From an uncultured Candidatus Binatia bacterium (GTDB taxonomy: Bacteria; Desulfobacterota; Binatia; UBA9968; JAJDTQ01): a stretch of 64,000 bases of DNA. Position numbers and translations under genes: made by a program. Below are positions 1-64,000 of the stretch, in pieces (within the stretch, counting starts at the first letter, position 1; every line of letters starts with the position of its first letter). The DNA is taken from contig OZ251459.1 in NCBI GenBank assembly GCA_965242525.1, positions 1,056,001-1,120,000 on the forward strand, read 5' to 3'. The notes under the pieces were generated by a model. It saw nothing but the letters and a program-made list of their open reading frames with translations. It had not been told where the DNA came from and ran no database searches.

Positions 1-13
1 GGGAACGGACCGC

Positions 14-838
14 ATGACCGTGGACAAGGTGGGCCTCATCGCCGGCAGCGGCCGTTTCCCGTTGCTGTTCGCCCAGAACGCACGGGAGTCCGGGGTGCGC
101 GTGGTCGCGGTGGCGCACCGGGGCGAGACCGCGGAGGAGATCGAACGGTTCGCGGAAGAGGTGACCTGGGTCCACGTGGGACAGCTCGGAAAGATCATCC
201 GCACCTTCCGGAACGCGGACGTCCGCAACGCCGTGATGGCGGGGGGCATCCGCAAGGGGCGTCTCCTGTCCCGCTTCAGGCCCGACCCCAGGGGCCTGGC
301 CCTCCTGGCGCGGATGAAGCGCCGGGACGACGACTACCTGCTGCGGGGCGTGGCCGCGGAGCTCGAGCGCGAAGGGATCCGGGTGCTGGAGTCCACGCTG
401 TTCTTGGATCGGATCGTCCCCGCGGAGCCGGGAGTGCTGACCCGGACCGAGCCCGACCCGGAGCAGTGGGAGGACGTGCGCCTGGGCGTCCCCGCGGCCA
501 AGACCCTGGGGGGCCTGGGGATCGGCCAGACCCTCGTGCTCAAGGCCGGGGTCATCCTCGCGGTGGAGGCCATCGAGGGCACGGACGCGGCCATCCGGCG
601 CGGTGGCGGGATGGTGGAGGGCGCCGTGGTGGTGGTGAAGATGAGCAAGCCGCAGCAGGACCTGCGCTTCGACGTGCCGGCCGTCGGTCCGGGGACCATC
701 GAGGTCCTGAAGGAGGCGGGCGGGGGCGTGCTGGCGGTGGAGCCGCGGCGCTCGATCCTGCTGGACAGGGAGAAGCTGCTCGCGGCCGCGGACCACGCAG
801 GGATCGCCGTGGTGGCGGCGGCGCCGGACCCGGCATGA
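14..838 (+). CDS. lpxI: UDP-2,3-diacylglucosamine pyrophosphatase LpxI
   Basis: N-terminal GLIAGSGRFP; motifs IGQT, AVEAIEGTD and KPQQDLRFDVPAVG; sits in the lipid A cluster. Confidence 0.92.
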   Translation: MTVDKVGLIAGSGRFPLLFAQNARESGVRVVAVAHRGETAEEIERFAEEVTWVHVGQLGKIIRTFRNADVRNAVMAGGIRKGRLLSRFRPDPRGLALLARMKRRDDDYLLRGVAAELEREGIRVLESTLFLDRIVPAEPGVLTRTEPDPEQWEDVRLGVPAAKTLGGLGIGQTLVLKAGVILAVEAIEGTDAAIRRGGGMVEGAVVVVKMSKPQQDLRFDVPAVGPGTIEVLKEAGGGVLAVEPRRSILLDREKLLAAADHAGIAVVAAAPDPA

Positions 839-1776
839 GCGGCCCCGGGACCAACGGCCGCGTCGCCGCGGGAGTCGTGGGCGTGGGCCATCTGGGGAGC
901 CTGCATGCGTCCAAGTACGCGGCTTCGTCCTCGGCCGAACTGGTGGGCCTGGCCGACATCGACCCGCGGCGGGCCCGGGAGATGGGCCGCCGCTACCGGG
1001 CGCCGGCCGTGACCGACTACCGTGACCTCCTGGACAAGGTCCGCTGCGTCAGCATTGCGGTCCCCACCCGGGAGCACTACCGGGTGGCCCGGGACTTCCT
1101 GGCCGCGGGGATCGACGTGCTGGTGGAGAAGCCCATTGCCTCCGCGGTGCCCGACGGTCGCGAGCTGGTGGACTTGGCCCGACGGAACGGCTGCATCCTC
1201 CAGGTGGGGCACCTGGAACGGTTCAACCCGGTGGTGCGCGAGGTGGAGGGGTTCGTGTCCGCGCCCCGGTTCGTCGAATGCCACCGGCTGGCGCCGTTCG
1301 TGGCCAGAGGCACCGACGTGGACGTGGTGCTGGACCTGATGATCCACGACATCGACGTGATCTCGAGCCTCGTCCACGCGCCCGTGGCCGGCATCGACGC
1401 CACCGGCGTGGCCGTGCTCACGGACAAGCCGGACATCGCCAACGCGCGCATCCGCTTCGAGGACGGCTGCGTGGCCAACGTCACCGCCAGCCGGGTGTCC
1501 GTGAAACGGGAGCGCAAGATCCGGTTCTTCCAGCACGACGCCTATATCTCCCTGGACTACGACGCCAGGGAGGCGCAGGTCTATCGGATGGAAGACCGGA
1601 GCCGGGGATGGGAGGGGATCCGGAGCGAGACCATCTCCCCGGAGGACGGCGACCCCCTCCGGGACCAGATCGAGTCCTTCCTGGAGTCGGTGGCCACCCG
1701 CAAGAGTCCCCTGGTGGGCGGCGAGGACGGGCTGCACGCCCTGGAGATCGCATCGGCCGTCAGCGAGCGGTTGTAG
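835..1776 (+). CDS. gnnA: Gfo/Idh/MocA oxidoreductase, probable UDP-GlcNAc 3-dehydrogenase
   Basis: GVGHLG Rossmann motif, EKP, GHLERFNP, DLMIHDID; ATGA overlap with lpxI; lies directly before lpxB. Confidence 0.75.
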   Translation: MSGPGTNGRVAAGVVGVGHLGSLHASKYAASSSAELVGLADIDPRRAREMGRRYRAPAVTDYRDLLDKVRCVSIAVPTREHYRVARDFLAAGIDVLVEKPIASAVPDGRELVDLARRNGCILQVGHLERFNPVVREVEGFVSAPRFVECHRLAPFVARGTDVDVVLDLMIHDIDVISSLVHAPVAGIDATGVAVLTDKPDIANARIRFEDGCVANVTASRVSVKRERKIRFFQHDAYISLDYDAREAQVYRMEDRSRGWEGIRSETISPEDGDPLRDQIESFLESVATRKSPLVGGEDGLHALEIASAVSERL

Positions 1777-2955
1777 ATGGCCCGCCGCGCTTCCGCAGAT
1801 CCGCCCCGCAGGGTCATGCTGGTGGCGGGGGAAGCCTCGGGAGACGCCCGGGGGGCCGAGTTGGTGCGCATCCTGCGGCAGCGCAGTCCGTCGGTGGAGC
1901 TGTTCGGCATGGGCGGAGCCAACCTCCGGGACGCCGGCATGAAGGTGGCGTACGACATCGCCAAGGTGGCGGGGGTCGGGATCTGGGAGGTCATCGGGAA
2001 CCTCCGGCGCCTCTGGCTGGCGTACCGGCTGCTGCGGCGGCTGCTGCGGGAGCGCACGCCGGACCTGCTGGTCCTCATCGACTTCCCGGAGTTCAACATG
2101 CGGCTCGCGCGAGTCGCCCGGCGGCGCGGCGTCGCCGTCCTCTACTACGTCAGTCCGCAGGTATGGGCGTGGCGGCGCTACCGCATCCGCAAGATCGCGT
2201 CGAGGGTGGACGCCATGGCCGTGGTGTTCCCCTTCGAGGCGGACCTCTACCGCTCCTTCGGCATGAAGGACGTGGCTTTCGTCGGGCACCCGCTGGTGGA
2301 CGCCGTAAGCCCCGCAAAGGATCGGGCCGAGAGCCTGCGGGACATGGGACTGGACCACGGCAAGCTGACCGTGGCCCTGATGCCCGGCAGTCGGACCAAG
2401 GAGGTCGCATCCCTGACCGGTCCCATGATCGAAGCGGCCGGACGCCTGGCCCGGGAACGGGACGTCCAGTTCGTCCTGATCCGGGCCAGCACCATCGAGC
2501 GCGGCGACCTGGAGCGGGCGCTGGCCGGGGCGCCGGTCACGGTCCGCATCGCCGACGGGGACGGCTACGACGCCCTGGCCGCGGCCGACCTAGTGTGGGT
2601 GGCCTCGGGGACGGCGACGCTGGAGGCGGGCCTGCTGCGGAAGCCCATGGTCATCGCCTACCGGTTGTCGCCGTTGAGCTACTGGCTGGGACGCCTGCTC
2701 GTGCGGGTGGACCACATCGGCATGGTCAACATCATCGCCGGGGAGCGCGTGGTGCCGGAGCTGGTCCAGGACGAGGTCACCGCGGACCGGATCGTCGCCG
2801 AGACCCGGCGCATGCTCCGGCCGGAAGTCCGCCGGTCCGTGGTCCGGAAACTCGCCGCGCTGCGGCATCGACTGGGCCCGTCCGGGGCGCCCGGACGGGT
2901 GGCGGACATGGCCCTGGCGCTGCTGGCGCGGACCGGACCGGGGAGTTCCCCGTGA
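1777..2955 (+). CDS. lpxB: Lipid-A-disaccharide synthase
   Basis: Motifs AGEASGD, IDFPEFN, YYVSPQVWAWR, FVGHPL, PGSR, SGTATLE, VPELVQ. Confidence 0.95.
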   Translation: MARRASADPPRRVMLVAGEASGDARGAELVRILRQRSPSVELFGMGGANLRDAGMKVAYDIAKVAGVGIWEVIGNLRRLWLAYRLLRRLLRERTPDLLVLIDFPEFNMRLARVARRRGVAVLYYVSPQVWAWRRYRIRKIASRVDAMAVVFPFEADLYRSFGMKDVAFVGHPLVDAVSPAKDRAESLRDMGLDHGKLTVALMPGSRTKEVASLTGPMIEAAGRLARERDVQFVLIRASTIERGDLERALAGAPVTVRIADGDGYDALAAADLVWVASGTATLEAGLLRKPMVIAYRLSPLSYWLGRLLVRVDHIGMVNIIAGERVVPELVQDEVTADRIVAETRRMLRPEVRRSVVRKLAALRHRLGPSGAPGRVADMALALLARTGPGSSP

Positions 2956-4691
2956 ACGTCTATCGGCGCCTGCTCCGGTACCTGCGGCCCTACGTGTGGC
3001 CCTGGTTCTGCGGCGCGGTCCTGTGCATGCTGTCGTTCAGCGCCACCACCGCGGCGGGGCCTTTCGTGGTCCGGGACATCATGGACCAGGTGTTCGTCAA
3101 CCGGAACCACCAGATGCTGACGTTCATCCCCTTGGCGGTGGTGGCCTTCTTCACCCTTCGCGGGGTCTTCAGCTTCGGCCAGGTGTATCTCATGGACTAC
3201 GCGGCCGAACGGATCATCTGCGACCTCCGGTCCGCCCTGTGCGGGAAGCTCCAGCGGCTCTCCCTGGCCTACCTCCACCGGCACCCCACCGGCACGCTGC
3301 TGTCCCGGGTCACCAGCGACGTGGAGCTGGTGCGGAGCGCGCTTACCAGCTCGGTGGCCTCGGTGGCCCGGGACAGCGCCTCGGTGGCGGCGTTGACCCT
3401 GGTGGCGTTCTACATGGACTGGTTCCTGGCGGCCATCGCCTTCGTGGCGTTCCCCGCGGCCGTGCTTCCGGTCAGGCGGCTCACCAACCGGGTCCGGAAG
3501 GCGACCGGGAGGAGCCAGGCCAGCACGGGGATGCTCACCGCCATCCTCCAGGAGAGCCTCCAGGGCAGCTCTATAGTCAAGGCCTTCGGCATGGAGCGCT
3601 ACGAGCTGGCCCGGTTCGACCGGGAGAACCGGGAGATCCTGCGCCACGCGCTCAAGGCGAGCTGGGCCAAGGCCGTCATGCCCTCGGCCACCGAGTTCCT
3701 GGCGTCCCTGGGCATCGCGGGGGTGCTGTGGTACGGCGGCAACGCGGTCATGGAAGGCGGCCGCACCGCGGGAGAGTTCTTCGCTTTCATCACCGCGGTC
3801 TATCTCATGTACGAGCCTTTCAAGCGCCTGGCCCGGACCTTCCCCGCCATCTACCAGGGGATCGCCGGCGGCGAGCGCATCTTCGAGGTGCTGGACGCGC
3901 CGCTGGACGTGACCGACGCCCCCGACGCCGTGCCCGCGGCAGGTTTCGCCGACCGCATCGTCTTCCGGGACGTGGGCTTCGGTTACGGGAAGGAGCCGGT
4001 GTTGCACCGCGTCAACCTGGAGGTCCGGCGCGGCGAGATGGTGGCGGTGGTGGGGGTGAGCGGGGCCGGCAAGACGACCCTCTCCACGCTGGTCCCGCGG
4101 TTCTACGACGTGTCCTCGGGCAGCATCACCCTGGACGGCGTGGACCTGCGCAAACTGACCATCGAGTCCCTCCGACGCCAGATCGGCATCGTGACCCAGC
4201 ACACCTTCCTCTTCAACGACACCGTGAAGAACAACATCTCCTACGGGGACCCGTCCCGGGGCATGGACGACATCGTCGTCGCAGCCAAGGCGGCCAACGC
4301 CCACGACTTCGTCATGGAGTTGCCCGCGGGGTACGACACGGTGGTCGGCGAGCTGGGGCTGCGGCTCTCCGGCGGCCAACGGCAGCGCATCGCCATCGCC
4401 CGCGCGGTGCTGAAGAACGCCCCCATCCTGATACTCGACGAGGCCACGTCCTCCCTCGACTCGGAGTCCGAGCGGCTGGTGCAGGACGCTCTGGACGGCC
4501 TCATGAAGGACCGGACCAGCCTGGTCATCGCCCATCGGCTATCGACCATATGCAACGCCACCCGCATCGTGGTCCTGGCCGGGGGCGCCATCCTGGAAGA
4601 AGGGACGCACCGGGACCTGCTCGCGCGGGAAGGGGAGTACCGCCGCCTCCATGCCCTGCAGGCCGTGGATGACGGCGCGGGAAGCAGGTGA
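2952..4691 (+). CDS. msbA: Lipid A export ABC transporter (permease + ATPase)
   Basis: GTG overlaps the lpxB stop; TM domain, Walker A GVSGAGKT, LSGGQRQRIAIARA, ILILDEATSSLD. Confidence 0.9.
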   Translation: MNVYRRLLRYLRPYVWPWFCGAVLCMLSFSATTAAGPFVVRDIMDQVFVNRNHQMLTFIPLAVVAFFTLRGVFSFGQVYLMDYAAERIICDLRSALCGKLQRLSLAYLHRHPTGTLLSRVTSDVELVRSALTSSVASVARDSASVAALTLVAFYMDWFLAAIAFVAFPAAVLPVRRLTNRVRKATGRSQASTGMLTAILQESLQGSSIVKAFGMERYELARFDRENREILRHALKASWAKAVMPSATEFLASLGIAGVLWYGGNAVMEGGRTAGEFFAFITAVYLMYEPFKRLARTFPAIYQGIAGGERIFEVLDAPLDVTDAPDAVPAAGFADRIVFRDVGFGYGKEPVLHRVNLEVRRGEMVAVVGVSGAGKTTLSTLVPRFYDVSSGSITLDGVDLRKLTIESLRRQIGIVTQHTFLFNDTVKNNISYGDPSRGMDDIVVAAKAANAHDFVMELPAGYDTVVGELGLRLSGGQRQRIAIARAVLKNAPILILDEATSSLDSESERLVQDALDGLMKDRTSLVIAHRLSTICNATRIVVLAGGAILEEGTHRDLLAREGEYRRLHALQAVDDGAGSR

Positions 4692-4722
4692 ACGGGAAGC
4701 CCATGGACGGAGCGGCCGGCCG

Positions 4723-6039
4723 GTGACCAGCCTCTACAACGCGCTCCTGCACGCAGGGTTGATCCTGGGACTGTTGTTGTGGCCCCTGGGCCTGCTGGCG
4801 CCGCGGCGCCTCTGCCGCGGCCTGGGGGAGCGTTTCACTTGGTACGCCCCGGAGCTCACGGCCGCCCTCGCGGGCTCCCGCCCCATCTGGCTCCACGCCG
4901 CCTCCGTGGGCGAGGTGCGGTCCGCGGCGCCGCTGGTGCGGCGCATGAGGAGCCGATGGCCGGACCGCAAGCTGCTGGTATCCACAGTGACCGCCACCGG
5001 GAACCGGACCGCGCGGGAGGCGCTCCCGGAAGTCGATGGCGTGACCTACCTGCCCCTGGACCTGCCGTGGCTGGTCTCCCGGAGTTTGCGGCGCCTCCGT
5101 CCCGAACTGGTCGTCCTGCTGGAAACGGAGATCTGGCCCAACTTCATCCGTGCAGCGCACCGGCTGCGCATCCCCGTGGTGGTGCTCAGCGGACGCCTGT
5201 CGCCGGGCTGCGCCCGGACCTACCGGCGTTTCCGCGGCCTGTTCGGGCCGGTCCTGGAGCGGGTCTCCGGGTTCGGCATGCAGGACCGGGAGAACGCCGG
5301 CCGGGTCCTGGGGCTCGGGGTGGACCCGGACAGGGTCGCCGTGACCGGGAGCCTGAAGCAGGCGGAAGCCGTGACCGGCGCGCTCCCGGACCTCTTCGGC
5401 CCCGGGGGCCCGGGGCGCCCGGTGGTGGTGGCGGGGAGCCTCCACCGGGGCGAGGAAGAGGCGCTGCTGGACGTCCTGCCCGAGTTGCGCCGCGGTTTTC
5501 CGGCGCTCCTGATGGTCCTCGCCCCGCGGCACCCCCAACGGTTCGGCGAGGTCGAGCGCCTGCTGCGGCGGCGGAGCCTCCGCTACTCGAAGCGCAGCCG
5601 GACCCGCGGCGCGCCGCCCGATGACTGCTGCGTGCTGCTGCTGGACACCCTGGGGGAATTGCCGCAGCTCTACGGCTGGGCCGACGTGGCGTTCGTGGGC
5701 GGCAGCCTGGTCCCGGTGGGAGGGCACAACCTCATGGAGCCCGCCCGCTGGGGCAAGCCGGTGCTCTTCGGACCGCACCGGTCCAACGTCTCCGAGACCG
5801 CGCGGGAGCTGCTCGAGCAGGGCGGCGGCGCCGAGGTCCGGGACCGCAATGACCTGCGGAGGGAGATCGCGGACCTGCTATCGGACCGGACCCGTGCAGC
5901 GGCCATGGGGCGCCGGGCCCGGCAAGCGGCCCATGCGGACCGGGACGTGGTGTCCCGGAGCATGCAACTGGTGTGCGGACAACTGGGGCGCGCCTCCGGT
6001 CTCGAGGAAACCCCGGACGATCGAGACCGGGAGGCATGA
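4723..6039 (+). CDS. waaA: Kdo transferase
   Basis: Motifs IWLHAASVGE, ETEIWPN, APRHPQRF, DTLGEL, GGSLVPVGGHNLMEPA; GTG start inferred; the last codons come from a repeat element. Confidence 0.92.
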   Translation: MTSLYNALLHAGLILGLLLWPLGLLAPRRLCRGLGERFTWYAPELTAALAGSRPIWLHAASVGEVRSAAPLVRRMRSRWPDRKLLVSTVTATGNRTAREALPEVDGVTYLPLDLPWLVSRSLRRLRPELVVLLETEIWPNFIRAAHRLRIPVVVLSGRLSPGCARTYRRFRGLFGPVLERVSGFGMQDRENAGRVLGLGVDPDRVAVTGSLKQAEAVTGALPDLFGPGGPGRPVVVAGSLHRGEEEALLDVLPELRRGFPALLMVLAPRHPQRFGEVERLLRRRSLRYSKRSRTRGAPPDDCCVLLLDTLGELPQLYGWADVAFVGGSLVPVGGHNLMEPARWGKPVLFGPHRSNVSETARELLEQGGGAEVRDRNDLRREIADLLSDRTRAAAMGRRARQAAHADRDVVSRSMQLVCGQLGRASGLEETPDDRDREA

Positions 6040-6154
6040 ACGCGTCCTTCGACTCCGCTTTCCGCTACGCTCGGGACGAACGGGGACGGGAAACGGTGAC
6101 AGGAGGGTCAGGGTGAGGGAATCCATCCCCGATGTCCGGTGGTCCGGACGTTCC
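6006..6154 (+). mobile_element. MITE family A copy (REP-like CTTCGAC..CGCTACGCTCAGGACGAACGG core)
   Basis: Core shared with nine other loci in the window; degenerate terminal inverted repeats. Confidence 0.8.
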
Positions 6155-6205
6155 CCGACCGGTACGTGGATACGGCTGGCGCTTCGCGCCTGGAGCCGTC
6201 GGGGC

Positions 6206-7297
6206 ATGGCCGGAGGGGTCCTGTGGGGGCTGCTGTGGCCGTGGAGCGTGGGGTTTCGCCTGGCCGCCGCGGTGCGGAACCTGCTGTACGACATGAAGTG
6301 GCTGAGGACCCGGAGGCTGGCGCACCCGGTGGTGAGCGTCGGCAACCTGACCGTCGGAGGTACCGGAAAGACTCCCGCCAGCCTGTGGCTCGCCCGGAGC
6401 CTGGAGCGCGAGGGCGTGCGGACGGCGATCCTGACCCGGGGCTACGGCAGCCGCGGCACGGCCCGCGGGCCGGTCAGGATCGACCCGGAAGAGGCCCGCG
6501 GGTGGCTGGAACGGCCCGGGCGGGAGGCCCTGGACTACGGTGACGAGGCGGTCATGTTGAGCGCCCTGCACGGACGGACCGTGGGAGTCGGCGCGGACCG
6601 TTACCGGGCGGGGGTCGAGTTGGGACGGGAGGATCACGGCGTCCGGGCGTTCGTGCTGGACGACGGCTTCCAGCACCGCCGGGTGGCAAGGGACCTGGAC
6701 CTGGTGCTGCTGGGTTCCGACTGCCGCGGCTCCATGCTGCCCGCGGGACCGTTCCGGGAGCCGCTGCGCGCACTGGGGCGGGCGGACGTCCTCATCGTCA
6801 CCGGGGCCCACGACCGATGGCGGGAGCTGCTGCGCGGACGCTGCGACGCCTCCAGGGTGTTCTTCGCCTCCCTCCGGCCCGCGGGGGTGCTCGCGCGCAC
6901 GGACCGAGGCCTGGAGGAACTCTCCCTCGGCGTGCTGGCGGGCGCCGGGGTCATGGCGGTGTCGGCCGTGGCCAAACCGGAGCCGTTCCATGCAATGCTC
7001 CAGGAATGCGGGGCCCACATCGTGGATACGCTGGTGTTCCCCGACCACCATCCGTACGGGGAAGGGGACTGGCGCAGGATCAACCGCCACCGGAACGACA
7101 TCGAGAAGATCGTGACCACGGAAAAGGATTTCGTGAAGCTGGTCCGGTTTCCGTTCTTCACCGGCAGACTGCTGGCCCTGAGGGTGGAAATGGACATCGA
7201 CAGGCCCGAAGCGCTGCTGGACCGCGTCCGGGAGGCGGTGCGGCAGCCCGCCCGGGGTGTTGCGGCAGACCGGCGCGCTCCGACGGAGACCCCGTGA
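6206..7297 (+). CDS. lpxK: Tetraacyldisaccharide 4'-kinase
   Basis: Motifs VSVGNLTVGGTGKTP, LTRGYG, GDEA, LDDGFQH, PAGPFREP, FPDHH, TTEKD; start codon uncertain. Confidence 0.92.
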   Translation: MAGGVLWGLLWPWSVGFRLAAAVRNLLYDMKWLRTRRLAHPVVSVGNLTVGGTGKTPASLWLARSLEREGVRTAILTRGYGSRGTARGPVRIDPEEARGWLERPGREALDYGDEAVMLSALHGRTVGVGADRYRAGVELGREDHGVRAFVLDDGFQHRRVARDLDLVLLGSDCRGSMLPAGPFREPLRALGRADVLIVTGAHDRWRELLRGRCDASRVFFASLRPAGVLARTDRGLEELSLGVLAGAGVMAVSAVAKPEPFHAMLQECGAHIVDTLVFPDHHPYGEGDWRRINRHRNDIEKIVTTEKDFVKLVRFPFFTGRLLALRVEMDIDRPEALLDRVREAVRQPARGVAADRRAPTETP

Positions 7298-8055
7298 CGA
7301 CCGCGCCAAAGCCGGGCCGGGAGATCCCCGAGGGGTTCGAGAAAGTGGTCCCGGGACCCGGACTGACCATGCTGGCGGCCCGGGGCTTCGCCCACGCAGG
7401 TCTCGCGCCGCGGATCCTGGCGCCGGGCGATGGCGCCCCGGCCCGGCACGCGGGGCGCGCCGAGCTCCGTTCGATGACCCTTCCCGACGGAGGCAGCGCC
7501 CTGGTCCGTCCCTACCGCCACGGCGGCGTGCTGCGCCGGCTGACGGGCGACCGGTTCGTCAGCCGTCCGCCCAGACCCTTCGTGGAGCTGGCCGTCACCG
7601 CGGCGGCCCGGGACCGGGGAGTGGCCACCGTGGAAGTCTTGGCCGCCCTCGTGGCCCGGGGCCCGGGTCCGTGGTATCGGGGTTGGCTGGTCACCCGGGA
7701 GCTGGAGGGGGCGCGCAACCTCTGGGACGCGCTGCAAGGGGTACTCTCCGACGAGGAGAAACGGTCCATGCTCCGGAGCGTGGGGCGTTCGCTGCGCCTC
7801 ATGCACGAGTCCGGCATCGACCACCGCGACCTGAACCTCCGCAATCTCCTGGTCCTCCGCGGCGCCCCGGACCCGGAGGTTTACGTCATCGACTTCGACA
7901 AGGCCCGCCTGTTTCCCGGCCCGGCGCCGGCCTCCCGGGCGCGGCGGAACCTGCGCCGCCTGCTGCGCTCGGCCCGCAAGCTCGACCCCGACGGCGCGCT
8001 GCTGCGGCGCGCCGACCGGGATTGCCTGCTGGACGCGTACGGCGCCGAGCCGTGA
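7294..8055 (+). CDS. kdkA: Kdo kinase / LPS kinase (Kdo/WaaP family)
   Basis: Motifs RPYRHGG, RPFVEL, HRDLNLRN, IDFDK; last gene of the lipid A/Kdo operon. Confidence 0.75.
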   Translation: MTTAPKPGREIPEGFEKVVPGPGLTMLAARGFAHAGLAPRILAPGDGAPARHAGRAELRSMTLPDGGSALVRPYRHGGVLRRLTGDRFVSRPPRPFVELAVTAAARDRGVATVEVLAALVARGPGPWYRGWLVTRELEGARNLWDALQGVLSDEEKRSMLRSVGRSLRLMHESGIDHRDLNLRNLLVLRGAPDPEVYVIDFDKARLFPGPAPASRARRNLRRLLRSARKLDPDGALLRRADRDCLLDAYGAEP

Positions 8056-8104
8056 ACCGGACGCCCGCCCCGGTCTGCATCGACTTGGGATGCCTCGAAA
8101 CACG

Positions 8105-8150
8105 ATCCCCGTTCGTCCTGAGCATAGCGAAGCCGACGGACGCGCTGCAT
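8105..8150 (-). repeat. Degenerate MITE family A core
   Basis: CCCCGTTCGTCCTGAGCATAGCGAAGC...GGACGCG matches the family A core in reverse orientation. Confidence 0.7.
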
Positions 8151-8166
8151 CCATCCTGCCTTACCA

Positions 8167-9555
8167 TCATCCGTCACCGCTATAGCGGATGCCCTGGAAC
8201 CACCTCCGTGCCGCCCGGGTGGCTCGTTCCTCCGGAAACTCCTCCGATTGCGACACGTCGTGGATCGAATCGAACACTACCAGCACCGCGCCATCGGCGA
8301 TACGGACCTCCACTGCCTTGCCCGCAGCGCTAATCGTGACGATGGCCCTGCTGCGGTCCGGGGAAATGTCAAGTCCGCCTGCTTCGTCGGTGTACAGTTT
8401 TCGCAAGTGGGCGGGAGTTCTGTGGTTCGGGAAGATCGTGGTCTCCTCGCCGCTTATCGTGTCCACCATCAGCAGCCGTGATATGAACGAGCCGCCGGCC
8501 GCGTTTCGGGCGCCCTGGTTGTCCAGCATGAGGAACCGGGAGCCTTTGAAATGCAGGACGTCGTGTTGCTTGAAGAAACTGCCGTGCATCAGTCGCTTCA
8601 ACCGATGGTCCCGGTGGTCCAGTATGGCGAACGCGTGAAAGTTCCTTATGGATAGCACGAGGTCTCCGGGTTCGAGCCACCCCTCCGTGTCTTTTCCCAG
8701 CCGCTGGATGGAATTGAGATGCGTCGGGTTGCAAGGATTCTGAAAGCGCAAGAGCGGGGCATAGGTAGAATTCCGTATGGCGTCGAAGAGGGAATGATCT
8801 TCCATCCTCCTCCCTCCCGGATCGATTACGTTCACGGTGTCGTGAAGCCATTGCGGACAAGGTGTGCTCGCGGTCTCCCTGGGCTTGCCGAGTCGCAGGC
8901 CGGGAACCAGAAGGACTTCGCCATCGGTCAGGTGCGGTCGATGGTGGCTGTAGTCCGGACGGTACCACACCGGCTTGCCGCTACGGTCGATGCGCGCCAC
9001 CCCGCCAGCGGAAGGGTGGCTATGAGCGAATTGGAAGACTGCCAGCAGGTCTCCATTGGCGTATTTCGATATTCCCTTTACGTACGCATGCTTGACGAAG
9101 GAGAACCCGATTGCGTGCTCGTACGGGAAATCCCCGGTGAACTCCTCCTTCTCCAGCCATTCCGCCAACTCCCCGGGGCGGTACGGCCAAGCATGCCGGA
9201 CTTCGCCCCGGCCGGCGTACTCCACCGCAATACAGCCCACGTGGCCCGGACAGTGCTCCCGGAAGTACCCCCGCCCTCCCGGAACCAGTATCGGATCGGT
9301 CAAGCGGTCGCTGCCGATGAACTCGAAGCGCCGGTCCGCCACTTGGTCGGGAGGGATATCCACCCACCGTAGTCTCTGGAAGGGTTCAGTAACCCTGGCC
9401 TCGTTCATCGCCAGGAAAGTTTTCCTGGCGGAAGACAGGATACCGTAGGGAAAGACCTTGTACCGAGCGACATACAGCCCACTGGCGAAGGCCGCCAGCA
9501 GGAGCGCCGCCACGAACAGGAAGAGCGGCGCCCTTTTCAGCAATGCCGAAACCAT
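8167..9555 (-). CDS. Exported arylsulfotransferase-family (ASST-like) protein
   Basis: N-terminal TM segment followed by YKVFPY; motifs SHH, NPTHLNSI, GDLVLSIRNFHA, QHDV, DNQG. Confidence 0.7.
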   Translation of the reverse strand: MVSALLKRAPLFLFVAALLLAAFASGLYVARYKVFPYGILSSARKTFLAMNEARVTEPFQRLRWVDIPPDQVADRRFEFIGSDRLTDPILVPGGRGYFREHCPGHVGCIAVEYAGRGEVRHAWPYRPGELAEWLEKEEFTGDFPYEHAIGFSFVKHAYVKGISKYANGDLLAVFQFAHSHPSAGGVARIDRSGKPVWYRPDYSHHRPHLTDGEVLLVPGLRLGKPRETASTPCPQWLHDTVNVIDPGGRRMEDHSLFDAIRNSTYAPLLRFQNPCNPTHLNSIQRLGKDTEGWLEPGDLVLSIRNFHAFAILDHRDHRLKRLMHGSFFKQHDVLHFKGSRFLMLDNQGARNAAGGSFISRLLMVDTISGEETTIFPNHRTPAHLRKLYTDEAGGLDISPDRSRAIVTISAAGKAVEVRIADGAVLVVFDSIHDVSQSEEFPEERATRAARRWFQGIRYSGDG

Positions 9556-9708
9556 ACCGGCATGTACCCCATGTGAGCGTCGATGTCCAATCCACCACCT
9601 GATCATTTCTCCAACTTGGCCTGCTGCCTGTGGTAGCCCGTGGAGTGAGGCATGTTGTACGGATGGGACAGTTTGTCCAAACAGGCGTCGGTCTGTATGA
9701 TTTGGAGG

Positions 9709-11808
9709 ATGCCTCCCTCCCCGGATGTTCGGCCCCGACGCCTGCCCCTGCTGTTGCTGCTGATCGCGCTGTCCACGTCGTTCCTGTACGTGGTGGACAA
9801 GGGACACTTCTACCGTCCCGGCCACCATGCCCAGGTTTCCGCGAAGAACCTGGCCATCGCCGAGAACTTGTCCCCCGACCACGGTTTCCGGTTGTTCCGG
9901 GCGCGGCACCCGGGATCGGACGGCGCCCCCGCGTACCAGACGTACAGCCGCTTTCCCGTCGGCGGGTACGCACTCATCAAACTCGCCATCCTCCCCTTCG
10001 GAAACGACCTCTCCGCAAAGATCCTCTCCGCACGAATCCTCATGCTCCTCCTGTTCAGCGCCGCCGCCCTCCTGGCTTTCCACTCCCTCGCACGTATCAC
10101 CTCCCGCCCCTGGATCGCACTGGCCGCCACCCTCATGGCCTTCTCCTCCTACTACATGCTGTTCTACGGCGACGCGGTCACCACCGAGGGCAGCGTGGAC
10201 CTGTTCGCGGTCATGCTGGCCTTCCACGGCATGACCGTATTCGTCCAGGAGGGACGCTTCCCCCAGTTGCTTGCCAAGACCGGCGTCGCGCTGCTGCTGG
10301 GCTGGCACGTGTACGCTTTCCTGCTTCCCTTCATCCTCCTGGGCTTGGCTTGGCAAGCCCTTCGGGCATGGAAGCACGGAACTGCGCCTTGGCCCCGGCT
10401 GCGCTTCACCGCAGTGACGGTGCTGCGCAGCCGCTACACCGCCCTGGGCTTGGCCGCGCTGCTCTTCGGCGCGGCCCTCCTCACCTTCAACTTCGCCAAC
10501 GAGTACGCGGCTTTCGGAGGCGAGACCCCGGTGACCGAACTGCCATCGTTCCAGTCCATGCTCGGGCACACCGGACTGGATCGGGACTTCGTTCCGGTGG
10601 GTTGGTCCCCCGTGGGTTGGTGGCTGCGCTTCCTGCGCCAGCAGTTCTTTCGCGTCTGCGTGGCCTCCGTTCCCTTCCTGCTCACCGACCGGGCAGCCGA
10701 CATGGCGGGGTGGTTTCTCCACCTTTCCCCTTTGGCCCCGGGTTTCCTGGGCCCCGGGATGTCGGGGCTGACGTTGTCGATTTACCTCCTGGCGTTGCTG
10801 ACGGTCGTGGGAGCGGCCGCAGCCCTCGCTCGGTTTGCGGGGCCGATGCTGCAAGGGCGGCAACGCCTCCTGCTGGCCGCCCTTGCCCTGTCCGGGTTCT
10901 GCTGGGCCCTGCCCATGCGCAACGCTTCCGTAGACCACAACCACGAGGCATTGTTCTACGTGGGCGTCCCGCTGGTGCTCTACTCGCTGCTCCTGCTGTA
11001 CGTCCGCGAACGATGGGGGGCTCGTCCGGTAGCCGCCTTTGCCGCCGCGGCCCTGCTCGCCTTCGTGGCCTCCGCCTTCCGGATGGATCAACGATGGGGC
11101 CTCGACGCCCATGCGGCCGAGACCCAACGGACCGCCATGGCCGAACTCGGGGCCATCCGCGAAACCACCCGGGGCAAGGCGGTCCTGGTCCTCGACCCCA
11201 TGAATCCGGAATGGCCCACGCAGGTCACATGGGCGCACTACTATCTGGCGGGAAGCGTCCTGGTACGCATCTTCGACATGGAAGCCGCCGCCCGCGCCGC
11301 GGACTTCATCGTCACCCCCGACCGCGTGGAGAGCGACGCCCTGCTCACACCCCGGAACCAACAGGTGTTCCTGCATGATTCGTCGGGTATCGAGGACTTC
11401 GTCGAGTGGTACCGGGCCGCCTACCAAAGGGCAGTGTCCGCCGGAGACCCTGCGGCGCGCTCCCGCTTCGATGTCTATCTCGATGACGACACCCTGACCT
11501 TCGTCAGGGAGCCCTGCGTCCGGGAGGAGCTGGTAGCGGGACGGATACCGGGATGGAGACCGAGGGGGATCTTCGTGGACGTGACCCTGGAAGACCCGAA
11601 GGACCTGCCCCGACGATACAAACGGTACGGCTCGGACGATCCCGTCTTCCCGCTCATCACTTACCCCGTGCTGTTCGAAGGGAAGTGCGTCGCCATCGTT
11701 CCACTCCCCGGTTATCCTGTCTCCCGCATCAGGATGAGACAGAACCGAAGCCGATACCGACGCCCATGGTCAGTAGAGATGGACCTCCGGACGAACCGGT
11801 TCCGCTGA
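9709..11808 (+). CDS. Polytopic membrane protein, GT-C (ArnT/PMT-like) glycosyltransferase-like, with a C-terminal soluble domain; copy 1
   Basis: About 11-13 hydrophobic segments, YSRFPVGGY loop, C-terminal RSRFDVYLD..EPC..GKCVA..LPGY domain; near-identical to 31491-33557. Confidence 0.6.
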   Translation: MPPSPDVRPRRLPLLLLLIALSTSFLYVVDKGHFYRPGHHAQVSAKNLAIAENLSPDHGFRLFRARHPGSDGAPAYQTYSRFPVGGYALIKLAILPFGNDLSAKILSARILMLLLFSAAALLAFHSLARITSRPWIALAATLMAFSSYYMLFYGDAVTTEGSVDLFAVMLAFHGMTVFVQEGRFPQLLAKTGVALLLGWHVYAFLLPFILLGLAWQALRAWKHGTAPWPRLRFTAVTVLRSRYTALGLAALLFGAALLTFNFANEYAAFGGETPVTELPSFQSMLGHTGLDRDFVPVGWSPVGWWLRFLRQQFFRVCVASVPFLLTDRAADMAGWFLHLSPLAPGFLGPGMSGLTLSIYLLALLTVVGAAAALARFAGPMLQGRQRLLLAALALSGFCWALPMRNASVDHNHEALFYVGVPLVLYSLLLLYVRERWGARPVAAFAAAALLAFVASAFRMDQRWGLDAHAAETQRTAMAELGAIRETTRGKAVLVLDPMNPEWPTQVTWAHYYLAGSVLVRIFDMEAAARAADFIVTPDRVESDALLTPRNQQVFLHDSSGIEDFVEWYRAAYQRAVSAGDPAARSRFDVYLDDDTLTFVREPCVREELVAGRIPGWRPRGIFVDVTLEDPKDLPRRYKRYGSDDPVFPLITYPVLFEGKCVAIVPLPGYPVSRIRMRQNRSRYRRPWSVEMDLRTNRFR

Positions 11809-11952
11809 CCCTTTCGGACCGCATCGGCATACCTGCATTGGACAATCCCCTTCCTTGCATTGGAGGATGCATGGGGATAAGATGCTTCGCATTCGCGGCA
11901 TTGCGCCGCACCGGACCTCGACCTCGGCCCTCAACCTCGGACGGAGTTTCCC

Positions 11953-12216
11953 ATGGGTGACAGACTCTATGTAAGCGGACTGCCCTACGCCGTAACGGAA
12001 GAGCAGTTGAACGACCTCTTTGCCGAGCACGGGACCGTGGCGTCGGCCAGGATCGTCACCGATCGGTTCACGGGCCGTTCCCGCGGCTTCGGGTTCGTCG
12101 AGATGGGCTCCGACGCGGAAGCCCAGGCGGCCATGGAAGCCTTGAACGGAAGCGAGCTCCAGGGGCGCGTGCTCAAGGTCAACGAGGCCCACGAACGGCG
12201 GACCCGGGACACCTGA
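11953..12216 (+). CDS. RRM RNA-binding protein
   Basis: RNP2 LYVSGL and RNP1 RGFGFVEM. Confidence 0.93.
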   Translation: MGDRLYVSGLPYAVTEEQLNDLFAEHGTVASARIVTDRFTGRSRGFGFVEMGSDAEAQAAMEALNGSELQGRVLKVNEAHERRTRDT

Positions 12217-12323
12217 CGCGCCGCCGCGTCCGCGGGTCCGGCAGTCTCGCGCGGCCGACCGCGCCGTTCCCCCGCATCGCTCCCGCTTCCCGCGCCGCCT
12301 TCCGTCCCGACCCGGAGTCGGCA

Positions 12324-13694
12324 ATGAACGCACCGGCCATCACCTTCGCCGACTGCGCCATCCTTCCCATGACGAGCCCCGGCGCCGTCATCGAGTCCGG
12401 CTACGTGACCGCGGTGGACGGCGCCATCACCGCGGTGCAGGCGGGCGAGGCGCCGGCCGGGGAAGGGGACACGGTCATCGACGGGCGGGGGAAGGTCCTG
12501 CTGCCCGGCTTGGTCAACGCCCATACCCATCTCTACCAGGTGCTGTTGCGGGCGGTGTGGGAGGACCTGCCGCTGCTGGCGTGGTTGCGGCGCATCTACG
12601 GGGTGGCGGAGGCGTTGAACCCGGAGCACGTGCGCGCCGGCACGCTGCTGGGGTGCCTGGAGTCGCTGAAAGGCGGCGTCACCACCGTGTGCGAGCACAA
12701 CTTCCTCAACCCGGGTCCCGAATGCGCCGAGGCCGCGGTGGACGCCCTCTCGGAATCGGGCCTGCGAGGCGTGTTCGCCCGCACCGTCATGGACACCGGG
12801 GAGATGGTGCCGGACTGCACCCGGGAGACCCCGGACACGGCGTTCGCGCGCATCGAGGAGTTGATGGCGCGCCACCGGAAGAACGGCGCGCCGGACGCCA
12901 GCCGCCGGCTCACGTTCCGCACCGGACCCAACACCCCGCCCATCACCACATCCCCGGACCTCCTCCGGGAGATACGGCGGTTCGCGGACCACCATTCCAT
13001 GGGCATCAGCGCCCACGTGGCGGAGTCCGCGTCGGTGGTGGAGGCCACCCGGAGGGAGTTCGGACGGGCGGGGGTGGTGGCCCACCTGAAGGACTTCGAC
13101 ATACCCGGAGAGGACTCGATATTCGCCCACTGCGTGCACCTGTCGCCCGAAGAGATCCGGCACTTGGCGGACACCGGGACGGCGGTGTCGCACAACCCGG
13201 TGAGCAACATGATGCTGGGCGACGGCATCGCCGCGGTGGTGGAGATGCTGGCCGCGGGAGTCCGGGTCGCGCTGGGCTCGGACGGGGCCGCGAGCAACCA
13301 CGGCCAGGACCTGTTCGAGACCATGAAGACCGCGTCGCTGCTGCAGAAGGTGAAGCACCTGGACGCGGGCGTCATCGACCCCTGGACCGTGCTCCGCATG
13401 GCCACAGTGGACGGCGCCCACGCCCTGGGACTGGCCTCGGTCTGCGGCACCGTGGAGGTGGGCAAGCGCGCGGACCTGATCCTGGTGGACGTACGGAAGC
13501 CCCACTTCCAGCCCGTCAACGACCTGGTGAGCCAACTGGTCCACTGCGCCAAGGCCGCGGACGTGGACACGGTGGTGGCGGACGGGCGGGTGCTCATGCG
13601 CGGCCGCGAGTGCGCCTTCATGGACGAGGACGAAGTCCTGCGGCGCGCCGAGGCGGCCCGACGGGACCTCATGCAGCGCCTGTCCGCGGCGTGA
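12324..13694 (+). CDS. Amidohydrolase, MtaD/AtzA-like deaminase family
   Basis: Motifs PGLVNAHTH, HVAES, AHCVH, HNPVSN, LGSDG. Confidence 0.85.
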   Translation: MNAPAITFADCAILPMTSPGAVIESGYVTAVDGAITAVQAGEAPAGEGDTVIDGRGKVLLPGLVNAHTHLYQVLLRAVWEDLPLLAWLRRIYGVAEALNPEHVRAGTLLGCLESLKGGVTTVCEHNFLNPGPECAEAAVDALSESGLRGVFARTVMDTGEMVPDCTRETPDTAFARIEELMARHRKNGAPDASRRLTFRTGPNTPPITTSPDLLREIRRFADHHSMGISAHVAESASVVEATRREFGRAGVVAHLKDFDIPGEDSIFAHCVHLSPEEIRHLADTGTAVSHNPVSNMMLGDGIAAVVEMLAAGVRVALGSDGAASNHGQDLFETMKTASLLQKVKHLDAGVIDPWTVLRMATVDGAHALGLASVCGTVEVGKRADLILVDVRKPHFQPVNDLVSQLVHCAKAADVDTVVADGRVLMRGRECAFMDEDEVLRRAEAARRDLMQRLSAA

Positions 13695-13731
13695 CCGACG
13701 CGGGCAGCCCGACGGCGGTCCGGGACGAGGG

Positions 13732-13953
13732 TCAGTTCCGGTGCCGGTAGGTAATCCGGCCCCGGTTCAGGTCGTAGGGAGACAACTCGAGGGTAACCCG
13801 GTCTCCGGGCAGGATCTTGATGTAGAACTTTCGCATCTTCCCCGCGGTGTAGGCGAGGATGTTGTGCTTGTTGTCCAACTCCACCTTGAACATGGCGTTG
13901 GGAAGACTCTCCCTTACCGTGCCGGTGACTTCTATGTTGTCCTGTTTGCTCAT
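13732..13953 (-). CDS. infA: Translation initiation factor IF-1
   Basis: [10 protein letters not shown]...[30 protein letters not shown]. Confidence 0.97.
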
Positions 13954-14190
13954 GGGGCGTGCTGCTGGCGCATGACCTCCTGTCTGGATCCCTGATGGCT
14001 CCGTTCCATGACGCCATAGATAGCCCAAGCGAGGCCGTTTGTCCATCCCCGTCCGACCCCGCTGCGGGACCGCGGCTCCGGCGTCCCCCGACCGCCGGGA
14101 CCCGGACCGTTGCAATCCGGGCGGCCGCATGGAAGACTACGCCGTGCCGTATGGGTCTCCAAGACGGACTCCGACGCGGGTGAGGTTCGA

Positions 14191-14565
14191 TTGAGCGCAG
14201 ATCGGTTGTTCCTGCTGCTGGGCTCCCTGTCCGGGTTCACCGGGGTGGCGTTGGGGGCGTTTGCCGCCCACGGTCTTCGGGGAAGACTGGCCGAGGACAT
14301 GCTGGAGGTCTTCCAGGTGGGCGTCCGCTACCAGTCGTACCACGCGCTGGCGCTGCTCTTCCTGGGCCTCGCCCTGGCCCGGTGGCCTCGCGCGGAGTTC
14401 TCCGCGGCAGGGTGGTTGTTCGTGTTCGGGACGGTGGTGTTCTCGGGCAGCCTCTACGCGTTGAGCCTTTCGGGGGCGCGGTGGCTGGGGGCCGTCACGC
14501 CCATCGGCGGGCTGGCGTTCCTCCTCGGTTGGCTCGCCGTCGCCTGGGGCGCCTGGAAGGGTTAG
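14191..14565 (+). CDS. DUF423 (YgdD/TMEM256) membrane protein
   Basis: Motifs LGAFAAHGL, GVRYQ.YHALAL, FSGSLY, GAVTPIGG. Confidence 0.88.
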   Translation: MSADRLFLLLGSLSGFTGVALGAFAAHGLRGRLAEDMLEVFQVGVRYQSYHALALLFLGLALARWPRAEFSAAGWLFVFGTVVFSGSLYALSLSGARWLGAVTPIGGLAFLLGWLAVAWGAWKG

Positions 14566-14652
14566 CCGCGCCCGCGCCGCGGCGTTTCCCGTGCGTCGGA
14601 ACGGACCCCCGCCGACCCGGACAGGATCCCGGGCGGCCGGACGGGAGGGAAC

Positions 14653-15789
14653 ATGGCCAGGAACGGGTTTCGGATCCTCGACAGCGACATGCACATCATG
14701 GAGCCGCCGGACCTCTGGGAACGGTACCTGGAGCCGGAGTTCCGGTCCCTGGCGCCCCGGGGGGCCACCAGCGAGAATGTGCGCGACCTGCGCATGAAGC
14801 ATCCCGACGGAAGGCTCTGGGGGTTGCCCCCGGTCCATGCCGGCAACGTCACCCAGGGCCGCAACTTCCACAGGAACCAGGGAATCTACGGCAGCCACGC
14901 GGCCCGCGGCTGGGCCCCGGAAGTGCAGCTCGAAGCCATGGACACGGAGGGCATCGACGTGGCCGTGCTCTATCCCACCCGGGGGCTCCAGGCCCTGAGC
15001 GAGGGAGACATGGAGCCGCGTTTCGCCGGGGCGTTGGCGCGGGCCTACAACAACTGGCTCCACGACTTCTGCCGGGCCGACCCGGACCGCTTGCTGGGGG
15101 CCGGCATGGTTTCGCCCTTCGACGTGGACGAGGCCGTGGCCGAGGTCGAAAGGTGCGCCCGGGAGCTCGGCTTCCGCGGCGTCTTCCTGAGGTCGAACCC
15201 GGTCAACGGCCGCAACTTCCACGACGACTACTACGACCCCCTGTGGAGCGCGCTGGAAGAGCTCGGGATGCCCCTGGGGCTCCACGAGTCCTCGTCTTCC
15301 GGCGTGCCCCAGGTGGGCGACCGGTTCGAGCCCAACTTCATGCTGCGGCGAGTCTTCGCGCAGCCCGTGGAGCAGATGCTGGCCCTGGGCAGCATCTGCG
15401 CAGGGGGCGTGCTGGCCCGTCATCCCCGCCTGCGGGTGGCGTTCCTGGAGGCCAACTGCGGGTGGCTGCCGTGGCTCCTGTGGCGCATGGACGAAGCGTA
15501 CGAAAGGGAAGCCGACGTCTGGTCTCCGGACCTGGCCATGCCGCCCAGCGAATACTTCAAGCGGCAGTGCTTCGTCTCGGTGGAGCCGGACGAGGGTCCG
15601 GTCAAGTACGTCATCGACTACCTGGGGAACGAACGCATGGTCTTCTCCACCGACTACCCGCACGGCGACTCCAAGTTCCCCCACGCGGTGGAGAGCTTCC
15701 TGGAGCTCGACGCCATCAGCGAGGAAGACAAGCACAGGATCCTGTGGGACAACTGCGCCGCCTACTATTCGCTCCACCGGGACCCATGA
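14653..15789 (+). CDS. Amidohydrolase (Amidohydro_2 family)
   Basis: Motifs DSDMHIMEP, AYNNWL, YDPLW, FLEAN.GW, FSTDYPH.D. Confidence 0.88.
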   Translation: MARNGFRILDSDMHIMEPPDLWERYLEPEFRSLAPRGATSENVRDLRMKHPDGRLWGLPPVHAGNVTQGRNFHRNQGIYGSHAARGWAPEVQLEAMDTEGIDVAVLYPTRGLQALSEGDMEPRFAGALARAYNNWLHDFCRADPDRLLGAGMVSPFDVDEAVAEVERCARELGFRGVFLRSNPVNGRNFHDDYYDPLWSALEELGMPLGLHESSSSGVPQVGDRFEPNFMLRRVFAQPVEQMLALGSICAGGVLARHPRLRVAFLEANCGWLPWLLWRMDEAYEREADVWSPDLAMPPSEYFKRQCFVSVEPDEGPVKYVIDYLGNERMVFSTDYPHGDSKFPHAVESFLELDAISEEDKHRILWDNCAAYYSLHRDP

Positions 15790-16943
15790 CCCGCCCGCCC
15801 CGGGGGGCGCTGTTCGCCAGCTCCCTGCTGTGGAACCTGTGCAACGGCATGTTGTTCGTGCTGACGCCGCTCATCGGCGTCACGCTGGGGCTGTCCGTGC
15901 TGGACATCGGCTCCCTGGTGGGCCTGCCCTACCTGGTGACCATCGTCATGCGGTTCGTGGGCGGCGCCCTGGCCGACCGCTACGGCGAGCACCGGATGCT
16001 CCAGGCGTGTTATTCCCTCAACCTCCTGGCCGCGGCGGCCCTCTCCCTGGCCGGCGGTTTCTACTCCCTCATGCTGTCCAGCTTCCTGGCCAACCTCTCC
16101 CGCAGCATGTTTTGGGTCCCCGCCCAGTCCATGGCCAGCCAGCTCTTCGCCCGGAACCCCGGAAAGATGCTCGGGCAGCTCTCCGCGGCCAACTACACGG
16201 GCCAGGTGCTGGGACTCTCCATGGGCGGGGTGCTGGCGGGTTGGCTGGGGTACGGACACACTTTCGCGGTGGTCGTGCTGGGCGCCGTGGTCGGCGTGCT
16301 GCTCGGGTTCGCGCTTCCGCCCGGCCGGCGGAAGCCAGGCGACCGCACCGTGTGGCAGATCACCGCGGGCATGGGCCGGCGGCTGCTGCAGAGACGGACT
16401 TGGCTGCTCATCTCCACCTCCTGCGCCGCGGCCGTGCCCTTCGGCATCACCCAGTCCGTCTATCCCGTGTACCTGAGCGGCCTGGACTTCTCCGAGGGAT
16501 GGATCAGCGTCGTCGTCTCGCTGCGTTCCGTCGGTCCGGTGGTCATCGGGCTCGCCCTGGGATCCATGATCGCCATCGAGCGGGAGAAGCTCTTCTACGC
16601 CCTCGGCATGGGGGGGCTCGGCGTGTGCATCCTCGGCAGCGCGTGGACCGGGGGATGGCCGGTGGGCCTGTGCATCGCCGGCCTGGGGATGGCCGGAGCG
16701 GTGGCGGACCTGCTCAACCAGGTCCAGGCGGTGGACCTCAGTCGAGCCAGCGACCGGTCCGCGGTGATGGCCAGCACCGGACTGGGCTGGAACATGTCGC
16801 CCATGGCCCTTCCCCTGGCCCTGGGCTGGGCCGCGGAGACATGGGGCTTCGGGACCATGTTCGCGGCCACCGGCGGTTTCTTCCTGCTCGTGGCCCTGGG
16901 GACTCCGCTGGTCTATCGGACCCTGGACGCGAGGGCCTATTGA
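15786..16943 (+). CDS. MFS transporter
   Basis: About 12 TM segments and motif A GALADRYG; ATGA overlap with the upstream gene. Confidence 0.85.
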   Translation: MTRPPRGALFASSLLWNLCNGMLFVLTPLIGVTLGLSVLDIGSLVGLPYLVTIVMRFVGGALADRYGEHRMLQACYSLNLLAAAALSLAGGFYSLMLSSFLANLSRSMFWVPAQSMASQLFARNPGKMLGQLSAANYTGQVLGLSMGGVLAGWLGYGHTFAVVVLGAVVGVLLGFALPPGRRKPGDRTVWQITAGMGRRLLQRRTWLLISTSCAAAVPFGITQSVYPVYLSGLDFSEGWISVVVSLRSVGPVVIGLALGSMIAIEREKLFYALGMGGLGVCILGSAWTGGWPVGLCIAGLGMAGAVADLLNQVQAVDLSRASDRSAVMASTGLGWNMSPMALPLALGWAAETWGFGTMFAATGGFFLLVALGTPLVYRTLDARAY

Positions 16944-17020
16944 CAGGCGCACCGTGGGCCAATATAAACGCTCCTTTCGCCGGACCCGTCCCAGGGTCGA
17001 GCGGAAGGATGGAGGAAAGC

Positions 17021-17320
17021 ATGAACGAGAAGCTGTACGTGGGCGGTTTGCCGTATTCGACAACGGAAGATCAGCTCCAGGATATCTTCGCCGCCCACGG
17101 AACGGTGGTTTCCGCCAGGGTGATCACCGACAAGTTCACCGGCCGCTCCAGAGGGTTCGGTTTCGTCGAAATGGGTTCCGGGGAAGAGGCGCAACGGGCC
17201 ATCGACGCCCTGCACGACTCGGACCTCGGAGGCCGCAAGCTCACCGTCAGCGAGGCGCGTCCCCAGGAACGCCGCGGGGGGTTTGGGGAAAGCCGCGGCG
17301 GGGGCAGGAACCGCTGGTAG
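17021..17320 (+). CDS. RRM RNA-binding protein with Gly-rich tail
   Basis: LYVGGL and RGFGFVEM motifs; GGAGG RBS upstream. Confidence 0.93.
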   Translation: MNEKLYVGGLPYSTTEDQLQDIFAAHGTVVSARVITDKFTGRSRGFGFVEMGSGEEAQRAIDALHDSDLGGRKLTVSEARPQERRGGFGESRGGGRNRW

Positions 17321-17332
17321 CCGGCCTCCCGG

Positions 17333-18016
17333 TCAGCGCGGCGCGGTCCGCTCCTCCAGGGTCCCGTCGGACTTCCCGATGATGATCCGGGTGGCGAGCC
17401 GGGTGAAGAGGCCGCACTCCACCACGCCGCAGGCGCCGACGATCTCGCGCTCCAGCCCGGGGGGGTCGGCGATCTCTCCGAACGAGCAGTCCACGATGTA
17501 GTTGCCGTTGTCGGTCACGAACGGCCCCTGGTCGGTGGAACGGAACCGGGCGTCGCACCCGAGCGCCTGCAGGCGCCGCTGCGTGAGCTGCCAGCCGAAG
17601 GGAACCACCTCCACCGGGAGGGGAAACGCCCCCAGGCGCTCCTTGAGCTTGCCTTCATCGACGACGATCACCTCGGCTTCGCTGGCCGACGCAACGAGCT
17701 TCTCGCGCAACAGCGCGCCGCCGCCGCCCTTGACGAGGTTGAAGGCGGGATCCACTTCGTCGGCCCCGTCGATGGTCACGTCCACGCGCAGCACTTCGGC
17801 GAAGCCGGTCAACGGGATGCCCAGTTCCCGCGCCAGGGCGGCCGAGCGCTCCGAGGTGGGGATGCAGCGAACGCGGAGGCCTTCCTCGCGGATCCTCTCC
17901 GCCAGCCTGGCGATGGCGAAACAGGCGGTGGACCCCGTGCCGAGTCCCACGATCATGTCATGGGCCACACGGTCCGCGGCGCACTCACCCGCGATCTTCT
18001 TCGGGTTCGGAGCCAT
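17333..18016 (-). CDS. rpiA: Ribose-5-phosphate isomerase A
   Basis: Motifs GLGTGST, DGADEVD, KGGGGALLREK, TDNGNYIVD. Confidence 0.96.
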   Translation of the reverse strand: MAPNPKKIAGECAADRVAHDMIVGLGTGSTACFAIARLAERIREEGLRVRCIPTSERSAALARELGIPLTGFAEVLRVDVTIDGADEVDPAFNLVKGGGGALLREKLVASASEAEVIVVDEGKLKERLGAFPLPVEVVPFGWQLTQRRLQALGCDARFRSTDQGPFVTDNGNYIVDCSFGEIADPPGLEREIVGACGVVECGLFTRLATRIIIGKSDGTLEERTAPR

Positions 18017-18192
18017 GTTTTCCTCCCGGTCCCGGGTACGGGTCCGCGGCAATTGTAGCGCACCCGCCCGTCTCGATAAACCGGCGTGGGTTCGTGACCG
18101 CCCGTCCCGTGCGCATGGCCGGTAAGCGGCCGCCACCGCCGCGGCGGGACCCCGGCGCTTGCAAGGGCGCCCGGCTGCGGTTAACCTTACGC

Positions 18193-19008
18193 ATGTCCTT
18201 GGCCCGTGCGATCCGGACGACGGCCGGCGCGCTCCTGGCCGCGGCGCTGGCCGCCTGCGGACCCTTGAGCGTGCAGGAGGAACGGGAGCTTGGCGCGGAC
18301 TTCTCGCGCAACTTCGAGCGCCGGGCCGACCTGGTCCGGGACCCCGCGGTCACCCGGTACGTAGCGGCCATCGGCAAGAGGCTGCTGATACCCCTGGGGC
18401 CGCAACCGTTCGCCTACGCCTTCCACGTGGTGGCGAAACCGGAGGTAAACGCCTTCGCCGCTCCCGCGGGCCGCATCTACCTGTACACAGGCACGATACT
18501 CGCGGCCCGGAACGTCAGCGAGCTGGCCGGGGTCATCGCCCACGAGATCGGACACGTGGCCCAACGCCACATCGCCGAGAACTTCAACCGCGCCATCGCC
18601 ACCAACATCCTGCACGGCGTCGGCGTAGCGGCCGCCCAGGCCGCGGGCGGACCCGACGCGGCCAGGGCCGCGCGCGACCTGGGCGGGCTGGCCGCCATGG
18701 GCTACCTCAACACCTTCAGCCGGGAAGCCGAGCACGAAGCCGACGCGTTCGCCGTACGCCTGCTGTTCCGGGCCGGTTACGACCCCCGGGGACTGGCGAC
18801 TTTCTTCGAGACCCTGAAGAGGAAGAAAGGGGACCGGCCCGGGCCGGACTTCCTCTCGAGCCATCCGGCCACCTCCGACCGCATCGCCAACGCCCGGGAG
18901 ATGATCCGGCGCCTGCCCGGACAGACGCGCCTGCAAGTCCGGGACCACGGAGAGTTGGAGCGGGTCCAGGGCATACTCGGTCGGGTCGGCAGCCGGCGCC
19001 GACGGTAG
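18193..19008 (+). CDS. M48 family metalloprotease, lipoprotein
   Basis: Lipobox LAAC; motifs NAFAAPAG, HEIGH, FSREAEHEAD, LSSHP. Confidence 0.88.
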   Translation: MSLARAIRTTAGALLAAALAACGPLSVQEERELGADFSRNFERRADLVRDPAVTRYVAAIGKRLLIPLGPQPFAYAFHVVAKPEVNAFAAPAGRIYLYTGTILAARNVSELAGVIAHEIGHVAQRHIAENFNRAIATNILHGVGVAAAQAAGGPDAARAARDLGGLAAMGYLNTFSREAEHEADAFAVRLLFRAGYDPRGLATFFETLKRKKGDRPGPDFLSSHPATSDRIANAREMIRRLPGQTRLQVRDHGELERVQGILGRVGSRRRR

Positions 19009-19033
19009 CCGCGGACGCGGGACCTTGGGAAAC

Positions 19034-20431
19034 ATGCCGATGACGGAGTTCCTCTACCTTGCGCTGGGGCTTGCCGCGGGCGCGGTCCTCACCTGGATGG
19101 CCGCCCGGTCGCGGCAGGCCGCAACGGCCCGCGAACTGGTGGCGCGGCAGGACGAGGTCCGACGGGAACGGGAGCGGGCCGAAGCCGCCCGGGCCGAGGC
19201 GCGTGAGCTCTCGGAGGCCAGGGCCCGGGCCGAGCAGCGGGCGGACCGGGTCCCGGGTCTGGAGGACGAGCTTCGGAACGCCCGGGAGACGTGTCAACGC
19301 CTGGAGGTCCGGGCCGCGGAGAGCGCCAAGGAGCGGGAGGCGGACGCGGAGAAGCTCCGCTGGGTGGAGACGGCCGAGGAGAAGCTGAGGGAGGTGTTCC
19401 AGGCGCTGGCCTCCCGGTCGCTCCGGGACAACACCGACGGGTTCCTGAAGCAGACCCGGGAACAGATGGGACGGCTGCTCACCGAGGTGCGGGGCGACTG
19501 GGGCGCGCACAAGGAAGAGCTGCGCAACCTGGTGGACCCCCTCGGCAAGAGCGTGCGCCAACTGGACGTCCAGGTGCAGCAGATGGAGCAGAAGCGCGAG
19601 GGCGCCTACCAGGGACTCCAGGAAGGGTTGCGCCAACTGGCGCCGCTGGCCCAGGCGTTGCGGGCGGCGCCCGCGGCGCGAGGCCGCTGGGGCGAGTTGC
19701 AGCTCCGCCGGGTGGTGGAGATGGCCGACATGGTCTCCCACGTGGATTTCGAGGAACAGGCGGCCACGGATGGCGGCCGCCCCGACATGATCGTCCGCCT
19801 GCCCAACCGGGGGATCCTGCCTGTGGACTCCAAGACCCCCATGCAGCACTACATGGACGCCATGGAGGGGGCCGAGGGGGAAGGGCGCGAGCGCAAGCTC
19901 AGGGAGCACGCCAGGGCCGTCCGCAACCGCATACGCGAGCTGCGCGACAAACGGTACTGGGAGCAGTTCGAGCGCGCCCCGGAAGTGGTGGTGATGTTCG
20001 TCCCCAACGACGCCTGCCTGGGCGCGGCCTTCGAAAGGGACTCGGACCTGTTGGAGTACGCCATGCAGCAGCGCGTGCTGCCCACCACCCCGGTGACCCT
20101 GCTGGCCCTCCTGAAGACCGTGGCCTACGGCTGGCAGCAGCACACGGTGGCGGAGAACGCCCGGGCCATCGCGGAGCAGGGGAAGGCCCTGCACGACCGC
20201 CTGGCCAAGTTCGTGGAGCACTTCCAGCGCGCCGGAAACGGACTGGAAGGCGCGGTCAGGGCCTACAACGACGCGGTGGGCTCGCTGGAGAGCCGCCTGT
20301 TCCCCGCGGCCCGGCGACTCAAGGAGATGGGCGCGGCCAGCGACGACCTATCCCTGCCGCCCACCGTCGACCGCGCCGTGCGCGCCCCCGGACAACTCAC
20401 CCTGACGGGCACGGACGACGAAGAACCATAA
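19034..20431 (+). CDS. rmuC: DNA recombination protein RmuC
   Basis: N-terminal TM and coiled coil; motifs RGRWGELQL, RPDMIVRLP, VDSKTP, TPVTLLALL. Confidence 0.9.
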   Translation: MPMTEFLYLALGLAAGAVLTWMAARSRQAATARELVARQDEVRRERERAEAARAEARELSEARARAEQRADRVPGLEDELRNARETCQRLEVRAAESAKEREADAEKLRWVETAEEKLREVFQALASRSLRDNTDGFLKQTREQMGRLLTEVRGDWGAHKEELRNLVDPLGKSVRQLDVQVQQMEQKREGAYQGLQEGLRQLAPLAQALRAAPAARGRWGELQLRRVVEMADMVSHVDFEEQAATDGGRPDMIVRLPNRGILPVDSKTPMQHYMDAMEGAEGEGRERKLREHARAVRNRIRELRDKRYWEQFERAPEVVVMFVPNDACLGAAFERDSDLLEYAMQQRVLPTTPVTLLALLKTVAYGWQQHTVAENARAIAEQGKALHDRLAKFVEHFQRAGNGLEGAVRAYNDAVGSLESRLFPAARRLKEMGAASDDLSLPPTVDRAVRAPGQLTLTGTDDEEP

Positions 20432-21571
<1,140 letters not shown>

Positions 21572-21584
21572 GGGGGTTGGCGCC

Positions 21585-23852
21585 ATGAAGATCGTCGGCA
21601 CGCCGCGGAACCGCATCGAGGGGGTCGAGAAAGTCACCGGCGCGGCCAGGTTCTCCGGCGACCTGGACATCCCCGGCGTCCTGGACGCCCGGGTCCTGCG
21701 CAGCCCCTTTCCCCACGCCCGCATCGCCTCCATGGACGCGGCCCCGGCCCTGGAGGCCCCGGGGGTGGTCGCCGTGCTCTGCCGGGACGACCTGGAGGGC
21801 ATGGACCCCTACTACGGCCACTGCCTCCGGGACCGGCCCATCGTGGCCATGGACCGGGTGCGCTACGTGGGCGAGCCGGTGGCCGCGGTGGCGGCCCGGG
21901 ACAAGCTCGCCGCGGAGGAAGCCCTCTCCCTCATCCGGGTGGACTACGAAGAACTCCCGTGCGTGGCCTCCATGGACGACGCCCTGGCCCCCGGGGCGCC
22001 GGTACTGCACGAGGACCCCGCGGGATCCGGGGACTTCCACGACGTCCAGCTCTCGGACACCCGGGAGCACGCCAACGTCTGCCACCACGAGCACATGGAG
22101 GTGGGCGACGTGGACCGGGGCTTCGCGGAGGCCCACGAGGTCTTCGAGGACGTGTTCCGTTTCCCCATGGTGTGCCACTACTCCATGGAGCCCCACACCA
22201 CCGCGGCGCAGGTCCGGGGGAGGCAGGTGACGTTGTGGTCCGCCTCCGCGCACCCGTTCCTCATCCGCTCGGAGCTCGCCCGGCTGTTCGGCCTTTCCAT
22301 GACCGACGTGCAGGTGGTGGTGCCCTACGTGGGCGGGGCCTTCGGCGGCAAGTCGTACCTCAAGATCGAACCCCTGGTGGTGGCGTTGGCGCGCAAGACC
22401 CGGGGACTTCCGGTGCGCCTGGAACATTCGGCCGCGGAGTCCATGTTGACCGCCCGGCGCCACTCGGCCCGGTGCCGGATCAAGACCGGGGTCAAGCGCG
22501 ACGGCGCCATCGTGGCCCGGGAAGTGGAAATCCACCTGGACACGGGCGCGTACGCGGACAACGGCCCGCGGGTGGTGGCCCGGGCGGTGCTGCGGGTGCA
22601 CGGGGCCTACCGGTGCGCGAACTTCCGTTCCGACAGCTACGGCGTCTATACCAACTCGGTGCCCGCGGGGTCCATGCGCTCCATCGGCGGCCCGCAATCG
22701 GTGTGGCCGGTGGAAGCCCAGATGGACCGCATTGCCGAGAGCCTGGGGCTCGACCCACTGGAGTACCGCATGGCCCAGTTGCTCGGCCGCGGCGAGCGCA
22801 TCCGGCCGGGTTCCCGGGGCATGGACTGCGACCTGCGCCAGGGCCTCGCCGCCGCGGCCGCAATGGTCCGGCGGTCCGGCGCGCCGAACCCCGGCGCCGG
22901 CGTGGGTCTCGCCGTGGGAATCACCGACAGCGAGGCCAACCCCGTGTCCACCGCCATCGTCCGGCTGTTGAGCGACGGCAGCGCGGTGGTCATGGCCGGC
23001 AGCACCGAGGTAGGGCAGGGGGCCCGCACGGTGCTGAGCCAGATCGCCGCGGAAGAGCTGTGCGTCCCGTTCGAGCGCGTGAGCCTGCGGGGCACGGACA
23101 CCCATACCACCCCGTTCGACCGCTCCACCGGGGCCAGCCGCTCCACCACGGTCATGGGCACCGCTGTCAGGTTCGCCGCGGCCGACGTCCGCGGCCAGCT
23201 CAGGGCCATTGCCGCGGAGCAGTTCGGGACCGACCTCGACAACGTGGCGCTGGAGGACGGCGCGGCCCGGTGCGGCGAGGCGCGGAGGAGTTTCGCCGAG
23301 GTGGTGGCCGCGTACTTCGGAATGCCCGGCGGCGAGCTCATCGGACGCGGCTACGTGCGGGCCGGGGGAGGGATCTCGCCGGTGCTGCCTATCTTCTGGG
23401 AGGTGGGCATCGGCGGCGCGGTCGCGTCCGTGGACGCGGACACCGGCCAAGTGACGGTGCAGCGCTACGCCAGCGTGGCCGACGTGGGCAAGGCCATCAA
23501 CCCCCGACAGGCCGAGGGACAGGACGAAGGGGCCGCGGTCATGGCCCTGGGGCACACCCTGTTCGAGTCCCTGCTCTATTCGGGCGGGCAGCCCCTCAAC
23601 CCCAACCTGGTGGACTACCGGGTGCCGGGGTTCGAGGACGTGCCGCGCGCCTTCGAGTCGCGCCTCATCGAGAACGGCGACGGGCCCGGCCCCTACGGGG
23701 CCAAGGGCATGGGCGAAGGCGGGATCATCCCGGTGGCGCCCGCGGTCTGCAACGCGGTGGCCCGGGCCAGCGGGGTGGTCGTCCGGGAGTTGCCCCTGAC
23801 CCCGGAACGGGTGTGGCGGGCGTTGCGCGCAGCGTCCGCGGAAGGCGGGTGA
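21585..23852 (+). CDS. Xanthine dehydrogenase-family molybdopterin-binding large subunit
   Basis: Motifs KVTGAARF, RSPFPHA, VGGAFGGK, EVGQG, GAKGMGE, LPLTPERV. Confidence 0.9.
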   Translation: MKIVGTPRNRIEGVEKVTGAARFSGDLDIPGVLDARVLRSPFPHARIASMDAAPALEAPGVVAVLCRDDLEGMDPYYGHCLRDRPIVAMDRVRYVGEPVAAVAARDKLAAEEALSLIRVDYEELPCVASMDDALAPGAPVLHEDPAGSGDFHDVQLSDTREHANVCHHEHMEVGDVDRGFAEAHEVFEDVFRFPMVCHYSMEPHTTAAQVRGRQVTLWSASAHPFLIRSELARLFGLSMTDVQVVVPYVGGAFGGKSYLKIEPLVVALARKTRGLPVRLEHSAAESMLTARRHSARCRIKTGVKRDGAIVAREVEIHLDTGAYADNGPRVVARAVLRVHGAYRCANFRSDSYGVYTNSVPAGSMRSIGGPQSVWPVEAQMDRIAESLGLDPLEYRMAQLLGRGERIRPGSRGMDCDLRQGLAAAAAMVRRSGAPNPGAGVGLAVGITDSEANPVSTAIVRLLSDGSAVVMAGSTEVGQGARTVLSQIAAEELCVPFERVSLRGTDTHTTPFDRSTGASRSTTVMGTAVRFAAADVRGQLRAIAAEQFGTDLDNVALEDGAARCGEARRSFAEVVAAYFGMPGGELIGRGYVRAGGGISPVLPIFWEVGIGGAVASVDADTGQVTVQRYASVADVGKAINPRQAEGQDEGAAVMALGHTLFESLLYSGGQPLNPNLVDYRVPGFEDVPRAFESRLIENGDGPGPYGAKGMGEGGIIPVAPAVCNAVARASGVVVRELPLTPERVWRALRAASAEGG

Positions 23853-23891
23853 CCGCGGGCCTCCGGAACCTCCGCTCGACGTCCCTGTCCC

Positions 23892-24179
23892 ATGCGGTCG
23901 GCCATCGCTCTCGTCTGGTTCAGCCTCTTCTGGACCCTGCTCTGCTTCCTGTTCTACCGGGACAGGGCGTTGATCGTGCAAGCCAGCCTGCCCGTGTGGA
24001 TCGCCTCGGCCGCGGCTTGGCTCCTGTACCGCCTGGCGGCTTCCCTGCCCATGCCGTGGCGCCGGGCGCCGAAGCCGCGGGCCAGGAGGACCGCCAAGTC
24101 CAAACCCGCCCCCCGGACCCGCAGCCCGCGCCCGACCGCACGCGCCTCCACCGCCAAGCCGAGGAAGCGCAGGTCGTAA
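23892..24179 (+). CDS. Small two-TM hypothetical protein with a basic tail
   Basis: Two hydrophobic segments followed by an Arg/Lys/Pro-rich C-terminus. Confidence 0.5.
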   Translation: MRSAIALVWFSLFWTLLCFLFYRDRALIVQASLPVWIASAAAWLLYRLAASLPMPWRRAPKPRARRTAKSKPAPRTRSPRPTARASTAKPRKRRS

Positions 24180-24181
24180 AA

Positions 24182-24304
24182 AGGAGCCTCTGAACAATCG
24201 GAGGAGCATGAGCGCGTCCTTCGACTCCGCTTCGCTACGCTCAGGACGAACGGGGACAGGAGGGTCAGGGTGAGGGAACCCATCCCGGATGTCTCGATTG
24301 TTCA
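24182..24304 (+). mobile_element. MITE family A copy
   Basis: TIRs TGAACAATCG / CGATTGTTCA; right end interrupted by a family B element. Confidence 0.8.
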
Positions 24305-24414
24305 GGCTCTTCCGGCTTTCGTGTGGGCAAGGCAGGAGGGAAAGGGGAGCGACAGAGGCCACTCCGTCATTCCCGCGAAATTTCACTCCGTCATTCCCGC
24401 GAAAGCGGGAATCC

Positions 24415-24690
24415 ATTTTCATCGCTCTCGTTGTACAAACTTCTCCGGGTCGGATTACTCCTGGAACATCTGAACAATCCGGACAGGGGGCATGAGCGCG
24501 TCCTTCGACTTCGCTTCGCTACGCTCAGGACGAACGGGGATAGGGGCGTCAGGATGGAGGGAATCGGGAATCCACTCTGGATATCTCGATTGTTCAGAGG
24601 TTCCTCTTCTCGATCCACTCGATTTTCACGCCCGATTCCATTGGCGTGACACCGACATACATGCGCCATGAAGTTCGATGATGAGGGATG
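24415..24690 (-). pseudogene. Remnant of a small GIY-YIG (YhbQ/UPF0213-like) nuclease gene, split by a family A MITE
   Basis: Minus strand reads ..HGA-YVGVT / WNRA-KIEWIEK [MITE] SNPTRRSLYNE, resembling the family pattern GTLYVGVT...KWNRAWKIELIE..NP.WRDLY.E. Confidence 0.6.
24463..24604 (+). mobile_element. MITE family A copy nested inside a family B element
   Basis: TIRs GGAACATCTGAACAATC / GATTGTTCAGAGGTTCC. Confidence 0.85.
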
Positions 24691-24699
24691 GATTCCCGC

Positions 24700-24886
24700 T
24701 TTCGCGGGAATGACGGGGTGAGCGTCTACGGGAATGACGAAGTGGGCTTTTCGCGGGAATGACAAGGTAAGCGTCCGCGGGAATGACGAGGGTGGGCTTT
24801 TCGCGGGAATGATGGGGTAAGCGTCCGCGGGAATGACGCGGTGGGATTTGCGGGAATGACGGGAGTGGGCGCCTGCGGGGATGACG
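24700..24886. repeat. Tandem array of 8 units (period 23-26 bp), core GCGGGAATGAC
   Basis: GGGAATGAC-like cores start at 24706, 24730, 24755, 24779, 24805, 24829, 24852 and 24877. Confidence 0.9.
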
Positions 24887-24928
24887 GGGCGGCCGATGGC
24901 GCGGAGCCTCCGGGCGGCCGGCGTACGG

Positions 24929-25741
24929 TTACCGGTGGTTGGCCAGGAACTTGCGGATGGCGGCGTGGGCCGCGTCGGGGTTCGCGAAGAAGTAGCTGTG
25001 CTTCTCCCCTTCGAGAGCGACGAAGACCGCTCCGGGTATCTCCGCGGCGAGTACGTCCGCGGCCTGCCGCAACGAGGTGTCGCTGGTCACATGGTGCTCT
25101 TCCTCGCCCACGAGGATGAGGGTCGGCATACGGATGTCCTCCAGCCGGTCCCTGACGTCGTGCTGCTGCCGCGCGATGACGTGGCGGAAGTAGTGCTCCA
25201 CCGGGTTGAGACGGGCCATGCGCGCCTCCAGGTACCGCTCCACCCGTCCGGGATGCCGCCGGGCGAACTCGTCGGTGAAGCCCACGACCCTGCCGTGCTC
25301 CCTCACGTACCGCTCGTAGCCCCATTCCACCATCTCCGCGGCGATGCGCAGCGGAATGCCCCGGGTGTGGGGATAGAAGGCGCGGCCCGACGCGCAGACG
25401 AGGGCGGACACCCGGTGGGCGTGGTCCAGGGCCATCACCTGGGCCACCGAGCCGCCCATGGAGTGGCCGCAGACCACCGCGCCGCGGACATCCAGATGCT
25501 CCAGGACCGCGGCCGCATCATCGGCGAAGTCCTTGACGCCATAGGGTTCCGACGGCCAGTCCGAGCGCCCGACGCCCCGGTAGTCGCACAGTATGACCTG
25601 GTGGTCCCGGGAGAACTCCGCCACCTGGTGGAGCTTCCACACGTCGCAATGGCAGGCGGTCTCGCTCAGGAACAGCAGCGGGCGACCGGCGCCGTGGGTC
25701 TCGTAGTAGATCCTCGCGCCTTCCCTGTGGATGAAGGGCAT
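24929..25741 (-). CDS. Alpha/beta hydrolase
   Basis: Motifs IYYETHGAG, DYRGVGRS, GHSMGG, PTLILVG. Confidence 0.88.
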   Translation of the reverse strand: MPFIHREGARIYYETHGAGRPLLFLSETACHCDVWKLHQVAEFSRDHQVILCDYRGVGRSDWPSEPYGVKDFADDAAAVLEHLDVRGAVVCGHSMGGSVAQVMALDHAHRVSALVCASGRAFYPHTRGIPLRIAAEMVEWGYERYVREHGRVVGFTDEFARRHPGRVERYLEARMARLNPVEHYFRHVIARQQHDVRDRLEDIRMPTLILVGEEEHHVTSDTSLRQAADVLAAEIPGAVFVALEGEKHSYFFANPDAAHAAIRKFLANHR

Positions 25742-25749
25742 GAGGGCGC

Positions 25750-27199
25750 CTAAGGTTCCCGCACCGGGTAGCTCATGGGCGCCACGTCGTCGATGGTCTC
25801 CCCCAGGGCGCGCCATTGGGGGACCGAGTCCCACAGGGGCCCGGCCCCCTCCCGGATCCGGTCCAGCAGTTCGGCCTCGTCGAACCGGGTGGGACGGCCC
25901 TCCTCCAGCAGGGTCTGACCGTCGATGACGACGGTCTCCACGTCGCTGCCGCTGCCTCCCTCCACCAGCGACTTGATGGGATCGCGCACCGCGCCGAAGT
26001 GGGTCTGACGGAGGTCCACCACGATCAGGTCGGCCTTGGCGCCGGGGGCGAGCCGTCCCAGGTCGTCGCGCCCCAGGGCCCGGGCCCCTCCCAGCGTAGC
26101 CGCATCGTACACGTCCCGGGGCTTGCCCGCGCGGAAGCTCCCTTCCACGAGACGGCTGGCGAGCCCGGCCAGGCGCATCTCGTGCACCATGTCCTGTGGG
26201 AAGGTGTCCGTGCCCAGGGCCAGGTTGACGCCCCGTTCCCGGTACCGGTCGAAGGACTCCATGGCGATGCCCATCTTGGCGTACTTGTAGGGGGCGTGAG
26301 CCACGGAAGCGCCGCTGTCCGCCAGGATCGACAGGTCCTCCGAGTAGGGGTAGTGGCACCAGGAGTGCCGGGAGTGGAACACGCAGTGCCCCAGGATCAC
26401 CTCCTCGCCCAGGAAGCCCAGGTCGTGGAGGTAACGGATGGGCGTGACGCCGCGCTCCCGCAGCGTGGACTGGAACTCCACCACGTTCATGGCCGCGTGG
26501 AGCTGGATGCCGACGCCGAGTTCCCGGGCGGTCCGCCTGGTGGCCTGGAGGAGCTCGGGAGTGCAGGTGTCCAACTGTCCGGGGTAGAGCATGGCGCGCA
26601 CCCGACCGCCGTGCGCGCCGTCGTGCTCCCGGGCGTAGGTCTCGGCCCGGGCCAGCCCCTGCCTGCCGGCCTCCTCGTCCCAGTCCCACCGGATGCGTCC
26701 CCGGTCGTCGAGCACGTAGGCGGCGCTCCGGTAGCCCACCCCGAGGTAGGCGCGCACGCCCAGGGCGCCGACCATCTCGGTGAAACCCTCGATCATGGGG
26801 CCCCGGGTGCCCACGTCCAGGACGGTGGTGGCGCCCCCTCGCACCGCGGCCCACACGCCGAACTTGCCCTCCACGTCCGCCCGGGGGGGGCGGCCCCATG
26901 CCCTTGGCGTCCCGGCGCATGGCGCCGTAGGAGAGGAAGTTCATGCCCAGGTAGTCCGCCTTGCTGGCGTCGTTCAGCATCACGTGGCGGGCGTTGGCGC
27001 CGGCGTGGATGTGGCAGTTGACGAGGCCCGGACTCACCAGCCGGCCGCGGGCGTCGATGGTGCGGTCCACCGGCCCGTCGAAACCGTGGCCCACGTGGAC
27101 GATGCGGTCGTCCTCGTAAACCACCACGCCTTCGGGCAACAGTTCATGGCCGGCGCCGTCGTAGCCCACGACCCAGCCGCCTCGAACGAGAGTCTTCAT
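25750..27199 (-). pseudogene. Amidohydrolase (chlorohydrolase-like), frameshifted at a C8 tract
   Basis: The N-terminal part (PGLVNCHIH) and the C-terminal part (LHAA, LGHC, LGTD, GRLAPGAKAD) are in different frames that switch at the G8 run 26883-26890 (+ strand); the 1450-nt span is one base more than a multiple of three. Confidence 0.8.
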
Positions 27200-27242
27200 G
27201 GCGTTCCACCTCGACCCGCGGGATGTTGCGCGGCGTCCTCCG

Positions 27243-27616
27243 GGAACCTTCGCTCAGTCGGGACAGGGAGAGACGAGCGCGTCCTTCGACTTCGCTTCGC
27301 TACGCTCAGGACGAACGGGGTGGGGGAACCCATCCTCCCTGTCCTGATTATTCGGGCTCTTCAGGAATTCGTGTGGGTTGTGACACTCCCCTCCCGTCCT
27401 CCCCGCGAAAGCCTCGCTCCGTCATTCCCGCGAAAGCGGGAATCCATGCTCTCGTTGTACGAATTCTGGATTCCCGCCCCCGTTTCCGCGAGGACATGCT
27501 TTCGCGGGAATGACGAGAGTGGGCGGCTGCGGGAATGACGGGGTGATCCCTTTCGCTCCCCTTTCCCTGCTACCTTACCCATACGAAAGCCTGAAGCGCC
27601 ATTATTCGGAGTTTCC
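27243..27616 (+). mobile_element. MITE family A copy interrupted by a family B element
   Basis: Core at about 27277-27320; right end split by the duplicated ATTATTCG. Confidence 0.8.
27355..27600. mobile_element. MITE family B with ISL3-like ends and an 8-bp target-site duplication
   Basis: GGCTCTTCAGGAATTCGTGTGGGT...ACCCATACGAAAGCCTGAAGCGCC; ATTATTCG at both 27347-27354 and 27601-27608. Confidence 0.9.
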
Positions 27617-27636
27617 TCCCAATCGTTTCGACATTC

Positions 27637-27780
27637 GGAATCCCTGAACAATTGAGACATCCGGGATGGATTCCCGATTCCATCATCCTGACGCCCCCAT
27701 CCCCGTTCGTCCTGAGCGTAGCGAAGCGAAGTCGAAGGACGCGCTCATGCCTCCCTGTCCCGATTATCGGAGTTTCTTCC
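27637..27780 (-). mobile_element. MITE family A copy (inverted)
   Basis: Reverse-complement match to the 24463-24604 copy. Confidence 0.85.
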
Positions 27781-27822
27781 CGATCTTTCCGACGTTCCTG
27801 TAGTCCAGGGGGACGCATGCTG

Positions 27823-30012
27823 TCAAACCGGAGGCTCCGCGGCCAGCCGCTCCCGGAGGCCGGTCAGGCGGCTGGTGGAGCGGAGGTTCTTCACCGCCAT
27901 CCCCAGGGCCCGGGGTTGTCCGATTACGACCACCAGCCGCTTCCCGCGGGTCACCGCGGTGTACAGCAGGTTGCGTTGCAGCAGCAGGTAGTGCTGCATG
28001 GCCAGCGGGATGACCACCGCGGGGTACTCGGAGCCCTGGCTCTTGTGCACCGAGGTGGCGTAGGCCAGCGCCACTTCGTCCAGCTCCCCGAAGTCGTAGG
28101 GGACCGTGCGGTCGTCGAAGGCCACCTGGACGCTGCCCTCGTCCGGGTCCACCTGCGACACCTGCCCGATGTCCCCGTTGAAGACGTCCTTGTCGTAGTC
28201 GTTGACCGTCTGGATGACCTTGTCCCCGGGCGCGTAGGTCCAGCCGAAACGCTGGACCTGCGGTTCGGCGCCGGCGTTGAGCCGTTTCTGGAGCTCCAGG
28301 TTCAGGGAGCGGGTCCCCAGGCTGCCGCGGTTCATGGGGGTCAGCACCTGGATGTCCCGGATGGGGTTCATGCCGAAGCGCCGGGGGATGCGCTCGGTCA
28401 CCACCTGGAACAGCTTGTCGCAGATATCCTCCGGGGACTCCGCGGGGATGAAGTAGAAGTCCTGCAACTCGGCGCCCTCCCGGGTCTCGATGGGCTCGCC
28501 GGCGTTGATGCGGTGGGCGTTGACCACGATGCTGGAGGAAGCCGCCTGCCGGAAGATCTCCGTCAGCCGCACCGTGGGCACGCGCCCGGACTCGATGACG
28601 TCGTGCAGCACCGCGCCCGGGCCCACCGAGGGGAGCTGGTCCACGTCCCCCACCAGCAGCACCGCGGCATGGGACGGCGCCGCCTTGAGGAGGTGGTTCA
28701 TCAGCAGCACGTCCACCATGGAGACTTCGTCCACGATCAACAGGTCCGCGTCCAGGGGGTCGGCGTCGTTCTTGCGGAAGCCCATCTGCCTGGGGTCGAA
28801 CTCCAGCAGGCGGTGGATGGTCCTGGCCTCGGCGCGGGCGGACTCCGACAGCCGCTTGGCCGCGCGCCCGGTGGGCGCGCACAGCAGCACCTTCCCGATA
28901 CGGCCTTCCAGCAGCGTGAGCAGGCTGTTGACGATGGTGGTCTTGCCCACCCCGGGTCCCCCGGTCAATACCGTGACCTTGCCCTCGAGCACCGTTTCGA
29001 GGGCCTGGCGCTGGGAAGGGGAGAGGGTGACGCCGGTCAGGGCCTCTACCCGCGGCAGGGCGCCGGCGGCCTCCACGCGGCCCCAGGGCGGAAGGCCGGC
29101 GAGCAGGCGCCGGAGGTGGCCGGCCACCCCCGCTTCGGCGTGGTGGAGGGGCGCCAGGAAGACCGCTGGCTCGCCGCGCAGGGGTTCCTCCACCAGGTTG
29201 GCGGCCGCGGTCTCCAGCTCGACGGCCCGTTCCACCAGCTCGGGCGCCACCTCCAGGAGTTGCGAGGTGCGCTCCGCCAGCCCGCGCCGTTCCGCGGCGC
29301 AGTGTCCTTCCGACGACGACTCCCACAGCACGTGGTGCAGGGCGGCCCGCACCCGGATCATGGAATCGGGCGCGATGCCCAGCTTCCGGGCGATGACGTC
29401 CGCGGTGACGAAGCCGATGCCGCCGATGTCCAGGGCCAGGCGGTAGGGGTTGTCCCGGATGCGCCGGACCGCGTCTTCGCCATAGACCCGGTAGATGCGC
29501 GCGGCCCGGGCGCTGCCGATGCCGTGGGAGTGCAGGAAGACCATGATGTCCCGGACCGCCTTCTGCTCGCGCCACGCCTCGGTGACCCGGGCCTGGCGCT
29601 TGGCGCCGATGCCCTCCAGCGACCGGAGCCGTTCCGGCGTCCGTTCGATGACGTCGAACACCTCCGCGCCGAAGGCCTCCACCAACTGGTGCGCGAAGTG
29701 CGGGCCGATGCCCTTGATGAGACCCGACCCCAGGTACTTTTTCACTCCGTCGAGGGTGGTGGGAGGGACGATCTCCAAGGTCTCGGCGCGGAACTGGAGG
29801 CCGTAGGTGGAGTCGTTCACCCAGGCGCCGCGGCAGTCGATCTCTTCGCCCGGACCCACCGACGCGGCGCTGCCCACCACGGTGGCCAGTTCCCGGCGCC
29901 CCCGCACCTTGACCTGCAGGACGCAGAAGCCGGTGTCCTCGCCGTGGAAGGTGATGCGCTCCACCAGCCCCTGCAGGCGTTCTTCCTCGTGTTCGACCGG
30001 GTTGGCCGTCAT
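27823..30012 (-). CDS. recD2: ATP-dependent RecD-like helicase
   Basis: Motifs YLGSGLIKGIGP, NPYRL, GGPGVGKTT, APTGRAAKR, DEVSM, VGDVDQLPSVGPG, HKSQGSEY, YTAVTR. Confidence 0.95.
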   Translation of the reverse strand: MTANPVEHEEERLQGLVERITFHGEDTGFCVLQVKVRGRRELATVVGSAASVGPGEEIDCRGAWVNDSTYGLQFRAETLEIVPPTTLDGVKKYLGSGLIKGIGPHFAHQLVEAFGAEVFDVIERTPERLRSLEGIGAKRQARVTEAWREQKAVRDIMVFLHSHGIGSARAARIYRVYGEDAVRRIRDNPYRLALDIGGIGFVTADVIARKLGIAPDSMIRVRAALHHVLWESSSEGHCAAERRGLAERTSQLLEVAPELVERAVELETAAANLVEEPLRGEPAVFLAPLHHAEAGVAGHLRRLLAGLPPWGRVEAAGALPRVEALTGVTLSPSQRQALETVLEGKVTVLTGGPGVGKTTIVNSLLTLLEGRIGKVLLCAPTGRAAKRLSESARAEARTIHRLLEFDPRQMGFRKNDADPLDADLLIVDEVSMVDVLLMNHLLKAAPSHAAVLLVGDVDQLPSVGPGAVLHDVIESGRVPTVRLTEIFRQAASSSIVVNAHRINAGEPIETREGAELQDFYFIPAESPEDICDKLFQVVTERIPRRFGMNPIRDIQVLTPMNRGSLGTRSLNLELQKRLNAGAEPQVQRFGWTYAPGDKVIQTVNDYDKDVFNGDIGQVSQVDPDEGSVQVAFDDRTVPYDFGELDEVALAYATSVHKSQGSEYPAVVIPLAMQHYLLLQRNLLYTAVTRGKRLVVVIGQPRALGMAVKNLRSTSRLTGLRERLAAEPPV

Positions 30013-30026
30013 GGGCGGGATCCGTT

Positions 30027-30160
30027 GGGGAACGAGCGCGTCCTTCGACTTCGCTTCGCTACGCTCAGGACGAACGGGAACCTTCACTTCGCTACGCTCG
30101 GGATGAACCGGAACCTTCGCTACGCTCGGGATGAACGAGGGGCGTTGTCCGGAGTTTCCT
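30027..30160 (+). mobile_element. MITE family A copy with a triplicated core
   Basis: Three tandem TTCGCTACGCTC(A/G)GGA(C/T)GAAC units. Confidence 0.8.
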
Positions 30161-30322
30161 GACGCCTCGGGAATTCGTGTGGGTTGTGGGACCCTCCACC
30201 CACATGATGAGGTCGCTTCCCTTCCATTCCGTCCATGCCGTCCTCGGTTTGGCGCCGCAGACACCTCACCTCGTCATTCCCGCGAAAGCGGGAATCCATC
30301 CCGCTCGAAAGCCGGAAGAGCC
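30161..30322. mobile_element. MITE family B, degenerate
   Basis: GACGCCTCGGGAATTCGTGTGGGT...CGAAAGCCGGAAGAGCC; flanks AGTTTCCT / GGTTTCCC match at 6 of 8 bases. Confidence 0.75.
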
Positions 30323-30385
30323 GGTTTCCCGATGTATCACGGATCGAGGGTCACGGGTCGGGAGGATGTCCTGCCGGCGCGGACC

Positions 30386-31327
30386 TCATCCGAGATGGGG
30401 GGCCACGTCTTCGGCCAGGAGCTCCAGGTGTTCCATCTCGTCGAAGGCGGGGTTGAGCAACAGGTGGCGGGCGCCGCTGCGCACCAGTTCGTTCAGCCGG
30501 TCGATGACCTCCTGGCGGCCTCCCCAGATGCACACGCGCGCGCCCAGGTCGGCGTTCTGGTAGCGCACCGCGAAGAACTCGCGCAGGCGTCGTTCCGCCC
30601 GGTCCCTGTGAGGATCCACCGCAAGGTAAACCCGCTTGGAGACCGCGAAGGTCGCCGGATCCCTGCCCGCCTCGTCCAGGAGACGGGCGATCCGGTCGTA
30701 CTCCTTGACGAAACGTTGGGTGTCGGACGACCCGGCCCCCATCCAGCCGTCGCCCAGGGCCACGGCCCGCCGCAACGCCGGCTCGGCATGACCGCCGAAC
30801 CACAGCGGCAAGGGCTGCTGCGCGGGCTTGGGTTCCATGGCCACGTCGGTGAAGTCCCAGAACCGTCCCCGGAAGCTGGCCCTTTCGTCCCGCCACAACG
30901 CCTTCATGACCTCGATGCCTTCCACGAAGCGGGTGACCCGGCCCTCCGGGGAATAGCCGAAGACGGTCTCGTCCTCGGGCCACTGCCGTCCCCGGACCCC
31001 GCCCAGGCCCACGCCGACGATGACCCGGCCGCGGCTCAACTGGTCCAGGCTGGCCAGGCTCTTGGCCAGTTGCAGGGGGTTGCGCAGCACCGTGAGCAGC
31101 ACGGAGCTGCCGATCTTCAACCGGGAAGTGACCGCGGCCGCGTAGGTCATGAGGGTCACCGGCTCCAGCATCGAGAAGGGGCTGAGGATCCTCTCCTGGG
31201 TCCAGAGGCTGTCGTAACCGAGCTCTTCGGCCCTGGCCACGAACCTCTTGACGTGATCGGGGTCCACGGGCGCGTCGATGAACACCTGGGGGATCTCGAT
31301 GCCGCAGGGTATGCGGTTCTCCGTCAT
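30386..31327 (-). CDS. LLM-class flavin/F420-dependent oxidoreductase
   Basis: Motifs AEELGYDSLW, LASLDQLSRGR, PKPAQ.PLPLWFGG, ALRRAVALGDGW. Confidence 0.88.
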   Translation of the reverse strand: MTENRIPCGIEIPQVFIDAPVDPDHVKRFVARAEELGYDSLWTQERILSPFSMLEPVTLMTYAAAVTSRLKIGSSVLLTVLRNPLQLAKSLASLDQLSRGRVIVGVGLGGVRGRQWPEDETVFGYSPEGRVTRFVEGIEVMKALWRDERASFRGRFWDFTDVAMEPKPAQQPLPLWFGGHAEPALRRAVALGDGWMGAGSSDTQRFVKEYDRIARLLDEAGRDPATFAVSKRVYLAVDPHRDRAERRLREFFAVRYQNADLGARVCIWGGRQEVIDRLNELVRSGARHLLLNPAFDEMEHLELLAEDVAPHLG

Positions 31328-31490
31328 GTCCTCACCTGAAAGACGCCCGAAGGGAGCGCGTTTCCGTTCCGGCATCTGTATAGGCCATAACCGCGGGGAT
31401 GCCAAGGGAGAGGGTTGTCCGATGCAGGATGCCGCTGAAGGGGTGCGTGATTCCAATGGGGAATCGGAATACGCTGCGAAACCGGTTCGT

Positions 31491-33557
31491 TCATAGGTCC
31501 ATATCTACTACCCAGTGGCGTTGGCCTCGGGTTCCTCCGGGTCGTTGTCCCGTCCAGATGCGGGAGACAGGATAACCGGGGAGTGAAAGGACGGCGACGC
31601 ACTTCCCCTCGAACAGCACGGGGTACAGGAGGAACTGGATGAGGGGATCGTCCGAGCCGTACCATTTGTATTGTGGGGGCAGGTCCTTCGGGTCTTCCAG
31701 GGTCACGTCCACGAAGATCCTTCTCGGGTTCCATCCCGGTATCCATCCCGTTACCAGATCCCCCCAGACGCAGGGCTCCCTGACGAAGGTCAGGGTGTCG
31801 TCATCGAGATAGACATCGAAGCGGGAGCGCGCCGCAGGGTCTCCGGCGGACACTGCCTGTTGGTAGGCGGCCCGGTACCACTCGACGAAATCGGCGATAC
31901 CCGACGAATCATGCAGGAACACCTGTTGGTTCCGGGGTGTGAGCAGGGCGTCGCTCTCCACGCGGTCGGGGGTGACGATGAAGTCCGCGGCGCGGGCGGC
32001 GGCTTCCATGTCGGGGAAGCGTACCAGGACGCTTCCGGCCAGATAGTAGTGCGCCCATGTGATCTCCGGGGACCATTCCGGATTCATGGACTCGAGGACC
32101 AGGACCGCCTTTCCCCGGGTGGTTTCGCGGATGGCCCCGAGTTCGGCCATGGCGGTCCGTTGGGTCTCGGCCGCATGGGCGTCGAGGCCCCATCGTTGAT
32201 CCATCCGGAAGGTGGAGGCCGCGAAGGCGAGCAGGGCCGCGGCGGCAAGGCCGATTACCGGACGAGCCCCCCATCGTTCGCGAACGTACAGCAGGAGCAG
32301 CGAGTAGAACACCAGCGGGACGCCCACGTAGAACAATGCCTCGTGGTTGTGGTGTACGGAATTGTTGCGCATGGGCAGGGCCCAGCAGAACCCGGACAGG
32401 GCGAGGGCGGCCATCAGGAGGCATTGCCGCCCTGGCAACAGCGGCCCCGCAAGGCGAACGAGGGCTGCGGCCGCTCCCACGACCGTCAGCAACGCCAGGA
32501 GGTAAATCGACAACGTCAGCCCCGACATCCCGGGGCCCAGGAAACCCGGGGCCAAAGGGGAAAGGTGGAGAAACCACCCCGCCATGTCGGCTGCCCGATC
32601 GGTGAGCAGGAAGGGAACGGAGGCCACGCAGACGCGAAAGAACTGCTGGCGCAGGAAGCGCACCCACCACTCCACGGCGAAGCTCCGGTCCAGTCCCATG
32701 TGCCTGAGCACGGACTGGAACGACGGCAGTTCGGTCACCGGGGTCTCGCCTCCGAAGGCGGCGTACTCGTTGGCGAAGTTGAAGGTGAGGAGGGCCGCGC
32801 CGAAGAGCAGCGAGGCCAGGCCCAGGGCGGTGTAGCGGCTGCGCAGCACTGCGGCTGCGGCGGAGCGCGCACGGGACCGGAAAGCCGTTCCCTGCTTCCA
32901 GGCCCGGAGGGCTTCCCGGGCCAGCCCCAGGAGGATGAAGGGAAGCAGGAAAGCGTACACGTGCCAACCCAGGAGCAGGGCGACGCCGGTCTTGGCGAGC
33001 AACTGGGGGAAGCGTCCTTCCTGTACGAATACGGCCATGCCGTGGAAGGCCAGCATGACCGCGAACAGGTCCACGCTGCCCTCGGTGGTGACCGCGTCGC
33101 CGTAGAACAGCATGTAGTAGGAAGAGAAGGCCATGAGGGTGGCGGCCAGTGCGATCCAGGGGCGGGAGGTGATGCGCGCGAGGGAGTGGAAAGCGAGGAC
33201 CGCGGCGGCGCTGAACAGGAGGAGCATGAGGATTCGTGCGGTGAGGATCTTTGCGGAGAGGTCGTTTCCGAAGGGGAGGATGGCGAGTTTGAGGAGTGCG
33301 TAACCGCCGACGGGAAAGCGGCTGTACATGTCGTAGGTCGGGGAGCCGCTTGATCCCTGGTGCCGCGCCCGGAACAACCGGAAACCGTGGTCGGGGGACA
33401 GGTTCTCGGCGATGGCCAGGTTCTTCGCGGAAACGTGGGCATGGTGGCCGGGGCGGTAGATGTGTCCCTCGTCCACCACGTACAGGAACGACGTGGACAG
33501 CGCGATCAGCAGCAACAGCAGGGGCAGGCGTCGGGGCCGGAAATCCGGGGGCGTCAT
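31491..33557 (-). CDS. GT-C-like polytopic membrane protein; copy 2
   Basis: Near-identical paralog of 9709-11808; ends VDMDL* where copy 1 continues RTNRFR. Confidence 0.6.
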   Translation of the reverse strand: MTPPDFRPRRLPLLLLLIALSTSFLYVVDEGHIYRPGHHAHVSAKNLAIAENLSPDHGFRLFRARHQGSSGSPTYDMYSRFPVGGYALLKLAILPFGNDLSAKILTARILMLLLFSAAAVLAFHSLARITSRPWIALAATLMAFSSYYMLFYGDAVTTEGSVDLFAVMLAFHGMAVFVQEGRFPQLLAKTGVALLLGWHVYAFLLPFILLGLAREALRAWKQGTAFRSRARSAAAAVLRSRYTALGLASLLFGAALLTFNFANEYAAFGGETPVTELPSFQSVLRHMGLDRSFAVEWWVRFLRQQFFRVCVASVPFLLTDRAADMAGWFLHLSPLAPGFLGPGMSGLTLSIYLLALLTVVGAAAALVRLAGPLLPGRQCLLMAALALSGFCWALPMRNNSVHHNHEALFYVGVPLVFYSLLLLYVRERWGARPVIGLAAAALLAFAASTFRMDQRWGLDAHAAETQRTAMAELGAIRETTRGKAVLVLESMNPEWSPEITWAHYYLAGSVLVRFPDMEAAARAADFIVTPDRVESDALLTPRNQQVFLHDSSGIADFVEWYRAAYQQAVSAGDPAARSRFDVYLDDDTLTFVREPCVWGDLVTGWIPGWNPRRIFVDVTLEDPKDLPPQYKWYGSDDPLIQFLLYPVLFEGKCVAVLSLPGYPVSRIWTGQRPGGTRGQRHWVVDMDL

Positions 33558-33789
33558 GGCATGTATCAGATTCGAAGGCCTCCGCCGGATCATACAACCT
33601 GACGGCCTGTTTGGACAAACTCCCAACGGGAGTCCGAAAGGGCGTGACCCCTCTCTCCTCCAGCGGCATTGCCGAATTGGAATATGCGGGGAGACGGCGC
33701 GCGCGTTCCATCGGAAGCCCGCGGGAACGGTTTGACAACGTCTCCCGGGCGGGCTAATCACGGTGCCAGCAACGAAGGGAAAACCGACC

Positions 33790-34536
33790 ATGACGCTCGA
33801 GGGAAACGTCGCTGTCGTCACCGGGGCAGGGCAGGGGTTGGGCCGGGCCATTACCTTGGTGCTGGCGCGGGCCGGAGCGGCGGTGGCGGCGGCGGACGTG
33901 AACCCGGAGGCGGCCGAAGGCGTCGCCGGGGAAGTCGCGCGGGCCGGGGGAGAGGCACTGGCGGTCCGGGTGGACGTGGCGGACGAGGGTTCGGTCAACG
34001 CCCTGCGGGACCGGGTCCTGGGCCGTTGGGACCGGGTGGACATACTGGTCAACAACGCCGGCCTGTATCCCCACTCCCTGGTGGTGGACATGTCCGAGGA
34101 GGCCTGGGACCGGGTCCTCGACGTGAATGTCGGCGGCCAGTTCCTGTGCGCCCGGGCGTTCGCGCCGGTGATGAAGCGCCAGGGCCGCGGACGCATCATC
34201 TGCACGGCGTCGGCCATCGGCTACAAGGGCGCAGCCGGCTTCGCCCACTACGCCAGCTCCAAGGCCGCGGTGCTGGGGTTCGTGCGCGGGTTGGCGCAGG
34301 AACTGGCGCCCCACGGGATCACCGTGAACTCCCTGGCTCCGGGCACCGCCAACACCGCCATGCCTCGACAGCACCGCTCGGAGGAGTCGCTGCAGGAGCG
34401 GGGCGCCAAGGTCCCCCTCGGGCGCATCGCCGAGCCCGGCGACATCGCCAACGCGGTGGTCTTCCTCGCCGGCGACGCGGCCTCCTACGTCACCGGCCAG
34501 TCGGTCCTGCTCACCGGCGGGGACCTGATGGTGTGA
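33790..34536 (+). CDS. SDR family oxidoreductase (FabG-like)
   Basis: Motifs TGAGQGLG, NNAG, YASSK. Confidence 0.9.
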   Translation: MTLEGNVAVVTGAGQGLGRAITLVLARAGAAVAAADVNPEAAEGVAGEVARAGGEALAVRVDVADEGSVNALRDRVLGRWDRVDILVNNAGLYPHSLVVDMSEEAWDRVLDVNVGGQFLCARAFAPVMKRQGRGRIICTASAIGYKGAAGFAHYASSKAAVLGFVRGLAQELAPHGITVNSLAPGTANTAMPRQHRSEESLQERGAKVPLGRIAEPGDIANAVVFLAGDAASYVTGQSVLLTGGDLMV

Positions 34537-34561
34537 GTCAACCCCGGGAAGGAACGCCCCC

Positions 34562-35713
34562 ATGCTGCGAAAGAAGGTCTGCCTCGTGGGCTACGGCTCC
34601 ACGGAATACTCGCGGAAGTCCGACCGGCCGCTGCTGTCCTATTATGCCGAGGCCATGCAGAACGCCATGGCCCAGACCGGCCTCACCAAGAAGGAGATCC
34701 ACGGCTTCTCCATGGTGACCCAGGCGAGCCCCGACTATTCCCCCTACGTGGCGGAGCAGTTGGGCCTGGAGCTGGACTGGGTGCTCAATGGCGACTGCGG
34801 CGGCGCGGGCGCGGTGTGCGCCGTGCGGCGGGCCGCGGACGCCATCGAGGCGGGGTACCTGGACGTGGCGTTCATCGTGGCGGGCAACGCCTTCGACAAG
34901 AACGTGTCCCACCAGCGGGTGCTGGAGTACCAGCGGGCCAACTTCATCGACGTCTATGGCTACGGCGGTCCCAACACGCTGTTCGCCCTGGTGCAGCGCC
35001 GCCACATGGAACAGTACGGCACCACGCTGGAGCAGGTCGGCAAGATCGCCGCGAGCCAGCGGCAGAACGCCGTGCCCAACCCCCAGGCGCTGCTGCGGAC
35101 GCCCATGAGCATCGAGGACTACCTGAACTCGCGGCTCATCTCCGACCCCATCCGGCTCTTCGACTGCGTGATGCCGTGCTCCGGCGGCGAGTGCGTGGTG
35201 GTGGCATCGGAGGAGCGCGCAAGGCAGATCACCGACAAGCCCGTCTATCTGGTGACGGACGCCGAGAAGATCGGCTTCCAGGCGTCCAACATGCTGCCGG
35301 ACAAGACCACCACGGGCATGAGCGTGGTGGGAGAGCATCTGTTCTCGGAGATGAGCCGGGACAACATCGACGTGCTGGCCATCTACGACGACTATCCCAT
35401 CGCCGTCATGATGCAGCTCGAGGACCTGGGCTACTGCGCCAAGGGCCACGGGGGCCGGTTCGTGGACGACCACGACCTCACCTACGGCGGCGACTTCCCG
35501 GTGAACACCGGCGGCGGCGAGCTGTCGGTGGGGCAGGCGGGGCTGGCCGGGGGCATGCTGCACGTGGTGGAGGCCCTGCGGCAGTTGCGCGGCGAGGCCG
35601 GGGAACGGCAGGTCAAGGCGGCCGAGACCGCCCTGGTCACCGGCATCGGCTGGTTGTCCTACGCGAGGAACCTCAATACCACGGCCGCGATGATCCTGGA
35701 GAGGAGGTCCTGA
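34562..35713 (+). CDS. Thiolase-like protein (SCP-x / lipid-transfer type)
   Basis: Motifs RHMEQYGTT, NPQA, DCVMPCSGG, PVNTGGGELS, EALRQLRGEAGERQV. Confidence 0.85.
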   Translation: MLRKKVCLVGYGSTEYSRKSDRPLLSYYAEAMQNAMAQTGLTKKEIHGFSMVTQASPDYSPYVAEQLGLELDWVLNGDCGGAGAVCAVRRAADAIEAGYLDVAFIVAGNAFDKNVSHQRVLEYQRANFIDVYGYGGPNTLFALVQRRHMEQYGTTLEQVGKIAASQRQNAVPNPQALLRTPMSIEDYLNSRLISDPIRLFDCVMPCSGGECVVVASEERARQITDKPVYLVTDAEKIGFQASNMLPDKTTTGMSVVGEHLFSEMSRDNIDVLAIYDDYPIAVMMQLEDLGYCAKGHGGRFVDDHDLTYGGDFPVNTGGGELSVGQAGLAGGMLHVVEALRQLRGEAGERQVKAAETALVTGIGWLSYARNLNTTAAMILERRS

Positions 35714-36117
35714 TGGCCGGCAAGAGTCTTCCCGTCGTCAACCCCATCGACCGCGGGTTCTGGGAGGGGGCCGCCGCGGGAGAACTGCGGCTCCAGAAGT
35801 GCCGGGCCTGCGGCAGGGTCCAGTTCTTCCCCCGGGCCGTCTGCACCGGTTGCCTCGGCAGCGACCTGGAGTGGGTGGCCGCCAGCGGCAGGGGAAAGGT
35901 CCATACCTTCTCGCTGGTGAGGGTGCCCCGGAACCGGGCGTTCATGGACGAGGTGCCCATCTACTTCGCCGAGGTGGAGCTGGAGGAAGGCGTGCGCATG
36001 GCCACGCGCATCGTGGGGGACAACCGCGACCAGGTGGCCCTGGGCGCTCCGGTGACCCTCACGTTCCTGGACACCGAGGACCCCCAGGTGAAACTGCCGG
36101 TGTTCGAGTTGGCCTGA
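35713..36117 (+). CDS. Zn-ribbon/OB-fold protein (DUF35), thiolase partner
   Basis: FWEGAAAGELRLQKC..C...FFPR.VC..C; VELEEG.RM. Confidence 0.88.
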   Translation: MAGKSLPVVNPIDRGFWEGAAAGELRLQKCRACGRVQFFPRAVCTGCLGSDLEWVAASGRGKVHTFSLVRVPRNRAFMDEVPIYFAEVELEEGVRMATRIVGDNRDQVALGAPVTLTFLDTEDPQVKLPVFELA

Positions 36118-36144
36118 CCGGTCCTCCGGGCCGGCGCGCGTCCC

Positions 36145-36402
36145 ATGGCTACCGTCGAGATCTACCTCAAGGCGTGGTGTCCGTACTGCCGGATGGCCAA
36201 GCGGCTGCTGGAAGGGAAGGGGCAGACGTTCACCGAGTTCGACGTGGAGGCGGACCCCGAGCGCTACCGGGAGATGCTGGACCGGTCGGACGGGCGATGG
36301 ACCGTGCCGGAGATTTTCATCGACGGCGACCTCATCGGAGGCTACGACGAGTTGCGGGCCATGGACTCGGACGGCCGACTCGACCAACGCCTCGAGTCCT
36401 GA
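36145..36402 (+). CDS. grxC: Glutaredoxin 3
   Basis: Motifs CPYC, TVPEIFI, IGGYDEL. Confidence 0.9.
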   Translation: MATVEIYLKAWCPYCRMAKRLLEGKGQTFTEFDVEADPERYREMLDRSDGRWTVPEIFIDGDLIGGYDELRAMDSDGRLDQRLES

Positions 36403-36545
36403 GGAACCGCCGAACGACCCCCCCTCCTTGTTCGTCCTGAGCGTAGCAATTCCCCCGTTCGTCCTGAGCGTAGCGAAGCGAAGTCGAAGGACGCGCTTTC
36501 CCATAGGGGAGAGGCGCATCGAGCCGCAATTGTCCAGAGGTTCCC
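36403..36545 (-). mobile_element. MITE family A copy
   Basis: Duplicated core plus the ATTGTCCAGAGGTTCC end. Confidence 0.8.
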
Positions 36546-36550
36546 TGAGA

Positions 36551-38059
36551 CTACTCCCCGCGGTGGATGAAGTCCGCCACCCGCTCCCCGATCATCATGC
36601 AGGTCACGTTGGTGTTGGCGTGGGTCACGGTGGGCATGATGGAGGCGTCCGCCACCCGCAGGTTGTCGATGCCGTGGACCCGCAGGCGTTCGTCCACCAC
36701 GGTCATGGGGTCGGAGGCGGGTCCCATGAGGCAGGTCCCCGCGGCGTGGTGGTAGCTGTCGAACGCGGTGCGCGCGAACCTGGCCCAGTCGTCGCCCCGG
36801 CGGGGCTGGATGGGCGGTCCGTAGTATTCGGGCATGTCCCCCGTCCGGGTCAGCAGGTCCAGGAACTCCATGGTGGCCGCCATGGCCGCGATGTCCCCCG
36901 GGTGCTCCAGCATGCGGGCGTCCACCCCCGGAAGCTCGTGGGGGTCCGCGCTCTGGAGGAACACCCGGCCGCGGTTGCGCTGCTCCAGCAGCGCCGCGGA
37001 GACGTTCAGGATCCGCCCGACGCCGTCCAGCACCGTCGGGGGCCGCATGAAGACATGGAAATCGCCGGTCTCCCGTGACGGGTCGCTCCGGGTCACCAGC
37101 CGGAAGGGCGGCACCACCCAGTCCACCTCGAAGGCGCCGCGGCCCTCGAAGCCCATGTGCAGCATGGCGTGGTCCTGGTAGTTCTCGCCCACGCCGGGGC
37201 GGTCGTGGAGCACCTCGATGCCGTGCCGCCGCAACTCCGGGGCCGGGCCGATGCCCGACAGCATCATGACGTGGGGGCTGTGGAAGGCCCCCGCGGTGAG
37301 CACCACCTCGGCCCCCTGCGCGGTCTCGCGCCGGCCGTTCCGCTCGTAGTTCACACCGGTGACGCGGTTCCCCGACAAAGACAGGGACGTCACCGGGGCG
37401 TCGGCCGCCACCGTGAGGTTGGGCCGGCCCCGGGCGGCGTCGAGGTAGGCCACGGTGGTGGACTGCCGCATGCCGTCCCTGACGTTGAAGGGCGAGGTGC
37501 AGACCCCCCACGGGTTCGGGTCGTTCAGGTCGCCTTCCGGCAGTCCGAGGCTCCGGGCCGCGTCCATGAAAGCCTGCACCGGCCGCACCGCCTCCTGGCC
37601 GAAACGGTAGGGGCGCCGGAAGTACAGGGGGCCGCCGTGGCCGTGGTCGGGGCTGTCGGGATGGTCCCGGTCGTCCTCCAGTCGCTTCAGGAAAGGCAGC
37701 ACATGCTCCCACGCCCACCCGGGGTTCCCGGCCGCGGCCCACGCGTCCATGTCGGCCCTGATGGGCCGGATGACCGACATCACGTTGACCGAGGAGCCGC
37801 CCCCCATGATCTTGCCGGCCAGGGAATAGAAGACGCTCCCGTCCAACCCGCGCCTGGTGGGGTACATGTTGACGTAGGGGGTCTCCAGCAGCAGCCGCTC
37901 CCGTTTGGACGCCTCCGCCACCACGTCGGGGATGGGCCGCGGGTCCGGCCCCGCTTCCAGCAGCAGCACTTTGCGCTTCGGGTCCTCGGAAAGCCGCGCC
38001 GCGGCCGCGCAGCCCGCGGAGCCGCCTCCCACCAGGATCACGTCGTAACCGTTCGCCAT
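36551..38059 (-). CDS. GMC family oxidoreductase (choline dehydrogenase-like)
   Basis: Motifs GGGSAG, GKIMGGGSSVN, LSGIGP, GVGENYQDH, LRVADASIMP, ANTN. Confidence 0.9.
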   Translation of the reverse strand: MANGYDVILVGGGSAGCAAAARLSEDPKRKVLLLEAGPDPRPIPDVVAEASKRERLLLETPYVNMYPTRRGLDGSVFYSLAGKIMGGGSSVNVMSVIRPIRADMDAWAAAGNPGWAWEHVLPFLKRLEDDRDHPDSPDHGHGGPLYFRRPYRFGQEAVRPVQAFMDAARSLGLPEGDLNDPNPWGVCTSPFNVRDGMRQSTTVAYLDAARGRPNLTVAADAPVTSLSLSGNRVTGVNYERNGRRETAQGAEVVLTAGAFHSPHVMMLSGIGPAPELRRHGIEVLHDRPGVGENYQDHAMLHMGFEGRGAFEVDWVVPPFRLVTRSDPSRETGDFHVFMRPPTVLDGVGRILNVSAALLEQRNRGRVFLQSADPHELPGVDARMLEHPGDIAAMAATMEFLDLLTRTGDMPEYYGPPIQPRRGDDWARFARTAFDSYHHAAGTCLMGPASDPMTVVDERLRVHGIDNLRVADASIMPTVTHANTNVTCMMIGERVADFIHRGE

Positions 38060-38199
38060 GGAATCCCCTTGCGTGGTTTCGATGCTGCGTACCCATACCA
38101 AGCCCGGCGGCGCCGTTCAAGAACGCCCGCATGCAGACCGGAAGACGAGGGCAGGGCGAGGGCGGGATGTGGGGACTGCATACGATGGGGGCCGGGCAG

Positions 38200-38344
38200 A
38201 AGCGGTTCGACGACGTTGATGAACGTCGGGAGCGGGCTCTCCTTCCGAAAGGGAGCCCGCTTTTCTTTGACCGATCCGACCGAGGCAAGCCCATGTCGAA
38301 ACAACCTTCAGGGATCATCTCCGGCTACCACGCCCACGTCTATT
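38200..38344 (+). repeat. 145-bp direct repeat, copy 1 (hairpin, terminator and first 17 codons of the dioxygenase gene)
   Basis: Matches 41492-41636 with 6 mismatches counted by eye. Confidence 0.95.
38231..38268 (+). terminator. Intrinsic terminator (duplicate copy)
   Basis: AGCGGGCTC...GAGCCCGCT followed by TTTCTTT. Confidence 0.75.
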
Positions 38345-38350
38345 CTCCCC

Positions 38351-38380
38351 TTGACACGCGCCGGGATTTGTGTGTAGATG
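38351..38380 (+). promoter_or_regulatory. Possible sigma70 promoter upstream of the autotransporter leader
   Basis: Perfect TTGACA, 18-nt spacer, imperfect -10 TAGATG. Confidence 0.4.
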
Positions 38381-38485
38381 CTTCCGGCAAGCTCAGGTCG
38401 GTTGACGTAACCCGACCGGAACCCATGGCAGGTTCGAAGATCACTCCCGCACAAGACCGTACGGCTCTCCACGAGAGGCAACCTG

Positions 38486-38509
38486 CCCCCCCCCCCCCCC
38501 CCCCCCCCC
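38486..38509. repeat. Poly-C tract (C24)
   Basis: 24 consecutive C residues. Confidence 0.9.
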
Positions 38510-38865
38510 GATTTTCCGGAAACCTCCTAACCGTTCGATTTGCAAGGGGTTTTTTTACCCTTTCCCCTCTTATCCATCTGCCGGGCCGCTCCTTTCCGGC
38601 CCTTGTCCTGCTCCGTTCCGAACCCGGACTCCGTCCGACCTCGGGTTCCGCGCCCCGGTCCCGGCCCCAAACCCGGGCCGGACCTCTGTATTCCATTCTC
38701 AAGGGCGCCTTTCGCAACAACATACGATGGCGGTGACGCCATGAACGAAATCGGGAGGCGTCACCGTTCACCGGAACCGGAAAATCGTCGTTGGCAGTAA
38801 CGGAAAGAGACCCGCTTCATGCAGAGGTCTCGAACAAACCCAGGTATTCCGAAAAGGAGGAAACC

Positions 38866-40854
38866 ATGCATTCTGAACCCATGACGAATGATTCCGACCG
38901 CGTAGCCCCTGACCGCCGCATCCACCTCCCAAGTCCAACCCCCGTGCGGCCTCGCCGGCGCATTGCCGCGGGTGTCCTGTCCGTCCTGCTCGGCCTCTCC
39001 TGCTTCGCCGCCTCTCCGGCCTGGGCGGTCAAGCTCGGAGAAGGCGCCAATGACACGCCCTTCGTCCAGGAATACGACAACGTCGCCGCCTACATTAGCA
39101 GTCCTCCGGATGAGGCCGATCGCCTCACTTTTGTCAAGATCAGACATTTACGCACAGGCACGCTATACACCCTCAAGCACGTGGACCTGAAAGCGTTCGA
39201 TAAGGACAACACCCTGGACGAAAACACCCTGATCGAGAAGTATCCTACTTATCAGGCCTATGTTAGGGACGCCAAGAACACCACCCGACTCTATGCCTAC
39301 ATTCGGCACGCGGTGGACGGGGTGTACCGTGTGTACCGTGTCGCCGAGATCGAACAAGCGCGTAGGGATGCCCTCCCGGGCCAGTCCATACTAGCCCTTG
39401 TAGCCCCTGTAGAGGAGACCCCCGGGCGCAATACGGCCATCGGCGATGGCGCCAGCGCAACAGAGTACAGGGCCATCGCCATCGGCAATGATGCCAGCGC
39501 AACGAGCCGCGGCGCCGTCGCCATCGGTCTGCTGTCCCGGGCATCCGGTCGGAAGTCCATTGCCATAGGCGCAGACGCCAACGCCGATGCCGGGATTGCA
39601 ATGGGAAGGAACGCCCGAGCCCATGGTGGCATCGCCTTGGGCCGGTTCGCTAAAGCTGTTGGCGGTGTGTCGTTGGGCAACGGTGCTAACGCAGTCGGTG
39701 GCACGGCAGTGGGAGGCGGTTCCTGGGCAACCGGTCTCCACGGTAGTACAGCCATCGGCGGCGGCAGCAACGCCGCCGGCGAACGGAGCACCGCCCTCGG
39801 TTCGATCGCCAAGGCCGGCGGCTCGCACAGCACCGCCGTGGGCGAGGCCTCCGAGGCTCAAGGTAGCCACGCTGTCGCTGTCGGGAAAAACGCGATAGCC
39901 GGCATGAGGGTAGGAAAGAGGTACAACAACGCGGCTGATTATCTGAAAGACAGGACGACCTGGACCAGCACCACCCATACCCATGTTCGGATCGGGAACA
40001 AGGTCTATAAGGTCACCACGCTGGATGCGTTCTCAGGTCTCACCGACGACAAGCGCCCTCGCGCGACGACAGTCAACCCAGGCGGCGTCGCCGTGGGCGT
40101 AAACGCTCGGGCTACGGGCATGAACAGTATCGCCCTGGGCCGGGGCGCGTCCGCTACCGGGAACAAGGGCATCGCCATCGGTTCGGGAGTCTCGGCCGGA
40201 CAGAACAAGGTGGTCATCGGCACCGATGACCATACCTACGAGTTGCCGGGCTTGGCCAAGCACACTTCAGGGACCCGGGTGGTGATCGTGGACAAGGAGG
40301 GGAGGCTTTCCACACAGGCCGCAACCTCTTCCCCTGCTTCCCCTTCCCGGAGCGCCTCCCTGCGGGGCGCCGCAGTGCTTTCCTCCGAAGTGACCTCCCT
40401 GAACCGGGACCTCGGGACCCGGACGGACGCTTCCGACTACGAGAAGGCCCCGGCCATCGGTTCGGGTCCCGAGGCGCCGGAAACCGCAGAACAGCGGCGG
40501 GTGGTGGTGCAGGACACCAACCGGGACGGCTCGGTGCGCCTGCGCACCCTGGACTTCGGTGACCTGACGGGAATGGACCGGCGGTTGGCGGGAGTGGAGC
40601 AGCGAATGACGTCGCTCAGCGACCGGCTGAACAAGGCCACTGCCATGTCAGCGGCGTTGAGCGCGTTGCCCAACGTGGTGCCGGGGGACAACCGGTTCTT
40701 CCTCGGGGTGGGCGCGGGCCACTACAGCAGCGAGCAGGCTCTGGCCATCGGCATGAGCGCCCGGGTCGGGCGCCACGTGTTCGTGAACGCGGGAGCAGCC
40801 CTTGCCAGCGGCGACGATGCGAGCGTTCGCGGCGGCGTGGGCGTAGTCTGGTAA
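38866..40854 (+). CDS. YadA-like trimeric autotransporter adhesin
   Basis: AAGGAGG RBS; signal peptide ending AWA; many AIG/ALG/AVG head repeats; short coiled coil; anchor ..GVGAGHYSSEQALAIG..GVGVVW ending in an aromatic residue. Confidence 0.9.
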   Translation: MHSEPMTNDSDRVAPDRRIHLPSPTPVRPRRRIAAGVLSVLLGLSCFAASPAWAVKLGEGANDTPFVQEYDNVAAYISSPPDEADRLTFVKIRHLRTGTLYTLKHVDLKAFDKDNTLDENTLIEKYPTYQAYVRDAKNTTRLYAYIRHAVDGVYRVYRVAEIEQARRDALPGQSILALVAPVEETPGRNTAIGDGASATEYRAIAIGNDASATSRGAVAIGLLSRASGRKSIAIGADANADAGIAMGRNARAHGGIALGRFAKAVGGVSLGNGANAVGGTAVGGGSWATGLHGSTAIGGGSNAAGERSTALGSIAKAGGSHSTAVGEASEAQGSHAVAVGKNAIAGMRVGKRYNNAADYLKDRTTWTSTTHTHVRIGNKVYKVTTLDAFSGLTDDKRPRATTVNPGGVAVGVNARATGMNSIALGRGASATGNKGIAIGSGVSAGQNKVVIGTDDHTYELPGLAKHTSGTRVVIVDKEGRLSTQAATSSPASPSRSASLRGAAVLSSEVTSLNRDLGTRTDASDYEKAPAIGSGPEAPETAEQRRVVVQDTNRDGSVRLRTLDFGDLTGMDRRLAGVEQRMTSLSDRLNKATAMSAALSALPNVVPGDNRFFLGVGAGHYSSEQALAIGMSARVGRHVFVNAGAALASGDDASVRGGVGVVW

Positions 40855-40953
40855 CTCCCCGACCGGATGCTTGCGCGACAGACGGTTCGGCAACCCGCGA
40901 TGCCGCCCGCGGGCGCGGGAGTACTGCCCGGGAACCTCCGGCGCTTCAGGGGG

Positions 40954-41119
40954 ATGGTCGAGGACGACAACCTGGCGCGGGTGCCGGCGGATTTGCTGCC
41001 TCGGCTGCGACTCGTCCTTTCGGCGCTGGCTATTCGGCTGGAGCAACGCCGACTACTGGATGCGCTTTCAGGCGGCCTACGACCTCGCCCAAGCGCGGCT
41101 CAGGCAGGCAGCGGCCTGA
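40954..41119 (+). pseudogene. Collapsed higBA toxin-antitoxin remnant
   Basis: VEDDNLARVPADLLPRLRLVLSAL (HigB-like N-terminus) joined to AIRL / GWSNADYWMRFQAAYDLAQAR (HigA C-terminus). Confidence 0.6.
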
Positions 41120-41152
41120 CGCCCGCAATCGGGAAGGCCGGGATGGTTTTGC

Positions 41153-41181
41153 TTGACACGGGCTGACCGCGAGATTAGACT
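41153..41181 (+). promoter_or_regulatory. Sigma70 promoter
   Basis: TTGACA (41153-41158), 17-nt spacer, TAGACT (41176-41181). Confidence 0.75.
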
Positions 41182-41186
41182 ATCTT

Positions 41187-41560
41187 TGCTCGTTGCCGAA
41201 CGGGCAGGAGCTCGGAACCGCAGGCGGGCTCGTTCCGGGCTCGGTCATCAAAGCATCAGGAGGTGTCCGATGACGCAATCCGGTCCACCCTTCGCAAAGC
41301 GCCCGTGAACACCACGGGCAGGCTGGCTCCACGGGGTCCTGCCCAACGCGGTTTCCCGGCTGACCGTCCCAACTCGCGTGTTGGATAACACGGCGCAGCT
41401 CGCGAAAGTCCGGGGACAGGCGGCAGAGGACCACGGTTCCGGAATACCGCTCACGGCAGGGCCGATACCCGGAAGCCACAACAAGCATGAAAAGCGGTTC
41501 GACGACGTTGATGAACGTCGGGAGCGGGCTCTCCTTCCGAAAGGGAGCCCGCTTTTCTTT
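41187..41560 (+). ncRNA. Candidate large structured ncRNA or cis-regulatory leader (~375 nt), family not recognised
   Basis: Bounded by a promoter and a terminator; at least 9 nested helices found by eye, including a 5'-3' closing stem. Confidence 0.62.
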
Positions 41561-41636
41561 GACGGATCCGACCGAGGCAAGCTCATGTCGAAACAACCTT
41601 CGGAGACCATCTCCGGCTACCACGCCCATGTCTATT
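41492..41636 (+). repeat. 145-bp direct repeat, copy 2
   Basis: Matches 38200-38344. Confidence 0.95.
41523..41560 (+). terminator. Intrinsic terminator
   Basis: GC-rich stem 41524-41552 followed by TTTTCTTT. Confidence 0.8.
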
Positions 41637-41929
41637 ACGACCCGGACACGAAGCCCGTAGCGGAGCGCGTGCGCGAGGGGCTGGGCGCGCGCTTCGACGT
41701 GGTGCTGGGGCGCTGGCACGACGAACCCGTGGGACCGCACCCCCAGGCCATGTACCAAGTCACCTTCGCGCCCGAGGAGTTCGCCCGGGTGGTCCCGTGG
41801 TTGATGCTCAACCGCGAAGGTCTCGACGTGCTGGTCCACCCCAACACGGGGGAGCACGTGGGCGACCACCGGGACCGGTCCCTGTGGCTGGGCGCCAAGT
41901 TGCCGCTCAAGCTGAGCTCGTTTCGCTAA
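41585..41929 (+). CDS. DOPA 4,5-dioxygenase family protein
   Basis: Motifs YHAHVYY, PVGPHP, WLMLNR.GL.VLVHPNTG, DH...LWLG. Confidence 0.88.
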   Translation: MSKQPSETISGYHAHVYYDPDTKPVAERVREGLGARFDVVLGRWHDEPVGPHPQAMYQVTFAPEEFARVVPWLMLNREGLDVLVHPNTGEHVGDHRDRSLWLGAKLPLKLSSFR

Positions 41930-42049
41930 CTTGCTCCCTCGTCATGGCAAAGTTTGGCAAAGGGCGGCTTTGCGTCTAAAATCGTGCTTGACAACAAACA
42001 GGAAGTCCCTATGGAGCCGGTTTTCCCAAGTTTGGAAAGGAGGTGTGTC

Positions 42050-42313
42050 ATGGGTGATCCGCTTGGTAGCGAGAAGGAATATCTCAAGGCCAACAGGGAC
42101 CGGTTCATGCAGGAATACCCGGGTAAGTACCTTCTCATCAAGGGTGACCAAGTTTTTGGAGCGTTCGAGACCTATGAGGAAGGCGTGAGGGAAGGAGCGC
42201 GAGCGTTTGGGGTCGGTCCTTTTCTGGTCAGGTCCGTCTTGCAGCCTGAAGACGCCAAGGCGCCGAGCATCCCCGCGCTATCCATAGGAGTTCCCTTTAG
42301 TGCGAACACTTAA
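42050..42313 (+). CDS. Small hypothetical protein (DUF5678-like)
   Basis: AGGAGG RBS; pattern EYLKANRDRFMQEYPGKYLLIKGDQVFGAF. Confidence 0.6.
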   Translation: MGDPLGSEKEYLKANRDRFMQEYPGKYLLIKGDQVFGAFETYEEGVREGARAFGVGPFLVRSVLQPEDAKAPSIPALSIGVPFSANT

Positions 42314-42480
42314 CATCCGAATCCAAGGGGATGGAAAGGATAACAAGGGGAACCTTGTTCCTCTTTCCCCGGCAGTAGCCCTACGGAGTGCTGGCCCGAT
42401 AGTTTCGGTGGTGCTATCCCCGCTGCCCGAGCATGTAAAATCCTCGGCTGAAAAGGGGCAACAGCTACCCGAGCCGTTAC
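42300..42480 (+). pseudogene. Truncated gene, possibly the N-terminus of a retropepsin-like aspartyl protease
   Basis: Overlaps the upstream stop; AT-richer sequence ends near 42480 before any D(T/S)G motif; family assignment is inference. Confidence 0.4.
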
Positions 42481-42516
42481 ACCTAGCGCCGCCCTCCCTG
42501 CTGCCCCTGTGCCGGC

Positions 42517-43002
42517 TTACCCGGAATCACCCCCCTCGGACCCGGCGCCGTCCCGGGCCCGCAGCTTCGCCGCGATGAAGTCCTTGTGGGGGACGCCGAT
42601 GAGGCCGGCGATCTTTCGGACCAGGTATTCCTCGTGCTCGTCCACGCCGTGGTCGGCGAAGGCCACCGCCCACAGGTATTCCACCACCTTCTCCTTCTGC
42701 TCGGGGGAGAAGCCGGTCTTGATGAGCGACGTGAACTGGTAGTGGTCGATGGAGTCGTCGGCCTCCGCTTCGGCCAACTCCATCAACTCGCGGGTCTCGT
42801 CTTCGGTCAGGTCGAACTTGCTCCGCAGGGCGGCCAGCACCACCGCGCGCTCGTTCTCGGTGGACTCCACGTCGGACCGCATCATCTCGATGAGCAGCGC
42901 GCCCGTGGCCACTTGCAGCCGGTGGCCGTCCGACTGCCGGACGTCGCGGTGGCCCGGGTCGATGCGGCGGTCGAAGAACCGTTGGATGGCCCGGAGCATC
43001 AT
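42517..43002 (-). CDS. TerB family protein
   Basis: Motifs LQVATGALLIEM, YQFTSLI, LWAVAFAD, EEYLVRKIAGL. Confidence 0.85.
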   Translation of the reverse strand: MMLRAIQRFFDRRIDPGHRDVRQSDGHRLQVATGALLIEMMRSDVESTENERAVVLAALRSKFDLTEDETRELMELAEAEADDSIDHYQFTSLIKTGFSPEQKEKVVEYLWAVAFADHGVDEHEEYLVRKIAGLIGVPHKDFIAAKLRARDGAGSEGGDSG

Positions 43003-43583
43003 CGGCCCGACCCGTTGAGGAACCGCACCCGGTAGTCCTTCCACTTGTCCGCCGGACGGGTGATGTCGCCGGCGTAGGTGCCGAAGCGGCCCCGGCGCCG
43101 GTCCCGGAAGTAGAGCTTCAGGGTCTGCTCCACCACGGGGAAGGCGATGCGGTCCCAGGGGACGTCTTCCTCGCGGCACAGCCGGACGTCCAGGCTTTCC
43201 GGTCCGGGGCCGAACTCGCCATCCCGCATGGCGCCCCGGAACATGACATAGACCTGGTTGATCTGCGGCAGGTTGATGAGGGTGTAGAGCTCCGAGATCT
43301 CCACCGCGGCCAGGGCTTCCTCCCGGGTCTCGCGGGCGGCCCCCTCGATAGTGGTCTCGAAGTCCTCCAGGAACCCTGCGGGCAGGGTCCAGAACCCGTA
43401 GCGCGGCTCGATGGCGCGGCGGCACAGGAGGACCGCGTCGCCCCACTCCGGGATGCAGCCTACCACCACCTTGGGGTTGGTGTAGTGGACGGTGTGGCAC
43501 GACCCGCACACGTGCCGGGGCATGTTGTCCCCCTCCGGGATGCGGAGCTCCACCGGGGCGGCGCAGGCGCTACAGTAGTTCAT
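42999..43583 (-). CDS. NUDIX hydrolase with N-terminal zinc ribbon
   Basis: C..C...C..C; LCRRAIEPRYGFWTLPAGF; Nudix box GAARETREE. Confidence 0.9.
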   Translation of the reverse strand: MNYCSACAAPVELRIPEGDNMPRHVCGSCHTVHYTNPKVVVGCIPEWGDAVLLCRRAIEPRYGFWTLPAGFLEDFETTIEGAARETREEALAAVEISELYTLINLPQINQVYVMFRGAMRDGEFGPGPESLDVRLCREEDVPWDRIAFPVVEQTLKLYFRDRRRGRFGTYAGDITRPADKWKDYRVRFLNGSGR

Positions 43584-43734
43584 ACCCAACCTTCCAGTCG
43601 GTTCCCTCGGGGGCCGATGCGGCAGGCGTCGGCTCTCGCCACTATAGGGGGATCACCCTGCAGGGTCAATCCGTCCCGCCCGCCGCAAGCGTGCGCCGCG
43701 GGATACTGGCTTGATTCGATTCCGCCCGCCGGAT

Positions 43735-45234
43735 ATGACTTCGGGTGCGCCGCAACTGCGGGCTGCATCCCGCGATACGGAGACACGCGCCTTGTTGCCC
43801 GAACGCCTCGAAGCATGGTTCCGCGAAGCCGCGCCCGGCGTCCGCTTCTGCTCGCTCCGGTACGTCAGGGAGCGGTCCGAGCGCGTTTCCGTCCGCCGCG
43901 GCGTGGTGGAGCCCCCGGCGTCGGGAGACGATGCCGGGGCCATGGTCACCGTGCTCGACAGCGACGGCCTGGGCTACGCCGGGACTTGCGACCTGACCCC
44001 CGGGGGTCTCGCCCGGGCCTTGGGCCAGGCCCGGGAATGGGCGAGGCGCACCGGGGCATGCGGCGTCGCGGCCTTCTCCGCGCTCCCGCTCCAGGAGCCC
44101 GTCCAGGGCGACTACGCAACGCCGGTGGCGGTCCCGTGGGACTCCGTGCCCTTGGGCGAAAAGATCGACATCCTGCGCGCCCGGAGCGAACGGCTGCGCG
44201 CGGACCCTCGCATCGTCGATTGGGACGCCTCGCTGTGGCGCACGGAGACCGAGACCCTCTACCTGACCGGCGACGGCGCCCGCGTGCGCCAGACCCTGGA
44301 CCAGCTCGTGCCCACCATGGGCTGCACCGCCAACCACGGCCCGGTGACGGTGACGCGGACCTTCGGCGGAAGGGGCGTCTGCCGCCAGGGCGGACTGGAA
44401 CTGCTGGAGCGGACCGGGTTCTCGGACGCGGCCCCGGGTCTGGCGCAGGAAGCGCTGGAGTTGCTGGCGGCGCCCAACTGCCCCACCGGGACCATGGACC
44501 TGTTGCTGGCCCCGGACCAGCTCATCCTCCAGGTCCACGAGTCCATCGGCCACCCGCTGGAGCTGGACCGCATCCTGGGCGACGAACGCAACTACGCGGG
44601 CACGAGTTTCGTGACCCCCGACATGTTCGGCTGCTACCGCTACGGCTCGGACCTGTTGAACGTCACCTTCGACCCCACCGACCCCGGGCAGTTCGCCAGC
44701 TACGGCTTCGACGACGAGGGGCTCCCCGCCCGCCGGCAGCACCTCATCCGGGACGGGCTGCTGCTGCGCGGCCTGGGCGGGCATCTCTCCCAGCACCGGA
44801 CGGGGCTCCCCGGGGTGGCCAACTCGCGCGCGTCGAGCTGGAACCGTCCGCCCATCGACCGCATGGCCAACCTGAACCTGGAGCCGGGGAGTTCCGGGTT
44901 CGACCACATGGTCCGGGCCATCGAGCGCGGCGTCTTCATGCAGACCAACTGTTCGTGGTCCATCGACGACTCGCGCAACAAGTTCCAGTTCGGCTGCGAA
45001 CGCGGGACCGTGATACGGGACGGGGAGTTGCGGGAGGTGGTCAGGAAGCCCAACTACCGGGGACTGTCGGCCACTTTCTGGCGCAGCCTGACCCACGTGG
45101 GCGGCCCCGACACCCGGGAACTCCTGGGCACGCCCACCTGCGGCAAGGGCGAGCCCAACCAAGCCGTCCGCGTGGGGCACGCCGCGCCCGCGTGCGCGTT
45201 CTCCGGCGTACAGGTCTTCGGCGGGGAGTCCTGA
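43735..45234 (+). CDS. tldD: TldD family metalloprotease
   Basis: Motifs HESIGHPLELDR, FDDEG, PIDRMAN, CGKGEP. Confidence 0.9.
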   Translation: MTSGAPQLRAASRDTETRALLPERLEAWFREAAPGVRFCSLRYVRERSERVSVRRGVVEPPASGDDAGAMVTVLDSDGLGYAGTCDLTPGGLARALGQAREWARRTGACGVAAFSALPLQEPVQGDYATPVAVPWDSVPLGEKIDILRARSERLRADPRIVDWDASLWRTETETLYLTGDGARVRQTLDQLVPTMGCTANHGPVTVTRTFGGRGVCRQGGLELLERTGFSDAAPGLAQEALELLAAPNCPTGTMDLLLAPDQLILQVHESIGHPLELDRILGDERNYAGTSFVTPDMFGCYRYGSDLLNVTFDPTDPGQFASYGFDDEGLPARRQHLIRDGLLLRGLGGHLSQHRTGLPGVANSRASSWNRPPIDRMANLNLEPGSSGFDHMVRAIERGVFMQTNCSWSIDDSRNKFQFGCERGTVIRDGELREVVRKPNYRGLSATFWRSLTHVGGPDTRELLGTPTCGKGEPNQAVRVGHAAPACAFSGVQVFGGES

Positions 45235-45235
45235 A

Positions 45236-45397
45236 GAACCCCTGGACGATCGAGACATCCGGGATGGATTCCCTCACCCTGACGTTCCCGTCCCCGTTCG
45301 TCCCGGACGTAGCGAAGCGGAGTCTTCCGTTCATCCTGAGCGTAGCGAAGCGGAGTCGAAGGACGCGCTCATGCTCCCTCGATCGTCCAGAGGTTCC
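45236..45397 (-). mobile_element. MITE family A copy between tldD and tldE
   Basis: TIRs CTGGACGATCGAG / CTCGATCGTCCAG. Confidence 0.85.
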
Positions 45398-45410
45398 CTG
45401 AGACCGCGCC

Positions 45411-46736
45411 ATGCAGACGTACTTCCACGAGCTGGCGGACTTCGCCCAATCCCTGTTGCAGGCCCATGAGGTCCTGCTGTCGGCGTTCTCCGGCGAGGAG
45501 TCGAGCTTCGTGCGTTTCAACCGCAGCGCGGTGCGCCAGGCGGGCTCGGTGGAGCAGCGCCGTCTCGGCCTCCAACTCATCCACGGCAAGCGCCGGGTCG
45601 CCGCCCACCTCACCGTGTCCGGCGACATGTCCCTGGACCGGGGCCGGGTCCGGGAGGCGGTCCGGGACGTGCGCGAGAGGCTCGGGGCCGTGCCCGAAGA
45701 CCCCTACCTGCTGTACGCCGCGGAGGTCCGCTCCACCGAGTCCGGGCGCGCCAACCGGCTGCCCGAGGACGAGGGCCAGGTGGTGGAGTCCATCGTGGCG
45801 GCAGGGGAGGGGCGCGACCTCGTGGGCCTGTACATGGCCGGGGGGGTCCATCGAGGGTTCGCCAACTCGCTGGGACAACGGAACTGGTTCTCCACGTTCA
45901 CCCACCACTTCGACTGGAGCTTCCACCTGGAGGGCGACAAGGCGGTGAAGTGCGCGTACGCGGGCTTCGTGTGGGACCCGTCCGAGTTCCGGGAGAGGGT
46001 CGAGCGGGCGGCCGCGGAACTGGACGTCCTGCGGCGGCCGCCCCGGACCCTCCGGCCCGGACGCTACCGCGTCTATCTGGCGCCCCAGGCCCTGGCCGAG
46101 GTGGTGGACCTGCTCCGCTGGGGCGGGTTCGGGGTCACCGCCCGTCGGACGCGCCGGACGCCGCTGCTGCGGATGGTCGCGGACCGCGCCGCTCTGGACC
46201 CCTCGGTGAGCATGGTCGAGGACACCGGGGCGGGCCTGACCGCCGACTTCGACGATGCCGGTTTCCTCAAGCCGGACCGCATCACCCTCATGGACCGGGG
46301 GAGGTTGGGAGAGCCGCTGGTGTCGCCGCGGGCGGCGCGGGAGTACGGCCTCCCCGCCAACGGCGCGGGCGCGCGCGAGTCCCCCGAGTCCCTGGCCATG
46401 GCCCCGGGCTCGGTGCCGCAACGGGAGGTCCTCGCCGCCCTGGGCACGGGCATCTTCATCAACAACCTCTGGTACCTCAACTACTCGGACCGGGACGCCT
46501 GCCGCATGACCGGCATGACCCGCTTCGCCGCCCTGTGGGTGGAGAACGGGGAGGTGCAGGCGCCGGTGGACGTCATGCGGTTCGACGAGACCCTGTACCG
46601 GATGCTGGGCGACAACCTCGTGGGCCTGACCCGGGAACGGGAGCTGCTGCCGGACGCCAACACCTACGGCGGCCGCTCCACCCGGAGCATGCGCCTGCCG
46701 GGCGCCATCGTGGAGGACTTCGCCCTGACCCTGTGA
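45411..46736 (+). CDS. tldE: TldE/PmbA family protein
   Basis: Motifs RFNRSAVRQ, PGRYRVYLAP, NLWYLN, TGMTRF; follows tldD. Confidence 0.8.
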   Translation: MQTYFHELADFAQSLLQAHEVLLSAFSGEESSFVRFNRSAVRQAGSVEQRRLGLQLIHGKRRVAAHLTVSGDMSLDRGRVREAVRDVRERLGAVPEDPYLLYAAEVRSTESGRANRLPEDEGQVVESIVAAGEGRDLVGLYMAGGVHRGFANSLGQRNWFSTFTHHFDWSFHLEGDKAVKCAYAGFVWDPSEFRERVERAAAELDVLRRPPRTLRPGRYRVYLAPQALAEVVDLLRWGGFGVTARRTRRTPLLRMVADRAALDPSVSMVEDTGAGLTADFDDAGFLKPDRITLMDRGRLGEPLVSPRAAREYGLPANGAGARESPESLAMAPGSVPQREVLAALGTGIFINNLWYLNYSDRDACRMTGMTRFAALWVENGEVQAPVDVMRFDETLYRMLGDNLVGLTRERELLPDANTYGGRSTRSMRLPGAIVEDFALTL

Positions 46737-46818
46737 GGAAGCGGGGGAGCCGGAACCGGGGCCGTTGCCCGCGTGGGGAGGCTCCGGCGTTGCACACAGC
46801 CTGCTCAAGTGGTTTATT

Positions 46819-46890
46819 GGAACTTCCGGACGATCCCGGAAGAAGAGCGCGTCCTTCGACTTCGCTTCGCTACGCTCAGGACGAACGGGG
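46819..46890 (+). repeat. MITE family A partial copy
   Basis: GGAACTTCCGGACGATC end plus an intact core. Confidence 0.8.
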
Positions 46891-46915
46891 ATGGCAAGGC
46901 CACGGGGAGGCAGAG

Positions 46916-47767
46916 ATGAAGACCAACGGTTACGATCGCAAGGCCGACGACCTCGGCAACGTGGTGGCCCTGGAGCACGTCAACATCACCATCCCGGACC
47001 AGGCCAAGGCCGTGACGTTCTACGTCCTGGGGCTCGGACTGACCCGCGACCCCTACATGAACGTGGGGCTGAACAACATGTGGATCAACGTCGGCGACCA
47101 GCAGTTCCACTTGCCCACCCGGGGCGTCCAGACCGTCCCCGGACACATCGGCCTGGTGCTCTCGGACCTGGAAGCCCTGAAGGAACGGCTGGCCGCGGTG
47201 AAACCCGAACTCAAGCGCACCCGGTTCGAGTGGAGCGACGCCGGCGGCCACGTGGCGGTCACCTGTCCCTGGGGCAACCGCTTCCGGTGCCATGCGCCCG
47301 GGCCGGAGTTCGGCGACATGACCATCGGCATACCCTACGTGGAGTTCTGGACCAGGCCCGGCACGGCCCGGACCATCGGCAAGTTCTACAAGTCGGTCCT
47401 GCAGGCGCCCGTGTCCTACCGGGATGGCGGCGTCCGGGTGAGCGTAGGGCGCAACCAGAGCCTGGTCTTCACCGAGACCGACCGGCCCCTCCCGGAATAC
47501 GACGGACACCACATCGCGGTGTACATCGCCAACTTCTCGCGCGCCCACCGGTTCCTGCTGCGACGCGGCCTCGTCATGGAAGAGAGCAACGCGCACCAGT
47601 ACCGCTTCAAGGACATCGTGGACCCGGCCTCGGGGGAGACCGCCTTCGAGCTGGAGCACGAGGTCCGCAGCCTGTACCATCCCATGCTCGGACGCACCAT
47701 GGTCAACCGGAACGCCGGCCAGACCCAGCGCAACTACACACCCGGACACGACGCCTACCATCCGTAG
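46916..47767 (+). CDS. Glyoxalase/VOC-like hypothetical protein
   Basis: Motifs LEHVNI, FYVLGLG, QQFHLP, CPWGN, GHHIAVY. Confidence 0.65.
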   Translation: MKTNGYDRKADDLGNVVALEHVNITIPDQAKAVTFYVLGLGLTRDPYMNVGLNNMWINVGDQQFHLPTRGVQTVPGHIGLVLSDLEALKERLAAVKPELKRTRFEWSDAGGHVAVTCPWGNRFRCHAPGPEFGDMTIGIPYVEFWTRPGTARTIGKFYKSVLQAPVSYRDGGVRVSVGRNQSLVFTETDRPLPEYDGHHIAVYIANFSRAHRFLLRRGLVMEESNAHQYRFKDIVDPASGETAFELEHEVRSLYHPMLGRTMVNRNAGQTQRNYTPGHDAYHP

Positions 47768-47894
47768 CGCCCCCGTAGCGGCCCGCGAAGGTCGGAAGGG
47801 GAGGACGTAGGACAGGAGAGGCCGGGAAGGGGAACCGTGCAGGCATGGAGAGGCAGGAGAGACGCATACGGTCCAGGAAACGGGAGGACACCCA

Positions 47895-49013
47895 TTGAGC
47901 ACTGACGCCATGCCGGTCATCGACGTGGATTCGCACGTGGAGGAGCCGCAGGAAGCCTGGGAGCATCTCGACCCCGCATACGCCGACCGAAGGCCCTTCC
48001 CGGTGGTGGCCAGGGACGTGCCGGCCCTGGGCGGGATCAACGCCTTCTGGTACATCGACGGGACCGTCTATCCCAAGCCCGTGGGCCGGGGCAACCTGGT
48101 CTATGGCACCCCCACGGAGATGCGCTTCGCCAGGCAGAAGACCTTCAGCATCGGCTCCCAGACCATGACCGACATCGACGCCCGCCTGAAGGACATGGAC
48201 GCGGTGGGCATCGACGTCCAGGTGGTCTTCTCCACGGTCTTCCTCCAGCCGGTTTCGGACGACGTGCTGTTCGAGGCCGCGCTCATGCGCAGCTACAACA
48301 CCTGGATGGCGTCGGCTTGCGCCCAACGGCCGGACCGCCTGAAATGGGGCGCCATCCTGCCCATGCGGGACCCGCGGCTGGCCGTCGAGGAGCTCCACCG
48401 GTGCCTGGAACTCGGCGCCTCGGTGGCCGGGATCTACGGCACCGTGGGCGAGACCATGCTGCACGACCGCTACTACGACCCGTTCTTCGCCGAAGTGGAA
48501 CGCCTCGGCGCGCCCCTGGCCATCCACGCGGGCTGGAGCCATCCGGGCATCACCCGCAGCATGGACGACGTCTCGGGCGCCCGCGCCCTGAGCTTCACGC
48601 TGCCGGTGATGATGGGGTTCTACAGCTTCCTGGCCGGGGGCATCCTGGAGCGGCACCCGCGCCTCCGGGTGGCGTTCATGGAGATCGGCGCCCAGTGGGT
48701 GCCCTACTTGGTGCAGCGGTTCGACCACTACCACCACGCGGACGGCGCCCTGGGCATGCCCTTGCCCATCCAGCAACCGGTGTCCGAGACCCTGAAGCAG
48801 AGCGACGTCTATTTCACCCCGGAAGCCGACGAGATCTTCCTGCCCCAGGTGGCCGAGTACCTGGGGGAGGACCGGCTCCTGTTCGAAGGCGACATGCCCC
48901 ACGCGGAGGCCCGGGAGGGCGCGAAACAGGAGTTGCTGGAGCGGGACGACCTTTCCGAAGACCTCAAGTGGAAGATCCTGAGCGTCAACGGGCGGCGGTT
49001 CCTCGACCTGTGA
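47895..49013 (+). CDS. Amidohydrolase (Amidohydro_2 family)
   Basis: Motifs IDVDSHVEEP, SYNTWM, YDPFF, GILERHPRL, GDMPH. Confidence 0.87.
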   Translation: MSTDAMPVIDVDSHVEEPQEAWEHLDPAYADRRPFPVVARDVPALGGINAFWYIDGTVYPKPVGRGNLVYGTPTEMRFARQKTFSIGSQTMTDIDARLKDMDAVGIDVQVVFSTVFLQPVSDDVLFEAALMRSYNTWMASACAQRPDRLKWGAILPMRDPRLAVEELHRCLELGASVAGIYGTVGETMLHDRYYDPFFAEVERLGAPLAIHAGWSHPGITRSMDDVSGARALSFTLPVMMGFYSFLAGGILERHPRLRVAFMEIGAQWVPYLVQRFDHYHHADGALGMPLPIQQPVSETLKQSDVYFTPEADEIFLPQVAEYLGEDRLLFEGDMPHAEAREGAKQELLERDDLSEDLKWKILSVNGRRFLDL

Positions 49014-49023
49014 CGGAAGCGGC

Positions 49024-49215
49024 ATGAGCCCGGAAGCGCTGGCGGACAGGATCTTCGACCTCCTGAGACAGGGGCCGCTCCACTTCGAGGACGTGTTGCG
49101 GCAGTTCGAGGAAGAGCCCTACCGGGTGGTGCTCCAGGCATGGGGCCGGTTGCGGGAAGCCGGCCGCCTGGGCCGGGAGCTGGAGACCGGCAAGTACGTG
49201 GCCAACGAGGACTGA
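49024..49215 (+). CDS. Small hypothetical protein, possibly a winged-helix fold
   Basis: Tightly packed between co-oriented genes; 63 aa. Confidence 0.6.
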   Translation: MSPEALADRIFDLLRQGPLHFEDVLRQFEEEPYRVVLQAWGRLREAGRLGRELETGKYVANED

Positions 49216-49218
49216 TCC

Positions 49219-49983
49219 ATGACGACAGGTTTCGACGGCAAGGCAATCATCGTCACGGGCGGCGCCCGGGGCATCGGCCGGGTCTATTCCAACGCGCTGG
49301 CCAAGGCCGGCGCCAGGGTCGTGGTGTCGGACGTCCTCGACGGGGAGCCGTGCGCTTCGGAGATACGGGAACGGGGGCAGGAGGCAGTGTTCGTCAAGGC
49401 CGACGTGACCAGTGAGGACAGCGTGACTGCGCTGGCCGCGGCCGCACACGACCGCTTCGGGCGCATCGACGGCCTGGTGAACAACGCCGCGATCTTCGCC
49501 AACCTCCGCTACGCGCCCTTCGACGACATCACCGTGGCCGAGTGGGACGCGGTGATGGACGTGAACGTCAAGGGCGTATGGCTGGCCTCCCGCGCGGTCT
49601 ATCCCTACATGAAGGAGCAGGGCGCCGGCAAGATCGTGAACATCGCCTCCGGCGTGCCCTTCAAGGGCGTCCCGATCTATGTCCACTACACCGTGTCCAA
49701 GGGCGCGGTGGTGGCGCTCACCCGGGCCCTTGCCCGGGCCGCGGGCAAGGACGGCGTCTGCGTCAACGCGGTGGCGCCGGGCCTCACCCGCAGCGAAAGC
49801 CTGCTGGAAGTCCGCGGCGCCCTGGTGGACGAGGACGACATGCCCCAGATCCAGAGCCGCGCCATCCCCCGAAGCCAGTACCCCGAGGACATCGTCGGCG
49901 CGGTCCTGTTCTTCCTGTCGGACGCATCGAGCTTCATCACCGGCCAGACCCTGCTGGTGGACGGCGGTTCGTACATGCACTGA
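49219..49983 (+). CDS. SDR family oxidoreductase
   Basis: Motifs TGGARGIG, NNAA, YTVSK, ITGQTLLVDGG. Confidence 0.9.
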   Translation: MTTGFDGKAIIVTGGARGIGRVYSNALAKAGARVVVSDVLDGEPCASEIRERGQEAVFVKADVTSEDSVTALAAAAHDRFGRIDGLVNNAAIFANLRYAPFDDITVAEWDAVMDVNVKGVWLASRAVYPYMKEQGAGKIVNIASGVPFKGVPIYVHYTVSKGAVVALTRALARAAGKDGVCVNAVAPGLTRSESLLEVRGALVDEDDMPQIQSRAIPRSQYPEDIVGAVLFFLSDASSFITGQTLLVDGGSYMH

Positions 49984-50098
49984 GGTTCTCGGAGCAGGAC
50001 TGCGGCGGTTTTTTTTCGATCCCGATGCCCTTGAACCCGAAAGTTGTTGGCGTTCCTGCCGATGGTTCCTTTCATGGAAACATGACGGGAGGACCATC

Positions 50099-50509
50099 AT
50101 GACCGATTTCGAGATGGCGTCGCTGGCCGTCCGAATCCTGGTCGGGGCGGGTCAGATCGCAGTGGTGTGGTGCGGGATCAGGGCCATGCTGCGGGTTACG
50201 GCCGACCGGGAAACCCAGGGCAAGGAGCAGGCCGAGGCGTCCAGACAGCAGCACGTGGAAGTGATGGCGGCTGCGGACCGGCGGCACGCCGAAGCCATGC
50301 AAGCCGCCGACCGGCAACACACCGAGAACATGAAGGAATCCGAGCGGCGACATGCCGAGACCATGCAGGCTGCCGACCGGCAACACGTCGAGAACATGAA
50401 AGCATCCGAACGGCAGCACGCCGAGACCATGGCCCTCCTGGATGCGCAACGCCGGGCCCTGGAGGCCCTCATCGAGCGCACCGCGCCGCCAAGGGAAAAC
50501 CGTGTGTAA
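50099..50509 (+). CDS. Membrane-anchored hendecad-repeat protein, copy 1 (136 aa, 6 repeats)
   Basis: GGAGG RBS; hydrophobic N-terminus; 11-aa repeats (S/A)(D/E)R(R/Q)HxExMxx. Confidence 0.8.
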   Translation: MTDFEMASLAVRILVGAGQIAVVWCGIRAMLRVTADRETQGKEQAEASRQQHVEVMAAADRRHAEAMQAADRQHTENMKESERRHAETMQAADRQHVENMKASERQHAETMALLDAQRRALEALIERTAPPRENRV

Positions 50510-50571
50510 CGAAAGCCGCACAACCACCGGAAGCGCCGTTCCTTTCATGGAAGCATGACGGGAGGACCATC

Positions 50572-51111
50572 ATGACCGATTTCGAGATGGCGTCGCTGGC
50601 CGCCCGAATCCTGGTCGGGGCGGGTCAGATCGCAGTGGTATGGTATGGGATCAGGACCATGCTGCGGGTCACGGCCGACCGGGAAGCCCAGGGCAAGGAG
50701 CAGGCCGAGGCGTCCAGACGGCAGCACGTGGAAGTGATGGCGGCTGCGGACCGGCGGCACGCCGAAGCCATGCAAGCTGCCGATCGGCAACACGTCGAGA
50801 ACATGAAAGCATCCGATCGGCGACATGCAGAGACCATGGCTGTCCTGGATGCGCAACGCCGGACCTTGGATGCATCTGAGCAGCAGCACACCGAGACCGT
50901 GAAATCATCCGAGCGGCAACACAGCGAGACCGTGAAGTCATCCGAGCAGCAACACACCGAGACCGTGAAGGCATCCGAACGGCAACACACCGAGAGAATG
51001 AAGGCATCCGAGCGGCAACACGCTGAGACCATGGCTGTCCTGGATGCGCAACGCCGGGCCCTGGAGGCTCTCATCGAGCGCACCGCGCCGCCAAGGGAAA
51101 ACCGTACGTAA
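50572..51111 (+). CDS. Membrane-anchored hendecad-repeat protein, copy 2 (179 aa, 9 repeats)
   Basis: Same N- and C-termini as copy 1; internal duplication that includes LDAQRR. Confidence 0.8.
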   Translation: MTDFEMASLAARILVGAGQIAVVWYGIRTMLRVTADREAQGKEQAEASRRQHVEVMAAADRRHAEAMQAADRQHVENMKASDRRHAETMAVLDAQRRTLDASEQQHTETVKSSERQHSETVKSSEQQHTETVKASERQHTERMKASERQHAETMAVLDAQRRALEALIERTAPPRENRT

Positions 51112-51229
51112 CGAAAGCTACGCAACCACCGGAAGCGCCGACAACTGCTTGACGAAGCATTGCGAGTATCAAAGTGGTTGGCTATATTGACTAGTTGAAT
51201 AAACTGGTTGATTTCGGTAGGAGATTCCC

Positions 51230-51469
51230 ATGATCGAAGTCGGCGCGTTCGACGCGAAGACGCATTTGTCTTCGCTCCTCGAGAAAGTCTCGCAGGGCGA
51301 GGAAGTACTCATCCGCAGACGAGGCGTGCCCGTTGCCCGGCTCGTGCCCGTCCACCGCACCGAAGAGGCGCAGGTAGAGGAAGCCATTGCCGCATTGCGC
51401 GCCCACCGCACGGGTATGAAGCTGGGCGGCCTCGACTGGAAGGAACTGCGCGACGGCGGACGGCGGTGA
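51230..51469 (+). CDS. Phd/YefM family antitoxin (orphan)
   Basis: VGAFDAKTHLSSLLEKVSQGEEVLIRRRGVPVARLVP. Confidence 0.9.
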   Translation: MIEVGAFDAKTHLSSLLEKVSQGEEVLIRRRGVPVARLVPVHRTEEAQVEEAIAALRAHRTGMKLGGLDWKELRDGGRR

Positions 51470-51724
51470 GCGTCTTCGTTCCGGCAGTTTGCCAATGTTT
51501 GCTCCGTCTGGTCAGCTAATACCGGCGCCATTGAGGAAACTGGGCTTGGGCTTGGGAAGTTCGAGACGGTGTAGCCCGAAGACCTTGCATGATCCCGGAC
51601 ACCAACATCGAGGGTCTCGGAGCAGGGCTCCCGCGGTTTTTTCGATCTCGATGCTCTCGAACCCGAAAGTTATTGTCGTTCCTGCCGATGGTTCCTTTCA
51701 TGGAAACATGACGGGAGGACCATC

Positions 51725-52036
51725 ATGACCGATTTCGAGATGGCGTCGCTGGCCGCCCGAATCGTGGTCGGGGCGGGTCAGATCGCAGTGGTATGGTGCG
51801 GGATCAGGGCCATGCTGCGGGTTACGGCCGACAGGGAAACCCAAGGCAAAGAGCAGGCCGAGGCGGCCAGACGGCAGCACGTGGAAGTGATGGCGGCTGC
51901 GGACCGGCGGCACGCCGAAGCCATGCAGGCTGCCGAACGGCAGCACGCCGAGACCATGGCCGTCCTGGATGCGCAACGCCGGGCCCTGGAGGCTCTCATC
52001 GAGCGCACCGCGCCGCCAAGGGAAAACCGTACGTAA
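51725..52036 (+). CDS. Membrane-anchored hendecad-repeat protein, copy 3 (103 aa, 3 repeats)
   Basis: Same leader, RBS and termini as copy 1. Confidence 0.8.
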   Translation: MTDFEMASLAARIVVGAGQIAVVWCGIRAMLRVTADRETQGKEQAEAARRQHVEVMAAADRRHAEAMQAAERQHAETMAVLDAQRRALEALIERTAPPRENRT

Positions 52037-52111
52037 GCTCCGTTCTTGGTCCACGCCGAAACGGCGCTCCACACGCTCAAGGCTGCCGATGGTTCCTTCC
52101 ATGGAAAATTC

Positions 52112-52394
52112 GGCTCTTCAGGAATTCGTGTGGGTAAGGCAGGAAGGAAAGGGAAGCGACGTCTCCGCGGACACTCACCCGTCATTCCCGCAAACGCCCC
52201 ACCTTCCGTCATTCCCGCGAAAGCGGGAATCCAGACCTTGCGAGCAAACCCCGTGGACGCCCTGACGAGAGGGTTTGTACAACGAGAGCGAGGAAACTGG
52301 ATGGATTCCCGCTTTCGCGGGGATGACGAGGCGAGGCTTTCGCGGGGATGACAGGATGGGGAGTGTCGCAACCCACACGAATTCCGGAAGCGCC
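52112..52394. mobile_element. MITE family B with a palindrome doublet
   Basis: GGCTCTTCAGGAATTCGTGTGGGT...ACCCACACGAATTCCGGAAGCGCC. Confidence 0.88.
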
Positions 52395-52502
52395 CCGAAG
52401 CCTTGCCACTCGAAAGCCCGGCAACCGGCCTTGCACAGGCAGGGCCTGCCGTGTATTTCTTGGACGCTGTGAGGAAGGTATTCCGCCAAGTCAGGAGTTG
52501 AC

Positions 52503-54203
52503 GTGCCGTCGCTGCAATTCAAGGGGAAGGTGTTCGTGGAGAACTTCCATCTGGGGGTTCCGTTCCACGAGTTGATCCCGGTGCGCGGCAAGGGGCTGGG
52601 CAGGAAGGCGAGCCTGCACGACAACCTGGTGATCGAGGGGGACAACCTTGCCGCGCTGAAGGCGCTGCTGCCCACCTACCACGGCAAGGTGAAGTGCATC
52701 TACATCGACCCGCCCTACAACACCGGCAACGAAGGCTGGGCCTACAACGACCGGGTGAACTCCCCCATGATGCAGGACTGGTTCGGCAAGGTGGTGGACC
52801 GGGACGACCTGACCCGCCACGACAAGTGGTGCTGCATGATGCTGCCCCGGTTGAAGCTGCTGCGCGAACTGCTGCGGGACGACGGGGCCATCTTCGTGTC
52901 CATCGACGACAACGAGGTGCATCGGCTGCGGTCCTTGATGGATGAGGTGTTCGGGGAAGACAACTTCGTCGGCATGATCGCTTGGAGAAACGTCACAGAC
53001 AACAACCCAACCAACATCAGTGTCGAGCACGAGTACATGGCATGTTATGCAGCATCCAAGGATCGACTCGAGACGGTATGGCAGTCCACGCTTCCGATTC
53101 AACAAAAACTGATCGACGTGGGCAACGAGTTCGTTGCCAACTATCTCGATCAGGAGGAACGCCAAGCAGAGTACACCAAGTGGTTCAGCCAAAATCGGAG
53201 CCAACTTCGTCCACTCGACCGTTACAAATACATAGATGCTCAGGGCGTCTATACTGGTAGCCAGAGTGTCCACAACCCTGGAAAGGAAGGTTACCGGTAC
53301 GACGTTATTCATCCCAAGACGGGGAAGCCGTGCAAACAACCTTTGATGGGGTATCGTTTTCCACTGGAGACGATGCAAGAGATGCTAAGGCAAGAACGAA
53401 TCCTGTTTGGAGAAGACGACAGCAAGATCATCGAGATCAAACTCTATGCCACTGAATACCGATCCAAGTTGCCCAGTGTCATTGATCTCGATACGAGACT
53501 GGGATCGTATGAACTCAAGGACATCTTTCCCGAACACAAGCGAGCTTTTGACTTTCCAAAACCTTCCCAATTGATTCATGACCTCGTTTCATTCGCCACC
53601 GACAAGGACTCCATCATCCTCGACTCCTTCGCCGGCTCCGGCACTACCGCCCAGGCGGTCCTGGCGCTGAACCGGGAGGACGGCGGCAACCGCCGTTTCG
53701 TGCTGGTCGAGTGCGAGGACTACGTGGATTCGATCACCGCGGAGCGGGTCCGGCGGGTCATCGCGGGCGTGCCCTCCGCAAAGGATGCGTCCCTCAAGGC
53801 CGGTCTTGGCGGCACCTTCAGCTACTTCAAGCTGGGGCGCCCCATGCGGCGGGAGTCCATGCTGGGCGGGGCGAAGCTGCCGAGCTACGAGAAGCTGGCC
53901 GGGTACGTCTTCTTTACCGCCACGGGCGAGGAGTTCGAGCCCGAAAAGCTGAATCGGAACAGGTGGTTCATCGGCAAGAGCCGGCTGTACGACGTGTTCC
54001 TCATCTATTCGGAAGACGTGGACGAGCTCAAGGACATGGCCTTGACCCTGGACGCCGCTCGAAAACTGTCCCGGGGCCAGCGCAACAAGCTGGTCTTCGC
54101 GCCCACCAAGTACGTGGAGCGGGAGTTCCTGCACCAGTACCGCATCACGTTCCAGCAACTGCCCTTCGAGATATACGAGGCGGTGGAAAAGCTCGAACGA
54201 TGA
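52503..54203 (+). CDS. mod: Type III restriction-modification methyltransferase
   Basis: Motifs IEGDNL, IYIDPPYNTG, SIDDNE, FPKP, DSFAGSGTT. Confidence 0.93.
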   Translation: MPSLQFKGKVFVENFHLGVPFHELIPVRGKGLGRKASLHDNLVIEGDNLAALKALLPTYHGKVKCIYIDPPYNTGNEGWAYNDRVNSPMMQDWFGKVVDRDDLTRHDKWCCMMLPRLKLLRELLRDDGAIFVSIDDNEVHRLRSLMDEVFGEDNFVGMIAWRNVTDNNPTNISVEHEYMACYAASKDRLETVWQSTLPIQQKLIDVGNEFVANYLDQEERQAEYTKWFSQNRSQLRPLDRYKYIDAQGVYTGSQSVHNPGKEGYRYDVIHPKTGKPCKQPLMGYRFPLETMQEMLRQERILFGEDDSKIIEIKLYATEYRSKLPSVIDLDTRLGSYELKDIFPEHKRAFDFPKPSQLIHDLVSFATDKDSIILDSFAGSGTTAQAVLALNREDGGNRRFVLVECEDYVDSITAERVRRVIAGVPSAKDASLKAGLGGTFSYFKLGRPMRRESMLGGAKLPSYEKLAGYVFFTATGEEFEPEKLNRNRWFIGKSRLYDVFLIYSEDVDELKDMALTLDAARKLSRGQRNKLVFAPTKYVEREFLHQYRITFQQLPFEIYEAVEKLER

Positions 54204-56731
54204 TCCTCAAGGAATACCAGAAGCAGGCGCTGGAGACGGTGCAGAAGTTCCTGGAGCAGCTATCCGAGTGGCGCGGGAAGGCCGAGGCGGTCATGGAGGT
54301 GGCGCCGGACCTGCCGGTGGACTGGGTGGGGAAGGCGTGGAGCAACACGGCGCCGGGCCGGGCCTACCTGCCGCGCAGGAACGGCCTGGGCGAGCCGCTG
54401 CCGGCGTTCTGCCTGAAGATCCCCACCGGAGGCGGCAAGACCCTCCTGGCCACGAAGGTCATCGACCTGGTGAACACCCGCTTCCGGCGGCGGCAGACCG
54501 GGCTGGTGCTGTGGATCGTGCCCAGCGCCCAGATCTACGACCAGACGCTGAAGGCATTGAAGGACCGGGACCACCCCTACCGGCAGCAACTCGACGTGGC
54601 CTCCGCGGGCCGCACCCTGGTGCTGGAGAAGACCACCGGCTTCGGACCGCAGGACGTGCGGGAGAACCTGTGCGTGTTGTTGCTGATGCTGCCATCGGCC
54701 AACCGGGAGACCCGGGAGCAGCTCCGGATGTTCCGGGACAGCGGCGGCTTCGACCGCTTCTTTCCGTCGGACGACGACCCTTCGGCCCACGAGGCGCTGC
54801 TGCGGGAGGCGCCGAACCTGGACACGTTCGAGCGGGCGGGCGGGGTGTGGGGGAAACCGGCCAAGACCTCCCTGGGCAACGCGTTGCGCCTGCTGCGACC
54901 GCTGGTCATCCTGGACGAAGGCCACCGGGCCTACAGCCGCAACGCCAAGGCGACCCTCGAAGGGTTCAACCCGTGCATGGTCGTGGAGTTGTCCGCCACG
55001 CCGCCGCGGGAAGCCAACGTGCTGGTGGAGATCTCCGGCCGGGCGCTCGACGCCGAAGAGATGATCAAGCTGGACCTGCACATCGCCAACAAGGCCAGGG
55101 CGAGTTGGCAGGACACGCTGCTGGCCGCGGTGGAGCACCGAAACTCGCTGGAAGCCCGGGCGCGGGAGCACGAGGCCGAGACCGGCGAATACATCCGCCC
55201 CATCTGCCTCGTCCAGGTGGAGCGCACGGGCCGGGAACAGCGCCGGGCCGGGGTCATCCACGCGGACGACGCCCGGGACTACCTGTTGACCTGTCCCGGA
55301 ATCCGTCCCGAGCACGTGGCGGTGAAGACAAGCCAACGGGACGAGTTGAAGGAAGTGGACGAGGTGGGCGGCCTGCTGTCGCGGGACTGTCCCATCCGTT
55401 TCATCATCACCAGGCAGGCGCTGCAGGAGGGCTGGGACTGCTCGTTCGCCTACGTCCTCGCCATACTCGCCAACCCCGCTTCCGCGAGCGCATTGACGCA
55501 ACTGGTGGGCCGCATCCTCCGCCAGCCCCACGCCAGGAAGACCCGGGTCCCGGCGCTGGACGAAAGCTACGTCTTCTGCTTCCAGCGCCGGGGCGCGGAC
55601 CTGTTGCAGGAGGTGCGCAAGGGGTTCGGCCTGGAAGGGTTGCAGGGACTGGAAGGCAAGGTGGTGGAGGACCCCGAAGGACCGGTGGCGCCCAGCAAGC
55701 CGGTGGTGACGCGACAGCGGCCTCCGTACCGGAACGCCGCCCGGGACCTGGTGCTGCCGGCGTTCATGGTGCGGGACGGCCGGGAGTGGCGGTTGGTGCA
55801 TTACGAGGCCGACATCCTCTCCCGCGTGCGCTGGGACGAGGTGGACGTAAGCCCGCTGTTCGACTTGGCGCTCAGCCGGGAGGGAAGCGGGGACTTCACC
55901 CTCAGCACCGGGCTGGACGCGGGCCGGCTGCTGGCCGATGGCGAGACCGCGGCGACCGTGGCCGAAGAAGGCGTCATCGACTACTACTTCGCCGCCAGCC
56001 ACCTGCGCGACGTCATGCCCAACCCGTGGCGCGGCGCGGAAGCGGCCCGGCGGGTGTTCGACGAATTGCTCGGGAAACGCCCGCGGGAGCAGGTGGCCGC
56101 CAACTACCTGTTCGTGCTGGAAGAGTTGCGCAAGCAACTGGAGCGCGAACGGGACAGGCTTTCGCGGCGGGTGTTCGAGGAGATGCTGCGGTCGGGGACC
56201 CTGCGCTTCATCGTAGTGACCGACGACCTGCAATGGAACCGGCTGCCGCGCACCATCGAGACGCCGGACGCGAAGCAGGCCAACCGGGAGGACGGCGGCG
56301 CCTACCAGTTCAACCTGTTCGACCGGACCAACGAAGACGACTTGAACGGCCTGGAGAACAAGGTGGCCACCTACCTGGACCGGCAGGAGCGGCTGTTCTT
56401 CTGGTACCGGAACCGCGCCCGCAGGGACTACTACGTGCAGGGCTGGAAACCCCGGCGCATCTACGCGGACTTCATCGTGACCCTCAGGCCCGACGAGCCC
56501 GACGCAGAGGACGAATACCACCGGGTCTTCGTGCTGGAGACCAAGGGCGTCCACCTGAAGGGCTCCGAGGACACCGCCTACAAGCGCTCGGTGTTCGACC
56601 TCTGCTCCAGGCACGCCCGGAAGACGGACTGGTCGGAGTTCGTGCCGGCCATGCGCAACAAGGTGGTGCGCTTCGAGGTCGTGGACGAAGAGGAATGGCA
56701 GCAGCGCCTGAACGCGATGCTGGCGGCGTAG
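54200..56731 (+). CDS. res: Type III restriction endonuclease subunit
   Basis: Motifs PTGGGKT, DEGH, SATP, LQEGWD, QLVGRILR; C-terminal ADF...LETKG nuclease motif; ATGA overlap with mod. Confidence 0.9.
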   Translation: MILKEYQKQALETVQKFLEQLSEWRGKAEAVMEVAPDLPVDWVGKAWSNTAPGRAYLPRRNGLGEPLPAFCLKIPTGGGKTLLATKVIDLVNTRFRRRQTGLVLWIVPSAQIYDQTLKALKDRDHPYRQQLDVASAGRTLVLEKTTGFGPQDVRENLCVLLLMLPSANRETREQLRMFRDSGGFDRFFPSDDDPSAHEALLREAPNLDTFERAGGVWGKPAKTSLGNALRLLRPLVILDEGHRAYSRNAKATLEGFNPCMVVELSATPPREANVLVEISGRALDAEEMIKLDLHIANKARASWQDTLLAAVEHRNSLEARAREHEAETGEYIRPICLVQVERTGREQRRAGVIHADDARDYLLTCPGIRPEHVAVKTSQRDELKEVDEVGGLLSRDCPIRFIITRQALQEGWDCSFAYVLAILANPASASALTQLVGRILRQPHARKTRVPALDESYVFCFQRRGADLLQEVRKGFGLEGLQGLEGKVVEDPEGPVAPSKPVVTRQRPPYRNAARDLVLPAFMVRDGREWRLVHYEADILSRVRWDEVDVSPLFDLALSREGSGDFTLSTGLDAGRLLADGETAATVAEEGVIDYYFAASHLRDVMPNPWRGAEAARRVFDELLGKRPREQVAANYLFVLEELRKQLERERDRLSRRVFEEMLRSGTLRFIVVTDDLQWNRLPRTIETPDAKQANREDGGAYQFNLFDRTNEDDLNGLENKVATYLDRQERLFFWYRNRARRDYYVQGWKPRRIYADFIVTLRPDEPDAEDEYHRVFVLETKGVHLKGSEDTAYKRSVFDLCSRHARKTDWSEFVPAMRNKVVRFEVVDEEEWQQRLNAMLAA

Positions 56732-56766
56732 CTTGGCGGCCGTCGCACGAGGGCAGGGGAGAGGCC

Positions 56767-58134
56767 ATGAGCGAGAGACACACACTGCCGTACCATGACA
56801 TGCGGGGCCTCATGGCGTTGCTGGAATCCGAGGGGCAGCTTCGGCGGATCCGCAAGCCGGTGGATGCGCGCCATCTCCATACGCTGCTGGCCCAGGCCGA
56901 CACCGCGCTGTTGATGGAGGACGTCGAGGGCTATGACATACCGGTGGCGGGGGGACTGGTGGGGTCGCGCCAGCGGGTGGCCCTGGGGCTCGGCTGCGAC
57001 CAGCGGACCCTGGGGCGCAGGTTCATGGAAGCTCTGGACGACCCGGTGGAGGCGGAGGCGGCGACGGACGGTCCGTGCCAGGAAGTGGTGAAGGTGGGCG
57101 ATGAGGTGGACCTCACGGAGTTGCCCATCCCCTTGCAACACAGGAAGGACGGCGGACCGTACCTCTCGGCCGGCGTCTCGGTGTCCAGGGACCCGGAAGG
57201 GCGGCGCAACGCCGGGTGCTACCGGCTCATGTACCGGACCCCGCGGGAGACCGGCATCGACCTGGTGTCGCCGTCGGACATGCGCTTCAGCTACGAGGCA
57301 GCGCTCGGGCGGGGCGAGCCGCTGCCCATCGCCGTGGCCTTCGGCGTGGGCACGCCCGAGCTCATCGCCGCGGCCTACAAGGCGCCGCCGGGGTACGACG
57401 AGTTCGCGGTGGCCGGGGCGTTGTACGGCAGGCCGGTCCCCCTGGTGAAATGCAAGACCGTGGACCTGGAGGTCCCCGCCCATGCGGAGGTCGTCCTGGA
57501 AGGGGAGATCTCCACCGATGGCTGGACCATCGACGAGGGCCGTTACGGGGACTTCACCGGGCACCAGTGCTCCATCCGCTGGAACCCGGTGTTCCGGGTC
57601 AAGGCGGTGACGCACCGCAAGCGCCCGATCCTCCAAACCATCCTGATGCCGTGGGAGAACGACTGGCTGGAGGCCCCGCCGCTGGAGGCCGCGGGATGGC
57701 GCGCCCTGCGCGAGGCGAGCGTCAGGACCGCGGCGGTGTACGCCACCCCGGGAAGCGCGTGCTACTGGCACCTCTACGCCGCCGTCCACAAGCGGCCCGG
57801 CGAAGGCAAGAACGCGCTCCTGGCGCTCATGTCCCTGCACGCGGTGAAACTGGTGCTGGTCACCGACGCCGATGTGGACTTGACCGACCCCATGGCGGTG
57901 GAGCGGGCCATGGCCTTCCGGGTCCGGCCCGACGAGGACGTGGTCATCGTCTCCGGCGCCCGGGGCAAGCACCTGGACCCGACCCTCAACGCCTCCCGGC
58001 TCGCCAGGGGTTCGCTCCCCACCACTTCCAAGATGGGCATCGATGCCACCATCCCCGAGGACGTGGACCCCGCGGAGTACGAACGGTTGGAGTACCCGTT
58101 CATGGACCGGGCCAAGCTCGAAGACTTCCTGTAG
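56767..58134 (+). CDS. UbiD family (prFMN-dependent) decarboxylase
   Basis: Motifs DGGPYL, N.G.YR, VPAHAEVVLEG, EGRYGDFTG, D.DVD, LDP, KMGIDAT. Confidence 0.9.
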   Translation: MSERHTLPYHDMRGLMALLESEGQLRRIRKPVDARHLHTLLAQADTALLMEDVEGYDIPVAGGLVGSRQRVALGLGCDQRTLGRRFMEALDDPVEAEAATDGPCQEVVKVGDEVDLTELPIPLQHRKDGGPYLSAGVSVSRDPEGRRNAGCYRLMYRTPRETGIDLVSPSDMRFSYEAALGRGEPLPIAVAFGVGTPELIAAAYKAPPGYDEFAVAGALYGRPVPLVKCKTVDLEVPAHAEVVLEGEISTDGWTIDEGRYGDFTGHQCSIRWNPVFRVKAVTHRKRPILQTILMPWENDWLEAPPLEAAGWRALREASVRTAAVYATPGSACYWHLYAAVHKRPGEGKNALLALMSLHAVKLVLVTDADVDLTDPMAVERAMAFRVRPDEDVVIVSGARGKHLDPTLNASRLARGSLPTTSKMGIDATIPEDVDPAEYERLEYPFMDRAKLEDFL

Positions 58135-58180
58135 AGGACCCCGACTAAACTTCCCGCGTTCCCTGCCGATTCCCTGCCTC

Positions 58181-58963
58181 ATGGACGAGGCGAGCGGTGG
58201 AGCCGTCCGCGCCTCGGGGCGCGCGGCTCGACGGATACTGACCGCGGTACTGGACGTCGTCTTCCCGCCCTGTTGCGAGGCTTGCGAGAGCTTCCTTCCG
58301 TCCGGGTCCCGGGACTGCTTCTGCGCACCCTGCCGCGACCGGCTCCGGCTCGTCCGGCCGCCGTTCTGTCCCCGGTGCGGGCGGCCCTACCTGCACGACT
58401 GGCAGGGCGGGCACCTGTGCGGCGGCTGCCTGCTCCAGCCCCCGTGCTTCTCCCTTGCGCGCAGTTGGGCCTGTTACCCGCGGGACGGGGATCCGGCGCA
58501 TCCGTTGCGGCAGGTGGTCCACAGGTTCAAGTACGGGAGGGCCGCGTCCCTCGGACAGCCCCTCGGACGGATCATGGCCCGGTCCTGCCAGCCGTGGTTC
58601 CGGACCGCGTCCCTGGACCTCGTGGTCCCCGTGCCCCTGCATCCCCGGCGGCTCCGGTGGCGCGGCTTCAACCAGTCCGTGTTGCTGGGCCGGGAAGTCG
58701 GCCGCGCCTGGGGCATACCCCTGGACCCCTTCGTCCTGACCCGGAAGGTGGAGACCACGCCGCAGACCACCCTCGCCATGAGGGAACGGCGTTCCAACGT
58801 GCGCGGCGCTTTCGCGGTGCGCAGGTCCGTGGAGGGGAAACGGTTGCTGCTGGTGGACGACGTCTATACCTCCGGGGCAACCGTCAACGAATGCGCCCGG
58901 GCGCTGCTGCGCTCCGGGGCCCGTGACGTGCAGGCGCTCACGCTGGCCCGGACCATGTCCTGA
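58181..58963 (+). CDS. comF: ComF family protein (double zinc ribbon + PRTase)
   Basis: CxxC pairs; motifs VPVPLH, RGFNQS, LVDDVYTSGAT. Confidence 0.9.
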   Translation: MDEASGGAVRASGRAARRILTAVLDVVFPPCCEACESFLPSGSRDCFCAPCRDRLRLVRPPFCPRCGRPYLHDWQGGHLCGGCLLQPPCFSLARSWACYPRDGDPAHPLRQVVHRFKYGRAASLGQPLGRIMARSCQPWFRTASLDLVVPVPLHPRRLRWRGFNQSVLLGREVGRAWGIPLDPFVLTRKVETTPQTTLAMRERRSNVRGAFAVRRSVEGKRLLLVDDVYTSGATVNECARALLRSGARDVQALTLARTMS

Positions 58964-59087
58964 CTCCGCGGGGCCGCGGCCGCCGGAGCGCACCCCCGGA
59001 ATCGGCCTGTACGGGGCCGCGGGCGAAGCCCCCGTGCCGCGCGGGACCACGGCCGCCGGAAGCCAAACCGGGGCAGGCTGGATTTGG

Positions 59088-59434
59088 GGCGTTTCAGGCT
59101 TTCGTGTGGGTAAGTCAGGAAGGAAAGGGGAGGGAAAGGGACCACCTGTGATTGCTCCGCAGACGCCTGCCTCGTCATTCCCGCGAAAGCGGGAATCCAT
59201 CCAGTTTCGTCGCTCTCGTTGTACAAACCTCTCCGGCTCGGATTACGATGGATTCCCGCTTTCGCGGGAATGACGGGGGTGAGGCTTTCGCGGGAACGAC
59301 GGGGTGGGCGTCCGGGAGCCCGCCCTTGGTTTACTTCCTGTCGTGGCAGGCTCCGCAGAAGCGGAGCAATGACAGCCGGACCCCTGCCGCACCCCTTCCT
59401 CTCCTGCCTTGCCCATTCGAAAGCCGGAAGCGCC
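59088..59434. mobile_element. MITE family B with a palindrome doublet
   Basis: GGCGTTTCAGGCTTTCGTGTGGGT...GCCCATTCGAAAGCCGGAAGCGCC. Confidence 0.85.
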
Positions 59435-59540
59435 GATTTTGCCAAGCTGGATTTTCCACCTCGATCCGACTATGATCCGCGGACGGATTTTGCCGTGGTG
59501 GAACCGTCCTTGCCGCGGCAGGTTCCTTCGGGAGGAGTAC

Positions 59541-60143
59541 ATGGCCGAATACGTGGTCGAGCCCGTGTCCCACGCCGAGCCGGCGACGAGCCGGAAGACC
59601 TACATCAGCGCCCAGTCGCTGCTGGAGGACTCCTTCCGGCTCGGCATGCAGATCCTGGAGAGCGGCTTCCGCCCGAGCTTCATCGTCGGCATATGGCGGG
59701 GGGGCACCCCGGTGGGCATCGCGGTGCAGGAACTGCTGGCCTACTTCGGCGTCGAGACCGACCACATCGCCATCCGTACCTCCTTCTACAAGGGCATCGG
59801 ACAGACCGGCTCGCGCATCCGCATCCACGGCATGCAGTACATCATCGACAACGTCAACGCCGACCAGGGACTGCTGATCGTCGATGACGTGTTCGACACC
59901 GGCCTCAGCATCGACGCGGTGCTGTCGCACCTGAAGCGCATGGCCCGCCGCAACACCCCCGCGGACGCCCGCATCGCCACCGTTTACTACAAGCCCGACA
60001 ACAACCGCACCGATCGGGAACCCGACTACTACGTGCACGAGACCGGCAACTGGCTGGTCTTCCCGCACGAGCTGCACGGGTTGACGCGGGAAGAGATCCT
60101 CGAGCACAAGCTGGGGGTCCTGCCGTTCGCGGCGTCCCTGTAA
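59541..60143 (+). CDS. Purine phosphoribosyltransferase-like protein
   Basis: GGAGG RBS; motifs GIWRGG, LIVDDVFDTG, WLVFPHE. Confidence 0.85.
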   Translation: MAEYVVEPVSHAEPATSRKTYISAQSLLEDSFRLGMQILESGFRPSFIVGIWRGGTPVGIAVQELLAYFGVETDHIAIRTSFYKGIGQTGSRIRIHGMQYIIDNVNADQGLLIVDDVFDTGLSIDAVLSHLKRMARRNTPADARIATVYYKPDNNRTDREPDYYVHETGNWLVFPHELHGLTREEILEHKLGVLPFAASL

Positions 60144-60242
60144 CCCTCCGCCCGGGCCGTTGCATCCGGGAACCGCGCATACTATATGTAGTGCCTTCCC
60201 GTCCCTGGCGGCCTTCATGTTGCGCTTTCCCGAAAACGGTCC

Positions 60243-60353
60243 GGCTCTTCCGGCTTGCGTGTGGGCAGGGTCCCACGGCATGGCGTTCCCTCCTCCCTTG
60301 AGAGGGAGGGGATCGGAGTTTTCGGTAGTACCCACACGAAACCCTGAAGAGCC
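60243..60353. mobile_element. Short MITE family B copy with a different internal palindrome
   Basis: GGCTCTTCCGGCTTGCGTGTGGG...CCCACACGAAACCCTGAAGAGCC; flanks AACGGTCC / AACGCTCT match at 6 of 8 bases. Confidence 0.8.
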
Positions 60354-60443
60354 AACGCTCTCCGCGCCTTTCGCCGCGGTTCCCCTGCCCGGAGGAAGTC
60401 CCCGGAAGGGCGGACGGAGCCCCCGGACCCCGGAGGCCCCGGC

Positions 60444-62006
60444 GTGAGCGCGACCCGCGGCGCCGACGGCGGCTACCTGCTCGAAGCGGTGGAGATCACC
60501 AAGCGTTTCGGCGACTTCACGGCCAACGACCGGGTGACCCTGAGGCTCCGGCCCGGGGAGATCCACGCCCTGCTGGGCGAGAACGGGGCCGGCAAATCGA
60601 CTCTGGTCAAGGTCATCTACGGCTCGTTGCAGCCCACCGCGGGACGGCTTCGCTGGCGCGGCGAGACCGTCTCCGTGCCGGACCCGGGGGCCGCCCGGCG
60701 GCTCGGCATCGGCATGGTCTTCCAGCACTTCTCGCTGTTCGACGCCCTCACCGTGGTGGAGAACGTCGCCCTGGCCGCGCCCGGCCGGTTCGACCCGGAC
60801 GCGCTGGCCCGACGGGTCTCGGAAGTGTCCGCGGAGTACGGGCTGCCGCTGGACCCGGCCGCGCTGGTGGCGGACCTGCCCGTGGGGGTGCGCCAGCGCA
60901 TCGAGGTGGTGCGCTGCCTGCTCCAGGAGCCGCGGCTCCTCATCATGGACGAGCCCACCGCGGTGCTCACGCCCCAGGAAGCGCGTCGGCTCTTCGTGAC
61001 GCTGCGGCGGCTGGCCGGCGAAGGCTGCGCCGTCCTCTACATCTCGCATCGACTCGAAGAGGTGCGGGAGCTCTGCCACCGCGCCACCATACTGCGCCAA
61101 GGCAGGGCGGCGGCGAACGTGGACCCCCGGACCGAGACCGCGGCGTCCCTCGCCCGCCTCATGATGGGCGCCGACGCGCACTCGGTGAAGGCCGAAGCGG
61201 GTGGGCCGTCCGGCCCGCCGGGCCTCGTGGTGACCGACCTTTCCCTTCCGGCCGAGGGACCCTTCGGCGTCTCCTTGCGCCGGGTCTCCCTCCGGGTCCG
61301 GAGCGGCGAGGTGACCGCGGTGGCGGGGGTGGAGGGCAACGGCCAGAGCGAGTTGTTCGAGGCCCTGTCGGGGGAACGGCTGGCGCCCGCGCCCGAGGCC
61401 GTCGCCATCGCCGGCCGGCCTTGCGGCCGCCGGGGCATCACCGGGCGGCGGCGTCTCGGCGCCGCCTTCGTGCCGGAGGAGCGGTTCGGGCACAGCGCGG
61501 TTCCCGGCTTCCGGTTGTGGGAGAACCTGCTCCTCACCCGCCACGCCACCGGCGAGTCCCTGGTCCGGGCCGGGTTCATCGCCGGAGGACGCGCCCGGGC
61601 CTTGACCGACAGGGTGGTCCGGCGCTTCGACGTGCGCGCCAGCCGCAAGGACCCCTACGCGCAGACCCTCTCCGGCGGCAACCTCCAGAAGTTCGTGCTG
61701 GGCCGGGAGCTCGACCGGGAGCCGCGGGTGCTGGTGGTCCACCAGCCCACCTGGGGAGTGGACGCGGGAGCCGCGGCGCTCGTTCGCCAGGCCCTGGTGG
61801 ACCGGGCCCGGGCCGGAGCCGCGGTGCTCGTCATGAGCCAGGACCTGGACGAGGTCTTCGAGATCGCGGACCGCATCGCGGTCATCTCCCGGGGGACCCT
61901 GTCCCATGCGTACCGGGCCGACGCCATGGACCGGGAGCGCATCGGCCTGCTCATGGCCGGCGCCCATGAGGCCGGCCCAACCCCGGACGAGGACCTGCGC
62001 GCGTGA
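60444..62006 (+). CDS. ABC transporter ATP-binding protein (nucleoside/purine, CUT2 type)
   Basis: Motifs GENGAGKST, MVFQHF, DEPTAVLTPQE, LSGGNLQK, QPTWGVD. Confidence 0.92.
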   Translation: MSATRGADGGYLLEAVEITKRFGDFTANDRVTLRLRPGEIHALLGENGAGKSTLVKVIYGSLQPTAGRLRWRGETVSVPDPGAARRLGIGMVFQHFSLFDALTVVENVALAAPGRFDPDALARRVSEVSAEYGLPLDPAALVADLPVGVRQRIEVVRCLLQEPRLLIMDEPTAVLTPQEARRLFVTLRRLAGEGCAVLYISHRLEEVRELCHRATILRQGRAAANVDPRTETAASLARLMMGADAHSVKAEAGGPSGPPGLVVTDLSLPAEGPFGVSLRRVSLRVRSGEVTAVAGVEGNGQSELFEALSGERLAPAPEAVAIAGRPCGRRGITGRRRLGAAFVPEERFGHSAVPGFRLWENLLLTRHATGESLVRAGFIAGGRARALTDRVVRRFDVRASRKDPYAQTLSGGNLQKFVLGRELDREPRVLVVHQPTWGVDAGAAALVRQALVDRARAGAAVLVMSQDLDEVFEIADRIAVISRGTLSHAYRADAMDRERIGLLMAGAHEAGPTPDEDLRA

Positions 62007-63133
62007 GGCTGGTGCTGGAAAAACGCCCGGAGCGCAGCCGGGCCATGCAGGCGGCCTCTCCGCTCCTGGCCATGGCCCTCACCGTCTCCTTCGGCAGCCT
62101 GCTCTTCGCGGCCCGGGGCTTCGACCCCGCCCACGCCCTCCACGTCTATTTCGTCGGACCGTTGACCACCCTGTGGTCGGTGGAGGAGCTCATCGTGAAG
62201 GCCGCGCCGCTGGTGCTGGTGGGCGCGGGCCTCGCGGTCTGCTTCCGCGCGGACCTGTGGAACATCGGCGCCGAGGGCCAGCTCATCGCCGGGGCCTTGG
62301 CGGGGGCGTCCATCCCCATCCTGGCCCCCGGTTGGGATTCGGCGCTGGCGGTCCCCCTGATGCTGCTGCTGGGGGTGCTGGGGGGCATGGCTTGGGCCGC
62401 GGCGCCGGCCCTGCTCAAGAACCGTTTCGGCGTCAACGAGATCCTCACCAGCCTGATGCTGGTCTATGTGGCCCAGTACCTGCTGGACTGGCTCGTGCGC
62501 GGCCCCTGGCGCGACCCACAGGGGTTCAACTTCCCCAAGTCCATCAGCTTCCACGACTGGCACCTCCTGCCCACGTTCGGCGACGGGCGCGTGCACCTGG
62601 GCGCGGTGTTCGCGGTGCTGGCGGCCGCGCTGCTGGCGCTGTTCATGGCGCGCACCCTCAAGGGGTTCGAGATCCGGGTGAGGGGAGAGGCGCCCCGGGC
62701 CGGCAGCTTCGGGGGCTTCTCGCCCCCGGGCGCCGTGTGGCTCTGTTTCGGGATCTCCGGCGCCCTTGCCGGTCTCGCCGGCATCTGCGAGGTGGCGGGA
62801 CCCATCGGGCAACTCCAGCCGTCGATCTCGCCGGGGTACGGCTTCACCGCCATCATCGTGGCCTTCCTCGGACGGCTGAACCCCCTGGGAGCGCTGTTGG
62901 GCGGATTGGTCCTGGGGGTCTGCTACCTGGGCGGCGAGGCCGCGCAGGTGGAGCTCTCCATCTCCGGGAAGACGGTGCAGGTGTTCCTGGGCATGCTGCT
63001 CCTGTTCATCCTGGCCTGCGACACCCTGATCCTCTACCGGGTGCGGCTGGAGCGGGCGCTGCGGCAACGGGCCGCCCCATGGCCCCGGGGAACGATTGCC
63101 CGGACCGGGGACGCCGGGGGGAGCGCGGAATGA
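62003..63133 (+). CDS. ABC transporter permease (nucleoside/purine)
   Basis: Motifs WNIGAEGQ, NEILTSLML, GYGFTAIIVAFLGRLNP. Confidence 0.9.
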   Translation: MRLVLEKRPERSRAMQAASPLLAMALTVSFGSLLFAARGFDPAHALHVYFVGPLTTLWSVEELIVKAAPLVLVGAGLAVCFRADLWNIGAEGQLIAGALAGASIPILAPGWDSALAVPLMLLLGVLGGMAWAAAPALLKNRFGVNEILTSLMLVYVAQYLLDWLVRGPWRDPQGFNFPKSISFHDWHLLPTFGDGRVHLGAVFAVLAAALLALFMARTLKGFEIRVRGEAPRAGSFGGFSPPGAVWLCFGISGALAGLAGICEVAGPIGQLQPSISPGYGFTAIIVAFLGRLNPLGALLGGLVLGVCYLGGEAAQVELSISGKTVQVFLGMLLLFILACDTLILYRVRLERALRQRAAPWPRGTIARTGDAGGSAE

Positions 63134-64000
63134 GCGGGCTGGAGGCGGTGCTGCTGACCATCGTCACCGCGGCGACGCCGTTGCTGCTGGCCGCGGTGGG
63201 GGAGCTGGTGGTGGAGCGCTCCGGCGTGCTCAACCTCGGGGTCGAGGGCATGATGATCATGGGCGCGGTCACCGGTTTCGCGGCCGGGTACGCCACCGGA
63301 TCGGCCGCGGCGGGCGCGGCCGCGGCCGTCTGCACGGGCGTCGCCATGTCGCTTCCCTTCGCCTTCCTGACCCAGACCCTTGCGGCCAACCAGGTGGCCA
63401 CGGGCCTGGCCCTCACCCTGTTCGGGATCGGGCTGTCGGGACTCGTGGGCGAGCCGTTCACCGGCCTCCCGGGCGTGAAGCTGGCGCCGGTCCGCGTCCC
63501 GGTCATGGGAGACCTGCCGCTGGCGGGGCCGGTGCTGTTCGGCCAGGACCTGCTGGTCTATGCCTCCGCGGCCCTCACCGCGGCCGCGGCCTGGACCCTC
63601 GCGCGCACCCGCATGGGCCTCGTGATCCGGGCCGTGGGCAACAACCACCACTCGGCCAACGCCCTGGGCTACGACGTGCGCGCGGTGCGTTACGGCTGCA
63701 TCGCCTTCGGCGGCGGGTGCGCGGGGCTCGCGGGCGGGTACCTGTCCCTCGCCTACACGCCCCAGTGGATCGAGAACATGACCGCGGGACGCGGCTGGAT
63801 CGCCCTGGCCCTGGTGGTGTTCGCCACCTGGAGGCCGGGCCGGGTCATGGCCGGCGCCTACCTGTTCGGCGCCGTGTGGATCATGGGCCTCTACGCCCAG
63901 GGCGTCGGCGTCGGCGTCCCGCCCCAGTTGCTGGCGGCCCTGCCTTACCTGGCCACCATTGCCGCGTTGCTGGCCATTTCCGGCAACCGCGTCTTGATGA
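63130..64000 (+). CDS. Second ABC transporter permease, truncated by the window edge
   Basis: ATPLLLAAVGELVVERSGVLNLGVEG, ANQVATG, GRGWIALALVVF; no stop codon before 64000. Confidence 0.9.
   Translation, partial: MSGLEAVLLTIVTAATPLLLAAVGELVVERSGVLNLGVEGMMIMGAVTGFAAGYATGSAAAGAAAAVCTGVAMSLPFAFLTQTLAANQVATGLALTLFGIGLSGLVGEPFTGLPGVKLAPVRVPVMGDLPLAGPVLFGQDLLVYASAALTAAAAWTLARTRMGLVIRAVGNNHHSANALGYDVRAVRYGCIAFGGGCAGLAGGYLSLAYTPQWIENMTAGRGWIALALVVFATWRPGRVMAGAYLFGAVWIMGLYAQGVGVGVPPQLLAALPYLATIAALLAISGNRVLM

Follow-up and report, generated by a model that had tools for sequence, protein, structure and literature searches.

The locus examined here raises the question of what a stretch of roughly 375 nucleotides (nt) might do when it carries its own promoter and terminator and stands immediately 5' of a small dioxygenase-family gene. 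It lies within a 64,000-nt stretch of DNA from an uncultured Candidatus Binatia bacterium (hereafter the window), and an earlier description made from these letters alone (the original prediction) had called it an unrecognised structured RNA that was either a free-standing noncoding RNA of a new class or a very large attenuator for the downstream gene. The outer features of the locus are the following:

41146-41181, plus strand: T-rich tract and sigma-70 promoter (consensus scan; conservation in 26 copies)
41524-41560, plus strand: intrinsic terminator, an 11-bp G+C-rich stem followed by TTTTCTTT (minimum free energy (MFE) fold, RNAalifold, pair counts)
41585-41929, plus strand: gene of the PF08883 'Dopa 4,5-dioxygenase family' encoding 114 aa (Pfam E 9.7e-35)

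An RNA was counted as a member of a known family if its covariance-model score reached that family's gathering cut-off, and the families surveyed included OLE, GOLLD, HEARO, ROOL, and raiA as well as the riboswitches. The Rfam check proposed with the original prediction returned no confident match and did not show the RNA to belong to a known family: no model in Rfam 15 reached its gathering score anywhere in the window, and at E<=10 there were eight matches, the best of which scored 18.6 bits against a cut-off of 50 and fell on the terminator only. ARAGORN found no tRNA or tmRNA in the region. The genome's RNase P RNA (C1:2480193, 293.9 bits), tmRNA (C1:2514958, 189.4 bits), and SRP RNA (C1:1305323, 70.6 bits) were located at other loci with scores above their cut-offs, and these three identities were rejected on that basis; the alpha-type tmRNA model had no match in this genome. 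The Rfam 6S model also had no match in this genome, being an insensitive model that was positive in only 5 of 14 control genomes, and 6S identity was assessed by broad phylogenetic presence, a rod-like fold with a central bubble, and a length of about 185 nt. It was rejected, since the RNA occurs in a single genus and its consensus fold has several hairpins and junctions and is no rod. The predicted absence of the hallmarks of tmRNA, RNase P, SRP RNA, 6S, and the common riboswitches was thus borne out by the empty Rfam search and by the three housekeeping RNAs found elsewhere.

A protein-coding identity for the region as a whole, whether gene or pseudogene, was rejected given the short indels that run throughout the alignment of homologues, and the proposed check for a conserved open reading frame (ORF) spanning the region accordingly found no long frame conserved. 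An upstream extension of the dioxygenase frame, which is open for 206 aa in the window, was rejected as unconserved, its length ranging from 117 to 207 aa in relatives.

Collection of homologues, also proposed at the outset, yielded 25 further copies, all from one genus. By BLASTN, the window's genome contains one full copy plus a 69-nt repeat (100% identity) of the RNA's 3' end, and in the rest of the genus 25 of 27 genomes contain one copy each, so that 26 of the 28 genomes in this single genus of uncultured Binatia carry the RNA, always as one copy. The same 26 of 28 genomes were recovered by R1, a covariance model of the domain 2 described below, with 112-152 bits in each of the 26. R1 matched none of 95 genomes from two other families of the order, a set that may include genomes flagged as unpublished (G098, G059, and G079), and a further sample of 150 genomes of the phylum was equally without a match; when run with filters off, R1 found nothing in two members of the genus that lack the RNA (G011 and G013) or in two outgroup loci (best E 0.97). 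An exact-pattern scan of ~185,000 species genomes returned 21 loci, all in the genus and identical to known copies, and a metagenome scan returned three matches that were 98.9-100% identical to known copies. As far as searched, the RNA family does not extend beyond a single genus of an uncultured lineage.

The near-consensus sigma-70 promoter of the original prediction, TTGACA-17-TAGACT at 41153-41181, was recovered with 10 of 12 matches by a consensus promoter scan that found two promoter-like sites in a 2-kb region against 0.2 expected, and it is kept in every copy. TTGACA and TAnnnT are each present in 26/26 homologues, the spacer measures 17 nt in 8 copies and 18 nt in the other 18, and a T-run lies 5' of the promoter in most of the 26. 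From the spacing to the -10 element, transcription is predicted to start at about 41188. The intrinsic terminator, which had been proposed as the 3' end of the RNA, is formed by hairpin arms at 41524-41534 and 41542-41552 whose 11 pairs were 98.6% paired over the 26 sequences, in agreement with that proposal. A simple terminator scan missed this terminator, which is present in the MFE fold and in the RNAalifold consensus.

The strand cannot be chosen by folding energy, since both strands fold below their shuffles (MFE z-scores of -3.4 on the plus strand and -3.7 on the minus strand). The plus strand was assigned from the orientation of the promoter and terminator and from frequent G-U pairs, which are A-C on the other strand; examples are UG at columns 9/24 in 21 of the 26 sequences and GU at columns 257/262 in 19 of the 26. 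A read set of unconfirmed kind contained one 204-nt contig over 41289-41491 at ~95% identity.

The 26 sequences are ~69-91% identical to the window copy and can be aligned over their full length (alignment A1). The structural elements of the refined model are listed below; pairing values refer to these 26 sequences.

41190-41203, plus strand: P1, 5' terminal hairpin TCGTTG / GAACGG, 6 pairs, 97.4% paired
41208-41242, plus strand: P2, variable-length hairpin, 9 pairs, 92% paired, two-sided compensatory changes in 7
41244-41274, plus strand: P3, hairpin GTCATC/GATGAC, 6 pairs invariant in 26/26
41301-41319, plus strand: P4, hairpin, 6 pairs, 100% paired
41348-41450, plus strand: domain 2, multi-helix core, helices 95-100% paired
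41348-58/41440-50, plus strand: domain 2 helix H-f (pair counts)
41359-62/41421-24, plus strand: domain 2 helix H-a (pair counts)
41366-70/41413-17, plus strand: domain 2 helix H-b (pair counts)
41378-83/41386-91, plus strand: domain 2 helix H-c (pair counts)
41451-41501, plus strand: purine-rich strand (CCGGAAGCC in the window, CCGGGGAGCC in most copies) and variable A-rich linker (alignment)
41502-41521, plus strand: 3' hairpin with conserved loop TGATGA, 7 pairs, 95.6% paired, 2 with compensatory changes

Together, the 71 pairs of the refined model were 97.2% paired across the 26 sequences, compared with 38-45% when the partners were slid, a control that is generous because the model was derived from the same alignment. 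Compensatory changes were found in 10 pairs, a number that 0 of 500 shuffles reached. Covariation, proposed as a check with the original prediction, was strong in one helix only, P2, which carries the strongest covariation in the RNA and was the only helix with strong covariation in an all-against-all helix scan; the power to detect covariation is low because the element occurs at a single locus in one genus. Domain 2 combines invariant junctions with variable hairpin tips, and its core helices hardly vary and show weak covariation. Its block at 41357-41384 (28 nt; A1 columns 231-258) is invariant except at 3 positions. Two of the domain 2 hairpins vary in length and sequence, yet fold in nearly all 26 sequences, and the maintenance of pairing despite changes in length is good evidence of RNA-level selection.

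The helices that had been drawn by eye fared unevenly against the 26 homologues. The AGCTCGGAAC/GTTCCGGGCT helix, which corresponds to P2, was paired in 84% of cells with compensatory changes in 8 pairs, and GTCATC/GATGAC was 100% paired and invariant; GCCCGTG/CACGGGC (93% paired), GTCCC/GGGAC (95%), and CGTGTT/AACACG (85%) were upheld as mostly invariant helices, and the CGACGTT/AACGTCG 3' hairpin was 91% paired. Support was divided for GGTTTCC/GGAAGCC, which was 87.5% paired but showed no compensatory change, and was weak for GGGCAGG/CCTGCCC (72% paired) and CCGGTC/GGCTGG (74%). Two helices did not survive: CGGT/ACCG was 52.9% paired, and the outer closing stem joining 41187-95 to 41479-87 was only 44.6% paired, the 5' end forming instead the local hairpin P1 (arms 41190-95 / 41198-203). 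With these revisions, and on the combined evidence of the Rfam searches, the scans, and the pair counts, the description of the locus as an unrecognised structured RNA of ~375 nt with its own promoter and terminator stands.

One part of that description requires correction. The region had been said to hold no credible coding sequence, and all 26 copies contain a 12-codon-class ORF preceded by an 8-nt perfect Shine-Dalgarno (SD) sequence:

41270-41308, plus strand: mini-ORF of 12 codons plus TGA, MTQSGPPFAKRP in the window (ATG ORF in 26/26 copies)

The mini-ORF, which was overlooked in the original prediction and changes the likely mechanism, is interwoven with the helices. The loop of P3 holds the SD sequence AGGAGGTG (41258-41265), which we take to be the full complement of the usual anti-SD, and the 3' arm of P3 holds the ATG; the 5' arm of P4 consists of codons 11-12, and the stop codon falls in the P4 loop in 24 of 26 copies. 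The GGAGGT of the SD is invariant, and the ATG at 41270 begins 4 nt after AGGAGGTG and 7 nt after the GGAGG core. The window contains 3 instances of the spacing pattern GGAGGTG-N4-8-ATG where 0.70 would be expected, and an ordinary ORF at 42050 is preceded by the same form of SD. The peptide consensus is M-T-x-x-x-P-P-D-x-x-R-P, in which 3 of 12 codons are Pro; its length is 12 aa in 20 copies, 13 aa in 4, 16 aa in 1, and 30 aa in 1. At position 8, Asp gives way to Phe in two copies, that of the window and that of its nearest relative, and Arg11 is replaced by Cys in one copy. The mini-ORF alignment is gap-free (39 columns x 26 sequences), and codons T2, P6, and P7 vary only synonymously at the third position, a behaviour shown by 0 codons in the other two frames. 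The stop is kept as TGA, TAG, or TAA, and 20 of the 26 copies end in R-P-stop, 19 of them with UGA. A degenerate pattern of the SD and the Asp8 mini-ORF was found in none of 401 genomes of a phylum sample, in which the genus is represented by G000 only and from which the window's Phe8 copy escapes by design of the pattern. The coding evidence comes from three codons in closely related genomes; it is modest but coherent, and it suggests that the mini-ORF is translated.

The relationship of the RNA to the gene downstream of it was examined across the same genomes. A PF08883 gene lies 22-104 nt 3' of the RNA on the same strand at all 25 homologous loci and in the window (26/26), and the RNA was separated from this gene in none of the 26 copies; the proposed linkage check thus had a clear result, the dioxygenase-family gene remaining next to the RNA throughout. 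Between the T-tract of the terminator and the ATG of the PF08883 gene lie 24 nt, in which a simple scan detected no further promoter. In G011, a deletion of ~330 nt has fused the same promoter, P1, and the 5' half of P2 to the SD and ATG of the gene, and in G013 a promoter-like site is followed by an unrelated leader of ~250 nt; in both genomes, loss of the RNA leaves the PF08883 gene intact. The 26/26 linkage and the promoter fusion in G011 together indicate that the RNA is the 5' leader of the PF08883 gene, and, as far as comparison of sequences can tell, the promoter of the RNA is the promoter of the dioxygenase gene.

The gene itself is older than its leader. Of the order's 123 genomes, 119 carry it, a tally that takes in the genomes flagged as unpublished (G098, G059, and G079), and at 16 outgroup loci the regions upstream of it are unrelated to the RNA and mostly short. 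In the dioxygenase gene tree, G011 is nested among RNA-bearing species (support 97/92), which indicates secondary loss, and G013 appears nested also, on a long branch. The nesting of these RNA-less species implies that the RNA was in the ancestor of the genus and was lost or replaced twice. Judged from these alignments and trees, the RNA is a genus-specific addition to an old PF08883 gene. The enzyme's closest structural relatives in the PDB, 2peb and 2nyh, are named 'putative dioxygenase' only.

If the RNA is a leader that regulates its gene by termination, alternative pairings of the terminator might be expected, and several were sought. The original prediction had proposed that AAGCGGTTC (41492-500) pairs with the 3' strand of the terminator as a switch; this segment lies inside the non-conserved linker, and the proposal is not upheld. 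The candidate pairings of 41348-58 with 41440-50, of 41350-57 with 41470-77, and of 41470-77 with the 5' strand of the terminator were each compatible in most sequences and showed no compensatory change. MFE folds of the 26 transcripts ending before the 3' strand of the terminator, a purely thermodynamic test, gave no consistent antiterminator partner for the terminator's 5' strand: its partner was P2 in 9 sequences, the linker in 6-10, the 5' end in 4-5, and other segments in the rest. Masking the mini-ORF in the truncated-transcript folds made no clear difference to these partners. Of the features that define attenuators, the order of short ORF, terminator, and gene behind one promoter is present, with translation of the ORF predicted, and mutually exclusive antiterminator and terminator hairpins were not found.

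Between the two roles left open by the original prediction, that of an attenuator of the dioxygenase gene is favoured, although the specific switch then proposed is not conserved. Our preferred reading, which we hold tentatively and at somewhat less than an even chance, is that the RNA is a genus-specific attenuating leader of the PF08883 gene in which a proline mini-ORF is combined with an invariant structured domain. Under this reading, transcription would start near 41188 from the conserved sigma-70 promoter, most transcripts would stop at the intrinsic terminator (41524-41560) to give a stable structured RNA of ~375 nt, and the PF08883 gene would be carried by read-through transcripts only. 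Ribosomes would load at the perfect SD in the P3 loop and translate the 12-codon ORF, melting P3 at the start codon and P4 at the last two codons and the stop. Pro-stop and XPPX contexts stall ribosomes, and the speed of the ribosome at Pro-Pro-Asp and its release at Arg-Pro-stop might set how domains 1 and 2 fold behind the polymerase; that speed could depend on prolyl-tRNA or EF-P status, or on a ligand acting on the nascent peptide. The resulting fold would set the share of polymerases that pass the terminator, and domain 2 would transmit a signal to the translation-dependent read-through or add one of its own. Pausing on the mini-ORF, its coupling to termination, and the nature of the signal are predictions from the layout of the RNA. 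Besides the absence of a conserved antiterminator, the leader reading has against it that the mini-ORF stop lies ~215 nt before the terminator, which is far for direct coupling of ribosome and terminator, and that the peptide is fixed neither at its end, given the variants of 13, 16, and 30 aa, nor at positions 8 and 11. A more elaborate and distinctly speculative form, which we regard as improbable, is a composite sensor in which the 12-residue nascent peptide and the 100-nt invariant junction together gate a terminator more than 200 nt away, with the terminated product doubling as an abundant regulatory RNA; its signal may be a metabolite tied to the substrate of the PF08883 enzyme or the translation capacity for proline.

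Two rivals to the attenuating leader remain substantial because no conserved antiterminator was found. The RNA could be a free-standing, abundant, trans-acting RNA, possibly dual-function with its 12-aa peptide, whose 3' end is set by the terminator, whose promoter is merely shared and on whose leaky read-through the gene depends; co-transcription with a gene downstream is known for some stable RNAs. Such an RNA would be well served by the near-consensus promoter with its T-tract conserved in 26/26 copies and by a strong terminator for which no antiterminator could be detected; near-invariance over 28 nt of domain 2 in genomes that are ~70-77% identical overall is typical of a protein- or RNA-binding surface, and the losses in G011 and G013 spare the dioxygenase gene. 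We nevertheless think it rather unlikely, in that the RNA never occurs apart from the gene (0/26), is present as a single copy per genome, and has a promoter that serves the gene, as the G011 deletion shows. The other rival is a riboswitch-like leader acting in cis, for which no conserved expression-platform pairing was found. Here domain 2 would bind a small molecule or protein and set read-through; the ligand might relate to the substrate or product of the dioxygenase, and the mini-ORF might be an accessory that, for example, protects the RNA or prevents Rho action. Domain 2 does resemble aptamer cores, in that several helices meet in a compact junction whose joining strands are invariant and whose hairpin tips vary, and the domain is placed directly 5' of a terminator and a single enzyme gene. 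Known riboswitch classes, however, usually occur at several loci and in several lineages, and this RNA occurs in one genus at one locus per genome; no Rfam aptamer matches it, and the PDB relatives of the enzyme are just 'putative dioxygenase'. We consider this reading unlikely.

That there is no RNA element at all, and that the region is a decayed protein gene, a mobile-element remnant, or a missed housekeeping RNA, is very improbable and already largely refuted. The window's genome has undergone local rearrangement, with a 145-nt duplicate and a 3-kb insert, and the Rfam 6S model finds nothing in the genome. Against these points, the indels are scattered and of 1-2 nt with no long frame conserved, the element is single-copy at a fixed position with compensatory changes, the genome has RNase P, tmRNA, and SRP RNA at other loci with scores above their cut-offs, and restriction to one genus would be out of keeping with a housekeeping RNA such as 6S.

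Several known systems share parts of this architecture. Attenuators of the trp, his, leu, and pheA type have the same order of promoter, short ORF, intrinsic terminator, and gene, with an ORF that overlaps hairpins; their leaders are ~150-200 nt long, with cognate codon runs in an ORF that abuts the 1:2 / 2:3 / 3:4 hairpins. In the Binatia RNA, by contrast, the terminator follows the ORF only after ~215 nt, among them an invariant domain of several helices, and the gene is outside amino-acid biosynthesis. TnaC of the tna operon, whose stalling at termination regulates downstream transcription, resembles the mini-ORF in being a short peptide with an acidic residue upstream and Arg-Pro before a UGA stop. 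TnaC relies on a motif of Trp12, Asp16, and Pro24 and acts via Rho rather than an intrinsic terminator; this motif and its spacing are absent from the Binatia mini-ORF, six copies of which have 1-18 codons beyond Pro12. The dual-function RNAs RNAIII/hld, SgrS/SgrT, and SR1/SR1P are likewise structured, run to several hundred nt between a promoter and a terminator of their own, and encode a small peptide, but the Binatia peptide has only 12 aa, and the Binatia RNA always lies directly 5' of one gene that lacks a promoter of its own.

The long leaders of Salmonella mgtA and mgtCBR offer the closest resemblance in principle. There, EF-P and proline status govern transcription into the downstream genes through the speed at which mgtL and mgtP, short ORFs with proline codons, are translated, and consecutive prolines stall ribosomes (PMC6460261); polyproline stalling alters both intrinsic and Rho-dependent termination (PMC5021804). 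Both the mgt leaders and the Binatia RNA run to hundreds of nt and combine structured RNA with a very short proline ORF. The two differ in that they have no sequence or Rfam relationship, that the Binatia ORF has 12 codons with Pro-Pro-Asp and a C-terminal Arg-Pro and its intrinsic terminator ~215 nt downstream, and that the gene encodes a small dioxygenase-family enzyme rather than a Mg2+ transporter; moreover, alternative stem-loops could not be demonstrated in the Binatia RNA from MFE folds and candidate pairings.

Searches for literature on noncoding RNA in Binatia found none, the Binatia and Binatota titles and abstract openings listed containing no RNA elements, and among the listed titles and abstract openings that matched DOPA dioxygenase together with riboswitch there was only biosensor and engineering work. 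The element is undescribed in the databases and literature searched, and its family and architecture are new and lineage-restricted; as a kind of element, leaders that join a short ORF to a terminator are already known. It provides a clean case of a large, highly conserved structured RNA of uncultured Binatia that is absent from databases, comes with a natural control in the species that has deleted the RNA and kept the promoter and gene, and shows a probable regulatory leader gained and then lost twice inside one genus. It could also hint at the physiological role of the PF08883 'DOPA-dioxygenase' proteins, which are widespread in bacteria but uncharacterised. Should the mini-ORF and the invariant domain work jointly, the logic of the proline-ORF leader would extend beyond enterobacterial Mg2+ transporter genes, reaching a distant phylum and an intrinsic terminator, and if the composite sensor were real it would be a new class of riboregulator born in a single genus of an uncultured phylum.

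The duplicate created by the local rearrangement in the window's genome was delimited as follows:

38200-38344, plus strand: remnant duplicate of 41492-41636 (139/145 positions identical; 69 nt at 100%)

It comprises the 3' hairpin, the terminator, and the first 17 dioxygenase codons, and it adjoins the ancestral upstream neighbour of the locus, a GMC oxidoreductase gene at 36551-38101 on the minus strand.

The RNA was missing from two members of the genus, G011 and G013. The former (locus L102, about 1400-1503) carried a clean deletion of ~330 nt that had spared the promoter, the 5' terminal hairpin P1, and half of the variable-length hairpin P2, and in G013, which has a smaller genome and sits on a long branch, a promoter-like TCGACA-17-TAGATT was followed by ~250 nt of unrelated leader (locus L115, about 1230-1490, reverse strand). 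In the window's copy of the RNA, a hairpin with a conserved TGATGA loop (41502-41521) stood immediately 5' of the terminator; we take this loop to be similar to a C-box or kink-turn-type motif, by resemblance only.

The Rfam model for 6S RNA found no match anywhere in the window's own genome (G000, 99% complete). This model is insensitive: of 14 control genomes, only 5 gave a hit with it, so G000 may contain a divergent 6S RNA that has gone unrecognised.

The following features flank the RNA and the dioxygenase gene in the window:

36551-38101, minus strand: GMC oxidoreductase, the ancestral upstream neighbour, adjoining a partial duplicate of the RNA (38200-38344)
38486-38509: C homopolymer of 24 nt, ~280 nt upstream of the 687-aa ORF
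38791-40854: 687-aa ORF of the trimeric autotransporter adhesin type, in which YadA head repeats are combined with a YadA membrane anchor
41954-41982: second promoter-like site, TTGGCA-17-TAAAAT
41954-42313: region that holds this site and an ORF starting at 42050, with a strong SD (GGAGGTGTGTCATG) ahead of the ORF, of the same form as that of the RNA's mini-ORF
42517-43509, minus strand: 330-aa ORF that matches the TerB (tellurite-resistance protein B) domain in Pfam (E 2.4e-33)

The ORF starting at 42050 had no Pfam match. Phase variation can arise from homopolymer tracts such as the C run, which could alternatively be an assembly artefact.

The partial duplicate is a 145-nt copy of 41492-41636, identical at 139 of 145 positions, that takes in the 3' hairpin of the RNA and the terminator together with codons 1-17 of the dioxygenase gene. 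An insertion of ~2.8 kb separates this remnant from the intact promoter of the RNA. The closest relative (G023) yielded no match corresponding to the duplicate, and there the GMC gene lies just 836 nt upstream.
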